From Alphaproteobacteria bacterium (GTDB lineage: Bacteria > Pseudomonadota > Alphaproteobacteria > GCA-2731375): a DNA stretch of 64,000 bases. The notes below the pieces were generated by a model. The model was not told the DNA's origin. It saw nothing but the letters and a program-made list of their open reading frames with translations, and ran no database searches. Within the stretch, counting starts at the first letter, position 1; each line of letters begins with the position of its first letter. Both the position numbers and the translations under genes were made by a program. The stretch spans positions 9,240-73,239 of the forward strand of contig CBDDBZ010000004.1 in the NCBI GenBank assembly GCA_965225945.1, read 5' to 3'. This document shows positions 1 through 64,000 of the stretch, in pieces.

Positions 1-109
1 TGATGCCGCGTCAACCGCCGCCAATGGGCCATTGAGGCCCCGCGAGCCCATGCGAGCGAAGCCAAGCGCCCGATTGCGCGCGCCCGGCGTCTGAGGGAAC
101 AAGAAGAAT

Positions 110-141
110 CCAGGGCAATCGCGTTCACGCGATTGCCCTGG
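110..141. repeat. Perfect 14-bp stem palindrome (REP-like hairpin)
   Basis: CCAGGGCAATCGCG-TTCA-CGCGATTGCCCTGG; intergenic, no U-tract on either side. Confidence 0.7.
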
Positions 142-162
142 GGTGAGAGGCCTAGGCCCCTG

Positions 163-272
163 AAATGCAAAGCGCCCCGTGCGGGTGATGCCGCCGGGGC
201 GCAACTCGCCAAGTGATGGGTTAGATGGTTTCGGGGTGTCCCGTTGGCAAGGGGGCGGATGCGATTTTTTCG
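163..272 (-). ncRNA. Candidate sRNA transcription unit, copy 1 (RpoH-like promoter, ~55-nt transcript, intrinsic terminator)
   Basis: Minus strand: CCCCCTTGCC-N16-ACCATCTA, then GC hairpin 202..172 followed by TTTGCATTT; diverged second copy at 3157..3265. The repeat is seen directly; RNA status is inferred. Confidence 0.45.
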
Positions 273-290
273 GTTCTTCGCGGATTTGTG

Positions 291-466
291 CGGACGGGAC
301 GCCCCCTCGGCGAGGCGGGCTTCGTCGAACGCCTGAAAGGCCTCACCGGCCGCCGGCTCACGCCCGGCCGCCCAGGCCGACCCCGGAAGCTCGACGCCAA
401 GAGGGAGGCCGATCGAGAAGCGATGCGGAAGCGAGGCTCGGAAAATAATAAACTATCCCCAGAATT
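291..466 (+). pseudogene. C-terminal remnant of REP-associated tyrosine transposase (RAYT/IS200-like Y1)
   Basis: Translates RTGRPLGEAGFVERLKGLTGRRLTPGRPGRPRK, typical of RAYT-type C-termini, followed by AAATAATAAACTATCCCCAGAATT; no HUH/Tyr catalytic part present. Confidence 0.55.
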
Positions 467-817
467 GCCGCGGCTCGTCATGCCCGTCTGGCACGCCCTC
501 GACCGAGCACAGCGACGTTTTTCTGGTGCAGATGATGGTGGCGGCGACGGCGCATCTTGATATATAAAATTTTATCTAAATGTTGGATGAATTTGTTATT
601 AATGTTGGATAATATTTGTGAAAATAAATAAAGAATGTCAATAAATTTCGAAACGATACTTAAATGAAAGTCTTGAATTCTTCCACGCATCTACTAATTA
701 TTAATCGCAAGGTACCATAATCATCACAAATAATCGGCGAACCGGTGCGGGGACTGGAATCTGTTCCTAACAAGGTGACGGTCATCATTCTCCCAATCGA
801 TGGAGGCCATTTGATCG

Positions 818-1081
818 ATGTATGAGCAAGCGAACAAGAACCCCAGCGAGCACAAGAGTATCGGCATTAAGCGCTTGCAAAGTCAGGTGCCGCTTTCGAT
901 CATCGCAGCGGTGACAGGGGCCACCTTGATGTATATGCTCATCACTTTCTTCAACATGCCAATAGAAACCGAGCACACGACATTTACGCGGATCGGGGTA
1001 CTCGTGGGCATCGCGTGCATTGTCGCATGTTGGGTCAAAATCTATTGGCACCGGCCGAACTCAAGAGATCTCGATCAATAG
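818..1081 (+). CDS. Small hypothetical membrane protein (2 TM)
   Basis: 87-aa ORF with two hydrophobic segments; GGAGG upstream; lower GC than host genes. Confidence 0.4.
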   Translation: MYEQANKNPSEHKSIGIKRLQSQVPLSIIAAVTGATLMYMLITFFNMPIETEHTTFTRIGVLVGIACIVACWVKIYWHRPNSRDLDQ

Positions 1082-1115
1082 TCCCCATGGTGATTCGCGG
1101 AGGACTCGGACGGGC

Positions 1116-1472
1116 ATGGACATGAACTCGCCATAGCATCCGAGGAACTGTATTGCCGTGAGATTGCAGACGGTCGACGGCAATACCTCGAAAGGCTTCA
1201 TGTTTGCCCCCTCCGACATACGCGTCTCCGACGCCGTCAACTCGACTAAGCCCTTCCTTCCCTTCGTGCACGGCGACGGCCAGTTTTCCCCAATTGCAAA
1301 GGCCATGCTCATCCGCGTGACGCCCTATGATGCCCAAGCACATAATGCGCAGCGCCTCGCTGACGGTGCGGGCAAAACGCCAACAGACCTGTGGCGGGAC
1401 CGCGCGCAGCGAAAATGGGGACCGCGAAAATGGGGACATGGCGTAATTGAGTTAGGGTCACCCTCCCACTAA
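1116..1472 (+). pseudogene. Hypothetical protein with in-frame amber stop
   Basis: GGAGGA then ATG1116; TAG at 1134 in frame with ORF 1158..1472 (V.LQTVDG...GFMF...RVSD.VN..KPFLPF), which resembles a small alphaproteobacterial beta-domain family. Confidence 0.35.
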
Positions 1473-1712
1473 GCGCGAAGTCCGCCCCGGCTTGAAGTCC
1501 GTCGGGTGGCTTCAAGAAGGAGGATGACCCCTGCGTGAAGTCTATGCCGGTTTGGACTTTTCCGACAAGCAGACCCACATTTGTCTGGCTGATGGCGATG
1601 TCGGCGGATTGTCGCTCACGGGCCGCAAGGCTATTCGGGGGCGAAGCGGCACTTCACTGGCTGCTGCCGCATCGATGGGTTGAGACGGATGGCGGATGGC
1701 GCCTATCACAAG

Positions 1713-2975
1713 ATGCACAGGGAGAGCGTGACCGCGCCGCGGGGATGTCCCGTCGATCACGCGTTCTCGCCGTTCTCGGAGAGCTATCTGAAAGATCCCT
1801 ACGCGGTGCTGGAAGAGCTTCGCGCCACCTCGCCCGTGTTTTATTCGGCGGAGCTGGGCTATCTGGTCCTGACGCGGATGGAGGATGTCGCCGAGGTCTT
1901 TCGCAACCCCGACCTCTATGCCTCCGAGAACGTTCAAGATCCCGTCTTGCCGTTATGTGACGCGGCCGCCCGAATCCTGGCGGCGCCCGACTACAACCCG
2001 ATCGCGGTCCTGTCGAACCGCCCACGTCCCGACCACACCCGAATCCGAAAACACGCGCAGGCCGGGTTTTCGAGCCGGCGGATGAGCCTCCTCGAGCCCT
2101 TTATCCGCCGGCGCTGCGAGGCCCTGGTCGAGGCGATGGTGGCGCGGGGCGCGCCGGCGGAATTCCTCGGGTGCATCGGATTTCCCCTGCCCGGCGAGAC
2201 GATCTTCCGCTTGCTCGGCTTTCCGCCAGCGGACGACGCGCAGCTCAAGGCGTGGACCACCAGCCGTCTCACCTTCACCTGGGGCAAGGCGAGCGAGGAC
2301 GAGCAGGTCGATATCGCCCGCAAGGTGCTCGCCTATTGGCGCTATTGCGTTTCCTTCGTGCAGACCCGCCGCGCGGAACCGGCCGACGACTTCACCTCGG
2401 AACTGCTGGCCGTCCACGCGGCCGATCCCGAGGAGCTCGGCTCGAGGGAGATCGAGTCGATCATCTATGGTCTTTCCGTCGCGGGCCACGAAATCGTCAC
2501 CAACTACCTGAGCAACGCGCTGATCACCCTGCTCGCCAAGCGCGCGCTTTGGGACGAACTCTGCGGCGATCCGGAACTCGTTCCAGGTGCGCTCGAGGAG
2601 GTGCTCCGCTTCAACTCGCCGCAGACGAGCTGGCGGCGTATCGCCACCAGGGACTGCGAACTCGCGGGCTTCGCGATCCCCGCCGGGACCCAGATCTTCC
2701 TGTCGCTCGCCTCGGCCAATCACGACGAGAGCCAGTTCCCGAACCCGGGCATCTTCGACATGCATAGAGCGAATGCTCGCGCGCATATTTCATTCGGTCG
2801 CGGAATCCATTTTTGCCTCGGCAATCGACTGGCGCTACTGGAGGCGACCATCACCCTCGAAACGCTCGTCGAACGCCTGCCTTCCCTCGCCCTCGTGGCG
2901 GATCAGGAATTCAGCTACTTCCCGAACTTCACCTTCAGGGGACCCGAGGCGTTGTGGCTGACCTGGTCGACGTGA
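1713..2975 (+). CDS. Cytochrome P450 (CYP116-like heme domain, no fused reductase)
   Basis: FGRGIHFCLG heme motif, EEVLR (ExxR), I-helix AGHEI; start uncertain (1689/1713/1728). Confidence 0.95.
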   Translation: MHRESVTAPRGCPVDHAFSPFSESYLKDPYAVLEELRATSPVFYSAELGYLVLTRMEDVAEVFRNPDLYASENVQDPVLPLCDAAARILAAPDYNPIAVLSNRPRPDHTRIRKHAQAGFSSRRMSLLEPFIRRRCEALVEAMVARGAPAEFLGCIGFPLPGETIFRLLGFPPADDAQLKAWTTSRLTFTWGKASEDEQVDIARKVLAYWRYCVSFVQTRRAEPADDFTSELLAVHAADPEELGSREIESIIYGLSVAGHEIVTNYLSNALITLLAKRALWDELCGDPELVPGALEEVLRFNSPQTSWRRIATRDCELAGFAIPAGTQIFLSLASANHDESQFPNPGIFDMHRANARAHISFGRGIHFCLGNRLALLEATITLETLVERLPSLALVADQEFSYFPNFTFRGPEALWLTWST

Positions 2976-3156
2976 TGGTCGAAGGCGGCGTATCGTCGGG
3001 CCTTCGGTGGCGAGTACGGAATTTGACGGAGGGATCGATCTCGGCCCTTCGCCGCCGCCCGGGGAATCGCTCGAAGCGGAGAGCTTGTCCCGCCGCCTTG
3101 AAATCACCTGGCCCGCCGCGTGCGGCCTGGGGCGGGACGAGCCGTCTCCCCCTCCC

Positions 3157-3265
3157 AAATGCAAAGCGCCCCGTGCGGGGATGCCGCCGGGGCGCAGTTC
3201 GCCACTTGACGAGGTAGATGGTTTCGGGGTGTCCCCTCGGCAAGGGGGCGGATGCGAATTTTTCG
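3157..3265 (-). ncRNA. Candidate sRNA transcription unit, copy 2
   Basis: Direct repeat of 163..272 with conserved CTTGCC, CCATCTA, hairpin 3195..3166 and TTTGCATTT. Confidence 0.45.
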
Positions 3266-3302
3266 CGCGGGGACGCAACGCCGAATTCGCCGTGGGTTAT
3301 CC

Positions 3303-3356
3303 TCAACATATCGATTGATAATCAACTTAAAGATTGATAATCAATCGAAATACTGA
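3303..3356. promoter_or_regulatory. Triple ArsR-type operator
   Basis: 19-bp period: TCAACATATCGATTGA (3303), TCAACTTAAAGATTGA (3322), TCAATCGAAATACTGA (3341), directly upstream of the ArsR gene. Confidence 0.65.
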
Positions 3357-3367
3357 GCAAAAAGAGC

Positions 3368-3763
3368 ATGGATGACGACCAAGGAGCGGCCGATGAGGGC
3401 GCCCTCGACCGGATCTTCTCCGCCCTCTCCGACCGCACGCGGCGCGACATTCTCGAAATGTTGGACGAGGAGAGCCTGGTCGTCTCTAGGATCGCGCGGC
3501 GATTTCCGATTTCGCTTCAGGCGGTCTCGCGCCATGTCCATGTTCTGGTCGCGGCCGGGCTCGTCACCCAGGAGCGGAGCGGGCGCATCAGCCGCTGCAG
3601 CTTGAACGCCGACCCGATCCTGCCCGCCGCCGTTTGGATCAACCGCTACGCCAAATACTGGCAGGAGCAATTCGACGAGCTCGCGACTTGGCTCCACCGC
3701 TTGGACCCCGCCGCTGCGACGGCGGATCTCGAAGCTGAGGAAAATCAGGGAGAAGGGAAATGA
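3368..3763 (+). CDS. ArsR/SmtB family transcriptional regulator
   Basis: FSALSDRTRRDIL...ISLQAVSRHVHVL..AGLV winged-HTH signature. Confidence 0.93.
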   Translation: MDDDQGAADEGALDRIFSALSDRTRRDILEMLDEESLVVSRIARRFPISLQAVSRHVHVLVAAGLVTQERSGRISRCSLNADPILPAAVWINRYAKYWQEQFDELATWLHRLDPAAATADLEAEENQGEGK

Positions 3764-4356
3764 ACTACGCCGACGGCATCACCCAGATTGCCGAATACAG
3801 GAAGAAGATCAGCGCCATAAGGACGGAGATGCTCGCCGTTCAAGCGACGATCGATCCGCAAGAAATCGAAGATTATATCTTCCAAACCGCTGAGGGCGAG
3901 GTGCGCCTTAGGGAACTGTTCGGCGAGAACGAGCAGCTCTTCATCATTCACAACATGGGTATAAGCTGCCCTTATTGTACGCTCTGGGCCGACGGCTTCA
4001 ACGGCATCTACGATCACATCAAATCGAGGGCTGCCTTCTTCCTATCGAGCCCGGACTCCGCCGAACGGCAAGGCGACTTCGCGAGGCGCCGCGGCTGGCG
4101 GTTTCCGATGATCAGCCATCGCGGATCCACCTTCGCCGCCAATATGGGCTACCAGTCCGATGAAGGGTACTTGCCCGGAATTTCGACCTTCAAGCTACAT
4201 TCGGGCCGTCCCGTTCGGCTGTCCGATGCCGCGTTCGGCCCAGGGGACGACTTCAGTCCGTTTTGGCATTTGTTCGACTTACTGCCAGGGCCCGCGGACG
4301 ATTGGCGCCCGAAGTTCGACTACGGCGACGATGCTCACCAGGCGGTTTCGCCATGA
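3760..4356 (+). CDS. DUF899 thioredoxin-like protein
   Basis: LRELFG, CPYCTLWADG, RRGW.FP motifs; ATGA coupling to the ArsR gene. Confidence 0.85.
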   Translation: MNYADGITQIAEYRKKISAIRTEMLAVQATIDPQEIEDYIFQTAEGEVRLRELFGENEQLFIIHNMGISCPYCTLWADGFNGIYDHIKSRAAFFLSSPDSAERQGDFARRRGWRFPMISHRGSTFAANMGYQSDEGYLPGISTFKLHSGRPVRLSDAAFGPGDDFSPFWHLFDLLPGPADDWRPKFDYGDDAHQAVSP

Positions 4357-4524
4357 CGTCCGGCTCGAATGGGGGGGGAGCTCGCGCCGCGCCGTTGGAT
4401 ACGAGATATCGGATGATCCCGAAGAAGCCGAGGGACTTTTTACAGAGCAACGGATTCGAGGCGCCCCGATGGCACCAAACGCGCTCGGCGATAGGGCCGA
4501 GGTTCTCCGGCAAATAACGACGCG

Positions 4525-4959
4525 TCATCGATTGGCGATGTAAATGTCTCGCAGCACATTGGCCTCGAGCTCCATTTCATCGAGGCGATGCTTGACGACA
4601 TCGCCGATCGACACCATGCCCACCAGAGCGCCCGCTTGCAGCACCGGCAGATGGCGAAGTCGGCGCTGCGTCATCGTTCGCATCACCGACTTGATGTCGT
4701 CGTCGGGCGCGCAGGTGGCGGGCTGGCGATGCATGACGTCGCGAACCCGACGCTCGAATAGATCACCGTCTCTCTCGCCGAGGGCTCTCACGATGTCCCG
4801 CTCGGCGATCAGACCGACCATCGCGCCGGCGGGATCGGTCACGACCAGCGATCCGATATGCTTCTCGTTGAAGCGCGCCACGACGGCACCCACCCGGACG
4901 TCGGGAGGAATGGTCGAAACCGCATTGCCCTTCGAGCTCAGAATATCGGATACCTTCAT
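4525..4959 (-). CDS. CBS domain protein
   Basis: Two CBS repeats (IGSLVV, GLIAERDIVR, RHLPV, SIGDVVK); GAGGAGG RBS. Confidence 0.93.
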   Translation of the reverse strand: MKVSDILSSKGNAVSTIPPDVRVGAVVARFNEKHIGSLVVTDPAGAMVGLIAERDIVRALGERDGDLFERRVRDVMHRQPATCAPDDDIKSVMRTMTQRRLRHLPVLQAGALVGMVSIGDVVKHRLDEMELEANVLRDIYIANR

Positions 4960-5151
4960 CGCCCCCCTCCTCTGATCCAGCCTCCGAGATCCGACAATAA
5001 TACTTTACATAATACATGGTCCTGAACGCCCTGTCACGTCGAAGACACCCGTTGGGTCCGATCGGGGGACTCGAAGAATTCCGTGGGGAAATTGCCGCCG
5101 CGGCGCGCTTCGGGTCGCTGACGTGCGGCCGGCGCGCCGAGACCGAGTGGC

Positions 5152-6120
5152 CTAAAGCCTCGTCAACGCCGGCGTAAAATATCCCGCTCCGCTAAAGTCC
5201 CTCGCCAGCGGCTCGAGATCGGCCCAAAACGCCCCGGACAATTCCATGCCGCCCGCTTCGGTGTTCTGAACCGCCTCCTCGACCGTCCTGGCACCGGGAA
5301 TGGTCGTGGCGACCAAGGGATGGCGGACACACCATTGCAGCGCCGCCGCGACCATCGGAACGCCATGATCGTCGCAAACCCGCTTTATCTCGCCCGCGTG
5401 CGCCAAAATCTCGGGCGAGAAATCGCGGCCCGAATACGCCACCCCTTCGATCGGCCCGGTGGCGAGTAGGCCACGCTCGATCGGTGTCGCCACGGCGACC
5501 CCGACATCGTGCTTTTCAACCGCCGGGAAGATATAGCGCTCGGCACTCTGGTTCAGCAGGCTCCAGGCGTCCGGCACGACGGCGACGTCGAACTCGCCCG
5601 TCTCGATGAAGGGGCCGTTGGCATCGGGATCGTTGGCCGCCGCCCCGACGAAGCCGACGACGCCTTCGTCCTGCAGCTTGCGAAGCGCGCCGAGCGCGCG
5701 GTCCTTGCCCAGCACTTCCTCGAGCGGCAGCCCCATGGGATCATGGATGTAGACAATCTCGAAGCGGTCGAGCCCGAGCCGCACCCGGCTCGCCTCGACG
5801 CTCCGCATCACCGCATCGTAGCCGTAGTCCCGCCCGGCCGCCGTGCGGCCGACCTTGGTCGTCACCGTCACGCCCTTGGCCAGATCCGGACGCGCCGCGA
5901 GCGCGCGGCCGATGATGGTCTCGGCAACGGTATCGCCATAGTTCGGCGCCGTGTCGATCAGCGTACAGCCCGCCTCCATCGCCGCCACGACGGTCGCGAC
6001 CCCGCGCTCCACGTCCAACTCTCCCGGCGCACCGCCTTGCAGTTGCCCGCCGATGAAGACGGTGCCCAATCCGACGATGGGGACCTCCAGTCCCGTCCTG
6101 CCCAACACCTTCCTCTTCAT
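5152..6120 (-). CDS. Aldo/keto reductase
   Basis: LGRTGLEV, IDTAPNYG, TKVG, YIHDP, IPGA motifs. Confidence 0.92.
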   Translation of the reverse strand: MKRKVLGRTGLEVPIVGLGTVFIGGQLQGGAPGELDVERGVATVVAAMEAGCTLIDTAPNYGDTVAETIIGRALAARPDLAKGVTVTTKVGRTAAGRDYGYDAVMRSVEASRVRLGLDRFEIVYIHDPMGLPLEEVLGKDRALGALRKLQDEGVVGFVGAAANDPDANGPFIETGEFDVAVVPDAWSLLNQSAERYIFPAVEKHDVGVAVATPIERGLLATGPIEGVAYSGRDFSPEILAHAGEIKRVCDDHGVPMVAAALQWCVRHPLVATTIPGARTVEEAVQNTEAGGMELSGAFWADLEPLARDFSGAGYFTPALTRL

Positions 6121-6296
6121 CGCACCGTCCCGCTGCCTCGCCGTCCTCGTCGCCGTCCGACTAATTCAGCGCAGCGACCGAGGAGACTTGCAACCTGTCC
6201 CTTTTCCAATTCCACACGGCGCGGGCGGCGAGCCAAGTCCGGGATCGTCGTATATGCTCGGGCTTTGGACGGGATCGCTTTTGGAGAAGGTCCGAC

Positions 6297-7062
<766 letters not shown>

Positions 7063-7073
<11 letters not shown>

Positions 7074-7794
7074 TAAATCGTGATAATTTGGAGCCAATCC
7101 CCTGGCTTCGCCCCGGCTCGCCTACCTCCTATTGCAGCGGCGAATGGCGTTGGTCACGACGGCGGGCAGCATGATGCTATGCGGCTTTCCCCGGGTTTTG
7201 CATCTCCTCGATCATCTCGAGGCTTTTCGCGACGAAGACCTGCCAGTCGGCATCGGCGTTCACGGCGGCGCGGACTTCGGCGCGGCGATCGAGGCTCGGA
7301 TAAGCCCAGAGGTGTTGCAGACCTCTGGATCGCGCGCGCCCCGGAAAGTGGCAGGCCAAGTGAGAGAGGCTCCGGGCGACGAACACGCCGAAGACCAAGA
7401 CGCAAAGGCTCTCCAGACGGCTCTTGCGAAAGGCGAAGCCGCATCGTAGCGTCTCACGCAGGGCGTTGATCGGGTTGTCTCGCATGATTTCCCTCTTGAC
7501 TCGTCGTGGAGTGAATCGGGAATCCTACAACCTTTTCAACGTCCTACGTAAATGCCGTCGTGTACCATGTCCCCGATTAGTAAATCGTGATAATTTCCCC
7601 TGGCTTCGCCCCGGCTCGCCTACCTCCTATTGCAGCGGCGAATGGCTGGCGGGCAGCATGATGCTATTTTGCATCTCCTCGATCATCTCGAGGCTTTTCG
7701 CGACGAAGACCTGCCAGTCGGCATCGGCGTTCACGGCGGCGCGGACTTCGGCGCGGCGATCGAGGCTCGGATAAGCCCAGAGGTGGCAGACCTC
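7063..7794. repeat. Imperfect direct duplication (7063..7325 vs 7570..7794) of the SDR/NIPSNAP junction
   Basis: Second copy is 225 bp; first copy is the same sequence plus four short inserts (net 9, 11, 16 and 2 nt). Confidence 0.9.
7326..7569 (-). mobile_element. IS4-family element remnant (left end plus transposase N-terminus)
   Basis: ATG7485 MRDNPINALRETL...SRLESLCVLVFGVFVARSLSHLACHFPGRA resembles IS4-family transposase N-termini; AGAGGG RBS; putative end CATGGTACACGAC at 7569. Confidence 0.6.
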
Positions 7795-8262
7795 GTTCGG
7801 CTGTCCGGCCTCCGAGGTCCAGAGCCCGACGATCTTGGAATGGCGTTCACGCACCGGCAGCGCGCCCTTGAACAGCTTGAGCCAGGCCTTCATCGCGCCG
7901 GGCCGCAGGCGATAGCAGCGCAGCTCGTAGACGTTGCCGGTCGTCTCCGGCGCTACGGGTCCGATGACGCCATTCAAGATTCGCACGTCCTGGCGCACCA
8001 ACATCGGCCGCATCTTCGGCAGATAGTCGTTGTTCCACGCTTCGTTGGCGCCAAGCGCCGCCCTGAGGCGTGCCCGCTCGTTCAGATCGCTATAGCTCCA
8101 CAGGTGCATGACTTGGTTGAGCGCTCCGATCTCCGCCACCCAATAGCCTTCGAGCTTGCCGTAATCGTCGCCCCGAACGGCGCGTCCGACCTCGCTCGAA
8201 TGCGCCGCCGCCGCAGGCGCCATGCCGGGCAACATGGTGTAGGTTCTGAGTTCATAGACCAT
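7627..8262 (-). CDS. NIPSNAP family protein (two domains)
   Basis: Repeated YELR.Y and HLW.Y..L..R...RAA motifs; GGAGGG RBS. Confidence 0.92.
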   Translation of the reverse strand: MVYELRTYTMLPGMAPAAAAHSSEVGRAVRGDDYGKLEGYWVAEIGALNQVMHLWSYSDLNERARLRAALGANEAWNNDYLPKMRPMLVRQDVRILNGVIGPVAPETTGNVYELRCYRLRPGAMKAWLKLFKGALPVRERHSKIVGLWTSEAGQPNEVCHLWAYPSLDRRAEVRAAVNADADWQVFVAKSLEMIEEMQNSIMLPASHSPLQ

Positions 8263-8400
8263 CGCTGGCTTCCCTCCCTCGGACTATGTTCGAACCGGTG
8301 CATTCTGGACAACGGCTCGGATCGGACGCCAGCGTAAGGTCCAATAGCTCTCGCTGGCAATCCGATGCTCGGGATGGAACGGAACACGGGGGGAACCCTC

Positions 8401-8745
8401 ATGCAGACGGGCTTGGCCTATATCGGCGCGGCGGCCGCCGAGATCGCGGGGTGTTTTGCCTTTTGGGCCTGGCTCCGATTGGGGGCGTCGGTCTGGTGGC
8501 TGATTCCGGGGATCGCCAGCTTGGTGGCCTTCGCATACTTGCTCACCTTGGTGGACAGCATTGCGGCGGGCCGTGCCTATGCCGCCTATGGGGGTGTCTA
8601 CATCTCGGCATCCCTGCTGTGGCTCTGGACGGTAGAAAACCTGCGACCGGATCGCTGGGACGTGATCGGTGCCTTGCTGTGCCTCGCCGGTGCGGCCATC
8701 ATCATCTTCGGACCACGCCCGACAATACCGAACGCCCTCGGTTGA
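8401..8745 (+). CDS. YnfA/UPF0060 membrane protein
   Basis: [27 protein letters not shown] motifs. Confidence 0.93.
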
Positions 8746-9140
8746 GCGGCGTATTCCCGGCGCGGACCGCCGCACGGCACCCGAGGTAGCGAGGACAGCA
8801 TGATCGAGGTCAACGGCATGGCCCATGTGATCTTGACCGTCAGCCGATACGACGAAGCCAAGGCCTTCTATTCGAAACTGATGCCCGCGCTCGGTCTGGA
8901 GTGTGTCTTCGATGGCAGCGACATGTGCTACTTCGTCGGCGGGCGCACCGCACTCGGCCTCCAGCCCTGCAAACCGGAACACGCGGGCGAGCGCTTCGTC
9001 CAAGGCCGGGTCGGACTGCACCACATCTGCTTCCGCGCCCGCTCGCCCGAGGACGTCGATCGGGTCGAGGCGTTCCTCGACGAGATGGACGCGCACATCG
9101 TCAGCCGAGCCCAGGGGGGGCCCTGGGCGCCCGGGTATTA

Positions 9141-10278
9141 TACCCCGACTCCCCGCAGACCCGAAAAAGTTCTGGCAATCCGGCTGCGGATCGATTCTTC
9201 TCGCGGTCATGATTCGCGGTGGATTTCTGAGCATCGAGGAACGCGCGGCCCTGGAGGCGGTGATGGGGCATCCGAGCGAGACCCACGGGGTGGCGCGCCG
9301 CGCGAACGCCGTTCTGCTCTTGGATGACGGCTTGAGCTGCGTCGAGGTGGCGAAGGTGCTCTACCTCGACGACGACACGGTGCGGACGTGGCTGAAGCGC
9401 TACCGTGCGGGCGGCCTGGATGAAATGACGCTGTTCGACTGGCATGGCCGGTCGGGCCATCTGAGCCGGGAGCAAGAGGCGGAGCTTTCGGCCCATCTGA
9501 GCCAACGGCTTTACCGCGATACCGGCGAGGTGGCGGCCCATATCAAGGCGACCTACGGAGTGATCTACAGCCATTCGGGCTGCATCAAGGTGATGCATCG
9601 CCTGGGCTTCGAATACAAGCGCCCGAAAAGCCTGCCGGCTCAGGCCGATGAGGCCGAGCAGGCCGCCTTTATCGAGGCCTATGATAAGTTGCTCAACGGC
9701 TTGGCCGCCGACGAGGTGGTCTACTTCGCCGATGCGGTGCACCCGGAATTCCAGTCCCGCCCAGTCCATGGCTGGGTCAAGAAGGGCGACAAAGTGGCGT
9801 TACGCCGGACCTCGGGGCGCCAGCGCATCAATCTCCACGGCGCGCTCAACCTGGAAAACTTCCACTGCCCCTTGGTCCAGGCCGAGAGGATCAACGCCGC
9901 CTCGACGATCGCGCTGTTCGAGATGCTGGAGGCCACCAATCCCGGCAAGTCGCGGATCTATGTCTTCGCCGACAATGCCCGCTATCACCACGCCCGCCTG
10001 GTCCGACAATGGCTGGAGAGACCGGGTTGCCGCATCAAGCTCATCTTCCAACCGTCCTACGCTCCCCACCTCAACGCCATCGAGCGATTATGGGGCGTCA
10101 TGCATCGCGAGGTGACCCACAACAGCTTCTACGCCAGCTTCGCCCTCTTCACCGAAGCCATCGACGATTTCTTCCGCCGACGACTGCCACGAGAGTGGAC
10201 GACGTGGCGCGACACCATCACCGACAATTTCCGAATCATCTCGCACAAGGATTTTCGGGTTCTGGGGTGAGGCGAGTA
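9141..10278 (+). mobile_element. IS630-family insertion sequence
   Basis: Imperfect ~27-bp TIRs (TACCCCGACTCCCCGCAGACCCGAAAA / revcomp TACTCGCCTCACCCCAGAACCCGAAAA); TA duplicated at 9139-9140 and 10279-10280. Confidence 0.95.
9209..10270 (+). CDS. IS630 transposase (intact ORF)
   Basis: N-terminal HTH, YFADAVHP, DNARYH, PSYAPHLNAIERLW DDE motifs; ATG9209 inside the element. Confidence 0.95.
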   Translation: MIRGGFLSIEERAALEAVMGHPSETHGVARRANAVLLLDDGLSCVEVAKVLYLDDDTVRTWLKRYRAGGLDEMTLFDWHGRSGHLSREQEAELSAHLSQRLYRDTGEVAAHIKATYGVIYSHSGCIKVMHRLGFEYKRPKSLPAQADEAEQAAFIEAYDKLLNGLAADEVVYFADAVHPEFQSRPVHGWVKKGDKVALRRTSGRQRINLHGALNLENFHCPLVQAERINAASTIALFEMLEATNPGKSRIYVFADNARYHHARLVRQWLERPGCRIKLIFQPSYAPHLNAIERLWGVMHREVTHNSFYASFALFTEAIDDFFRRRLPREWTTWRDTITDNFRIISHKDFRVLG

Positions 10279-10438
10279 TATTACGTCCTGTTCGAGGACC
10301 CGGATGGAATCCGCGTCGAGGTGAACCACGTCCCGGGAAAAGGCGTGCTGGCGGAGAGTACGAGCTTCAACCCCGGCGACGATTGGCGCTAAGCCCTGCT
10401 TGCTCGCCCACGCGGGCCACGACTTTAGGAACTTCCAG

Positions 10439-11200
10439 ATGGAATTGACGACGGTGGTCTACGAGAAGCGAGGGGCCATCGCCCATGTCACGCTCGATCG
10501 CCCGGACAAACTCAACGCCATGAATGCGGCCATGCACGAGGAGCTCGGCCGCGTCTGGGACGACTTTCGAGACGATCCCGCCTTGCGGGTCGCGATTCTA
10601 TCGGGGAAGGGACGATGCTTCAGCGCCGGCGCCGACCTTTCCGCCGGGCCACCGACCGGCCGCTATCGCTACGACGGCGACTTTCCGGACATCACCAGGA
10701 CACGACCCCTGTACAAACCCATCGTGGCCGCTCTACACAGCCATGTTGTCGGCTATGGGATGTGGATCGCGTTGGATTCGGACATCCGAATCGCTGCCGA
10801 GGACACCTCCTTCTGGTTGCCCGAGCCGCAATGGGGCATCACCACGATTCCCGCCGCGTGGTTTCCCAAGCTCATGCCCTGGGCGATCGCCTCCGAACTG
10901 TTGCTGCTCGCCGAGCGAGTCGATGCACGTCGCGCTTATGAGGTCGGTCTGGTCAACAAAGTCGTGCCCCGGGATCGGCTGCTCGCGGATGCGGAAAAGG
11001 TCGCGGACCGGCTCGCGGAGCTCAGTCCAATGGCGGTGCAGGGGATGAAGGAGGCGATGGTTCGAGGCGGCAATCTGGACTACGGGGCCATCGACGGAAT
11101 TACGGAGCAGGTTCAAAACCGGGTCATGAACTCGCAACAGCGACAGGAAGGCGGGCGGGCGTTCGTGGAGCGACGGCCCGCCCGCTGGCCATCGAGCTGA
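10439..11200 (+). CDS. Enoyl-CoA hydratase/isomerase family protein
   Basis: LDRPDKLNA, FSAGADL, KPIVAAL, GLVNKVVP. Confidence 0.92.
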   Translation: MELTTVVYEKRGAIAHVTLDRPDKLNAMNAAMHEELGRVWDDFRDDPALRVAILSGKGRCFSAGADLSAGPPTGRYRYDGDFPDITRTRPLYKPIVAALHSHVVGYGMWIALDSDIRIAAEDTSFWLPEPQWGITTIPAAWFPKLMPWAIASELLLLAERVDARRAYEVGLVNKVVPRDRLLADAEKVADRLAELSPMAVQGMKEAMVRGGNLDYGAIDGITEQVQNRVMNSQQRQEGGRAFVERRPARWPSS

Positions 11201-11344
11201 TGGGATCCGGGGCGCGGCCCGGCGGCGGGGCCGGACGACGCGCCATTGTATCGCGATGTTTGGTTAATTAGCATAAGTCCATGGGAGGCCGTCGGACACT
11301 CGACCGATGCGCCTTGGATAAACATGGCGAAGGAGAAAGTCCGC

Positions 11345-11932
11345 ATGGCTTGGGAAATCGCTGGTCGGAGCATGGAGCTCTGTAGCTGCAAGATGCTCTG
11401 TCCCTGTTGGCTGGGACCGGAGATCCAACCCGATGAAGGCTGGTGCGGTGCCACCTTCGGCTTCGAGCTGCAGCGGGGAAATTCCGCCGGCGTCGATTTG
11501 AGCGGCACGAAGGTCGCAATGATGTTCGAGTGGGAAGGCAACGGCAAGGCCCGGGTCTATCTCGACGCGGCCGCCTCGGATGAACAACGGGGCGCGCTGG
11601 AGAAGATCTTCGGCGGCCGGGACGGCGGCCCGTTGGAGCCGCTGTTCGGCGCGGTGATCGCCGAGTGGCTGCCCTCGGAGGTCGTGACGCTCGACATCGA
11701 TTGGGGCGAAAACCCGACCTTGCGGGTCGGCGACGTCGGCCAGGCCAGTTTGAAGCGGCTGAAGGACGCCACCGGCCAGGCGACCCGGGTCACCGGCTCC
11801 GCCGCCCAGGCAGGCTTCCAACTCCCCAGCATTGACCTGGCCAGCAGCGCCGGCAGCCGGATGTCCGACCCGGATCTCCGTAGCTGGGAAGGCAGTTCCG
11901 GAACGCTTCACGAGTTCGACTGGAAGAGCTGA
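11345..11932 (+). CDS. DUF1326 domain protein
   Basis: W.I.G...E.CSC...CPC motif, GVDLSG, EQR.ALE.IF.G; AAGGAG RBS. Confidence 0.85.
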   Translation: MAWEIAGRSMELCSCKMLCPCWLGPEIQPDEGWCGATFGFELQRGNSAGVDLSGTKVAMMFEWEGNGKARVYLDAAASDEQRGALEKIFGGRDGGPLEPLFGAVIAEWLPSEVVTLDIDWGENPTLRVGDVGQASLKRLKDATGQATRVTGSAAQAGFQLPSIDLASSAGSRMSDPDLRSWEGSSGTLHEFDWKS

Positions 11933-12136
11933 AGCATCGCCCGACCTGGCGGAACGGCCGAGCTTTCCTCGCACATCGCGGTGGGCGTCGATACGAGCGA
12001 GCGGAGCGGAGCGTGGCAATTCAGGCGGCTTTGACGCGCCGCCTCGGATCGCCACGGCTCTCCGCGCCCTCGACCACGTGGCCGAGGCGCCCGCTCGCCT
12101 CTTGAACCGAATTCAGTTTTGCCGCAGGTTTCGAGC

Positions 12137-13063
12137 ATGGCCGAGCGGGGGATCTCGTTGCCGCCCTTCGCGGCGTTGCGCGCGTTTCACGCAGCGGCGA
12201 CGCATGAGCGCTACCGGGACGCGGCGGCGAGCCTCGGAATCACCGAATCCGCCATCAGCCACCAGGTCAAGCGGTTGGAGGGCTTTCTCCAGGTCGCGCT
12301 GATGGACCGCTCCGGCGCGAGGGCACGGCTGACCGACACGGGCCGGCGCTATCTGGACGAGATCGAGCCGGCGCTCTTGCGGATCCAGGCGGCGAGCGAG
12401 GCCATCCGGCCGAGCGGCGGGCGCGCCGTCGCCCGACTGACGCTTCCCCCCTCCCTCGCCGCCACCTGGCTGATCCCGCGCCTCGGCGCCTTCGAGCGGG
12501 CGCGGCCGGAGATCGAGCTGCAACTGATCACCTCGACCAGGGTGGTCGATCTCCGCCGCGAGCGGGTGGATCTGGCGATCCGCTGCGGGCGCGGCGCCTG
12601 GCCGGGGCTCAAGGCGAGCTTTCTCCTGGAGGAGACGGCGATGCCGGTTTGCGCGCCCGGCTATCTGACCCCGCCCGAAGGCCCGCCCGGTCCGCACCTG
12701 CTCCGCGACGTCCGCTTCATCGTCAGCGGCAATTTCCCCGATGAGTGGGAGGAGTGGGCCCGTGCCCATGGCATCGACCCACCCGCACTCGCCGACTCGG
12801 TCGTGCTCGACGCCCAGGAGCAGGCCCTCCAGCTCGCCGAGAACGGCCACGGTCTGGCCATGGGCCGGCGCCCGGTGGTCGACGATTGGCTGGCGAAGGG
12901 CCGCCTCGTCGCTCCCTTCGGCACGGCCGACCCGACGGGTGCCGCCTACTATCTCTGCAAGCCCGAGGACCAGACACCAACCGCCGCCGCGCGCCACGTC
13001 GAGCGCTGGTTGATGGCGGCCGGCGCGGCTTGGCGCGACGATCCCCCAACGCACCCATCTTGA
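12137..13063 (+). CDS. LysR family regulator (GcvA-like)
   Basis: LPPFAALRAF, TESAISHQVKRLE, WLIPRL..F, DLAIR.G.G.WPG. Confidence 0.94.
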   Translation: MAERGISLPPFAALRAFHAAATHERYRDAAASLGITESAISHQVKRLEGFLQVALMDRSGARARLTDTGRRYLDEIEPALLRIQAASEAIRPSGGRAVARLTLPPSLAATWLIPRLGAFERARPEIELQLITSTRVVDLRRERVDLAIRCGRGAWPGLKASFLLEETAMPVCAPGYLTPPEGPPGPHLLRDVRFIVSGNFPDEWEEWARAHGIDPPALADSVVLDAQEQALQLAENGHGLAMGRRPVVDDWLAKGRLVAPFGTADPTGAAYYLCKPEDQTPTAAARHVERWLMAAGAAWRDDPPTHPS

Positions 13064-13073
13064 ATTATATTCA
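13061..13073. promoter_or_regulatory. LysR T-N11-A box
   Basis: TGAAT-TAT-ATTCA palindrome overlapping the LysR stop codon, about 105 bp upstream of the next gene. Confidence 0.55.
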
Positions 13074-13178
13074 TATCGAGCTGAAGCGAACTCGATCGCA
13101 TTCGCCCCGCCCCTCGCCCATCTTAGGTTGGAGAAGAGGATGCGGCTCCGGCCGCCCCGCCAACCGAGGATCAGATCG

Positions 13179-14042
13179 ATGTACCAGACGCTCGCCACCG
13201 CCACGCCGACCGCCACCGCAATCGCCAGCACCGAGGTAAGCGGCGCGCTCACCTTCATTCGCCCGCCATCGCGCAAGCCCGTGTTCCACAGCTCCGCGCT
13301 GACCGGCGACAAGCCCGCGTTCTTTTTCGAATCCGAGATCCGCGAGGTCCCAATCGCCGACATGCGCGACGTCGCCGACGATTTTTCGATCGACCGCGAG
13401 GGCTTCGAGCTGCTCGAACACCGGACCGCCGTCGCCGACCTCCACGACGACGCGGCGGTGCGCGGGGACTATTACCGGGAGATCGAAGAACTGCTCCGCC
13501 GGCGCTTTGGCGCCAGCCGGGTGGCGATCTTCGACGCCACGCGGCGCTCCGATGCCGGCGACGGCGCGGCCAACCCCGTGGGCCGGCACGGCCCGGCCAG
13601 GCGCGTCCATGTCGACTACACGACCAAGAGCGGCCCGCAACGGGTCAAGGACATCCTGGGCGAGGCCGAGGCCGAACGTCTCGCCGCGAGCGGCGCCCGG
13701 ATCATCCAGGTGAATGTCTGGCGGCCGATCCAGGGACCCGTCCGGCGCGCGCCGCTGGCGCTCGCCGATGCCGCGAGCGTCCGGCCGGCGGAACTGGTCG
13801 CCACCGATCAGGTGTTCCCGAACCGGGTCGGTGAGATCTATCACCTGGCCCACGCGCCCACGCAACGTTGGTATTACGCGCCCCTGATGACGCCGGACGA
13901 GGTGCTGCTGATCAAGGGCTGGGACAGCCTGGACGACGGCCGCGCCCGCTTCACTCCCCACTCCGCCTTCGACCTGCCGGAATCCGAAGAGGCACCTCCG
14001 CGCGAAAGCATCGAGCTGCGCGCCCTGGTGGTGATCGAGTAG
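13179..14042 (+). CDS. CmcJ/NvfI-like (2OG-Fe(II)-type) oxidoreductase
   Basis: FSIDREGFEL, VHVDYT, NVWRPI, PLALADA, WYY.P.M..DEVLLIK, TPHSAF, PRESIELR. Confidence 0.85.
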   Translation: MYQTLATATPTATAIASTEVSGALTFIRPPSRKPVFHSSALTGDKPAFFFESEIREVPIADMRDVADDFSIDREGFELLEHRTAVADLHDDAAVRGDYYREIEELLRRRFGASRVAIFDATRRSDAGDGAANPVGRHGPARRVHVDYTTKSGPQRVKDILGEAEAERLAASGARIIQVNVWRPIQGPVRRAPLALADAASVRPAELVATDQVFPNRVGEIYHLAHAPTQRWYYAPLMTPDEVLLIKGWDSLDDGRARFTPHSAFDLPESEEAPPRESIELRALVVIE

Positions 14043-14109
14043 GCACATCCTCTACGCGGGCGGCGGCCATCGCGGGCCGCCGTCCGCGAACGTCACCCGA
14101 GTTAGCGCG

Positions 14110-14850
14110 TCAGAGCGCCACGACCATGCCGTCGTAGGCCGTCTCCTCGGGGATCTCGTCCTGGCGCGCCGGCATTTCGCGCCCGAAGTGGGTCAGTATC
14201 ATGCGCTTGGCCCCCAGCTCGTGGCTGTGCGCCACGATGTCGGGATAGTTCAGATGAAAGGGAATCGGCCTTTCATAGTCGTAACACTCGGCGACCAAGA
14301 GGTCGGCGTCGCGCGCCAATGGCGCCATGTGCTCGGTCCAGGCGCCGTCCCCGGTATAGGCCACGACCTTGTCGGCGACTTCGACCCGGACCGATGTCGG
14401 GTTGGTGCCGCGCGTGTGCGCCGCCGGGTAGGCGGTCACGGTCAGCGGGCCCACCGGCGCCGGTCTCAGCAGCGGCAATTCCACGTATTCGAGTTGAAAC
14501 TTCGGTGACATCGCCGCCATCCCGGGGAACAGCGCCTCCGAAATCTCAGGCAGGCGCCGGGCGCAGTCCCGGGGACCGGCGATGGTGAGCGGCCGGTCGC
14601 GCTTGGCGGCCAGCATGGCGTCCAGCAACAGGAAGGGGATACCGCCACAATGATCGCCGTGGAGGTGGGTCAAGACGATGGTGTCGATGCTGTTGTGCTC
14701 GATTCCCAACCGGTTGAGCGCGATCAGGCTGGAGGCGCCAAAGTCGATCGCGAAGCGATGGCCCGGCGCATCCACCAGAATGCAGGTCTGAAAGCGGCCG
14801 CCGACGCCGAAGGCATCGCCCGAGCCGACGAAGGTGACCGTGACGCTCAT
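14110..14850 (-). CDS. MBL-fold metallohydrolase (RNase Z/ElaC-like)
   Basis: GSGDAFG, THLHGDHCGG, YTGD, LTH. Confidence 0.9.
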   Translation of the reverse strand: MSVTVTFVGSGDAFGVGGRFQTCILVDAPGHRFAIDFGASSLIALNRLGIEHNSIDTIVLTHLHGDHCGGIPFLLLDAMLAAKRDRPLTIAGPRDCARRLPEISEALFPGMAAMSPKFQLEYVELPLLRPAPVGPLTVTAYPAAHTRGTNPTSVRVEVADKVVAYTGDGAWTEHMAPLARDADLLVAECYDYERPIPFHLNYPDIVAHSHELGAKRMILTHFGREMPARQDEIPEETAYDGMVVAL

Positions 14851-14861
14851 GGCGTCGAGGC

Positions 14862-15866
14862 CTATTCGGCCGCCGACGCGAGAGTTTCGAGCGCGCGGAG
14901 CTCGCGGGTCTCGCCGATTCTCATGGTCCAGGCGTTCTCCTCGCCCCAACCCGCCGCCAGTGCCGCCCGCTCGAAGCGTGGCCCGGCCTCGAAGGGATCC
15001 TCGGGCGTCAGTTTCACCGTCGCCCAATGCATGGCGACGGCGCGGCGCGCGCCGACCTGGCGGGCGATGTCGATCGCCTCTTCCGGCGTGGCGTGAGACG
15101 ATTTCATGATCTCGCGCGGTTCATAGGCGCCGATCCCGATCAGCGCCAGATCGAACGGACCCTCGCGTCGGCCGATCTCCTCGAACACCGCGCCCGCTGC
15201 CGTGTCGCCCGAGAACCAGAGCTTCAAATTCTTGGCCGTAATGGCGAAGCTGGCCCAGAGCGTGCGGTTGCGATCGCGAATGCTTCGGCGCGAGAAGTGC
15301 ACCGCCGGCAGCGCGGTCACTTGGAGCGGCCCCACCTCTCGGCGTTGCCACCAGTCCATCTCGATCACCCGGGTGTAGCCGCGCGCGGTGAAATAGGCGG
15401 CGAGGCCGAGCGGTACGACCACCACCATCCGATCCTTGCCCGCCAGCTTGTCGATGGTGGCGAGGTCGAGGTGATCGTAGTGATTGTGGCTCAGCACCAG
15501 GAGATCGATCGGCGGCAGTTCCTCGACGGGAATCGGCGGTGGCGCCAGGCGCTTGGGCCCGAAGCCCATGGGTCCGGCGTTGGCGCCCAGGAAGGGATCG
15601 GTCAGCACGGTTTGCCCGTCGAGCCGGATCAGGAAACTCGCATGGCCGAGCCAGGTGAGCGAGGGGTTGGCGGCGGCGGACAGGTCGCGGCGCGCCGCCT
15701 CGCCGTCCAGCATCACCTCGGGCCCGGGCACGTGGCGCTGCTTGTCGGTGTATTGGCCCCAGAAGAACCGGGCCATGGTGGCGAAGGAATGCTCGCGCGC
15801 GGGACTGCCGGGCGGATTGCGGAAGGTGCCGTCGGGCGCGTGATGGGCGGGCTTGGACGCGGTCAT
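14862..15866 (-). CDS. MBL-fold metallohydrolase (NAPE-PLD/RomA-like)
   Basis: TWLGHA, LTDP, SHNHYDHLD, GDT, IGAYEPR, MHW. Confidence 0.92.
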   Translation of the reverse strand: MTASKPAHHAPDGTFRNPPGSPAREHSFATMARFFWGQYTDKQRHVPGPEVMLDGEAARRDLSAAANPSLTWLGHASFLIRLDGQTVLTDPFLGANAGPMGFGPKRLAPPPIPVEELPPIDLLVLSHNHYDHLDLATIDKLAGKDRMVVVVPLGLAAYFTARGYTRVIEMDWWQRREVGPLQVTALPAVHFSRRSIRDRNRTLWASFAITAKNLKLWFSGDTAAGAVFEEIGRREGPFDLALIGIGAYEPREIMKSSHATPEEAIDIARQVGARRAVAMHWATVKLTPEDPFEAGPRFERAALAAGWGEENAWTMRIGETRELRALETLASAAE

Positions 15867-15975
15867 CTCGACCCCCATATCCCTCGTGCCACGGCTCGCC
15901 TGGGCGAGACAGGATCGCACCGGAGTATAGCGGTTCCCCTCGCCAGCCGCTTTCGCCCCTCGCTTCTCGCGTTTC

Positions 15976-16362
15976 CTATCCCGCGAGCGAGAGGCGGAGA
16001 CACATCCCGGCCGAGAGGCCGAGCATCGCCAAGGTCAGCACCATGCCGCCTGCGCGGCCGAAACTGCTGCCTTCGACGCGGGAGAGGGCGAAGGCATGCA
16101 GCGCACGGCCGACCAGTAGCATCCCGCCGAGCCCGTGCAGGATCCACGCCTCGGTTCCGCCCGCCTCCAGCACCAGAAGGAGGACGAGGCCGATCGGCGC
16201 GTATTCGACCAGGTTGCCCTGCGCCCTGACACGCCGCTCGAAGGCCGGATCGCCGCCCGTGCCGAGACTGATCCCGCCGGCGCGGCGAGCGGATATCACC
16301 CTCGCCGAAAGGAAGAGCAGAAGGAAGGCCAGAAGCGCGGCGTAGAAAGCGGTGATTTGCAT
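15976..16362 (-). CDS. MAPEG family membrane protein
   Basis: RAQGNLVEY, GRALHA, four hydrophobic helices. Confidence 0.9.
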   Translation of the reverse strand: MQITAFYAALLAFLLLFLSARVISARRAGGISLGTGGDPAFERRVRAQGNLVEYAPIGLVLLLVLEAGGTEAWILHGLGGMLLVGRALHAFALSRVEGSSFGRAGGMVLTLAMLGLSAGMCLRLSLAG

Positions 16363-16442
16363 GTCGTGTCCCTGGTCGGAGGCGGCGTCACATCCCTATA
16401 TGGTCATTTCCACCGCCTGAATCACCATCTGTTCCGCCCGCC

Positions 16443-17843
16443 TCAAACCAGGCGTTTGACCTGGGGGGCGGCGGCGATGCGCCCGCCGCCCCGATAGGCT
16501 TCATGATTCTTCTCGATGTCGGCCAGGCGATAGAGATAGTTCACCATGATGCCGGCCGATTGCTTCATGCCATTCGCCGAGGTGTCGGCCAGCCAGTTGA
16601 TTCGCTCCAGCCTGGCGCCGTTCGAGAGGTGAAAGTGGCCGACGGGATCGCGCGCCCGGCCCGCCTCGTCCGCCCCCAACAGATACGTCGCCGCCAAGCG
16701 TTGCAGGATCGGCCGGAGCGCGGCCGCGAGCTCGGCGTCCTCCGCCCAGTCGGCCCGCGCGAGCAGCGAGCGGAGCGCCGCCGACGCCTCCTCAAGGCCG
16801 GCCTGCTCGCGCAACACCTCGGCCTCGCCTGAGCTGAAGACGTCCTCGCCGTCGCGCTCCATGGTGCTGATCAGCCATCTCATAAAGCCCGGCGCGGGCG
16901 ACAGTGTGGCGAAGTTCTTGAGCGTCGGCAGCGAGCGTTGCAGGTCGTCCGCTACCCGCTTGATCAGGAAGTCGCCGAAGCTGACGCCGACGAGGCCCGC
17001 CTGTGCGTTGGAGATCGAATAGAAGATCGCCGTGTCGGCCGCTTCGGGATCTTTCTCGGGCGCCTCGTGGTCCAAGAGTTCCTGCACGTTGCCGGACATG
17101 CCCTCGACCAGCGCCACCTCAATGAAGATCAGCGGCTCGTCCGGCATGCGGGGATGGAAGAAGGCATAGCACCTGCGATCCGAATCCAAACGGTTCTTCA
17201 GATCCTCCCACGACCGGATGCGGTGAACCGCCTCGTAGGCGATCAACTTTTCCAACAGCGCCGCCGGCGATTCCCAGGTGATCCGGGCGAGATCGAGGAA
17301 GCCGATGTCGAACCAACTGGTCAGCAGTTCGCGCAGATCGACGTCGAGCCGGCGGAGCGCCGCGTCCTCGCCCGTATCGAGCGCCAGCAGGTCGGCCCGC
17401 ATGTCGACCAGGAACTTGACACCCTGCGGCAGGGCGTTGAATTGGGTCAGGAGCTTGGTGCGCTGCGGCAGCAGGTCGCGCCGGAGCTGGCGCAGCGCGT
17501 CGCGCCGCCTCTCTTCGTCCTCGGCCTCGCTCACTCGGACGAGGGCGGCGTCGAGAGCGTTGGTTTCGACGTCGTAATCCTCCGCCAGCACCTGCAGGAA
17601 GCGGGCCCTGCCCACTTCTGTGAGCCCGAGATAGCTTTGTCCCAGGTCCGCCGCGCGCACCCGCGCCGAGACCTCGCCGCCCTTGGCCGTCAGGCAGGCG
17701 TCGATCTGGCCCTTCAGACGCGCGACATCGCCCTCCGGCAGATCCGGGGCCACGGTGAGGCCGGGCGGCCGGCCGCGCCAGACCTGGCGCAAGTTGGAGA
17801 GCGTCCGGTCTATGAAGCCGGCGGCGTCGCTACGGTTGCTCAT
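16443..17843 (-). CDS. Malonyl-CoA decarboxylase
   Basis: EAVHRIRSW.DLK.RL, FYSISN.Q.GL.GVSFG, TLSP.PGF, DPV.HFHL.NGA. Confidence 0.93.
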   Translation of the reverse strand: MSNRSDAAGFIDRTLSNLRQVWRGRPPGLTVAPDLPEGDVARLKGQIDACLTAKGGEVSARVRAADLGQSYLGLTEVGRARFLQVLAEDYDVETNALDAALVRVSEAEDEERRRDALRQLRRDLLPQRTKLLTQFNALPQGVKFLVDMRADLLALDTGEDAALRRLDVDLRELLTSWFDIGFLDLARITWESPAALLEKLIAYEAVHRIRSWEDLKNRLDSDRRCYAFFHPRMPDEPLIFIEVALVEGMSGNVQELLDHEAPEKDPEAADTAIFYSISNAQAGLVGVSFGDFLIKRVADDLQRSLPTLKNFATLSPAPGFMRWLISTMERDGEDVFSSGEAEVLREQAGLEEASAALRSLLARADWAEDAELAAALRPILQRLAATYLLGADEAGRARDPVGHFHLSNGARLERINWLADTSANGMKQSAGIMVNYLYRLADIEKNHEAYRGGGRIAAAPQVKRLV

Positions 17844-17901
17844 GATGGGCCTGAAATTGGAGCGCTACGTCCGCGTTACAAGGATAAGTCCTCGGATCCG
17901 A

Positions 17902-19383
17902 TCATTCGGCGAGGCGGCGTAGCACATTCGGCAGCATCTCCGCCAGATCCTCCGCGATCAGGCCCGGACCGAAGGCATTCGCGCAAGCACCATGCAGCCA
18001 GCAGGCGGCCGCCGCCGCCTCGAAGGCGGGCATTTCCTGGGCCAGCAGGCCGACACAGAAGCCGGCCAACACGTCACCGGAACCGGCCGTCGCCAGCGTC
18101 GCCGGCGCGTTCACGTTGATCACGGCGCGGCCGTCCGGCGCCGCGACGACGGTATCGGGACCCTTGAGCAGCACGACGGCGCCCGAGTCGGCCGCCGCGC
18201 GTCGCGCCCGGGCGAGCTTGCCGCCGTCGAGCGCGGGGAACAGCCGGCGAAATTCGCCCTCGTGCGGCGTCAGAATGCAATTCTCGTTCAGCGCGGCGAA
18301 CAATGCCTTCCTCGCCCGCGCGAAGACGGTGATGGCGTCGGCGTCCAGCACCACCCGCTTGCCCAGGCGGAGCGCGGCCAGCGCATTCTCACCGGTCGCC
18401 TTGTCGACGCCGTTGCCGGGGCCGACCAGGACGGCGTCGAGGCGCGGATCGCGGATCAATCGGGCGAAGCCTACGGGACCGTCGTGCGCCCGCGTCATGA
18501 CGGCGGTGAGCTGGGCAGCGTTCTCCGCCAGGGCCGAGCGCGGACAGGCCACCGTGACCAGGCCGGCGCCGATCCGCAGTGCCCCTCGCGCGGCGAGTCG
18601 CGCCGCCCCGCTCCGCCCCCTCGGGCCGCTGGCGACGACGGCGTGACCGCGATCATACTTGTGCGATTGCGACGCGGCGATAGGCAGGTCCGGCCGCCAG
18701 AGGCTGGAATCGTTGATCCAGGCCAGCGGGCGAAGGCGATCGAGCACGGCCTCGGGGATCGCGATGTCGATCACGCGGATCTCGCCGGCGAGCGCCCGGC
18801 CGGGATAGAGATAGTGGCCCGGCTTGGGGCGAAAGAAGGTGATCGTCATCTCCGCCGGCGCGGCATAACCGCGCACCAGGCCGCTGTCGCCGTCGACGCC
18901 GCTCGGCACGTCGATGGCGACGATTTTCGCGCTCCCCCCGGCCGCCGCCTCCAGCGTCGCCCGCCCGACGCCGGCCAGATCGCGGGAGAGGCCGGCGCCG
19001 AACAGCGCGTCGACCACCAGGTCCGCGCCCTCGACCACCGCCGGCGACAGCGCCTCGACCTTGCGGCGCCAGCGCCGGGCCATCAGCGCCGCGTCGCCCT
19101 TTAAGGCCGCCCGCTCGCCCAGCAGCGCCAGGCGGACTTCGGCGCCGGCTCGGGCCAGATGGCGGGCGATGACAAATCCGTCGCCGCCGTTGTTGCCAGG
19201 CCCGGCGAGGATCACCGTCGCCCGGGCGCCGAAGCGTTCTAGGATTTCGCGCGCGGCACCGGCGCCGGCGTTCTCCATCAGCGTCGGCCCGTCGATCCCG
19301 GCATCCATCGCCGCCCGGTCGGCCGCGTTCATTTGCTCGACGCCGAGGACGGCGTGGTGCCTCGCCTCTCCCGCCGCCGGCAC
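17902..19383 (-). CDS. nnr: Bifunctional NAD(P)H-hydrate epimerase/dehydratase
   Basis: LMENAG, GPGNNGGDG, HKYDRG, TPHEGEF, AGSGDVLAG; start inferred at GTG19383. Confidence 0.92.
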   Translation of the reverse strand: MPAAGEARHHAVLGVEQMNAADRAAMDAGIDGPTLMENAGAGAAREILERFGARATVILAGPGNNGGDGFVIARHLARAGAEVRLALLGERAALKGDAALMARRWRRKVEALSPAVVEGADLVVDALFGAGLSRDLAGVGRATLEAAAGGSAKIVAIDVPSGVDGDSGLVRGYAAPAEMTITFFRPKPGHYLYPGRALAGEIRVIDIAIPEAVLDRLRPLAWINDSSLWRPDLPIAASQSHKYDRGHAVVASGPRGRSGAARLAARGALRIGAGLVTVACPRSALAENAAQLTAVMTRAHDGPVGFARLIRDPRLDAVLVGPGNGVDKATGENALAALRLGKRVVLDADAITVFARARKALFAALNENCILTPHEGEFRRLFPALDGGKLARARRAAADSGAVVLLKGPDTVVAAPDGRAVINVNAPATLATAGSGDVLAGFCVGLLAQEMPAFEAAAAACWLHGACANAFGPGLIAEDLAEMLPNVLRRLAE

Positions 19384-19388
19384 CGGCG

Positions 19389-20792
19389 TCAGCCGAGATC
19401 GGGTCGCCGGCCGATCGGACGCGCGGCCTGATAGGCGGCGGCGGCGCGCAGCACTAGGTCCTCGCGGAAATTGTCGGCGACGATTTGCAGGCCGACCGGC
19501 AGCCCCTCCGGGGTAAAGCCGCAGGGGATGGAGCAGGCGGGCTGCTGCGTGAGGTTGAAGGGATAGCTGAAGGGCGTCCACTCCAGCCAGTAGCCGACTC
19601 GGCGCCGGTCGGCTGGATGCAGGCGGCCGACGTCGAAGGCCGCCACCGCGAGCGCCGGCGTCAGCAGCAGGTCGTAATTCTGGTGGAACAGCCGCATGTG
19701 CATGCCGAGATCGAAGCGACGGGCGGCGGCGACATGCGCCTCGGCCGCCGTGATCTGGCACCCCTCGGCGATGATCTCCCGCAACTCGGGATCCATCAGG
19801 GCGATCTTCTCATCGCCGTAGGCGCCGAAGGCGCCGGCCGCGCCGACCCACCATAGGGTACGGAAGATCTCGGTCGGATCCTCGAAGCCGGGATCGACCT
19901 CCTCGACGACGGCGCCCATCTCCTCGAAGCTCTCGGCCGCGTCGGCGACCAAGCGGGCGACGTCGGGATCCACCCGCGCATGGCCGAGGGCCGGCGAGAA
20001 GGCGATTTTGAGGTCGCGGACACCCGCCTCCAGAGAGGCGGTGAAGTCGATTTCCCGATAGGGCAGCGCGCTCCAATCGCGAGGGTCCGGTTCGGCGATG
20101 ACGTTCAGCATCAGGCCTGCGTCCTCCACCGTCCGGGTCAGCGGCCCGGTGTGCGAGAGCGTGCCCATGGCACTCGCCGGCCAGGAGGGGACCCGACCGA
20201 AATTCGCCTTGATGCCGAAGCAGCCCGAGAAGGCCGAGGGGATGCGGATCGAGCCGCCGCCATCGGACCCGATGGCGAGCGCGCACATGCCGGAGGTCAC
20301 GGCCGCGGCCGCGCCGGCGGAGGAGCCGCCGGGCGTCTTCGCCGGGTTCCAGGGGTTGCGGGTGGTACCGGTCAGCGGTGAATCGCCGAGACCCTTCCAG
20401 CCGAACTCCGGCGTCGTGGTCTTGCCCAGAAGAATCGCTCCGTGCTCCCTCAACCGTTCGACGCAGGGCGCGTCCACGTCCCACGGGCCTTCCGCGTCGG
20501 TGGTGAGGGAGCCCCTGAGCGTCGACCAGCCCTTGGTCGCCATCAGATCCTTGATCGAGGTCGGCACGCCATCGACCAAGCCCTTGGGCTCAGCCCGTCG
20601 CCAGCGGGCCTCCGAGGCCCGCGCCTCGGCCATCGCCGCCTCGGAATCGACCAGGCGGAAGGCGTTGAGGGTGCCGTCGACCGCATCGATCCGGGTCAGC
20701 ACGGCTTCCGTCACCTCGACCGGCGACAGATCGCCCTTGGCGTAGCGGGCCACCAGCTCCACCGCCGACAGGTAAATCAGCTCTTCGGACAC
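19389..20792 (-). CDS. Amidase signature family enzyme
   Basis: IKD, GKTTTPEFG, GGSSAG, GSDGGGSIRIP. Confidence 0.94.
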   Translation of the reverse strand: MSEELIYLSAVELVARYAKGDLSPVEVTEAVLTRIDAVDGTLNAFRLVDSEAAMAEARASEARWRRAEPKGLVDGVPTSIKDLMATKGWSTLRGSLTTDAEGPWDVDAPCVERLREHGAILLGKTTTPEFGWKGLGDSPLTGTTRNPWNPAKTPGGSSAGAAAAVTSGMCALAIGSDGGGSIRIPSAFSGCFGIKANFGRVPSWPASAMGTLSHTGPLTRTVEDAGLMLNVIAEPDPRDWSALPYREIDFTASLEAGVRDLKIAFSPALGHARVDPDVARLVADAAESFEEMGAVVEEVDPGFEDPTEIFRTLWWVGAAGAFGAYGDEKIALMDPELREIIAEGCQITAAEAHVAAARRFDLGMHMRLFHQNYDLLLTPALAVAAFDVGRLHPADRRRVGYWLEWTPFSYPFNLTQQPACSIPCGFTPEGLPVGLQIVADNFREDLVLRAAAAYQAARPIGRRPDLG

Positions 20793-20994
20793 GAGGGTCC
20801 CTCCCCGATGCGCGAATGCGGGTCGCGGAAGCTTCTATCATTTTGCATCGCCGCGCAAAGCGGGTGAACATGGCGCGCGATGCGCCGGGGGTAGATTGAG
20901 CGCGCGCGATCGAGGCCGCGTTCGAGCACGACATGGACGGGCTCGATTCCGTCGGCCCCGGGTTCCGAGCGCACCCAGCGAGGAGGAAATCCCC

Positions 20995-21888
20995 ATGCCC
21001 CAGCCCCTTCGGCTCGGCGAGGTCACCGTGCAACGGGTCATCGACATGGAAAGCCCGGCGTTCGCGCCGAGCACTCTGCTGCCCGACGCCACGCCCGAGG
21101 CGATCCGGCCCTATCTCGACTGGCTAACGCCGCGCTTCGTGGACCCGGCGACGGGCAAGCTGATCCTCGCGATCCAAACCTATGTCGTGCGCACCCGCCA
21201 TCACACAATTCTGATCGACACCTGTGTCGGCGAAGACAAGGAACGCAGCTTCAGCCCCGATTGGCACATGCGCTCCGGCACCCGCTATCTCGCCGATCTG
21301 GCCGCCGCCGGGGTCCGGCCGGAAGAGGTGGATTTCGTCATGTGTACCCACCTCCATCCCGATCATGTCGGCTGGAACACGCGCCTGGTGGACGGACGTT
21401 GGGTGCCGACCTTCCCCAATGCACGCTACGTCTTCGCGGCTGAGGAATGGGAGTTCTGGGAACCCAAGTTCCGCCGCGATCCCCGCAAATTCGGCGACGG
21501 CGCCGGCCTCGATAGCGTGCTGCCGATCGTCGAGGCGGGCCGCGCCGAGATGGTCGAGGGCGACCACGCGCTGGACGACGATGTTCGGCTGGAGCCGACG
21601 CCGGGCCACACTCCCGGCCATGTCGCGGTGCGCATCGGTGGGCGCGAGGACGGCGCGGTGATGACGGGCGACCTGATCCATTCGGTGCTGCAGTGCGCCG
21701 AGCCCGACTGGTGCTCCGCCGCTTGTTTCGACAAGGAACGCTCCCGCGCCACCCGCCGGCGCATCCTGGAGGAGAGCGCAGAGAACCGGACCCTGATGAT
21801 GACGGCCCACTTCCCCTCGCCCTCGATCGGCCGCGCGGTCCGCCAGGGCGACGTTTTCGGCTTTGACTTCCTCGAGGACGACGTCTGA
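20995..21888 (+). CDS. MBL-fold hydrolase (lactonase-like)
   Basis: THLHPDHVGWN, PTFPNARY, PGHTPGH, GDLIH; GAGGAGG RBS. Confidence 0.92.
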   Translation: MPQPLRLGEVTVQRVIDMESPAFAPSTLLPDATPEAIRPYLDWLTPRFVDPATGKLILAIQTYVVRTRHHTILIDTCVGEDKERSFSPDWHMRSGTRYLADLAAAGVRPEEVDFVMCTHLHPDHVGWNTRLVDGRWVPTFPNARYVFAAEEWEFWEPKFRRDPRKFGDGAGLDSVLPIVEAGRAEMVEGDHALDDDVRLEPTPGHTPGHVAVRIGGREDGAVMTGDLIHSVLQCAEPDWCSAACFDKERSRATRRRILEESAENRTLMMTAHFPSPSIGRAVRQGDVFGFDFLEDDV

Positions 21889-21915
21889 GAGAGGCGACAA
21901 GGAGGACGATCCCCC

Positions 21916-23016
21916 ATGCGACGCATCATGGCGGCCCTCGCCGCCCTCGCCTGCGTCCTTCTCCTCGCCACCCCGGCCTGGACCGCCGAGGACGGCTTTC
22001 GCGTCGGCAACTGGTTCGGGGAAACCCGGCGGAATGCGGCGGGACGCTTCGCGTTCTGCGCCGTCAGCATCCAGAACGAGGCCAAGGTCTTCCTTACCCT
22101 CACGATGCGGCGGAAGGGCCGCCTGGACCTCGCGCTCTCCAACCGGAGTTGGACCCTCGACGAAGGCGAATACAGCGGTGCCCGGCTGATCATCGACGAA
22201 CAGGGGATCGGGGGATTCTTCGCCCGGGCGCTCAGCCGAGAAATGCTGGAGATCAATCTGCACGGCCCGACGACGCTTCGCCATAGGATCGCCAACTCCC
22301 GGAGCCTGATCGTGCGGTTGGCCGGGGTGGAGCACGGCTTCGAAATGAAAGACGCCGGCCGCGCCCTCTCGGCGCTCGAGTCCTGCGTCGCCCGAGAGCG
22401 AAAGGCGCGGCTTCCGCCACGCGTATTTCGCGTACCCGCGCGGAAGCCGAAAGCCGCGCCGGCGGCGGGCTCGAAAAAGGACGAGGCACCGCCGGCGCCC
22501 ACCGCGGCGGATTCCCATCCCTTCGGGAAGGGCAAGCGCTGGAGGCTGCCCGCCGACGCGAAAGGTTGGGAAGAGGCGATTAAACGGCTGATGGCGGCGG
22601 CGGGGCACGACGACGTGATCTTCGTCTCGCCTGAGATCATGCGCGAGACGGCGGGTTTCGACGTCGCGCTCGGCTGGGTCGCCGACAAGACGCTCGGCTT
22701 CGTCCAGCCGCTCGCCGACCAAGCCAGGCTTCGAGGCTTTGTCACCGAGGCGTTGCTGCCGGCGATGGAGACGCATTGCCCGGGCGCCCTCAGGCCCGGC
22801 CCGATGCGCCGCGCGGAGGCGGGCGACATCCTGGTGTTCGAGCAGTCGGCGAGCTGTCAGGGCTCGCCCACCGGCCTCGGCGTCCACTCACTGCTGTTGA
22901 TGCTGCCAGGCGAACCGCCGCGACTCCTCGGCTTCTCCCGCGCCGAGCGGGAACGCGAGGCGAGGCCGAAACTGGCGCTCCTCAAGTCCTTGGTGACCAC
23001 CGGGTCGCAGCCCTGA
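21916..23016 (+). CDS. Secreted hypothetical protein
   Basis: AAGGAGG RBS, Sec signal peptide, two domains separated by a Pro/Ala linker. Confidence 0.7.
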   Translation: MRRIMAALAALACVLLLATPAWTAEDGFRVGNWFGETRRNAAGRFAFCAVSIQNEAKVFLTLTMRRKGRLDLALSNRSWTLDEGEYSGARLIIDEQGIGGFFARALSREMLEINLHGPTTLRHRIANSRSLIVRLAGVEHGFEMKDAGRALSALESCVARERKARLPPRVFRVPARKPKAAPAAGSKKDEAPPAPTAADSHPFGKGKRWRLPADAKGWEEAIKRLMAAAGHDDVIFVSPEIMRETAGFDVALGWVADKTLGFVQPLADQARLRGFVTEALLPAMETHCPGALRPGPMRRAEAGDILVFEQSASCQGSPTGLGVHSLLLMLPGEPPRLLGFSRAEREREARPKLALLKSLVTTGSQP

Positions 23017-23187
23017 GGCGGCCTCGAGGTGGACTTCGCGCCGTGGCGGCGTTGCGGCTATACTCCCACCCCTCGGGACCGAGGGAGAGTGAGGCGCGCT
23101 CCCGGGCCGCCTCGTCGGGGGACCGATCGATCGCGCCGAGGCATGACGCCGGACGCCGGCTGGAGATCATGTAAGAGGAATGAAGCA

Positions 23188-24906
23188 ATGCCCACGCGCA
23201 ACCTCGCCGTCCTCGTGATCTTGCTCGTCATGCTCGCGACCCCGGCGCGGGCAAATTTTTCGCTCGGACAGAACCTCTTCTCCGCCGGTGATTACACGGG
23301 CGCGTTGGAAGCTTGGCGTCCGCTCGCCGAGGCCGGCGACACCCGCGCGCAATACAGCCTGGGCGTGATTTACGAAAAGGGTCTCGGCGTCGGCAAGGAT
23401 ATCGCCAAGGCGGCCGAGTGGTACCGCAAGGCGGCGGATCAGGGATACGCCCCCGCGATCACCGCGCTCAGAGCCGCCAAGCGTCGATTGGGGCCGCCAC
23501 CGTCGGCGAAGCCATCGCCACGACCGAAGCCGAAGGTCGCGACGCCGCCCCGGCCCAAGGCGATGTCGGAGCGGGACCATATCGAACTGCTGGTGCGGGA
23601 GATGCTCCGCCAAGCCGACCTGCACCTCCGCGCCGGCGTGCTCGAGCACGGCGATGTCGACGTCGCGGACGAAGGCGGCGGCTATCGCGCCGAGATCGAG
23701 AGCCTTTCCTTCACCGACGGCCGCGGCAGTCGGATCGACATCGGCGACGTCGTACTGCACTTCGCCCGCCAGGGTGATCGCTACTACCGGATTACGCCGA
23801 GAATACCCAAATCGTTGAAGTTTTACGAACAGGGCGGTTCGCCACCGAGCCAGATACGCATCGGCTCGCAACGAGGCGAGTTCGTCTGGGATCGCGACCT
23901 GGAGATCATGGTCGATATGGACATGACCTATGGCGACATGCGGATCGTCGACGAAAAGGGGCGCGAGAAGGCCCGCTTCGGCGAAATGTCGATGACCTCG
24001 GATCTGGTCGAAAAGGGCGGCAGGTGGTCGGGGCCGATGGCGCTTCGGATCCGCGATGTCGAGGCGAGCGAAAAAAATGCCGGCAGCTTCCGTCTCGGCG
24101 AGCTCGCCTTCGTCGTCCGGGTCGAGAATTTGGACATGGTGCGCTATGCCCGCCTGTCGCGCGGCCTCGCCAGCGGCGAGACGACACCCGATCGTCTGCT
24201 GCAAGGCTTCGGCCAACTGCTGTCCGGCTTCTCGGTCGCGTTCAGCTTCGACGACTTGGTGGCGGGACCCACCGGCCAACCGCCGGCGAGGCTTCAGCGC
24301 CTCGAATATGGCCTGTCGCTCTCCGGAATCGACCGTCCCCTCGCCTCCCTCGCCATGCGCTACGGCCATCGCGGCCTCGCCGGCCAAGCACCCGTCGTCC
24401 CCCTCCAAGTCCCCCGTGAGGCCGGCCTCGCCCTGACCCTCGATCGCCTGCCGATCGAAACCGTGGTAAAGGCCGGCGTCGCGGCACTGCTCGAATACTG
24501 GTTCTTCGGCGAGGTCGCCTCCGGCAGCGCCGTCTACAACGAGTTGCGCGCCGCGCTCACCGAGGCGCGGACGGAACTGCGGATCGAGGACGGCGCGCTT
24601 GCGGCACCCGACCACCTCATCGGGCTCGCCGGCAACTTCGCCGCCGATGCCCAGGCCATCTTGGGCATCTCGGGCCAGGCCAGGCTGACGGTGGCCGGCC
24701 TCAACGGCATTCTCGCCCAATTCCGAGCGGGCCGCCCGGCGCCGAAGCGACCCGAGATGTCACTGGAAAACGTCCTGCGCCAGATGGGCCGGCGCTCGGC
24801 CGACGGCCAGACCTACGCCTACGACATCTCGGTGGACCGCCAGGGGAAGTTCCTGATCAACGGGCAGAGCGCCGCGCCGCTGATGGCGGCGATGTTCGCC
24901 AATTGA
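23188..24906 (+). CDS. Secreted Sel1-repeat protein with large C-terminal beta-rich domain
   Basis: Signal peptide; AQYSLGVIYEKGLGV.KD..KAAEWYRKAADQG; Pro-rich linker. Confidence 0.8.
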   Translation: MPTRNLAVLVILLVMLATPARANFSLGQNLFSAGDYTGALEAWRPLAEAGDTRAQYSLGVIYEKGLGVGKDIAKAAEWYRKAADQGYAPAITALRAAKRRLGPPPSAKPSPRPKPKVATPPRPKAMSERDHIELLVREMLRQADLHLRAGVLEHGDVDVADEGGGYRAEIESLSFTDGRGSRIDIGDVVLHFARQGDRYYRITPRIPKSLKFYEQGGSPPSQIRIGSQRGEFVWDRDLEIMVDMDMTYGDMRIVDEKGREKARFGEMSMTSDLVEKGGRWSGPMALRIRDVEASEKNAGSFRLGELAFVVRVENLDMVRYARLSRGLASGETTPDRLLQGFGQLLSGFSVAFSFDDLVAGPTGQPPARLQRLEYGLSLSGIDRPLASLAMRYGHRGLAGQAPVVPLQVPREAGLALTLDRLPIETVVKAGVAALLEYWFFGEVASGSAVYNELRAALTEARTELRIEDGALAAPDHLIGLAGNFAADAQAILGISGQARLTVAGLNGILAQFRAGRPAPKRPEMSLENVLRQMGRRSADGQTYAYDISVDRQGKFLINGQSAAPLMAAMFAN

Positions 24907-24920
24907 TACGAGGCGACCCT

Positions 24921-25877
24921 CTAGCGATCGAAATCCACCGCGGTCGAGTTGCCGCCGCTGACGACGATGCCGACATGCTCGCCGGGACTCGCTCGATAGG
25001 CGCCGGAATGGACCGCGGCGAAGGCCGCGGCGCCTCCGGGCTCGACGACAATCCGCAGCGCCTTCCATAAGGCCTCTTGGGCCGCTCGGATCGCCTCGTC
25101 TTGGACCAGCAGGACACCGGCCATATAGCTTCGGGCGAGCGGAAACATCAGCTCGCCGACACGGCGCGGCGCCAAGGAATCGGCGGCGATGCCGCCCGCC
25201 GGGGCGTCGACGGGCGCGCCCGCCTGCAACGCGCGGTGGAGTGTCGGCGCGCTTGATGGCTCGACCCCGATCAGCTTGACCGCGCCCCTATTCCAGGCCG
25301 CGAGGCCACCGGCCAGACCACCACCGCCGACGCCGACCAGGACCGTGTCGACATCCCCGGCCTGCGCCCCGAACTCGCGACCGAGGGTGCCCTGGCCCAA
25401 AAGTGTCATCGGATGGTCGAAGGCGTGAACCTCGATGGCGCCGGAGTCCGCGATCCACGCCTGGCTCGCGGCAAGCGCATCGCCATAGAGCGCGCCGCCG
25501 ACCACGAGTTCGGCGCCGTAGTCGCGGATGCGGGCGATCTTGGCGGGGGAGGAGATGCTCGGCACGAAGATCATGGCCGCGACGCCCAGGCGCATCGCGG
25601 CGTAGGCGACCGCCGCGCCGTGATTGCCGCCCGAGGCCGCGACCACGCCCGCCGACGGGATCTCGCGGCCGAGCAGGTGCGCGAAGGCGCCCCGCGCCTT
25701 GAACGACCCCGAATGCTGTAGCAGCTCCAGCTTGAGCGTGATCCGCGCGAACTCCCGCCCGACGTCGGCGCCCTCGATGTCGACGACGGGGGTCTGGCGA
25801 ATATAGGGCGCGATCCGCTCGTGGGTCTCGGTGATAGCCTCCGGCGTGAGCGCCGGGTCGACGGCTACAGCGTCCAC
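24921..25877 (-). CDS. Threonine/serine dehydratase (PLP fold II)
   Basis: KLELLQHSGSFKARGA, ASGGNHG, VGGGGL, SGGN; GTG start overlaps the upstream stop. Confidence 0.92.
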   Translation of the reverse strand: MDAVAVDPALTPEAITETHERIAPYIRQTPVVDIEGADVGREFARITLKLELLQHSGSFKARGAFAHLLGREIPSAGVVAASGGNHGAAVAYAAMRLGVAAMIFVPSISSPAKIARIRDYGAELVVGGALYGDALAASQAWIADSGAIEVHAFDHPMTLLGQGTLGREFGAQAGDVDTVLVGVGGGGLAGGLAAWNRGAVKLIGVEPSSAPTLHRALQAGAPVDAPAGGIAADSLAPRRVGELMFPLARSYMAGVLLVQDEAIRAAQEALWKALRIVVEPGGAAAFAAVHSGAYRASPGEHVGIVVSGGNSTAVDFDR

Positions 25878-26731
25878 TCGTTGCCCGCCTCCTCGCCGGC
25901 CACGGTGGTGCGCACCATCACGCGCGGCTGGTCGCCGGGATAACCGTGGCCCCGGTGTAGGACACAGCGATTGTCCCAGATCACCAAATCGCCCGGCCGC
26001 CAGGAATGCTTGTAGGTCCGGGGCGCCCGGCAGGCGTCCTCGCAGAGCGATATCAGAAGGCTCCGACTCTCCTCCACGTCCTCGCCCTTGATATGGCTGG
26101 CGTGCCGGCCGATGTAGAGGTTCTTGCGGGCCGTCGCCGAATGGGTGCGGATCACCGGATGCTCGACAGGCGGCACGGCGTTCCACTCGTCCTCGCTCAG
26201 CGCCTTCATGCCGCCGACTTGGGCTTGGCTGTAGCCGTAGCTGTGCACGGCGATCTTGTCGTCCAGTCGATCCCGTAGTTCGCCATCCAGCTCGTCGTAG
26301 GCGGCGCGCATGTCGGCGAACTCGGTCTCGCCACCCTCGCTCGGGACCTGGCAGGCCCGGAGCAGCGAGGCCATCGCCGGCACCCGCTTGAACGAGCTGT
26401 CGGTGTGCCAGTAGCTGTTTCCCTTCAAGAACAGGCCGTGCGAGCTCTCCGGCTTCCAAAGGTCGCCACCCTCCTTGACGTTGGAGAGGACGATCACTTC
26501 CGGGTTGTCGCCGATGTTGTTGGCGGTGACTTTGCGTTCCAACGATCCGAAGCGCCGGCTGAAGGCGATGTGCGTCTCGTCGCACAAGTTCTGTTCGGGG
26601 AAGGCCAAAACGGCGTGTCGGTGCCAGGCCTGCTCGATATGGGCGAAGGTCTCGTCGTCGATCTCGGCCAGGTCGAGGCCGGTGACGACGGCGCCGAGGG
26701 TGTTTTCGGTGGGCGTGATTGTCAACATCAT
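25865..26731 (-). CDS. TauD/TfdA family 2OG dioxygenase
   Basis: WHTDSS, GGETEFAD, HPVIRTH, WDNRCVLHR. Confidence 0.94.
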   Translation of the reverse strand: MMLTITPTENTLGAVVTGLDLAEIDDETFAHIEQAWHRHAVLAFPEQNLCDETHIAFSRRFGSLERKVTANNIGDNPEVIVLSNVKEGGDLWKPESSHGLFLKGNSYWHTDSSFKRVPAMASLLRACQVPSEGGETEFADMRAAYDELDGELRDRLDDKIAVHSYGYSQAQVGGMKALSEDEWNAVPPVEHPVIRTHSATARKNLYIGRHASHIKGEDVEESRSLLISLCEDACRAPRTYKHSWRPGDLVIWDNRCVLHRGHGYPGDQPRVMVRTTVAGEEAGNEWTL

Positions 26732-26792
26732 GTCGATCTCTCTCCTTCGGGCGCGGCGATTTTCCCTCATTCGGGAGGAAATTTAAAGCCGC

Positions 26793-27410
26793 TCATTCCG
26801 ACGCCTCGGTCCTCGCGCCACGGCGCAGTTCGTCGCGGTTGAGAGCCAGCCATTGGAGCGCGATGACGGCGGGGCTGGCAGTCACGCGGCCCTCGGCGAG
26901 GGCCGCCATCGCCGCCGCGAATTCGAGCACGACGACGCGGATGTCCTCGCCCTCCTCGGCCAAGCCGTGCACTCCGCCGGCACCACGCGCATCGACCTCG
27001 GCGTGGAAAATCGCGATGGTTTCCGACAGCACGCCGGGCGAGGTGTAGTAGGTCAGGATCGGCGTCGTGTTCCCGAGCTCGAGGCCGGCCTCCTCCATGG
27101 CCTCGCGCCGGGCCACCTCGACCAAATCCTCGCCCCGCTCGACGATGCCGGCGACGATTTCCAGCAACCAAGGGGCATCGTCCCCCCGGACCACGGCGCC
27201 GATCCGAAGCTGCTCCACCATCACCACCTCGTCGCGCGCCGCATCGTAGGGCAGGACCGCCACGGCGTGGCCGCGCTCGATCACTTCGCGGGTGAGTTCC
27301 CCACTCCAGCCGCCGGCATGGAGGCGGTGGCGAAGCCGCGTCTTCCGGACCTCGAGATAGCCGTCATAGGCGATCTCTCGCCCGAGAATTTCGACGTCGC
27401 CTCGATCCAT
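26793..27410 (-). CDS. nudF: NUDIX hydrolase, ADP-ribose pyrophosphatase
   Basis: Nudix box AGIVERGE....ARREAMEEAG; ERGHAVAVLPYD. Confidence 0.85.
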   Translation of the reverse strand: MDRGDVEILGREIAYDGYLEVRKTRLRHRLHAGGWSGELTREVIERGHAVAVLPYDAARDEVVMVEQLRIGAVVRGDDAPWLLEIVAGIVERGEDLVEVARREAMEEAGLELGNTTPILTYYTSPGVLSETIAIFHAEVDARGAGGVHGLAEEGEDIRVVVLEFAAAMAALAEGRVTASPAVIALQWLALNRDELRRGARTEASE

Positions 27411-27422
27411 GTCTCAGTACCC

Positions 27423-28703
27423 CTAGTCCACATCCGCGTCCGGGTCGGGCGGCACGATGCGCCGGACCAGCGGGCCGATGGTGAGCCCCTGAACGATGAT
27501 CGAGAAGACCACGACGCCGTAACAGGCGACGACGATCGCGTCCTTGGCGCCGGACGCCGGCAGGGAGAGCGCCAGCGCCACGGAGATTCCGCCCCGGAGG
27601 CCGCCCCAGGTCAGCACCCGGATCGCGCCTCGGGTGAACTCGCCGAAGGCGCCGAGCACGCGAATGGGAATGCCGACGGAAACAAAGCGGGCGGCGAGCA
27701 CGATCGGGATCGCCGCCAGCGCCGCCGCCAGATAGGGCCCCTCGAACGGCAGCAGCAGGATCTCCAGGCCGATCAGCAGGAACAGGATCGCGTTCAGGAT
27801 CTCGTCGATCAGGCTCCAGAAGTTGGTGAGATGGGTGCGGGTGCTCTCGCTCATCGCCAGACGCTTGCCGTGGTTGCCGATCAGCAGGCCGGCGCAGACC
27901 ATGGCGATCGGGCCGGAGACGTGCAGCATCTGGGCGATCTGGTAGCCGCCGATCACCAGGGCGAGGGTCATGATGATCTCGAGGTTGAACTCGTCGATCC
28001 GCCGCATGGCGGCGAAGACGATCCCGCCCAAGACGATCCCGAGCACGGCGCCGACCACCGCCTCCTGGAGGAAGAGGACCACGACGCCGGCCGGATCGAC
28101 GCCGCCTCCCTCCCCGCCACCGCCGACGGCGATCGACAGCAGGATGGCGAAGATCACCACGCCGACGCCGTCGTTGAACAGGCTCTCGCCGGCGATCTTG
28201 GCCTCGAGGCTGACCGGTACCCGGGTCGTCTTCAGAATGCCGAGCACCGCCACCGGATCGGTCGGCGCAATCAGCGCGCCGAACAGCAGGCAATAGATGA
28301 AGGCGATCTCGATCCCCAGCGCACCGAACACCAGCGACATGGCGCCGCCGACCAGGAAGGTCGACAGCAGCACGCCGAAGGTCGCCATGCTGGCGATTGC
28401 CCATTTCTGATTAGCGAGCTGCGAGAGATCGACATGCAGCGCGCCGGCGAAGAGCAGGAAGCTCAACATGACCTGCATCAACGCCTCGTAAAAATCGATT
28501 TTGAGCAGCGAGGCACGCAGGGATTCACCGAGGCCGAAGCCCGGCACCAGCGCGTCGATACCGAGTGCCACGAGCGAGACGGCGAGCGCGATCACCACCA
28601 GTCCGATCGAGGTCGGCAGGCGGAGGAAATGATGATTGAGGTAGCCGAAAAGGGCGGCGAGCGTCAGCAACACCGCGACCGCGTCCAGGAGCGGCTTGCT
28701 CAC
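27423..28703 (-). CDS. CPA1 (NhaP-type) Na+/H+ antiporter
   Basis: [21 protein letters not shown]; many TM helices. Confidence 0.92.
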
Positions 28704-29194
28704 GAGGCGAACTCCAGCCGGCGGGCCTCGGGCCCAAGACGGCGCCAGCGGCCGTCGAGCGCCGAGGGACGCGCCATCGCTCCCTCCCGCATCCAACGTT
28801 TCGCGCGGCGCAATTGGTGATCAAGGTGGTGGCGCCGCCAAGTCTCGAAATCCCAGGGCGCGCCGTCGTCGAAGAGCGGGGTTCGGGCGAGACAGGTTCG
28901 CGCCAACACCGCGCCGCCGCCCGCGCGGCGGACCAGCAGGTTGGCCATGCGGTACTCGGCGCCCTCGTAGAAGGCGATCCGTGCCGCGTCGCGCGCGGTC
29001 AGACCATCCACCAGCAGACCCTCGACGTGGGCCCCCGGCGCCGGCGCGAGGCAGGGGTAGTTTTCGCCGACGACGCCGCGGCACGCGTGGCCAGGGAGCC
29101 ACGCGGATGTCGAGCGCCGCGCGACGAGCGGGTGGCCGAGCACCACCTCGAGCAAGGCCGGATCGCGCAGCGTGCCGTAGAAGAAGAACCGCAT
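28700..29194 (-). CDS. Gamma-glutamylcyclotransferase family protein
   Basis: FFYGTL, YP.L, VEGLL, FYEG.EY. Confidence 0.85.
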
Positions 29195-29293
29195 GTCCGC
29201 TCGTCGTCAGCTTTTCTCGGGACGGCGGGTCGCCCCCGACGTCCGGGTTGTCGTAGCATAGTCGCCCGGACCACGGCGACAGGAAGATGCACG

Positions 29294-29731
29294 ATGGTGA
29301 TGCGGAGCCTTCTCGGCCCCCTCTTTCTGCTGGGCCTGTTGCTGGCGACGCCCATGGGTGGGCAGGCGCTGGAGCTTCCCGACGGCTCAGCCGATGCCAT
29401 TCGCCAGGTCATCGAACGTCAAATCGCGGCCTTCCGCGCGGACGACGGGGCCGCCGCCTTCGGCCACGCCTCGCCGACGGTCCGCCGCATCTTCGGCGAC
29501 GTCGAGACCTTCATGACCATGGTCAGGCGCGACTACCAGCCGGTCTACCGACCGACAACTTTCGAGTTTCGCGAGGTCGTGGAATGGCGCGGCCAGCCGA
29601 CGCAGGAGGTCGTCGTCGTCGGCCCGGACGGCCGGGTGGTGCTGGCGCTCTATTCTATGGAGCTGCAGCCGGACGGCGACTGGCTGATCAACGGCTGCAC
29701 GCTCGTGCGCCTCTCCGACCACGCGGCGTGA
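29294..29731 (+). CDS. DUF4864 secreted protein
   Basis: Signal peptide; VIERQIAAFRADD...FMTMVRRDYQPVYRP...W.INGC. Confidence 0.85.
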   Translation: MVMRSLLGPLFLLGLLLATPMGGQALELPDGSADAIRQVIERQIAAFRADDGAAAFGHASPTVRRIFGDVETFMTMVRRDYQPVYRPTTFEFREVVEWRGQPTQEVVVVGPDGRVVLALYSMELQPDGDWLINGCTLVRLSDHAA

Positions 29732-29738
29732 AGCGGGG

Positions 29739-31133
29739 CTAGATCAGGAACCAGGCCGCCAAGCCGAGAAACGCCAGAAAACCGATCACGTCGGTGACGG
29801 TGGTGAGGAAGACGCTGGCGGCCACCGCCGGATCGACGCCGAGGCGCTGACAGGTGAGCGGGATCAGCGTGCCGAACAGGCCGGCGACCAGCAGGTTGAT
29901 CACCATCGCCGCCGCGATCACCAAGCCGAGCGCCGGCATCGCGAACCAAGCCCAAGCGACAACGCCCGTCAGCACCGCGAAGAGCACACCGTTGATGGCG
30001 CCGACCGCTACCTCCTTGCCGACGATGCGGAGCGCGTTGGCCGCCGTCAGGTCCCGCGTCGCCAGCGCCCGGACGGCGACGGTCAGCGTCTGGGTGCCGG
30101 CGTTGCCGCCCATCGAGGCGACGATCGGCATCAACACCGCCAGCGCCACGATCTGCTTGATGGTCGCGTCGAAGAGGCCGATCACGGCCGAGGCGAGAAT
30201 TGCCGTGAACAGGTTGACCAGCAGCCAGGTGAAGCGGGTCCGCGTGGTCCGCCCGACCGATTGCGCCAGGTCGGTCTCGCCGGCGACACCCGCGAGCCGC
30301 AGGATGTCCTCCTCCGCCTCTTCCTCGATCACCTCGGCGATGTCGTCGAAGGTGACGACGCCGACCATGCGGCCGCCGTCGTCGACCACCGGGGCGGACG
30401 CCATGCGGTAGCGGCGAAACAGATAGGCCACCTCCTCCTGGTCCATCTCGAGCGGCACGAGCCGGGTCTCCGGCACCATGATCGCAGCCACCATCACCGG
30501 CCGCTTGGTCCGCATGGCCCGGTAGAGCGGCACGCTGCCGATCGGGCGATGGCGCGGGTCGACGATGAAGATCTCGTAGAACTCGTCCGGCAACTCTGCG
30601 CTATCGCGGCAATAGTCGATGACCTGGCCGACGGTCCAATAGGCCGGTACCGCGACGAACTCGCGCTGCATCAGGCGGGCGGCGGAATCCTCGGGAAAGG
30701 CCAGGCCCTCTCGCACCTGGGCGCGGCCCGGCGCCGGCACCCGGTGCAGGACCTCGTCGCGCGCGTCGGCCTCCATCCGCTCCAGCAGGGAGATGGCGTC
30801 GTCGGTATCGAGATCGGCGATCCATCGGGCGATCGGTTCGGGATCGAGACCGGCGAGCAGGCCTTCGAGAACCGAGGGCTCGAGCTCGATTACCATCTCG
30901 GGATCGAGCTCGTCGCCGAGCCAGGCGACCAGCGTGTCGCGATCGTCGCGGCCCAGCAGGCCGATCAGGTCGGCGAGATCGGCCGCGTGCAGCGGCTGGA
31001 TCAGGACCTCGAGTTCGGACCAGTTCTCCTCGTCGATGGCGTTCTCGACGACGCGCACGTAGTCGGTGCCGACGACATGGACGTCGTTCGGACTGCCGTC
31101 TCTCTCCGCTGTCGTGACCTCGGGCTCGCTCAT
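29739..31133 (-). CDS. mgtE: Magnesium transporter MgtE
   Basis: N-domain, CBS pair, MPIVASMGGNAGTQ, DPA......TT.TD. Confidence 0.96.
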   Translation of the reverse strand: MSEPEVTTAERDGSPNDVHVVGTDYVRVVENAIDEENWSELEVLIQPLHAADLADLIGLLGRDDRDTLVAWLGDELDPEMVIELEPSVLEGLLAGLDPEPIARWIADLDTDDAISLLERMEADARDEVLHRVPAPGRAQVREGLAFPEDSAARLMQREFVAVPAYWTVGQVIDYCRDSAELPDEFYEIFIVDPRHRPIGSVPLYRAMRTKRPVMVAAIMVPETRLVPLEMDQEEVAYLFRRYRMASAPVVDDGGRMVGVVTFDDIAEVIEEEAEEDILRLAGVAGETDLAQSVGRTTRTRFTWLLVNLFTAILASAVIGLFDATIKQIVALAVLMPIVASMGGNAGTQTLTVAVRALATRDLTAANALRIVGKEVAVGAINGVLFAVLTGVVAWAWFAMPALGLVIAAAMVINLLVAGLFGTLIPLTCQRLGVDPAVAASVFLTTVTDVIGFLAFLGLAAWFLI

Positions 31134-31237
31134 CGGCCCCATCCCCGAGCCATCGCCCGGGCGGGTCCCGGCGCGGGCGAAACGGCTCCCGCTTTTACGC
31201 CGGCCGGGCCGGGAACACCACCCGGGCCCGGCCGGTT

Positions 31238-33544
<2,307 letters not shown>

Positions 33545-33615
33545 GGTCCCCTCCCCCGGGTGTCGCTTCGGCGACGGCGCCCCGCCCGCGTTCACGGGCG
33601 CCGAAACGACGAAGC

Positions 33616-33635
33616 CCGTGGAGGCGGCTCCACGG
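33616..33635 (-). terminator. Hairpin downstream of tRNA-Leu
   Basis: CCGTGGAG-GCGG-CTCCACGG, 13 nt past the CCA end; weak U-tract. Confidence 0.45.
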
Positions 33636-33648
33636 ACCAGGGAATTCT

Positions 33649-33736
33649 TGGTGCGGTCGAGAAGACTCGAACTTCCACGGGGTGTTACCCCACAGCGACC
33701 TCAACGCTGCGCGTCTACCAATTCCGCCACGACCGC
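33649..33736 (-). tRNA. tRNA-Leu(GAG)
   Basis: GCGGTCG acceptor stem, D-loop TTGGTAG, anticodon arm CAGCG-TTGAGGT-CGCTG, long variable arm, GTTCGAG, encoded CCA. Confidence 0.97.
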
Positions 33737-33796
33737 ATGAAGGACGTCGATGTAGCAAATCGCGCACTTGTCCGCAAGGGCGCGCGCTTTCGCCGC

Positions 33797-34994
33797 CTCA
33801 CCACCCATCAATTTCTCCAGACTTCCCAGAGGGGCGGGAGGGGGATGAGTCGCTGGAGGCAGGTCTGGATGCGGCGGATGCCACGTTTGAACAGCGATGT
33901 CAGGCTGCGTAGCAGGTTGCGGGGTCGCTTTTCCGGCGGTTTTTTTCGCCCGGGGTGGCCTTGTTGACCACGTCCCACATGCCGACGGACACGGCCCAGA
34001 ACAGCGCCAGCGCCATGACCAGGATAAGGCGACCCAAGCGGTCGGTGCGTTGGATGTGGCTGTCCTCAATACCGAAGCCTCGGGTTTTGAAGTCGGAGAA
34101 CATGGGTTCAATGCCCCACCGGAGCCCGTAATCGAAGGCCCGATGTTTGGTGGGGGCTTCGGACAGCGCGATGATCCAGGGCTCCGGGTGGCCCGCCTCG
34201 TGCACCATGGCGACGTTGGTGGCGACCCGCTTCTCGGTGAGGTCGATGCCGGTGAGCATGTGCTCGCCCCGGGCGAAACACTCGGCCAGGGTGGTCTCCC
34301 CACCGTCCTCGAACACCAACAGGTGCTGCTTGAGCCGCAAGCGCCAGTCCCAGCCCTGGTCCCGGCACCAGGCGATCAAGGCGGGCGAACCGTAGAAACG
34401 GTCGCCCATCAGCACAGGCTTGGCGCTGGCGGGCAGCAACGCCACGACCGCCTCCAATGCCTCGCGCTGCTCGCCAAAGCCGATCGCCCCTCGGGTCTCC
34501 TTGATCCGCCATGACAGCGGCAACGCCCGCCCGGCGATCCGCACCGCCACCATCACCGCCTGATGGCGGGCCGTCAACTGGGTCTGGTCCATGATCAGGA
34601 CAATTTGTTGCCCGCCTGCCCCGACCCGCGCCAGAACGTCGCGTCCGTAAGGCGCCATCACCGCGTCGACCTCGATCAAGTCGTTGCCCAAAAGCCGGCT
34701 GATCCACTGATAGCGCATGTCCAGCCGTTCTGCCGCACGCGGCAGGCGCGCGGCAGGGACGCCGCCAAGTCCATCAGGTTCGCGCTCCGAACGTCCAGCA
34801 TCGTCGCCACCAAAAGCGACAGTCCCTCGCGCTGCTTCTTGTTCTGCCCGGCAAGACGCCCCAGCATGTCCTCACCGATCGTCCCCGACAGCATCTCGAT
34901 ACCAACCATCCGTCGAACTCCGCCTGTGAAAAGGGCGGATTTCTTGAATCACATCAAGATTCTACAAGGCAAGCAAAATCTGATGGGTGGTAAG
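33797..34994 (-). mobile_element. IS4-family insertion sequence
   Basis: TIRs CTCACCACCCATCA / TGATGGGTGGTAAG; 10-bp TSD CTTTCGCCGC at 33787-33796 and 34995-35004. Confidence 0.95.
33900..34909 (-). pseudogene. IS4 transposase, frameshifted
   Basis: MDQT, GDRFY, Y..RWGIEPMFSDFK (YREK); split into ORFs 34909..34676 and 34718..33900 by an 11-bp insertion near 34745. Confidence 0.88.
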
Positions 34995-35064
34995 CTTTCG
35001 CCGCGGCCGATCCGTGCTATGTCACGGGGCTTCGGCGGTCGCGGTAATTGCGGGGAGAGAGACC

Positions 35065-36273
<1,209 letters not shown>

Positions 36274-36383
36274 GCGGCGCCCCCCAACCGAGCCTACGAC
36301 CGACACCATCGACCCGCCATGCTCCGAGCCAGGGGCCCACAGGCGTCCGATCGGCGAGGTTGCAATTGACGCCGCCGGCCGGT

Positions 36384-36863
36384 TCAGTGCCGGATCGGAA
36401 AGGCCCGGTGCTCGACGCGGTCGCCCGCGCGGATCCCCAGGCGCGCGGCGGTACCGCCCAGCAGCTCGAGCACGGCACTGACCGGCATGTCCGAACGAAT
36501 CGACTGTAGCGAGCCAGGCACCGCGCGGTGGTGCAAGTCGAGGATCTCGCCCGACTTCGAAATGAACACCATGTCGAGCGAAAGCCGCGTGTTCTTCATC
36601 CAGAAGCTGGCGACCTGCTCCCGATCGAAGAGGAACAGCATACCCTCGTCGCCGCCCATACGGGTTCGGAACATCAGACCTCGCGAGCGCAAGGCCGGGG
36701 TGTCGACGATTTCCACCGCGAAGGGGAAGCGCGCGCCGGCCTCGGTTTCGATGACGAGTTTCTCCCGCTCGACCGCGAGGAGGCCGTTCGGGGCGAAGCA
36801 TACGAGAAGCACGAACGCGCTCAGCAGCCGGCAAACCCCGACTCGCGCGGCGAATGGCCTCAC
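36384..36863 (-). CDS. DUF192 domain protein
   Basis: RGLMFR, GMLF.F, FWMKNT, VLEL.GG. Confidence 0.92.
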   Translation of the reverse strand: MRPFAARVGVCRLLSAFVLLVCFAPNGLLAVEREKLVIETEAGARFPFAVEIVDTPALRSRGLMFRTRMGGDEGMLFLFDREQVASFWMKNTRLSLDMVFISKSGEILDLHHRAVPGSLQSIRSDMPVSAVLELLGGTAARLGIRAGDRVEHRAFPIRH

Positions 36864-37210
36864 ATCCGGCTCCAGCCGACGTAGGCGCCGCGCATGGCCT
36901 CCATCGCGTCGCGGGTATCCGTGCTGGCCTCGCCCTTCGCCTCGCGCGCGCGTACATAGGAGTCCCGCGCCTCGACGAAGGCGCGCCAGGCTTCCGCCTT
37001 CTCGATCAGGATAGCGTTGCGCATCTCCTGTTCTTCGTCGACGCAGACCCGGAGCGCCTGTTGGAGATGTTCCGCCACGTCCGTGCGACCGACGAAAATG
37101 GCCTGGTTGAGGGCATTCAGGACCTTGTCGGCAAGACGCCGATTATAGGAGGTGAGGCCATGATCGGCGACCAGGTCGTCGATCGACCATTGTTCCGGTT
37201 CCTCACGCAT
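36860..37210 (-). CDS. Hypothetical helical protein
   Basis: RRLADKVL.A..QA...G..DVAE.L; GGAG upstream; GTGA overlap with the DUF192 gene. Confidence 0.7.
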   Translation of the reverse strand: MREEPEQWSIDDLVADHGLTSYNRRLADKVLNALNQAIFVGRTDVAEHLQQALRVCVDEEQEMRNAILIEKAEAWRAFVEARDSYVRAREAKGEASTDTRDAMEAMRGAYVGWSRM

Positions 37211-37375
37211 CGCACATCTCCACAGATCGGATCGGGTCGACTTGATAGGGCATGGCCGACCGACACGGCAGCCCTGCGCGGCGGCCATATCGGCGAGGCC
37301 ACCAAATCGGCGGCCGCCGAAGGCCGACCGCCGCTGGTCGCGCCAAGGCGCGGAGATCTCGAGCCGGCCGGGCGA

Positions 37376-38017
37376 TCAGGGCCGGTTAGACTCGATCCTG
37401 CTCTTGATCCTATCGACCAAGGCGGCGGCGGCGTCCTTGGTCGGCTTGCCATCCGAGTCGGCCGCCGGCGCCGGTGCGGGATCCTCCGCCGGGACAGCCG
37501 CTAAGGCCGGCGTCTCTCCCGCCTCCGCCTCCTCCGCCTCCTCCGCCTCGGCCACGAGCGCGACGGCGGCGGGCGCCGCCGGGGCGGGCGCGGCCGCCGC
37601 ATCACCCTCGACGCGGGCGACGAGCTGTTCCAGCATCTCCGCGAGACCGTTCTTTTCGGTCTCGACCGCCTGCTTCTCGGCCTTGAGCGTGACCACTTCC
37701 TGCTCGGCCGCCTGTTTCGCCTGGTCGAGCTGCTCCATTTCAGCCCGCGTCTGCTCCTGCGAGACCTCCAGGTTCTTGCTCGCTTCCTCGGCGGCCTTGC
37801 GCCCGCTCTCGGCTTGCGCCGATTCCAACATCAGCTTCTGATTATTTTCCTTGAGCGTCTGCGCCTCGCTCGACAGGCCGTCGCGCTCGTTCGTCCGCGC
37901 CGAGACCAAGGTCTCGAGCCGTTCGATCGTCACGCGCGCTTCGTCCTGCTTCTCCTTGCGCCCGTCGAGCGCCGCCGCCGCCGCCGCGCGAGCCTGTAAT
38001 TCCTGTAGATTACTCAT
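37376..38017 (-). CDS. Coiled-coil protein with acidic Ala/Pro-rich tail
   Basis: GGAGGT RBS; heptad-rich N-terminal two thirds; host-like codon usage. Confidence 0.75.
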   Translation of the reverse strand: MSNLQELQARAAAAAALDGRKEKQDEARVTIERLETLVSARTNERDGLSSEAQTLKENNQKLMLESAQAESGRKAAEEASKNLEVSQEQTRAEMEQLDQAKQAAEQEVVTLKAEKQAVETEKNGLAEMLEQLVARVEGDAAAAPAPAAPAAVALVAEAEEAEEAEAGETPALAAVPAEDPAPAPAADSDGKPTKDAAAALVDRIKSRIESNRP

Positions 38018-38549
38018 GGCGTTACCTCCATCACGCGCGCGATGGGTCCCGGATTCGGACCTGAACCCTCGCCGCCGTTCTTTTCTTCCCTAAATATGCC
38101 GCGTTGTGCGCCGAATGTGAAGGGCTTTCGGGACAAATCACGCAACTTTTCCGCGACAAACGGCGCGGCGAAGCGGCAAGATCGACGACTGTTCGGAGGG
38201 AAAAAGGGAAAATATTTATAGGGAACGCGTTCGCCAGACGCGGAGAGCGGGCCACGTAGCTTGCGGAATGATCATCTCGCGGGCCACCATGGCGGGGCCC
38301 CTCGTCTCGCGTTTGCCACATGCGCGGGAGCTCTTCGCCGCCAACCACGTGGCGCTGGCCTGGTATCTCGACCATAGCTTCGAGATCATCGGTGGTGGAT
38401 TTGCCGCGCTTCGGAGGCGGCGGGTTGTCGAGATCCACCCGCGCCGGACGGTGAGTGACAGCGGAGGAGTCCTCGGCTGGGCATCGGCGCGGCCTTCGCT
38501 TATTGTTGCCAGCACGCGCGTGATTTCGTGAGCACGGGGAGGGAATAGA

Positions 38550-39416
38550 ATGCGCATCGTCAATTTCAGCAAGAATGGGACGCCCACGCTCGCGGTACGC
38601 CGGCGGCGGAAGCTGGTGGATCTCTCGATCGCGGCGCCGGAGCTGGCGAGCGATCTGAGGAGCCTGGTGGCCGGCGGCGCCCGGGCCTTGGAGAACGCCG
38701 CGGCCGCGGCCGCCAAGGCCGGCGCCGACGCCCAGGTCGACGAGAAGGGCCTGATTTACCTGCCGCCGGTGCACAATCCGAGCAAAATCATTTGCCTCGG
38801 CCTCAATTATCGCGACCACGCGATCGAGACCGGCAATCCGATCCCGAAATATCCCGTGGTTTTCACCCGGGCGGCGACCACGCTCACCGGCCATGGCCAG
38901 CGGATGGTCGTGCCCAAGGTCTCGAAGCAGCTCGACTACGAATGCGAGCTCGCGGTTGTCATCGGCAAGGGCGGGCGGCATATTCGCAAGGCCCGCGCCC
39001 TCGACCACGTCGCGGGCTATTCCTGCTTCAACGACGGCTCGATCCGCGACTATCAGTTCAAGTCGAGCCAGTTCATCATGGGCAAGAACTTCGACGCCAC
39101 CGGCGGTTTCGGGCCAGAGATGGTGACGCCGGACGAGCTGCCGGCCGGTGCCAACGGTCTCGACATCACCACCAAGCTGAACGGCAAGTCGATGCAGAAG
39201 TCGAATACCGAACAGCACATCTTCGACGTGCCGACGACGATCCAGGTGCTTTCCGAGGTGATGACGCTGGAGTCGGGCGACGTCATCATCATGGGTACGC
39301 CCCACGGCGTCGGCGCCGCCCGCAAGCCCCCTGTCTGGATGAAGTCGGGCGATGTCTGCGAAATCACCATCAAGGGCATCGGCACGTTGATGAACCGAAT
39401 CGTCGGCGAGAAGTAG
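38550..39416 (+). CDS. Fumarylacetoacetate hydrolase family protein
   Basis: GLNYRDH, DYECEL, GKNFD, GTPHGVG. Confidence 0.94.
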   Translation: MRIVNFSKNGTPTLAVRRRRKLVDLSIAAPELASDLRSLVAGGARALENAAAAAAKAGADAQVDEKGLIYLPPVHNPSKIICLGLNYRDHAIETGNPIPKYPVVFTRAATTLTGHGQRMVVPKVSKQLDYECELAVVIGKGGRHIRKARALDHVAGYSCFNDGSIRDYQFKSSQFIMGKNFDATGGFGPEMVTPDELPAGANGLDITTKLNGKSMQKSNTEQHIFDVPTTIQVLSEVMTLESGDVIIMGTPHGVGAARKPPVWMKSGDVCEITIKGIGTLMNRIVGEK

Positions 39417-39456
39417 CCCCCCGAACCACCACTTCGACGACGAAGGATCGACGGCC

Positions 39457-40332
39457 TTGGACACGTCCGTGAACGGCGCCTACCAGCCGCGCCGCAGCTT
39501 CATCTTCGCCCCCGGCACCCGCCCGGACATGTTCCCCAAGGCGCTGGCCTCCGGCGCCGATATCGTCTGCGTCGACCTGGAGGACGCGATCGCGCCGCAA
39601 CACAAGGACGAGGCACGCGAGAAGACCCTGGCGCTATTCCACGAGCCACAGGCCGACGACGGGGTCGAACGGATGGTCCGGGTCAATTGCTTGCGCACGC
39701 GTGACGGCTACGCCGATATCGTGGCGATCCTCGACGCCCCGGCGCCACCGCCGGCGATCATGTTGCCCAAGGTCGTCTCGCCCGACGAGGTCGCGGGCCT
39801 CGACGAGCTGTTCACCGAAAGCGATGTTCCCACCCGCCTCCACGTCATCATCGAGACCAATCGCGGCCTCGAGGCCTGTCACGAGATCGCCCGCGCGACG
39901 GATCGGATCGACGCGCTCTTCTTCGGCGGGGTCGACATGGCGGCGGAGCTCGGGGCCGGCGGCGATTGGGCCTCGCTGCTCTATGCCCGCGCCCGGCTGG
40001 CGCACGCGGCGGCGAACGCCGAACTCGACGTGATCGACGTGCCGTTCCTGGATCTCAACGACCTCGACGGCATGCGGGCAGAGGCAGAGGCCTGCGCCAA
40101 CCTCGGCTTCAGTGGCAAGGGCTCGATCCATCCCAAGCAGATCCCGATCCTGAACGAGGTGTTCGGTCCGAGCGAGGCCCAGGTCGCGCATGCCCGCCGG
40201 ATCATCACGGAGTTCGAGGCCGGTGACAGCGGGCTGCTGGTCGTCGATGGCAAGCTGATCGAGAAACCGGTGCTCAGGACGATGTATCGCCTCGTCGCCG
40301 TGGCCGAACAGATCGCCGCCCGCGCGACGTAG
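39457..40332 (+). CDS. CitE/malyl-CoA lyase-like (HpcH/HpaI) protein
   Basis: RRS..F.PG, DLEDAI, VRVN, IIET..G, GK..IHPKQI. Confidence 0.88.
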   Translation: MDTSVNGAYQPRRSFIFAPGTRPDMFPKALASGADIVCVDLEDAIAPQHKDEAREKTLALFHEPQADDGVERMVRVNCLRTRDGYADIVAILDAPAPPPAIMLPKVVSPDEVAGLDELFTESDVPTRLHVIIETNRGLEACHEIARATDRIDALFFGGVDMAAELGAGGDWASLLYARARLAHAAANAELDVIDVPFLDLNDLDGMRAEAEACANLGFSGKGSIHPKQIPILNEVFGPSEAQVAHARRIITEFEAGDSGLLVVDGKLIEKPVLRTMYRLVAVAEQIAARAT

Positions 40333-40432
40333 CGGCCGAGGCGCGATGTCCCGGCTTGCTTGCAATCCGTTATTGCCGAATTATACCTTTCAAGATCGGT
40401 ATTCGATCCTAATTAGGAAATGATTCCGTGAA

Positions 40433-41380
40433 ATGGAATGCGCCATCCACGTGATCCACGAGAACACCGAGTGGTCGGCCCCCCTCTTCGCCGAGCTGAC
40501 GGTGCGCGGTCTTCCCTTCGAGGACTGGTATCTCGATGCCGGCGGCCTCGATCTCTCGGCGCCCCCGCCTGAGGGTGTCTTCTACAACCGGATGAGCGCG
40601 TCGGCCCACACCCGCGGACACCGCTATTCGCCGGAATACGCCGGCGCCGTGCTCGCCTGGCTGGACGGCCATGATCGCCGCGTGATCAACGATTCCCGCG
40701 CGCTTCGCCTGGAGATCAGCAAGGTCGCGCAATATATGGCGCTCGGCCGCCACGGCATTCGGGTCCCGAAGACGATCGCCGCCGTCGGCGGCGAAGCGAT
40801 CCGCGAGGCGGCGGCCGCCTTCGACGGCCCGTTCATCACCAAACACAACCGCGCCGGCAAGGGCCTCGGCGTCCATCTCTTCGAGACGCCGGGCGAGTTG
40901 GACGGCTATCTGGCTAGCTCCGAGTTCGAGCCGCCGGTCGACGGCATCACCCTCGTCCAGCACTACATCCGCGCGCCGGAGCCGTTCATTACCCGGGTCG
41001 AGTTCGTCGGTGGCGAATTACTCTACGCCGTCAGGGTCGATACCTCCGAGGGTTTCGAGCTCTGCCCGGCCGACGTCTGCGCGCTGCCCGACGGCCCCCG
41101 AGAAACGTTCGAGATCATCCCCGACTTCGAGAGCCCACTGGTCGAGAAATACCGTGCCTTCCTGGCCGACAACGGCATCGCCGTCGCCGGCATCGAGTTC
41201 ATCGAAGACGCGGATGGCACCCACTTTACTTACGACGTCAACACCAACACCAATTACAACCCCCCGGCCGAGAGCAAGGCCGGCATCTCCGCCATGGCGG
41301 CCATCGCGCGCTATTTAGGCCAGGAGTTGGCCCGCCAGTCCTGCGCCGATAACTGGCGCGAGGCGATGGCCGGTTCGTGA
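40433..41380 (+). CDS. RimK-like ATP-grasp ligase
   Basis: NRMSASAHTR, KHNRAGKGLGV, YDVNTNTNY. Confidence 0.85.
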   Translation: MECAIHVIHENTEWSAPLFAELTVRGLPFEDWYLDAGGLDLSAPPPEGVFYNRMSASAHTRGHRYSPEYAGAVLAWLDGHDRRVINDSRALRLEISKVAQYMALGRHGIRVPKTIAAVGGEAIREAAAAFDGPFITKHNRAGKGLGVHLFETPGELDGYLASSEFEPPVDGITLVQHYIRAPEPFITRVEFVGGELLYAVRVDTSEGFELCPADVCALPDGPRETFEIIPDFESPLVEKYRAFLADNGIAVAGIEFIEDADGTHFTYDVNTNTNYNPPAESKAGISAMAAIARYLGQELARQSCADNWREAMAGS

Positions 41381-41421
41381 CGATTTGCGCCGCCATGTGA
41401 CGGCGTGATAGGCGTCGGATC

Positions 41422-41859
41422 ATGAAGCTGCCCCTCGAAGGTGGATGTCAGTGCGGCCGGGTGCGCTATCGCGTTACCGGCCGACCGCGCGCGCTCTACG
41501 CCTGTCACTGCACCGAATGCCAGCGCCAGTCGGGAAGCGCCTTCGGGCTCTCGCTCCTGGTGAACCACGCCGACATGGAGGTGACGGGCGCACTGAATTC
41601 CTTTGGCCGACCGACCGAGGGGGGCGACGTCAACCGAGGCTACTTCTGCCCGAAGTGCGGCACCCGGATCTATCACCGGAACGACGGGTCGCCGCGGACG
41701 CTTTCGATCAAGCCCGGCACGCTCGACGACACCTCCTGGCTCCGCCCCCGCGGCCACATCTGGCGGCGAAGCGGACAAACCTGGTTCATCCCGCCCTCCG
41801 ACCAGCCCAGCCACGACGGGCAGCCCACGGACCCGGGAATTTTCCATTTAGACGACTGA
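41422..41859 (+). CDS. GFA/CENP-V family zinc protein
   Basis: GGCQCG, CHCTECQR, FCPKCGT. Confidence 0.93.
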   Translation: MKLPLEGGCQCGRVRYRVTGRPRALYACHCTECQRQSGSAFGLSLLVNHADMEVTGALNSFGRPTEGGDVNRGYFCPKCGTRIYHRNDGSPRTLSIKPGTLDDTSWLRPRGHIWRRSGQTWFIPPSDQPSHDGQPTDPGIFHLDD

Positions 41860-41919
41860 CCAGCCCGACACCGCCGCCCTTGAATTCCGACCGCCACGTC
41901 CCACATGAGCGGACGACGC

Positions 41920-41938
41920 ATATATCACTTTGATATAT
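41920..41938. promoter_or_regulatory. Putative PadR operator
   Basis: Perfect palindrome ATATATCA-CTT-TGATATAT ending 39 bp before the PadR ATG. Confidence 0.7.
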
Positions 41939-41976
41939 CGTCACCCGACGGACGACGGGACGGGGACGGCGGGATC

Positions 41977-42519
41977 ATGGACGTCAAAACGATGTGCCTG
42001 GGCGTGTTGTCGATCCGCGAGGCCACGGGCTACGAGATCAAGAAGCGCCTCGAGGGGCCGTTCCGGCACTTCTATCAGGCCAGCTTCGGGGCGATCTATC
42101 CGGCGCTCGGCGGCCTGCTGAAGGGCGGCCTGGTCAGCGTCAGGGAGCAGGCACAGGACGGCAAGCCCGACAAGAAAATCTATTCCCTGACCGAAGCCGG
42201 TCGCCTAGCGCTCCTGGAAGAACTGTCGCGCCCGCCCGGGAGGGACAAAATTCGCTCCGAGTTCCTGGCCCAGATGGTCTTCGTCGAGCTGTTGCCGGAC
42301 GACTTGGTGGCCGAGTGGATCGAGACCCGGCTGGCGCACTATGAAACACAGCTCTCGGAATTGGGCGAGATCGACGCCGATCGTCTCCCGCCGGGGCGGC
42401 GCTTCGTGCTCGGCTACGGCTTGGCGGTCTATCGGGCCGGCAACGACTATCTTCGCGCCAACCGGCATCGGCTCGAGCAAGCGTCGCGTCCGACGGCCGG
42501 CCGCGACGCGTCGGATTAG
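41977..42519 (+). CDS. PadR family regulator
   Basis: TGYEIKK, SFGAIYPAL, PDKKIYSLTEAG. Confidence 0.93.
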   Translation: MDVKTMCLGVLSIREATGYEIKKRLEGPFRHFYQASFGAIYPALGGLLKGGLVSVREQAQDGKPDKKIYSLTEAGRLALLEELSRPPGRDKIRSEFLAQMVFVELLPDDLVAEWIETRLAHYETQLSELGEIDADRLPPGRRFVLGYGLAVYRAGNDYLRANRHRLEQASRPTAGRDASD

Positions 42520-42531
42520 GGAGAGGCGACG

Positions 42532-43635
42532 ATGCGACGAAGCGTCCTCTACGCCGCCCTGATCGCGCTCGCCGCCGTCGCCTGGGTGGCGAGCGGCAAT
42601 CTGCCCGACTGGGTGGCAAGCGCCGGCGACGAGGCGCGGCCCACCGCCGAGGCCACGTCGGCCACCGAAAAGGCGGACCGACCCCTCCCCTCCGTTCGCG
42701 TGATGCGATCCATCGCGCGGGAGCGCCGGCGCGAGGTGCTGGTCTATGGCCACACGGAGGCCATCCGCAAGGTCGACATCAAGGCCGAGACGCCGGGTCG
42801 CGTGGTCGCGCTGCCGACGCCGAAGGGGGCCCGGGTCAAGAAGGGACAGATCATCGCCCGCCTGGCCATCGACGAGCGCGAGGCGATGCTGCGGGAGGCC
42901 GAGGCCCTGGTCCGCCAGCGAGAGATCGAATACAGCGCCGCCAAACGGCTGAAGGCCAAGGGCTTCCGCGCCGAGACCACCTTTGCGGCGACGCGCGCCA
43001 GCCTGGACGCGGCGCGGGCTCAAGTCACCCGGATCGAGATCGACATCGCCAAGACCCGGGTCCGCGCACCCTTCGACGGCGTCATCGAGGCGCAACCGGC
43101 GGAACTCGGCGCCTACCTCAAGGTGGGCGAAGTGGTTGCCCAGCTGATCGACCAGGATCCCTATCTGGTGATCGGCTCCCTCTCCGAGAACGATATCGCC
43201 GGCCTGGCGCCGGGTGCCACGGCCAGTGCCGTGCTGGTAACCGGAGAGCGACTGGAAGGCCGCATCCGCTTCATCGCCGCGGCCGCCGATCCCGCGACCC
43301 GCACCTTCCGGATCGAGCTCGAGGTGGCAAACCCCGAGGGTCGGCTGCGCGACGGCATTACTGCCGAGCTAAAGCTGCCGCTCGGCATGCTCAGGGCCCA
43401 TCGGCTTTCGCCCGCGCTCCTGGTGCTGAACGATGAAGGCAGCATCGGCGTCCGCGCGATCGGCGAGGACGACCGGGTGGTCTTCCACGCCGTGAGCGTG
43501 CTCGGCGACGACGCCGAGGGTGTCTGGGTCGCCGGCCTGCCGGAGAGCGTCGACATTATCGCCGTCGGCCAAGGCTACGTGCGCGCCGGTCAGGTCGTCC
43601 GCGTGATCCGCGTGGGCGCGGACGCCGACTCGTGA
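42532..43635 (+). CDS. RND efflux periplasmic adaptor (MFP)
   Basis: N-terminal anchor, G.RVKKGQIIA, RAPFDG, ADPATRTF. Confidence 0.93.
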   Translation: MRRSVLYAALIALAAVAWVASGNLPDWVASAGDEARPTAEATSATEKADRPLPSVRVMRSIARERRREVLVYGHTEAIRKVDIKAETPGRVVALPTPKGARVKKGQIIARLAIDEREAMLREAEALVRQREIEYSAAKRLKAKGFRAETTFAATRASLDAARAQVTRIEIDIAKTRVRAPFDGVIEAQPAELGAYLKVGEVVAQLIDQDPYLVIGSLSENDIAGLAPGATASAVLVTGERLEGRIRFIAAAADPATRTFRIELEVANPEGRLRDGITAELKLPLGMLRAHRLSPALLVLNDEGSIGVRAIGEDDRVVFHAVSVLGDDAEGVWVAGLPESVDIIAVGQGYVRAGQVVRVIRVGADADS

Positions 43636-46600
43636 ACGCGATCATCGACGCCGCGATCCGCCGTTCGCGGACGGTGTTGAGCGTAATGGCGCTGATCATC
43701 GGCGCCGGCCTGGTCTCCTATCTGACCATCCCCAAGGAGAGCAGCCCCGACATCCCCATCCCCATCCTCTACGTCCTGATGGGCCACGAGGGAATTTCGC
43801 CGGAGGACGCGGAACGCCTCCTCGCCCGACCGATGGAACAGGCGCTCAGGGGGATCGAGGGCGTGCGCGAGATGCGGACCACCGCCTCGGAAGGCCGGGC
43901 CTCGGTGTTGCTGGAGTTCGACGCCGGCTTCGACGCCAATCAGGCGCTGCTCGAGGTCCGCGAGAAGGTCGACGAGACCAAGCCGGAGCTGCCGGAGGAC
44001 AGCGACGAGCCGACCGTGCACGAGGTCAACATCGGCCTCTTCCCGGTGCTGGTGGTGACGCTCGCGGGCGAATTGCCGGAGCGCGCGCTCTTCGCCATCG
44101 CCCGCGACCTGGAGGAGGAGCTGGAAGCGCTTCCCGGAGTGCTGGAGGCCGACATCGCCGGCGACCGGGAGGAGTTGCTGGAGATCGTCATCGATCCGGG
44201 CCGCCTGCAGAGCTACGGCATCTCAGAGATCGAGCTGTTCGAGGCCGTGGCCCGCAACAACCGCCTGGTCGCGGCTGGCGCGCTGGACACCGGCCGGGGC
44301 AACTTCGCGGTCAAGGTGCCGGGCCTGTTCGACGAGGCCTCCGACATCCTCGGCCTGCCGATCCGCGCCAGCGGCGACGGGCTGGTGAGGCTCGAGGACG
44401 TGACCCGGGTGCATCGGACCTTCAAGGACGCCACCGGTCACGCCCGGGTCGACGGCCGGCGCGCGGTAACGATCGAGATCAAGAAGCGGATCGGCGAGAA
44501 CGTCATCGAGACCATCGAGGCCGTCCGCGCCACCGTGGCCGAGGCGGCCAAGAGCTGGCCGGAGGGTGTCGAGGTCGCCTTCATCCAGGACGCCTCCAAG
44601 CAAATCCGCAACATCCTGTTCGACCTTCAGAACAGCGTGCTGATTGCCATTCTGCTGGTGATGATCGTGGTTGTCGCGGCCCTCGGATTCCGCACCGCGA
44701 CCCTGGTCGGCCTGGCCATTCCGACCTCCTTCCTGTTCGGCATGCTGGTGCTGGACGGCTCCGGTCTGACGGTCAACATCGTCGTCCTCTTCGCGATGAT
44801 CCTCGCCGTCGGCATGCTGGTCGACGGCGCCATCGTGGTGACGGAATACGCCGATCGGAAGATGGCCGAGGGTGAGCCGCGCGACCGCGCCTACGCGGCG
44901 GCCGCCAAGCGCATGGCGTGGCCGATCACCGCCTCGACCGCGACCACGTTGGCTGCCTTCATGCCGCTTCTGTTCTGGCCCGACGTGGTGGGCGAGTTCA
45001 TGAAATTTCTGCCGATCACGCTGATCGCCACGCTCGCGGGGTCGCTGGTGACGGCGCTGATCTTCGTGCCGACGCTCGGCGCCAAGATCGGCCGCCCTGG
45101 CACTCTCGATCCCAAGGCGATGCGGGCGCTGGCCCAGGCCGAGACCGGCGACGTGCTGCGCCTGCCCGGTCTCACCGGTGTCTATACGCGGGCCCTCGCC
45201 GTGCTTATCCGCCATCCCTTGAAGATCGTGGTCGTCGCCCTCGCCCTACTGGTCGGCGTTCAGGGCTACTACTGGACCCATGGCAACGGCATCGAGTTCT
45301 TTCCCAGGGTCGAGCCGGAGCAGGCGCTGATCTACGTCCACGCCCGGGGCAACCTCTCCACCGCCGAAAAGGACGCATTGGTCCGCGAGGTGGAGGACCG
45401 AGCGCTTCGATCAGACGGCATCGCCACCGTCTATGCCCGCTCCGGCCAGCGGCTCGAGGGTGACGACGTCGCCGACGACGTGATCGGCATCATCTTCCTC
45501 GAGTTCGCCGACTGGCGGGCGCGCCGCGCCTCGTCCGAGATCCTGCGCGAGATTCGCGCGCGGACCACCGAACTCGCGGGCATCCTGGTGGAGACGCGGG
45601 AGCCGAAGGCGGGCCCACCGACGGGGAAGGACATCCAGATCGAGCTTCGGGCTAGGCAGCCGGAGCGGCTGGCGCCGGTAGTGCGCCGAGTGCGCGCCTT
45701 CATGGAGACCCTGCCCGGCCTGATCGACATCGAGGACAGCCGACCGCTCGAAGGTATCGAATGGGTGATCGAGGTCGATCGCGGTCGCGCCGCCCGCTTC
45801 GGCGTCGACATGGGCATGGTCGGCAACGTCATCAAATTGGTCACCAACGGCATCAAGGTCGGCGACTACCGGCCCGACGACGCCGACGACGAGATCGACA
45901 TCCGAGTCCGCTTCCCATTGGACGAGCGGCACTTCGATCAGATCGATCGCCTGCGCATCGCCACGGACGCGGGACAGGTGCCGATCGGCAACTTCGTCAC
46001 CCGCCGGGCCAAGCGCGCGACAGGAACACTCAGGCGAATCGACGGGCGGCGCGCGATCACGGTCAAGGCCAATGTCGAGGAGGGCATTCTCGCCGACGAC
46101 AAGGTCGAGGAAATTCGCGCCTGGCTCGCCGGCGAAGCGCTCGACCCCGCCGTCGGCATCCGCTTCAAGGGCGCCGAGGACAAGCAGAAGAAGGCACAGG
46201 CATTCTTGATCAAGGCCTTCGCCGTCGCCATCTTCATCATGGCGATCATCCTGGTGACCCAGTTCAACAGCTTCTATCGCGCCTTCCTGATCTTGAGCGC
46301 GGTGATCCTCTCGACCGTGGGCGTCCTGCTCGGCCTGCTGATCACCGGCCAGACCTTCGGCATCGTCATGACCGGCATCGGCATCATTTCGCTCGCCGGC
46401 ATCGTGGTGAACAACAATATCGTCCTGATCGACACCTATGCTCGGCTCAGGGCCGCCGGCATGGAAGCGACGGAGGCGATCCTCAGGACCGGCGCGCAAC
46501 GTCTGCGCCCCGTCGTGCTGACCACGGTCACCACCATCACCGGGCTGCTGCCGATGGTCTTCCAGCTCAACATCGACATTATCGGCCGCGAGGTGAGCCA

Positions 46601-46784
46601 GGGCGCGCCGTCCACGCAATGGTGGGTACAGCTCTCGACCGCGGTGGTTTTCGGTCTCGGCTTCGCGACCTTGTTGACCCTTGTGGTCACGCCCTGTCTG
46701 CTGAGACTGGAGACATGGCGCCCGGCCTTCCGGCACCTTCGGCGCAAGACTGGCGCCCAGGTCGTGCCACAGCCGGCCGAATAG
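43632..46784 (+). CDS. RND efflux permease (AcrB/D/F family)
   Basis: 1050 aa; GMLVDGAIVV.E, GIVVNNNIVLID, RLRPV.LT. Confidence 0.95.
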   Translation: MNAIIDAAIRRSRTVLSVMALIIGAGLVSYLTIPKESSPDIPIPILYVLMGHEGISPEDAERLLARPMEQALRGIEGVREMRTTASEGRASVLLEFDAGFDANQALLEVREKVDETKPELPEDSDEPTVHEVNIGLFPVLVVTLAGELPERALFAIARDLEEELEALPGVLEADIAGDREELLEIVIDPGRLQSYGISEIELFEAVARNNRLVAAGALDTGRGNFAVKVPGLFDEASDILGLPIRASGDGLVRLEDVTRVHRTFKDATGHARVDGRRAVTIEIKKRIGENVIETIEAVRATVAEAAKSWPEGVEVAFIQDASKQIRNILFDLQNSVLIAILLVMIVVVAALGFRTATLVGLAIPTSFLFGMLVLDGSGLTVNIVVLFAMILAVGMLVDGAIVVTEYADRKMAEGEPRDRAYAAAAKRMAWPITASTATTLAAFMPLLFWPDVVGEFMKFLPITLIATLAGSLVTALIFVPTLGAKIGRPGTLDPKAMRALAQAETGDVLRLPGLTGVYTRALAVLIRHPLKIVVVALALLVGVQGYYWTHGNGIEFFPRVEPEQALIYVHARGNLSTAEKDALVREVEDRALRSDGIATVYARSGQRLEGDDVADDVIGIIFLEFADWRARRASSEILREIRARTTELAGILVETREPKAGPPTGKDIQIELRARQPERLAPVVRRVRAFMETLPGLIDIEDSRPLEGIEWVIEVDRGRAARFGVDMGMVGNVIKLVTNGIKVGDYRPDDADDEIDIRVRFPLDERHFDQIDRLRIATDAGQVPIGNFVTRRAKRATGTLRRIDGRRAITVKANVEEGILADDKVEEIRAWLAGEALDPAVGIRFKGAEDKQKKAQAFLIKAFAVAIFIMAIILVTQFNSFYRAFLILSAVILSTVGVLLGLLITGQTFGIVMTGIGIISLAGIVVNNNIVLIDTYARLRAAGMEATEAILRTGAQRLRPVVLTTVTTITGLLPMVFQLNIDIIGREVSQGAPSTQWWVQLSTAVVFGLGFATLLTLVVTPCLLRLETWRPAFRHLRRKTGAQVVPQPAE

Positions 46785-46820
46785 CGCCGGGCCCGTCCGC
46801 GCGGGCACGCCGAACCCGCG

Positions 46821-47606
46821 CTATTCCACCGTCTCCTCGGAGCTAGCCGCTTCCCGCCGGTGCAGGCGGCGCTGATAGTGGAAGCTGTAGGGAATGCTGG
46901 CGAAGTAGACGACACCGACCAGGGTGTAGGCGACCCAAGGGTAGGTCACGGTGACGGCCGCCGTCAGGCAGACGACGACCAGGGTCGGCAAGACATACTC
47001 CCGCCCGATCCTGAGCCGCTTGAAGGAAAAGGTCGGGATCCGGCTGATCATCAGATAGGCGATCAACACCAGCCAAGCGGCCGTCAGGATCGGCTGGCGA
47101 AACACCACGTCGCCGAACAGGAAACTGGCTACCACCGGCATCAGCGCGAAGCCGCCGGCGGCCGGCGCCGCGACGCCGGCGAAGAAATCCTTGCTCCAGT
47201 TCGGCTCCTCCACGTCCGTGTCCAGCGCCGTGTTGAAGCGTGCGAGACGTAGCGCGCAACAGGTGGCGAAGCCGAGCGCGACCACCCAGCCGATGCCCCC
47301 CAGCAGGTGGATAGCCCAGAGATAGACGATGAAGGCCGGCGCCACCCCGAAGGCAATGAAGTCGGCGAGGGAGTCGAGCTCGGCGCCGAATTTGGTGGCA
47401 CCCTTGAGCAAACGGGCCAAGCGGCCGTCGAGACCATCGAGCACGACGGCGGCGACGATCGCCAGCACCGCGGCTTCCCACCGCTCCTGCAGCGCAAAAC
47501 GGATGCCCGTCATCCCGGCCGACAGCGCCAGCACCGTCAGTATGTTCGGCACCAGGCTGTTGAACGGCAGCGGCCGCACGCGCCGTCGCTCGCGCCGTTT
47601 GAGCAT
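46821..47606 (-). CDS. pssA: Phosphatidylserine synthase
   Basis: DGLDGRLAR......FGAELDSLAD; LRLARFN; coupled to psd. Confidence 0.92.
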   Translation of the reverse strand: MLKRRERRRVRPLPFNSLVPNILTVLALSAGMTGIRFALQERWEAAVLAIVAAVVLDGLDGRLARLLKGATKFGAELDSLADFIAFGVAPAFIVYLWAIHLLGGIGWVVALGFATCCALRLARFNTALDTDVEEPNWSKDFFAGVAAPAAGGFALMPVVASFLFGDVVFRQPILTAAWLVLIAYLMISRIPTFSFKRLRIGREYVLPTLVVVCLTAAVTVTYPWVAYTLVGVVYFASIPYSFHYQRRLHRREAASSEETVE

Positions 47607-48298
47607 CAGCCCGCGTCCTCCCGCCGTTCCGCGCGAATGCCACCGGCGACGGCCAGTACGGTTTCCCCCGCGACGGCGCGCTGCCCGACCAGTACCTGCG
47701 GCACCAGGCCGTCGTCGAGATAGACGTCGACCCGGCTGCCGAAGCGGATCAGGCCGAAACGCTCCCCGGCCCTGACCCGCTGACCCTCGTAAAGGTTGCA
47801 CACAATGCGCCGCGCCACCAGTCCCGCGATCTGCACGAAGGCGATGTCGTGGCCACCCTCGATCGTCATCCGGACCGACTGGCGCTCGTTGTCCTCGCTC
47901 GCCTTGTCGAGGGAGGCATTGAAAAAGCGCCCCGGCCTGTAGGAAAGCGCGGTTATCTCGCCGTCGGCCGGAATGCGGTTCACGTGCACGTCGAAGACGT
48001 TCATGAAGACCGCGATCCGGGGCCGGGGATAGTCGCCCAGGCCGAGCTCCGGCGGCGGCGTGGCGGAGACGATGGACTGCACGACGCCGTCTGCGGGACT
48101 GGTGACTAGCCCCTCACGGGCCGGTGTCACGCGGGTGGGATCGCGAAAGAAATATATGCACCAAATGGTGGCGATCACGGCGAGCACGCCGAGCGGCGTC
48201 CAGAGCCAGAGCAGGAAGGCCGCCACCGCCGCAAAGATCGCGACGAAGCGATAGCCCTCGGGATGGATCGGCGCGATCGCCGAGCGGATCGTCTCCAT
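47606..48298 (-). CDS. psd: Phosphatidylserine decarboxylase
   Basis: [30 protein letters not shown] cleavage motif. Confidence 0.95.
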
Positions 48299-48428
48299 GG
48301 ATCAAAACCACGTCCCCTGTCGCCGGCGCGCCACCATAGAGCATTGTCCGAGGCGGCTGAACCATCCGCTCCCGGTCACCGAGCCAGGATAGCGCCGCGG
48401 CTGGGCGATCGCGCGTCAGCGGATCACG

Positions 48429-50291
48429 TCAAGCCTCCGCCGTCGCCTCGGCCGGGCGATCGCCGGCGCCCTCGACCAAGCGCTCCCGCTGCTGGCGTGC
48501 CCACATCCGCGCATACACCCCGTCCCGGGCGAGCAACTCGCGATGGGTGCCGCGCTCCGCGATTTCTCCCTCCACCAACACCAGGATCTCGTCCGCGTCG
48601 ATCACGGTCGAGAGCCGGTGCGCGATCACCAGCGTCGTGCGATCGGTCGAGACCGCGTCGAGCGAGCGCTGAATTTCCTTCTCCGTGCGGGTGTCGAGCG
48701 CCGAGGTTGCCTCATCGAAGATCAGAATGCCGGGATCCTTGAGGATAGTACGGGCGATCGCCACCCGCTGCTTCTCGCCACCGGAAAGCTTGAGTCCGCG
48801 CTCGCCGACCTGGCTTGCATAGCCATCCGGCAAGCTGGCGATGAAGTCGTCGATCCGCGCCAGCTCGGCGGCGCGGCGCACTTCCTCCTCGCTCGCGTCC
48901 ATGCGGCCGTAACGAATATTGTAGGCGATGGTTTCGTTGAACAGCACGGTGTCCTGCGGAACGATGCCGATCCGGTCGCGGAGGCTCGCCTGCGTCACCG
49001 CGCGAATGTCCTGGCCGTCGATTCTGATGGCGCCGCTGGCGACGTCGTAGAAACGATAGAGCAGGCGCGAAATCGTCGATTTGCCGGCGCCTGACGGCCC
49101 GACGATGGCGACCGTCCGCCCCGCCGGAACCCGGAACGATACGTCGCGCAGAATTGGGCGAATGCCGTCATAGGAGAAGTCGACCCGCTCGAAGACGATC
49201 TCGCCACCCTTCGCGCGGAGCGGCCGGGCGTCGGGTGCGTCCTCGATTTCCTTCTCGACCTCCAGCAATTGGAACATGTTCTCCATGTCAATTAGCGATT
49301 GCTTGATCTCGCGGTAGACGGTGCCGAGAAAGCCTAGCGGCTGGTAGAGCTGGATCAGGAAGGTGTTCACCAGGACGAAGTCGCCGAGCGTCATCCGCCC
49401 CTCGGCGACGCCGTCCGCCGCCATTGCCATGACCAGCATCAGGCCCACCGCAATAATGCCGCCCTGGCCGACGTTCAGCACCGCGAGGCTGGTCTGGCTC
49501 GCCACCGCCGCGCGCTGATAGCTGGCCAGACTGCCGTCGAAGCGCTCCGCCTCATGACGCTCGTTGCCGAAATACTTGACCGTCTCGAAATTGAGCAGAC
49601 TGTCGATCGCCCGCGTGCTGGCCTCGGCGTCGGAACGGTTCATCTCGCGCCGGAGCTTGATTCGCCACTCCGTGATCATGAAGGTGTAGCCGATGTAGCC
49701 GACCACCGAGACGAAGGTGACCAGCCCGAACCAGACGTCGTAGGCGACGACCAGGATCACGCTGACCATGACGATCTCGAACAGCGTCGGCAGCACGTTG
49801 AACAGGCTGAAGCGGAGCAGGAAGTCGATGCCCTTGGTGCCCCGCTCGATCGCCCGAGACAGCCCGCCGGTCCGCCGCGCCAGATGAAAGCGCAGTGCCA
49901 GCGCATGGAGATGGCGAAAGGTCTGAAGCGCCACCGAGCGCACCGCCTGCTGGCCTACCTTGGCGAAGACCGCATCGCGCACCTCGGCGAAGGCCTGGGA
50001 AAACAACCGCGCCAGGCCATAGGCGATGATTATGGCGATCGGGATCAGGATCGGCGCGCCCGCCGGCACGTCCAGTGCATCGACCGCGCCCTTGTAAAGA
50101 AACGGCACGTAGACGGTGACGACCTTGGCCGCCAACAGGAATATCAGCGCCACCACCACCCGCCACTTGAGGTCGAAGCGGCCCTCCGGCCACAGGTAGC
50201 GCGCGAGCGTCGCCAAGGTCGCGAGCTGCCGTCCGCCGTACTCGCCATCGGGCGGGAGTTGGGCGGGCGGGAGTTGGGTCCGCCGATTCAT
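48429..50291 (-). CDS. atm1: ABCB-family exporter, Atm1-like
   Basis: TM domain plus GPSGAGKST, LSGGEKQR, FDEATSALD; DSLLNFETVKYF. Confidence 0.9.
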   Translation of the reverse strand: MNRRTQLPPAQLPPDGEYGGRQLATLATLARYLWPEGRFDLKWRVVVALIFLLAAKVVTVYVPFLYKGAVDALDVPAGAPILIPIAIIIAYGLARLFSQAFAEVRDAVFAKVGQQAVRSVALQTFRHLHALALRFHLARRTGGLSRAIERGTKGIDFLLRFSLFNVLPTLFEIVMVSVILVVAYDVWFGLVTFVSVVGYIGYTFMITEWRIKLRREMNRSDAEASTRAIDSLLNFETVKYFGNERHEAERFDGSLASYQRAAVASQTSLAVLNVGQGGIIAVGLMLVMAMAADGVAEGRMTLGDFVLVNTFLIQLYQPLGFLGTVYREIKQSLIDMENMFQLLEVEKEIEDAPDARPLRAKGGEIVFERVDFSYDGIRPILRDVSFRVPAGRTVAIVGPSGAGKSTISRLLYRFYDVASGAIRIDGQDIRAVTQASLRDRIGIVPQDTVLFNETIAYNIRYGRMDASEEEVRRAAELARIDDFIASLPDGYASQVGERGLKLSGGEKQRVAIARTILKDPGILIFDEATSALDTRTEKEIQRSLDAVSTDRTTLVIAHRLSTVIDADEILVLVEGEIAERGTHRELLARDGVYARMWARQQRERLVEGAGDRPAEATAEA

Positions 50292-50345
50292 CGCGTGTTC
50301 TCCACTCCGAGACCCCGCGTCGCCGAGCCCGCTCGGCCATCATGC

Positions 50346-50360
50346 TTAACGCATATTTAA
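50346..50360. promoter_or_regulatory. CtrA-binding box
   Basis: TTAA-CGCATAT-TTAA in the divergent intergenic region, plus a TTAAC half-site near 50376. Confidence 0.65.
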
Positions 50361-50408
50361 ACCGGGGCATGGCAATTAACAGGGGTAGCGATTACACGCG
50401 AGGAAGCC

Positions 50409-50858
50409 GTGGCCATTTCGATGCTGCGCGAGCCAGCACCATCCATTGCCGGCGGCAATGGCACCCCAATCGCGCTCGACGCGGCACTGAAGCGTGCCAA
50501 AAGCGTGCTCGAGCACGAGGAATTCGTGCTCCCCGCGCGTTTCGCCTATCGTTGGCGGGGCTTCGACATCGCGGGCGAGGTCGCGCGGCACGGCGACGAC
50601 GTCGTTCTCAGGCAGGCGATCAAGCTCTGCGTGCTGCCCTACAGCGCCGAGGACGCCCACGGTCGCGCCCGGATCGCCGCCTTGCTCCATGTGGCGTCGT
50701 GGCACGAGAGCGGGCGCTTCTCGCTGACCAGCGGACAACACGTCGCCTTCGTCGTCGAGACCCGAGTCGAACAGCCCCTGACCGGCCCGGCTCTGACCGT
50801 CGCCTGCGTCCGGGGCTTGCTCGTGGCGATGCCTTATCTGCGATTGATCCGCCATTGA
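50409..50858 (+). CDS. Hypothetical protein
   Basis: GAGGAA before GTG; fills the gap between atm1 and the LysM gene; LPYSAE motif. Confidence 0.7.
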   Translation: MAISMLREPAPSIAGGNGTPIALDAALKRAKSVLEHEEFVLPARFAYRWRGFDIAGEVARHGDDVVLRQAIKLCVLPYSAEDAHGRARIAALLHVASWHESGRFSLTSGQHVAFVVETRVEQPLTGPALTVACVRGLLVAMPYLRLIRH

Positions 50859-50898
50859 CCGGCCGTCTCCGCTCAGGCTGATTTCGGGCGCGACGCGT

Positions 50899-52044
50899 TC
50901 AGCGCGCGGCCAGGGCCGGCAAGGAGAAGATCTGCCCGGGGTAGATCAGGTCGGGATCGCGGATCTGGCCGGCGTTGGCGTGGTAGATCGTGGTGTAGAG
51001 CATGCCATCGCCGTATGTCCGGCGCGCGATTCGCCAGAGATTGTTGCCGGGCTGCACGACGATTCGCCGGTCCTCGCCGAGCCCCGCGGCCGCCGCCGGC
51101 CCGGCGCGAACGAAAGGGACTTCTATCCGCGCTGCCACGACACCGGCGGAATCGATTTGGTCGACCCGAAGCGAATAGCTCCCTGGCCTCACCGCTCGCT
51201 CGGGCGCCAGCCGCCAGGAGTTGCCCTGTTCGGCACGCGCGACGCCGATCAGCCGGTCGTTCAAATAGGCGCGAACCGCGGTTCCCGAAGGCGCCGAGCC
51301 GGATAGGGTGACGTCCCCCTCCTCTCCATAGTCGACGGCGTCGAGCGAGAGGCCGACACCGCCGCCTTGCCCCGCCTCCGCCCGGGTCAGCACCAGGCTC
51401 GCCTCTCCCGAACGCGCCGCCAGCCGGACCGCGACAGCCGCGCGCGCCTTCGCCCGTACCCGCGCGGCTTCCTCGGCCTTCCGGCTCTCGGGCACGATAA
51501 CCAACAGCGGCGCCGGACCGCGAACGGTGTCGCCGGTCGGCAAGGCCGCCTCCAACGTCAGCTCGTGGACTCCGGGCGCAAGCGGAGCGTCCAGGACCAC
51601 GGCCCATTCGCCGCCGCGCGACGCCACCCGCGCCAGCGGCTCGGCGCCATCGAGCACGGTGATCCGCGCACCCTCCGGCGCCCGCCCGGCGAGCACGGTC
51701 GTTCCTTCCCGCGATACCCGCACGATGTCGAATTTGGGCGGTTCCGGAATGCCGGCACGCGCGTCGCCCGACGATGGCGTCGGCGCACCACCCGCCGCCG
51801 GCGCAATGTCGGCGAGGGCCGCCGCCTCCGCGTCGTCGCTCGTGGTCCCCCAATTCCCGCCGGAGCGTTCCAAGCCGCTCGCGGGCGCATTGGTCGCGGC
51901 TTCGGGCGTCAGTGTCGGCAGCCGATAATTCGGCTCGCCGCTCCAGCCGAAATGAATGCCGACCGCGCCGGCACCCGCCAGAAGCACGACGTATCCCGCC
52001 CAGGCGAGACGTCGCTTCGTCGTCGTTCCAGCTTCCCTCACCAT
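50899..52044 (-). CDS. LysM peptidoglycan-binding protein with Ig-like domains
   Basis: N-terminal TM, FDIVRV...G..VLAGRA, VQPGNNLWRIA...YG...DPDLIYPGQ. Confidence 0.93.
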   Translation of the reverse strand: MVREAGTTTKRRLAWAGYVVLLAGAGAVGIHFGWSGEPNYRLPTLTPEAATNAPASGLERSGGNWGTTSDDAEAAALADIAPAAGGAPTPSSGDARAGIPEPPKFDIVRVSREGTTVLAGRAPEGARITVLDGAEPLARVASRGGEWAVVLDAPLAPGVHELTLEAALPTGDTVRGPAPLLVIVPESRKAEEAARVRAKARAAVAVRLAARSGEASLVLTRAEAGQGGGVGLSLDAVDYGEEGDVTLSGSAPSGTAVRAYLNDRLIGVARAEQGNSWRLAPERAVRPGSYSLRVDQIDSAGVVAARIEVPFVRAGPAAAAGLGEDRRIVVQPGNNLWRIARRTYGDGMLYTTIYHANAGQIRDPDLIYPGQIFSLPALAAR

Positions 52045-52151
52045 ACCCTCTCGCTATATCAGTGGCTTCGGCGCATCGGATGCCCAAACTTTATCCCATG
52101 TCCTCGAGCCGAGGCGAATCGGAAACCTTCGCCGTGCCGGGGAGTGGGGCG

Positions 52152-53069
52152 TCATGGGCGCGATTCGACCTTGTTGTGCACGGGCTTCAGCGATTTTACA
52201 TAAGCCGCGATCGCCTTCCGGTCCGGCTCGGTCAGATGGCCGAACCCGTCCTCGATCGCCTCCTCCATCAGGCCCTGCACGATGTCGAAGTCGGGCTTGA
52301 CGGCGTCCTTCAGCAGCGAGGCGATCTCGTCGGCCGTCCAGTCGGCGATGCCGGTCTCGGAATCCGGCGTGATGTTGGCCACGATCTCGCCCTCCGGCCC
52401 GTCCTCGGTGCCGGCCATCCACATCTCGCGCTTCAGCGCGCCAGCGAAATTGCGCGGCGTATGGCATTCGCCGCAATGCGCCAGCGCCTCCACCAGATAG
52501 GCACCGCGGGCAACCGCCGCGTCGGTCCCCTCGGCCGTCGGCCATCGGCCTTCCTCGAAATACATCAGCTTCCAGAAATACATCGGCCAGCGCCAGCCGA
52601 AGGGCGCCGAAACGGCGTGCGGCTTGTTCCCTCGCGCGACCGGTCTCAGGGAAAAGAGATAGGCCTTGATGGCGAGCGCGTCGGCTCGGCGCATCCGGGT
52701 GTAGGTGGTGTAGGGAAAGACCGGAAAATAGTGCTGCCCGTCCGGGGCGATGCCACGCTGGAGCGCGTTCAGGAAATCTTCGTCACTCCAGCGGCCGATC
52801 CCGGTCTCGGGGTCGGGGGTGATGTTGGGGCTGTAGTAAGTACCAAAGGGCGTGGCGAGCCCGCGCCCACCGGCCAGCGGGGGGCCCTTCCCCTTCTTGT
52901 CGGTATGGCAACTGATGCAGCCGGCGGCCCGCACCAGATAGGCGCCGCGCTCGACCTCGGTTTTCTCGGCCGCGCGCGGCGACGGCACGGCGAAAACCCA
53001 TGTGCCTAGGACGACGAGCGCGCCGGCGAGGCTCCACCGGTGCGCCGTCGTCTCCAAGCCACGCCTCAT
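52152..53069 (-). CDS. Diheme cytochrome c
   Basis: CISCH and CGECH; two RGAYLV and NITPD.ETGI repeats. Confidence 0.92.
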   Translation of the reverse strand: MRRGLETTAHRWSLAGALVVLGTWVFAVPSPRAAEKTEVERGAYLVRAAGCISCHTDKKGKGPPLAGGRGLATPFGTYYSPNITPDPETGIGRWSDEDFLNALQRGIAPDGQHYFPVFPYTTYTRMRRADALAIKAYLFSLRPVARGNKPHAVSAPFGWRWPMYFWKLMYFEEGRWPTAEGTDAAVARGAYLVEALAHCGECHTPRNFAGALKREMWMAGTEDGPEGEIVANITPDSETGIADWTADEIASLLKDAVKPDFDIVQGLMEEAIEDGFGHLTEPDRKAIAAYVKSLKPVHNKVESRP

Positions 53070-53096
53070 CGCGAGGCGAGTGGCCGCGCACTCCCG

Positions 53097-53543
53097 CTAT
53101 TTCTTCTTGGGCGCGCGAAACGGCTTGTGGCAGCCGCCGCAGGCCTTGCCGACCATTTTGACCGCGGCGCCGATCTTCTCTTTGTCGCCGGTCTTCACGG
53201 CGACCAGCAGGCCCGGCGTCGCCTTCTCCAGCGCGTCCGCCCCCTTCACGAAGGCGGCCCAATCGCTCCAGATCTCGGGCTTCGTGCGTTTGCCCTTGGA
53301 ACCCGGCGGAAACAGGATTTCGATGTTTTTGGTGAGTTGCACCAGCGCCTCGGCATTGCCGACCAGGGCCATCGAATAGTCGGCCTTGCCCTTGGCCACC
53401 GCGACGATGGGCTTAAAATTGGCCCATTGCGCCTTCATCGTCGCCACCCGGTTCTCGACGACGGTACCGGCCGAGACCGTGACGGCGAAGGTGCCGGCCG
53501 CCAGCGCGGCGATCGCCAGAGTACGTACGAACTTGTCAATCAT
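53097..53543 (-). CDS. Class II cytochrome c (c'/c556)
   Basis: Signal peptide, R...MK, PEIW.D...F, C-terminal CGGCH. Confidence 0.92.
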   Translation of the reverse strand: MIDKFVRTLAIAALAAGTFAVTVSAGTVVENRVATMKAQWANFKPIVAVAKGKADYSMALVGNAEALVQLTKNIEILFPPGSKGKRTKPEIWSDWAAFVKGADALEKATPGLLVAVKTGDKEKIGAAVKMVGKACGGCHKPFRAPKKK

Positions 53544-53611
53544 CAGGAAGCCTCCCCTATCGGACATGTACATTAGGCGCCGGACCGACAGCCAACCATT
53601 CGAAGGCCGAT

Positions 53612-53989
53612 CTAGCGCGGCAACTGTAGCACCATTTCGGCGCCACCATAGCCATCCACGAAATCGTGAGCAAGCAACGTCACTTTCGAAATCTCGGCCG
53701 GCACGCGAACGCCCGAGAGCGAACGGGTGAACGGCTGCTCCCGGACGTGGGGATGCAACAATTCGCGGGTCCCGAGCACCGTGCCGTCCGGTGCCAGCAC
53801 GTCCCATTTGTTCGCATAATACTCCCAGCCCGTGTCCGCATGGCTCACGGTCACGTCGAAACGATAGACGCCGGGCGCCGCTTCCTTCACCTTCACGTCG
53901 ACCACGTCCGCCTCGCCGGCGATGGCGATCGCGGTCGGCGCCAGCGCGAAGACCAGCGCCGCGAAGAGAAGTCGGGAAACCAGCGCCAT
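53612..53989 (-). CDS. Conserved secreted protein
   Basis: Signal peptide; FDVTV.H.DTGWE.YAN.W, R.L.HPHV.EQPFTRS; GGAGGTGA upstream. Confidence 0.85.
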   Translation of the reverse strand: MALVSRLLFAALVFALAPTAIAIAGEADVVDVKVKEAAPGVYRFDVTVSHADTGWEYYANKWDVLAPDGTVLGTRELLHPHVREQPFTRSLSGVRVPAEISKVTLLAHDFVDGYGGAEMVLQLPR

Positions 53990-54572
53990 GGCAGATATCA
54001 CCTCCGTCGCCGTTTATTGTGGGGCTCGCCTCGGCGAGGGGCAAGGCTTTCGCTTGCTCGGCGAGGCCTTCGGGGCGGGGCTCGCAGCGCGCGGCATCCG
54101 CCTGGTCTATGGCGGCGGCCGGATCGGCATGATGGGCGTGATCGCGGATGCCACGCTCGCCGGCGGCGGCGAGGTCGTGGGCGTGATCCCGGAGCACTTG
54201 AACGATCGCGAAATTGCCCACGAGGGTGCCACGGAGTTGATCGTGGTCGAGTCCATGCACGCGCGAAAGCACCGCATGTTCACCCTGTCCGACGCCTTCG
54301 TCGCCCTACCGGGCGGCCTCGGCACCCTCGACGAGACGATCGAGATTCTGACTTGGCGACAGCTCGGGCTGCACGACAAGCCTCTGTTCCTGCTGAACCA
54401 CGAGGACTACTGGCGCCCCTTCATCGGGCTACTGGAGCACGTGATCCGGATGGGCTTCGCGGATGGCGCTATCCGCCGCCTGATCACCGTCGCGGACGAC
54501 ATGGACACTCTCTTCCAAGGCTTCGCGGCGGGCGCCCATCCGAGCGTGCCATCGCGACCCGACCGGATCTGA
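53988..54572 (+). CDS. LOG family (TIGR00730-type) phosphoribohydrolase
   Basis: VAVYCG, VYGGG..GMMG, MHARK, PGG.GTLDE. Confidence 0.94.
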   Translation: MADITSVAVYCGARLGEGQGFRLLGEAFGAGLAARGIRLVYGGGRIGMMGVIADATLAGGGEVVGVIPEHLNDREIAHEGATELIVVESMHARKHRMFTLSDAFVALPGGLGTLDETIEILTWRQLGLHDKPLFLLNHEDYWRPFIGLLEHVIRMGFADGAIRRLITVADDMDTLFQGFAAGAHPSVPSRPDRI

Positions 54573-54692
54573 GAGTCCGACTCGACAGTCCCCGACGCCG
54601 GCCCTTTGCAGCCGGGGCCGGGTGATATATGTTGCGCCGCCCGGCGGCGCCGGCACGCGCACCGCTGCTTCCCTACCCATCAGAGAGACGAA

Positions 54693-55907
54693 ATGAGCAA
54701 GATCAAGGTCGCGACCCCTGTCGTCGAGCTCGACGGCGACGAGATGACTCGGATCATCTGGCAGATGATCAAGGACAAGCTGATTCATCCCTATCTGGAC
54801 ATTGACCTGGTCTACTTCGATCTCGGGATCCAGCACCGCGACGACACCGACGATCAGGCGACCGTCGACTCGGCCAACGCCATCAAGGAATTTGGCGTCG
54901 GCGTCAAATGCGCGACCATCACGCCGGACGAGGCGCGGGTCGAGGAGTTCAAGTTGAAACGGATGTGGCGCTCGCCGAACGGCACCATCCGCAACATCCT
55001 CGGCGGCACCATCTTCCGCGAGCCGATCGTCTGCAAGAACATCCCCCGCCTGGTGCCGGGCTGGACGCAGTCGATGGTGATCGGCCGTCACGCCTTCGGC
55101 GATCAGTATCGCGCGACCGATTTCGTCGTGCCCGGCAAGGGCAAGCTCACCGTGCGCTTTGAGCCGGAGGACGGCGGCGAGGTAATCGAGCGCGAGGTCT
55201 TCGATTTTCCCGGCGGCGGCGTCGCGCTCTCGATGTACAACCTCGACGACTCGATCCGCGACTTCGCGCGGGCCTGCATGAACTTCGGCCTCGGCCGCGG
55301 CTGGCCGGTTTATCTCTCGACCAAGAACACCATCCTGAAAGCCTACGACGGCCGCTTCAAGGACCTGTTCGAGGAGGTCTACGAGGCCGAGTTCAAGGAC
55401 CGCTTCGAGGCCGCCGACAGCTTCTACGAGCACCGCCTGATCGACGACATGGTGGCGCAGGCGCTGAAGTGGAGCGGTGGCTTCGTCTGGGCCTGCAAGA
55501 ACTACGACGGCGACGTGCAGTCAGACATCGTAGCCCAGGGCTTCGGCTCGCTGGGCCTGATGACCTCGGTGCTGATGAGCCCCGGCGGCAATACGGTGGA
55601 GGCCGAGGCGGCGCACGGCACCGTCACCCGCCATTACCGCCTGCACCAGCAGGGCCAGCAGACCTCGACCAACCCGATCGCCTCGATCTTCGCCTGGAGC
55701 CGGGGTCTCGGACACCGCGCCCGGATCGACCAGACGCCCGAGCTCGCGAGCTTCGCCGAGACCCTGGAGCGGGTCTGCGTCGAGACCGTCGAGAGCGGCA
55801 ACATGACCAAGGATCTGGCGATCCTGGTGGGCCCCGATCAGGAATGGCTGACCACGACCCAGTTCATGGAGAAGCTCGACCAGAACCTGCAGGCCGCGAT
55901 GGGCTGA
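54693..55907 (+). CDS. icd: NADP-dependent isocitrate dehydrogenase
   Basis: [37 protein letters not shown]. Confidence 0.97.
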
Positions 55908-55933
55908 GGCGAAACGGGCGCGGGCGGCTGAAA

Positions 55934-58588
55934 TCAACCGGCGCCGGCGGCGATTGCCCGCTCGATCGCGGCGAGCGCGGCGTCGGCCTTGTCGCCGGAG
56001 GGGCCGCCGGCCTGCGCCATGTCGGGCCGGCCGCCGCCGCCCTTGCCGCCCACCGCCTCGGCCCCGGCACGGACCAGGGCCACGGCGTCGAGCCGTTCGG
56101 TCAGATCGTCGGTAACGCCCACGGTCAGTGCCGCCTTGCCCTCGTTCACCGCGATGTAGGCGACGACGCCGGAACCCAGATCCGTCTTCGCCTGATCGAC
56201 CATGGCGCGAAGCTCCTTGGCCGGCACGCCGTCGAGCCGGCGGCCGCGATAGCTGATGCCCGCGACCTCGCGCGCGGCCGGCGCGGCCTCGCCGCCGCCC
56301 TCGCCCCGGGCCAGCGCCTGGCGGGCCTGGGTCAACTCGCGTGTCAGCCGACGGCGCGCCTCGACCAGCGCCTCGATCCGCGCCGGCAGGCCGTCGGCAT
56401 CGACCCGCACCAGCTCCGAGAGCCGCTCGAGGATCCGGTCACGGTTCCGGTAGTGGGTGAACACCGCCTCGCCGGTCAGCGCCTCGATCCGCCGCACGCC
56501 CGCCGCCACGCCGCCTTCCGAGACGATGTGGAAGGGGCCGATGTCGCCGGTGCGACCGACATGGGTGCCGCCGCAGAGTTCGGTCGAATAGGCCCCCTCG
56601 CCCGCCTCGCCCATGGTGACGACGCGGACCTCGTCGCCGTATTTTTCGCCGAAGAGGGCGAGCGCGCCGGCATCGACCGCCGCCTCGGGCTCCATCAGCC
56701 GGGTCGCGACGTCGGCATTGGTCGCGATCTGGCGGCGCACGTCGCTCTCCACGTCGGCGATTTCTTCCGCCGTCATCGGCTTGGGGTGGGAGATGTCGAA
56801 ACGCAGCCGGTCGGGAGCCACGAGCGAGCCCTTCTGGGTCACGTGGGCACCGAGCCGGCGCCGCAGCGCCGCGTGCAGGAGATGGGTGGCCGAATGGCTA
56901 TGGCGGAGCCGATCGCGCCGCCGGCCGTCGACCACGAGTTCGACCGGCTCGCCGACGCGAAGCGCGCCGCCCGAGACGGTGGCGAGGTGGACATGCAGAC
57001 TCTCCGCCTGCTTGACGGTATCGCGGATCTCGGCACGGGTGCCGCCCGCCCCCACCAGGTGGCCGGCATCGCCCTGCTGGCCTCCGGATTCGGCATAGAA
57101 CGGCGTCTGATTGACGATGATCGCCGCCGCGACCCCATCTTCGGCGACCTCGACCGGTTCGCCGTCGAGCAGGATTGCGACGACGGCCGCTTCCGCCCGC
57201 TCGGTCTCGTGGCCGAGGAATTCGGTTGCGCCCACGGCCTCCCGCAGCTCGAACCAGACACGTTCCGTCGCCTGCTCGCCGGAGCCCGACCAATGGGCCC
57301 GCGCCGCCGCGCGCTGGCGCGCCATCGCCTCGTTGAAGCCGTCGAGGTCGACGCCCCGGCCTTCGGCGCGGAGCGCATCCTGGGTCAGATCGAGGGGGAA
57401 GCCGTAGGTATCGTAAAGGCGGAAGGCGACCTCGCCCGAGAGCGGCTCGCCCGCGCCGAGCCTGGCGGTCTCCTGGCCGAGCATGTGGACGCCGCGCTCG
57501 AGGGTGCGGCGGAAGCGGACCTCTTCCAGCTTCAGGGTCTCGCCGATCAGCGCGGCGGCCCGCGTCAGCTCGGGGAACTGGCCGCCCATCTCCGCCTCCA
57601 GCACCGGCGCCAGGCGCCAAAGCAGCGGCTCCTCGTGGCCCATCTGGTGCACGTGGCGAACGGCGCGGCGGATGATCCGACGCAGGACGTAGCCCCGCCC
57701 CTCGTTCGACGGCATGACGCCTTCGGCGATCAGGAAACTGGCGGCGCGCAGGTGATCGGCCACCACCTTGTGGGAGTTGCGCTCGGGCCCGTCCGGCTCG
57801 GTCCCGGTGAACTCGGCCGAGGCCTCCAGCAGCACCCGCATTAGGTCGCCGTCATAGTTGTCGTGCTGGCCCTGCAGCACGGCGGCGAGCCGTTCCAGCC
57901 CCATGCCGGTGTCGATCGAGGGCTTGGGCAGCGAAATTCGCTTCTGCGTCGTCACCTGATCGAACTGCATGAAGACCAGGTTCCAGATTTCGATGAAGCG
58001 GTCGCCGTCCTCGTCCGCACTGCCGGGAGGGCCGCCGGGGACGGTCGGTCCATGGTCGTAGAAGATCTCGGAACAGGGCCCGCAGGGTCCCGTCTCGCCC
58101 ATCGTCCAGAAATTATCCGAGGTGGCGATACGGATGATGCGCGCCTCCGGCAGGCCGGCGATCCGGCGCCAGAGATCGAAGGCCTCGTCGTCCTCGTGAT
58201 AGACGGTGACCAGCACGCGCTCAGGCTCGAGGCCGTATTCCTCGGTGATCAGCTTCCAGGCCAGCTCGATCGCCAGATCCTTGAAATAATCGCCGAAGGA
58301 AAAATTGCCCAGCATCTCGAAGAAGGTGTGATGGCGGGCGGTATAGCCGACGTTGTCGAGGTCGTTGTGCTTACCGCCGACGCGAACGCACTTCTGCGAG
58401 GTCACGGCACGCTGATAGGACCGCTGCTCGATGCCGGTGAAGACGTTCTTGAACTGCACCATGCCGGCGTTGGTGAACAGCAGCGTCGGGTCGTTGTGCG
58501 GCACCAGCGGGCTCGAGGCCACGACCTCGTGGCCGCTCGCCCGGAAGTAGTCGAGAAAGGTCTGTCGGATGTCCCGGGTCGTCGCCAT
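55934..58588 (-). CDS. alaS: Alanine--tRNA ligase
   Basis: [55 protein letters not shown]. Confidence 0.98.
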
Positions 58589-58895
58589 GACCGCCGCTCT
58601 CCAGGGTGCCGCCCCTCGTCCGCCCTCGGCCGCCTCCGGCCCTCGTCGCCGGCGCGAGGCGGCGGCAACCTAACCGCGCCCGAGAGGGCTGTCCAGCGAG
58701 GCCGGCCGGAGAAAGACGGCGCGCCGAGCGAGGGCGACAAACCCAAACGGCACTCGCCCATTGGCGAGCGCCGCTCGGCCTCGATCGGCCTGGCGTTCTC
58801 TCCCGAGCGCACCAGCCCTCCGCCGAGGGGATGGACGAGGGAGCGGCGGCGTGGGGAAAACCCCGAAACGCTTCAGGGACTTTCGAGTCGGACTC

Positions 58896-59996
<1,101 letters not shown>

Positions 59997-60044
59997 CTTC
60001 CTTCTCCTTATCCCATAGGCCCGACCCGGGGCGCAATGGAGTCA

Positions 60045-60072
60045 AATGTACATGATTTGTTCTTGCTGGCAA
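60045..60072 (-). promoter_or_regulatory. recA promoter with alpha-type LexA box
   Basis: Minus strand TTGCCA-N16-TACATT overlapping GAAC-AAATCAT-GTAC (60062..60048). Confidence 0.8.
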
Positions 60073-60115
60073 GATATTTTTTAGAGCCTTGATTCAATTG
60101 TCGTTTATCAGATGT

Positions 60116-60130
60116 GTTCCACGAGTGTTC
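60116..60130. promoter_or_regulatory. Second alpha-type LexA box
   Basis: GTTC-CACGAGT-GTTC. Confidence 0.6.
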
Positions 60131-60493
60131 AGGCAGCGATGGGGGATTTGAAGCTGCTTCCCGCCGGATCGTCGCGGAGTGTGTCGCGGGCCTCTTCCCG
60201 CTCCCGGGCACGCCCTCGGTGAAGCACGGCCAACGGCGGGTGGTGGCATGATTTCGCCATGCCACGACATCGCCACGGAATCCCGCGGCGGCCCGCCGTC
60301 GCACTCCGGGCCCGAGACCCGCTCGGATCGGCCAGGCAAAAGGCTCGGGGAGCGGATCGGGTTTCGAGTATGGGATGGCCGCCAGTAGGGCGAACTCGAG
60401 GCGCCTGATGGCTGCCCCGGAGACGACGGCACCACACCAAGGCGTGGCCTCACATCGTCGCGAAAATGCGATACCGTCCCGGAAATCCGTTGG

Positions 60494-60845
60494 CTAATCG
60501 ACCCGGTTGCCGGCGGTGTCGATGTGGCCCCAAGTCCCGCCGCTCACCGTCGTGTGCTCCCCCTTGCGCATCAGTTTGCAACCGCGACAGACCGCGGCGA
60601 GGCCGTTCGCAAACGGTTTTGCGAAGTCGAAGCGGGGCGGGATGACGACCCGGCCGAAGGCATCGTAAAAGCCGAACTTGCCGTCACTGACGAAGCGCGC
60701 ACGTCCTTCACGAAACGGGTCGGGGCCGTTGTCGGTGACGAAGGGTCTGACGAGGACCCGTCCCCGGCGATCGATGAGCAACCACTCATCCTCGTTCGCC
60801 ACCGCCGCGAGCCCCTCGGCCGAGAACTCCCGTGCAAGAATGAAC
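60494..60845 (-). pseudogene. 5'-truncated WG-repeat protein
   Basis: FILAREFSAEGLAAV...DNGPDPFREGRARF...KFGFYD..G.VVIPPRFDFAKPF.NGLAAV; frame runs into the element end at 60846. Confidence 0.8.
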
Positions 60846-61018
60846 CTTGCCTATCCGGTTATCACCCACAACCCACTATATGTAGTGTGTCTCCTTGGAC
60901 TGCAGGCAAGGGCCCGGCGCAGGCGCATTGAGGAGGCGATCCGGCTAATTCTTGATTGTTCTGAAAACCGAACCGGAGTTTAATTCACGTCACGTACTTA
61001 ACATCGGGGGACGGAACG

Positions 61019-61327
61019 GTGGCGACCAAGGGAAAAACGAAGAAACCCACGGCCAGACGGGAAGCTGCTGATGAAACGACATCGTCTGAGCGATTGACGG
61101 CACTAGTCGAAGAAAGCGACGCGCTGGCACGAATCGTTGCGAAGAACCCGTCCGCGCCTGTTAGTCTCCTGCGCGTTTTGAGTCGCAGCGAAGACGAAGC
61201 GACACGCAAGAACGTGATCCTCAATCCGTTTACTTCATATGACGTATTGAGCGAACTTGAAAACCAGTTCACAGAGCTATTTGTGAATAATCCGGCACTC
61301 GAATCCTACAATTCAATGAAGCTCTGA
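61019..61327 (+). CDS. Leucine-rich-variant/HEAT-like repeat passenger protein, probably truncated
   Basis: VAKNPSAP..LL..LS, RKNVILNPFT..DVL..L, NNPAL repeats; lower GC. Confidence 0.55.
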   Translation: MATKGKTKKPTARREAADETTSSERLTALVEESDALARIVAKNPSAPVSLLRVLSRSEDEATRKNVILNPFTSYDVLSELENQFTELFVNNPALESYNSMKL

Positions 61328-61576
61328 TTTCCTGGAATATTCCATCGGTGTCGTTCACCTCCGATTTCAGATAAATTTCAATGAAGTGACGGTCCTTTAT
61401 GCAACGTGGCGTTTTGCCAAATCCGACTCGATGATTAGGATTTCCACCACGCTAAAGTGTCGCCTAAAAGCCGCTACAATGCCGTCCGAGTCCCTGCTCG
61501 GCATCGCCGGAGATATCTCCGCTTCGACCTGCACCGAGCTTTACTCAGGAAAATGGGTGCACACTACATATCGTCC

Positions 61577-62545
61577 CTATCCGGTTAAGGCAGGCAGCGC
61601 TCCCTGCGATTGTATACCGTCGACCAGTTCCCTGTAGGTGATGGTCGGTCGGGTCATGGCGCGGTGCAACACGAAATCGGCAAGGTCGAAGATGCGTTTG
61701 CGCCGGTTGAAGCGGTAGTTCCATTCCCGGACGTAGCGCGGCAAATGCTTGGCGCTCACCCCGTGGTAGGTTCCGTTGAGCCACGTCTTCACGTTGGAAA
61801 ACAGGACATGGACGACCGGCATGAGCTGCTCGGCGTTCTTGCCTTGGCCTTGAACGACGGGCTGGTGGCGATAAGTATCGCCAAGCTTGGCGTAACTCTT
61901 GAAAGCGTCGCTGTCGAGGCGGCTTCCCGGCTTCACCGAGGCGCGCACGAAGTCGCCCAACTCACGGGCGGTGGCCTCGGGCAGGATGGCGAGCCGCGCG
62001 GCGCCGGCGGCGAAGCCGCTCCCCTTGATGCCCTTGCCCGACCCGACCGGCCACTTCTCGACCGCCATCACCAACAGGCTCTTGTTCGGGTTGGAAAGCC
62101 CGCGCCCCCGGCTCTCCGGCTTGCCCCGCCCGCCGTAATAGCTCTCGTCGACCTCGACCAAGCCCTCCAGCGGGAACTCCGGGCGCTCCGTCAGGGCATG
62201 GCGCAGCTTGTGGGCCATCAGCCAGGCGGTGTCGTAGCGCAGGCTCAACTCTCGCGACAGAAACAGCGCCGAGACCCCGCGCTTGTCGCGCCCCATCCAC
62301 CACGCCGCCAGGAACCATTTGCGCAACGGTGTGCGGGTGCGGTGGAAGACCGTGCCCGCGGTCACCGATTCCTGATGGCCGCAACCGGCGCATTCGAAGA
62401 CCCGCGGCCGCGTCTTCAATTGGTAGTTCCGCCTCTCGCCGCAACGCGCGCAGACGTAGCCTTGCGGCCAGCGCAGCCGAGCCAGCGCCTCGATGCAGTC
62501 CGCCTCCGATCCATGGCGTTCGAGGAACTCCAATATCCCGCTCAT
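61577..62545 (-). CDS. IS1595 transposase (intact ORF)
   Basis: Zn ribbon CARC/CAGC, TAGTVFHRT, VEVDESYYGG, DSD...Y, VH..FSNVK, HL.RY..E..YRFNRR; GGAGG RBS. Confidence 0.95.
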   Translation of the reverse strand: MSGILEFLERHGSEADCIEALARLRWPQGYVCARCGERRNYQLKTRPRVFECAGCGHQESVTAGTVFHRTRTPLRKWFLAAWWMGRDKRGVSALFLSRELSLRYDTAWLMAHKLRHALTERPEFPLEGLVEVDESYYGGRGKPESRGRGLSNPNKSLLVMAVEKWPVGSGKGIKGSGFAAGAARLAILPEATARELGDFVRASVKPGSRLDSDAFKSYAKLGDTYRHQPVVQGQGKNAEQLMPVVHVLFSNVKTWLNGTYHGVSAKHLPRYVREWNYRFNRRKRIFDLADFVLHRAMTRPTITYRELVDGIQSQGALPALTG

Positions 62546-62581
62546 CGAATAGTCCTCCAAAAGCTCCAGCCGATGCGATCA

Positions 62582-62613
62582 GCCTACACCTCTATGGAGA
62601 ACATATCAAGAAC
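62582..62613 (-). promoter_or_regulatory. IS1595 transposase promoter overlapped by a LexA box
   Basis: Minus strand TTGATA-N17-TAGGCT; GAAC-ATATCAA-GAAC at 62599..62613 straddles the -35. Confidence 0.7.
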
Positions 62614-62787
62614 ATTCGGAGCCCATCCTGCTTTAACCAGATAGGGACGCTACATATAGTGGGTGTGGGTGATAACCGGATAGGCAAGGATCAAAGCATT
62701 GAAATCAAGCAACTTTCTTGAGCCGCGTGCGGCCGGTGGGATTTCGTTCTGCAAATTCTCCGATTTTGCTAATTTATATACAATATA

Positions 62788-62825
62788 CCGTATTTGCAGT
62801 ACTATTCCGTATTTGCAGTACTATT
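62788..62825. repeat. 19-bp tandem duplication
   Basis: CCGTATTTGCAGTACTATT x2. Confidence 0.9.
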
Positions 62826-62917
62826 AATGAATGATCGATTCTCTCGCGCCCGAGATGCGCGCACTATGGGTCAGCGGAAATGGGTGCCGTTTGACCGCTA
62901 TGCAAAATGCAAGACTT

Positions 62918-64000
62918 TGTATCGCACCCGGTTCCTTGGACACAAGTTTGTCTCATGCGGCGGGCCTGAGTGACATCGCGGTGTGCCACGCCTGACGAGC
63001 TTGAGCGGGGCTCAGGTAGCCGTTCTTCTCCACGATCCACTGGGCATTGTACTGTTCGACGAACCGCGGACGGCGTTCCGCAGCTCCGCGATGTTGCGGT
63101 AGATGCGGCCATGGATGATCTGTTCCTTGAGCGTGCGATTGAACCTCTCGGCGACGCCGTTGGTCTGGGGCTGTTCGACGAAGGCGTAGGACGGCTGGAT
63201 GCCCCAGAACTTGATCTGGTTGGTGAAGTGGTCCGACAGATACTGGGAGCCGTGATCCATCCGCAAGGCCAGCCCCCGCGCCGCACCGGCGGAGGTCGAG
63301 GCATACAGCCTCGCAAGCCCCATGGAGATCGGCTGAAGGGCGGCGAAGCGGTCGCCTCGCTTGCACACATGCCAGCCGACGCACTCGGCGTTCCAATGCT
63401 CGATGGCGGTGAATATCCAGCCCCAGCCGTCGTCCACCGTGAACACCCGAACGCCGTCCGTGCCCCACATGAGGTTGGGGGCATGGGTGATGATCTCACC
63501 GACATGGGGATTTCCGCCACGGCGGCGGCAGCGATGGGGCGAGAGCAGGTTGTTCTCGCGCATCACCCGGAGCACCCGCTTGCGGGAAACACGGATGCCA
63601 CGACAGACCCGAAGCCGAGCCCAGACCTTGCGGTGTCCCTCGCCCTCCCAGGGGGATGCCTCCAGGTCGGCCTCGATGGCCACCAGCAGAGCCTCGTCCG
63701 AGATCGAGGGCTTCGGTCCCCGGCGCTTTGCTGGTGGGCGCTCAGCGGTGGCCTGCTGCCGGGATTTCATGGCGTAGAACGAGGAACGGGCAAAACCCCA
63801 GGCCGCACAGACCCGCTGGAGGCCGTAGGCCAAACCCGTGCCGGGAGAGGTGGCGGCACTCATCGCCGCGACCTCCGCCGCCCCAAAGGGCCGGACGTCT
63901 CCGTCTTGGCCTCCAGCAGTTCCACCTGCATGATCAACTCCCCGATCCGCTTCATGGCGATGTCCAGTTCCGCCTTCACCGGATTGCCCTTGCGTTCCTT
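62918..64000 (-). mobile_element. IS3-family insertion sequence (partial, continues beyond the window)
   Basis: End ...GTGTCCAAGGAACCGGGTGCGATACA; orfA C-terminus (stop 63860-63862) with CCCTTTG slippery-like motif and ATGA overlap; orfB integrase core. Confidence 0.9.
62953..63863 (-). pseudogene. IS3 OrfB transposase with a -1 nt frameshift near 63065
   Basis: GHRKVWARL, WGTD, DHGSQY, NG.AERFNRTLKE; C-terminus FVEQYN...GYLSP is in another frame. Confidence 0.8.

Follow-up and report, generated by a model that had tools for sequence, protein, structure and literature searches.

The 64,000-nucleotide stretch of DNA analysed here (the window) contains a real, recently active mobile cassette with an unrelated insertion sequence nested in it, and the case for reading this element as a mobile insertion cassette (MIC) is strong. 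The sequence shows that the cassette derives from an ISAcr1-type element of the IS1595 family in which a small LRV-repeat gene has taken the place of the transposase gene, both ends and some 90 bp of transposase tail being retained. A resident 1105-bp IS1595 element of the same genome, IS-B, would then move the cassette in trans and duplicate 8-bp G-W-W-n-n-W-W-C-like targets, as the common tips and targets suggest. The 16-bp palindrome at positions 27-42 of both ends is an inner site inherited within the ISAcr1 clade. Most likely it would give the transposase a second place to bind, and at the left end it may also overlap the -10 element of the transposase promoter. Finally, an unrelated IS1595 element, IS-A, has landed in the palindrome, its 8-bp duplication leaving the outer site nearly intact. 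We assign a probability of about 60% to this explanation as a whole, that is, a mobile insertion cassette with IS-B-driven movement and a clade-specific inner end site.

Anatomy and spread of the cassette

Excision of IS-A together with one copy of its duplication leaves a transposase-less element of 757 bp in the window, in agreement with the reconstruction of the earlier note; the genome consensus is 755 bp. The long terminal repeats, put at about 45 bp in that note, are perfect over 43 bp in the consensus, and each holds the palindrome, the left one exactly where it had been placed (Table 1). IS-A does lie at the right-end palindrome, bracketed by CTACATAT, which occurs twice, starting at 61564 and 62650. 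Two extra single bases in the window copy, 60870 and 60913, are absent from public contigs in 3/4 and 4/4 runs, respectively. As the uninterrupted joint (skipping 1086 bp) is found in contigs of 4/4 public runs from three studies, the reconstruction is more than a paper exercise. The public runs with a habitat given are sponge metagenomes. The cassette also occurs in contigs from RNA runs, such contigs being uninformative on transcription.

Table 1 Coordinates of the cassette, its nested element and the adjoining features in the window
Feature	Position	Strand	Description
WG-repeat gene, 3' part	60497..60845	-	Pfam WG_beta_rep, E 7e-15; frame open to the cassette junction
Left flank 8-mer	60838..60845	+	Agrees with the cassette/IS-B target consensus; no repeat on the right
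Left terminal inverted repeat of the cassette	60846..60889	+	43 bp in the consensus, one base more here; first 15 bp equal the IS-B tips
16-bp palindrome	60873..60888	+	Position 27-42 from the consensus end; NrdR matrix score 17.9 bits, partner box absent; in related elements the site overlaps the putative -10 of an inward-facing promoter
Passenger gene, 102-aa helical LRV_2 protein	61019..61327	+	Pfam LRV_2, E 2.6e-8
Remnant of the 3' end of an ISAcr1-type transposase gene, with the inner half of the cassette's right repeat	61476..61571	+	In intact copies, 126 bp with 77% identity to the right end of IS-B; translates as transposase tail
Left copy of the 8-bp IS-A duplication	61564..61571	+	CTACATAT; the junction forms a 12.7-bit box at 61561-61576
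IS-A, nested IS1595-family element	61572..62649	-	1078 bp; transposase ORF 61577-62560; 20 genome loci
Right copy of the 8-bp IS-A duplication	62650..62657	+	CTACATAT; outer box 62647-62662 kept at 17.2 bits
Outer part of the right terminal repeat of the cassette	62650..62688	-	Lies to the right of IS-A
Right flank 8-mer	62689..62696	+	Also found ahead of the left end in a further cassette copy (contig C31)

The genome holds 70 paired copies of the cassette, of which 52 have their own 8-bp duplication, as well as 17 unpaired ends; among the 57 copies whose left end is exact, 22 are identical. These counts support the earlier claim that IS1595-type transposases move this passenger-bearing cassette in trans. 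A point absent from the earlier note is that the window copy is not itself flanked by a target duplication, the sequences on its two sides being GAATGAAC and GATCAAAG. These unmatched flanks probably reflect recombination between cassette copies, misassembly being the alternative. On the left, the frame of the WG-repeat gene is open right up to the junction, and its 5' part is therefore missing. On the right, the stretch 62689-62917 is repeated at several other loci and includes a 19-bp tandem duplication (62784-62821); an IS3-type element adjoins it from about 62918.

The passenger was correctly described as a low-GC repeat-protein gene: it encodes an LRV_2 protein and has a GC content of 0.51 vs 0.66 for the genome. 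We found 234 homologues at E 0.001 or less; among the matches listed, the best 120 of the 234, identity ranges from 74 to 99% and most proteins are 102 aa long. The query used found none outside the source genome in a 400-genome sample of the phylum, although G002, G017 and G029 contain partial cassette DNA. The metagenome locus L214 carries a diverged 582-bp cassette with a passenger 70% identical, an 8-bp duplication and boxes at both ends. A fold model of the passenger (pLDDT 67.9) gave a best VIA Z of 5.3, Atlas matches to LRV clusters only and no match in a Foldseek search. A complex prediction for the passenger with the IS-B transposase scored 0.00 in both runs and was counted neither way.

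The cassette corresponds to the definition of MICs, exemplified by MIC231 of Bacillus cereus, in PMC3129680. Like these, it has IS ends around a passenger (the 102-aa LRV_2 ORF) and no transposase gene, only a C-terminal remnant being left in the 755-bp consensus. Transposition is evident from the 8-bp duplications that flank 52/70 paired copies, and the genome contains an autonomous cognate, IS-B, with the same tip and target consensus. It differs from MICs such as MIC231 in its IS1595-type ends, its roughly 70 copies and its conserved 102-aa passenger. The cassette is thus a known kind of element, here a transposase-less passenger carrier that outnumbers its presumed helper several-fold and has probably rearranged the genome of its host.

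IS-A itself has the tested features of an IS1595 element. The hallmark of the family is one transposase with an N-terminal Zn ribbon and a DDE_Tnp_IS1595 domain (PMC8101967), and the 327-aa product of the IS-A ORF contains both Pfam domains, PF12760 and PF12762, above cut-off. IS-A also has terminal inverted repeats and an 8-bp duplication, the two flanking 8-mers matching at 15 copies among its 20 loci. The accessible parts of PMC5737581 and PMC12561309 give nothing further on IS1595 end structure. Three IS types besides IS-A are found inside cassette copies.

The probable mobiliser of the cassette

IS-B is present in 12 paired copies, including two double-right-end forms, and its transposase is 82% identical to that of ISAcr1 and, in an alignment of 13 rows, 38% to that of IS-A. 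We take ISAcr1, from its RefSeq label, to be an IS1595-family element of Acidiphilium plasmids. It has the same 15-bp tip and an 8-bp duplication, and each of its ends carries the palindrome at position 27, with scores of 16.5 and 14.4 bits. ISAcr1 is autonomous, whereas the cassette retains only ends and a transposase tail; IS-B departs from ISAcr1 in that its left box lacks the central AT. Within the IS1595 family, the ISSod11 group has the tip motif nnnGcnTATC, with which the cassette and IS-B tips presumably agree, while IS-A has C for G.

Three lines of sequence comparison, namely targets, tip and right-end remnant, make IS-B, an ISAcr1-like sister, the most likely mobiliser of the cassette. 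The cassette and IS-B tips agree at 15/15 bases, whereas IS-A differs at positions 2 and 4. The last 126 bp of the cassette are 77% identical to the right end of IS-B and can still be read as a transposase tail. A G at position 1 or a C at position 8 is found in 48/52 target duplications of the cassette and in 51/55 distinct duplications of IS-B in other genomes vs 2/14 of IS-A; the full G......C pattern occurs in 26/52 cassette duplications and in 0/14 of IS-A. At two loci the cassette and IS-B even stand head to tail on one common 8-mer. On this evidence the mobiliser would be IS-B rather than the IS-A nested in the window copy, a correction to the earlier reading. IS-A does have a 12-bp tip core in common with the cassette and is present at 20 loci, but given its different target consensus, the two mismatches within its first four tip bases and the homology of the cassette right end to IS-B, movement by the IS-A transposase is very improbable.

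Two 1121-bp IS-B derivatives, G000:C19:59701-60821 and C34:188810-189930, carry two right ends each and have their own 8-bp duplications.

The inner end site and its likeness to NrdR boxes

The earlier note had suggested that the nucleotide sensor NrdR may bind the cassette ends and had called for the palindrome to be scored against an NrdR matrix. We built this matrix from the box pairs upstream of long nrdJ in 20 relatives and seeded it with the six conserved NrdR positions, so that it is not independent of the published motif. On it the palindrome reaches 17.9 bits, on a par with the best true boxes (leave-one-out median 12.05, maximum 17.7) and, taken as a single box, a near-ideal match. 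No fewer than 180 of the 201 sites of at least 14 bits in the genome come from this cassette/IS-B family. All six conserved positions (C4, A6, A8, T9, T11 and G13) are present in the palindrome, which also conforms to the box rule of PMC13584703 (C4, G13, A6 and T11, with at least 63% AT between C4 and G13).

NrdR operators are described in PMC9110341 and PMC13584703 as pairs of such 16-bp near-palindromes 31-32 (or 42-43) bp apart, and the cassette site resembles them further in overlapping a sigma-70-like -10 at left ends. It differs in that there is one box per end, at right ends also inside the coding tail. No partner at 31, 32, 42 or 43 bp was found for any of the three boxes in the window; the best partner at NrdR spacing scores -1.5 bits at the consensus left end and -8.3 bits at the consensus right end, and the cassette flanks provide one for 1/152 sites. 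As this defining feature of an operator is lacking, we do not class the palindrome as an NrdR operator. Isolated boxes are reported not to be bound by E. coli NrdR, which tolerates linkers of 15-16 or 26-27 bp (PMC13584703). PMC9110341 attributes the need for paired boxes to an NrdR tetramer whose two sites lie 80 Å apart, and describes a kink of about 90 degrees in each box. A single box is nevertheless functional in vivo at topA of P. aeruginosa (PMC4409342), a precedent that runs against our preferred explanation.

The host has an intact nrdR (TIGR00244 above cut-off, with D15, R17 and the RRRR motif), and nrdR was present in 5/5 other hosts tested, which is weak support for an NrdR role as 77% of bacteria have the gene (PMC13584703). 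Around the genome G710 a clade member was found in 1/201 genomes, and none was reached in a host without nrdR. The suggested comparison with the genome's own nrd promoters involves a single gene, a short nrdJ, the only ribonucleotide reductase gene found, with no box upstream; the search of the 96.6% complete assembly did not recover the long nrdJ, the gene that carries box pairs in relatives and that almost all of them possess. The short nrdJ (C36:199750-202182) is preceded by a GAAC-N7-GAAC site that we presume to be LexA-like.

To follow the site across relatives, ends were sampled by the 15-bp tip alone (129 metagenome stretches, one dropped, plus L135), and those assigned to transposases at least 69% identical to IS-B were counted as clade ends. 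In these the site lies at position 27. The four positions that matter most to NrdR (PMC13584703) hardly vary, C4 being retained in 28, A6 in 27, T11 in 26 and G13 in 28 of the 28 ends. This near-invariance also runs contrary to our preferred explanation. The single-box rule is passed by 15/16 right and 4/12 left clade ends vs 0/14 ends of more distant elements that use this tip. Where the tip occurs without the site, the transposases are just 55-67% identical, a pattern that would fit an accessory host-factor site equally well. ISAcr1 and a Rhizorhabdus element have the site at both ends, and a Rhodococcus element (47% identity) lacks it.

At right ends the site falls within the coding tail, where the Thr codon inside it is ACA in 17/17 and a Thr 13 codons upstream is ACC in 17/17. 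The synonymous base favoured by NrdR is fixed, while the middle position, to which NrdR is indifferent, alters the residue (Cys to Phe). This constraint on synonymous sites argues for selection acting on the DNA itself, in an NrdR-like pattern. At left ends the central AT is lost in 6/12, including IS-B's own, which fails the single-box rule. These ends show the register TTGAC-17-TAGTGT, where a repressor would act. A consensus promoter scan called no inward terminal promoter in the cassette, for which we infer one from related left ends alone.

None of 42 box-bearing ends has a partner of at least 1.5 bits at NrdR spacing, and in related two-box cassettes the boxes are 35 or 37 bp apart. A site at a fixed position in both ends, with repeats at variable spacing, would suit a transposase better than a rigid NrdR tetramer. 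Two-box ends of this kind belong to the cassettes at L188/L189, L192 and L203, which lack a transposase, share the tip and carry different passengers, among them a 347-aa ORF. Miniature elements of 123-178 bp with the same tip and the position-27 site are found at L152, L157, L166 and L184.

A true NrdR site, with one box per end bound singly, as at topA, or by a tetramer bridging the transposase-paired ends, would explain the score above that of the best true box, the NrdR-type conservation down to synonymous sites, the intact host nrdR and the family's share of the high-scoring genome sites. It would also draw on the single-box precedent (PMC4409342) and the 90-degree kink (PMC9110341); the DNA would be kinked, transposition or transposase expression would be tied to dATP status, and about 180 boxes could soak up host NrdR. 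Against it stand the missing partner, the spacing of 35/37 bp in relatives rather than 31/32 or 42/43 (PMC13584703), the poor left ends, where a promoter would lie, and the fact that among 47 repeat families of the genome this group alone reaches 12 bits at an end. NrdR binding as proposed in the earlier note is not supported, since the second box is missing and related elements show their poorest match at the end where the promoter would lie. We regard the NrdR link as an attractive, unproven minority reading, for the site as such rather unlikely. Slightly less likely still is its fullest form, in which functional NrdR boxes in ISAcr1-clade ends let the tetramer bridge or bend the paired ends and couple transposition to the dNTP state, while the ~180 boxes titrate NrdR from replication-gene targets and act as a sink for a second IS1595. 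As to the role of the palindrome, binding by the transposase has about even odds, and NrdR on the one hand and another host factor or merely bendable DNA on the other appear equally and distinctly less probable.

Sites for host factors are known in IS ends, such as those of IHF in IS1 and IS10 and the DnaA box in IS50. By analogy, an accessory site lying a little inward of the repeat tip could serve to bend the DNA or to tie transposition to replication. The literature searched, mostly open-access papers, contained no report of NrdR boxes or of NrdR as a host factor in IS ends, nor of this cassette. The inner site shows an NrdR-box conservation pattern across a widespread clade. If NrdR does bind, this would be a link between dNTP sensing and transposition that is absent from the literature searched. 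If the transposase binds instead, a second binding site would be mapped for a family with poorly described end recognition, with the warning that NrdR regulon scans get swamped by such ends.

Target choice of IS-A and other NrdR-like boxes

The palindrome had also been proposed as a preferred IS target. IS-A occupies it at 3/20 loci, two right ends and one left end, in the same 8-bp phase and orientation. The right-end host copies on contigs C4 and C39 carry different bases at consensus position 624, which speaks for two independent insertions. On the NrdR matrix none of the other 14 duplicated sites exceeds 0.7 bits, and hence IS-A does not seek NrdR-like boxes in general. These 14 sites have A/T at -1 in 14/14 and at +1 in 13/14, and mostly A at -3, T at +3 and TA at 2-3, preferences that the palindrome matches throughout. 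IS-A would have landed there because the site fits its generic 14-bp target and exists in 152 copies.

Target models trained without the palindrome give figures that are rough, as there are 14 training sites. The palindrome's predicted share of IS-A hits is 0.3-0.5% (8 bp), 1.4-2.5% (10 bp), 3.8-5.3% (14 bp) or 1.6-3.2% (20 bp). Under the 14-bp models, which cross-validate best, 3/20 hits have P 0.04-0.09, and 2/19, with C4 and C39 as one event, P 0.16-0.27; under the narrower models (8-10 bp) the excess is significant, at P 0.013 or less. A modest true excess is possible, and the case for specific targeting is weak. Aimed insertion, guided by the sequence or by NrdR, would make the cassette ends a safe harbour and perhaps a transposase promoter, the inward -35/-10-like register of the cassette then pointing into the IS-A transposase gene. 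The hits in one phase and orientation at both cassette ends, with the difference at 624, speak for this idea. We consider it improbable, as 17/20 loci lie elsewhere, the generic A/T flank pattern is matched, P would be 0.16-0.27 if C4 and C39 are one event, the duplication centre is one base off the palindrome axis, and three other IS types have entered cassette copies too. The recurrent same-phase hits thus stand, but generic preference and the many copies of the site account for most of the claimed target preference.

The idea that IS ends in general carry NrdR boxes was rejected, as no group but that of IS-B attained 12 bits among the 47 repeat families. A common Zn-ribbon origin of NrdR and the transposase was also dismissed as the source of the look-alike, the two showing no significant similarity (E 0.41).

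Several transposase 5' regions are among the top 19 matches of a paired-box scan. Upstream regions of IS630 elements reach at least 10 bits in 4/17 distinct cases, three of them from one subfamily of this genome. In this subfamily (G000:C18:17562, C29:12184, C29:49008, C39:556268 and C37:454146) an NrdR-like box of 12.6-17.9 bits lies right before the start of the transposase gene, and at 31-32 bp from it there is a weak partner of 2.5-6.0 bits; most other IS630 relatives have no box. A 15.4 + 3.0-bit pair spans the start of what we take to be an ISAzo13-like transposase gene (G000:C10:17958-18005). In 30 loci of other alphaproteobacteria, no transposase adjoining paired boxes was recognised by eye.

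Of all single boxes in the genome, the one with the highest score (18.2 bits) lies upstream of an HU-like gene (G000:C38:400281) and is without a partner. NrdR-like box pairs also precede genes at G000:C8:26381, C39:267926, C38:355629 and C32:35535 and at loci L268, L274 and L277. Judged by their translations, the genes in G000 are presumably parA, a ybjN-like gene, gcrA and parE, with dnaN, ftsZ and ctrA added when the loci are included, hinting at a wider cell-cycle regulon in alphaproteobacteria.
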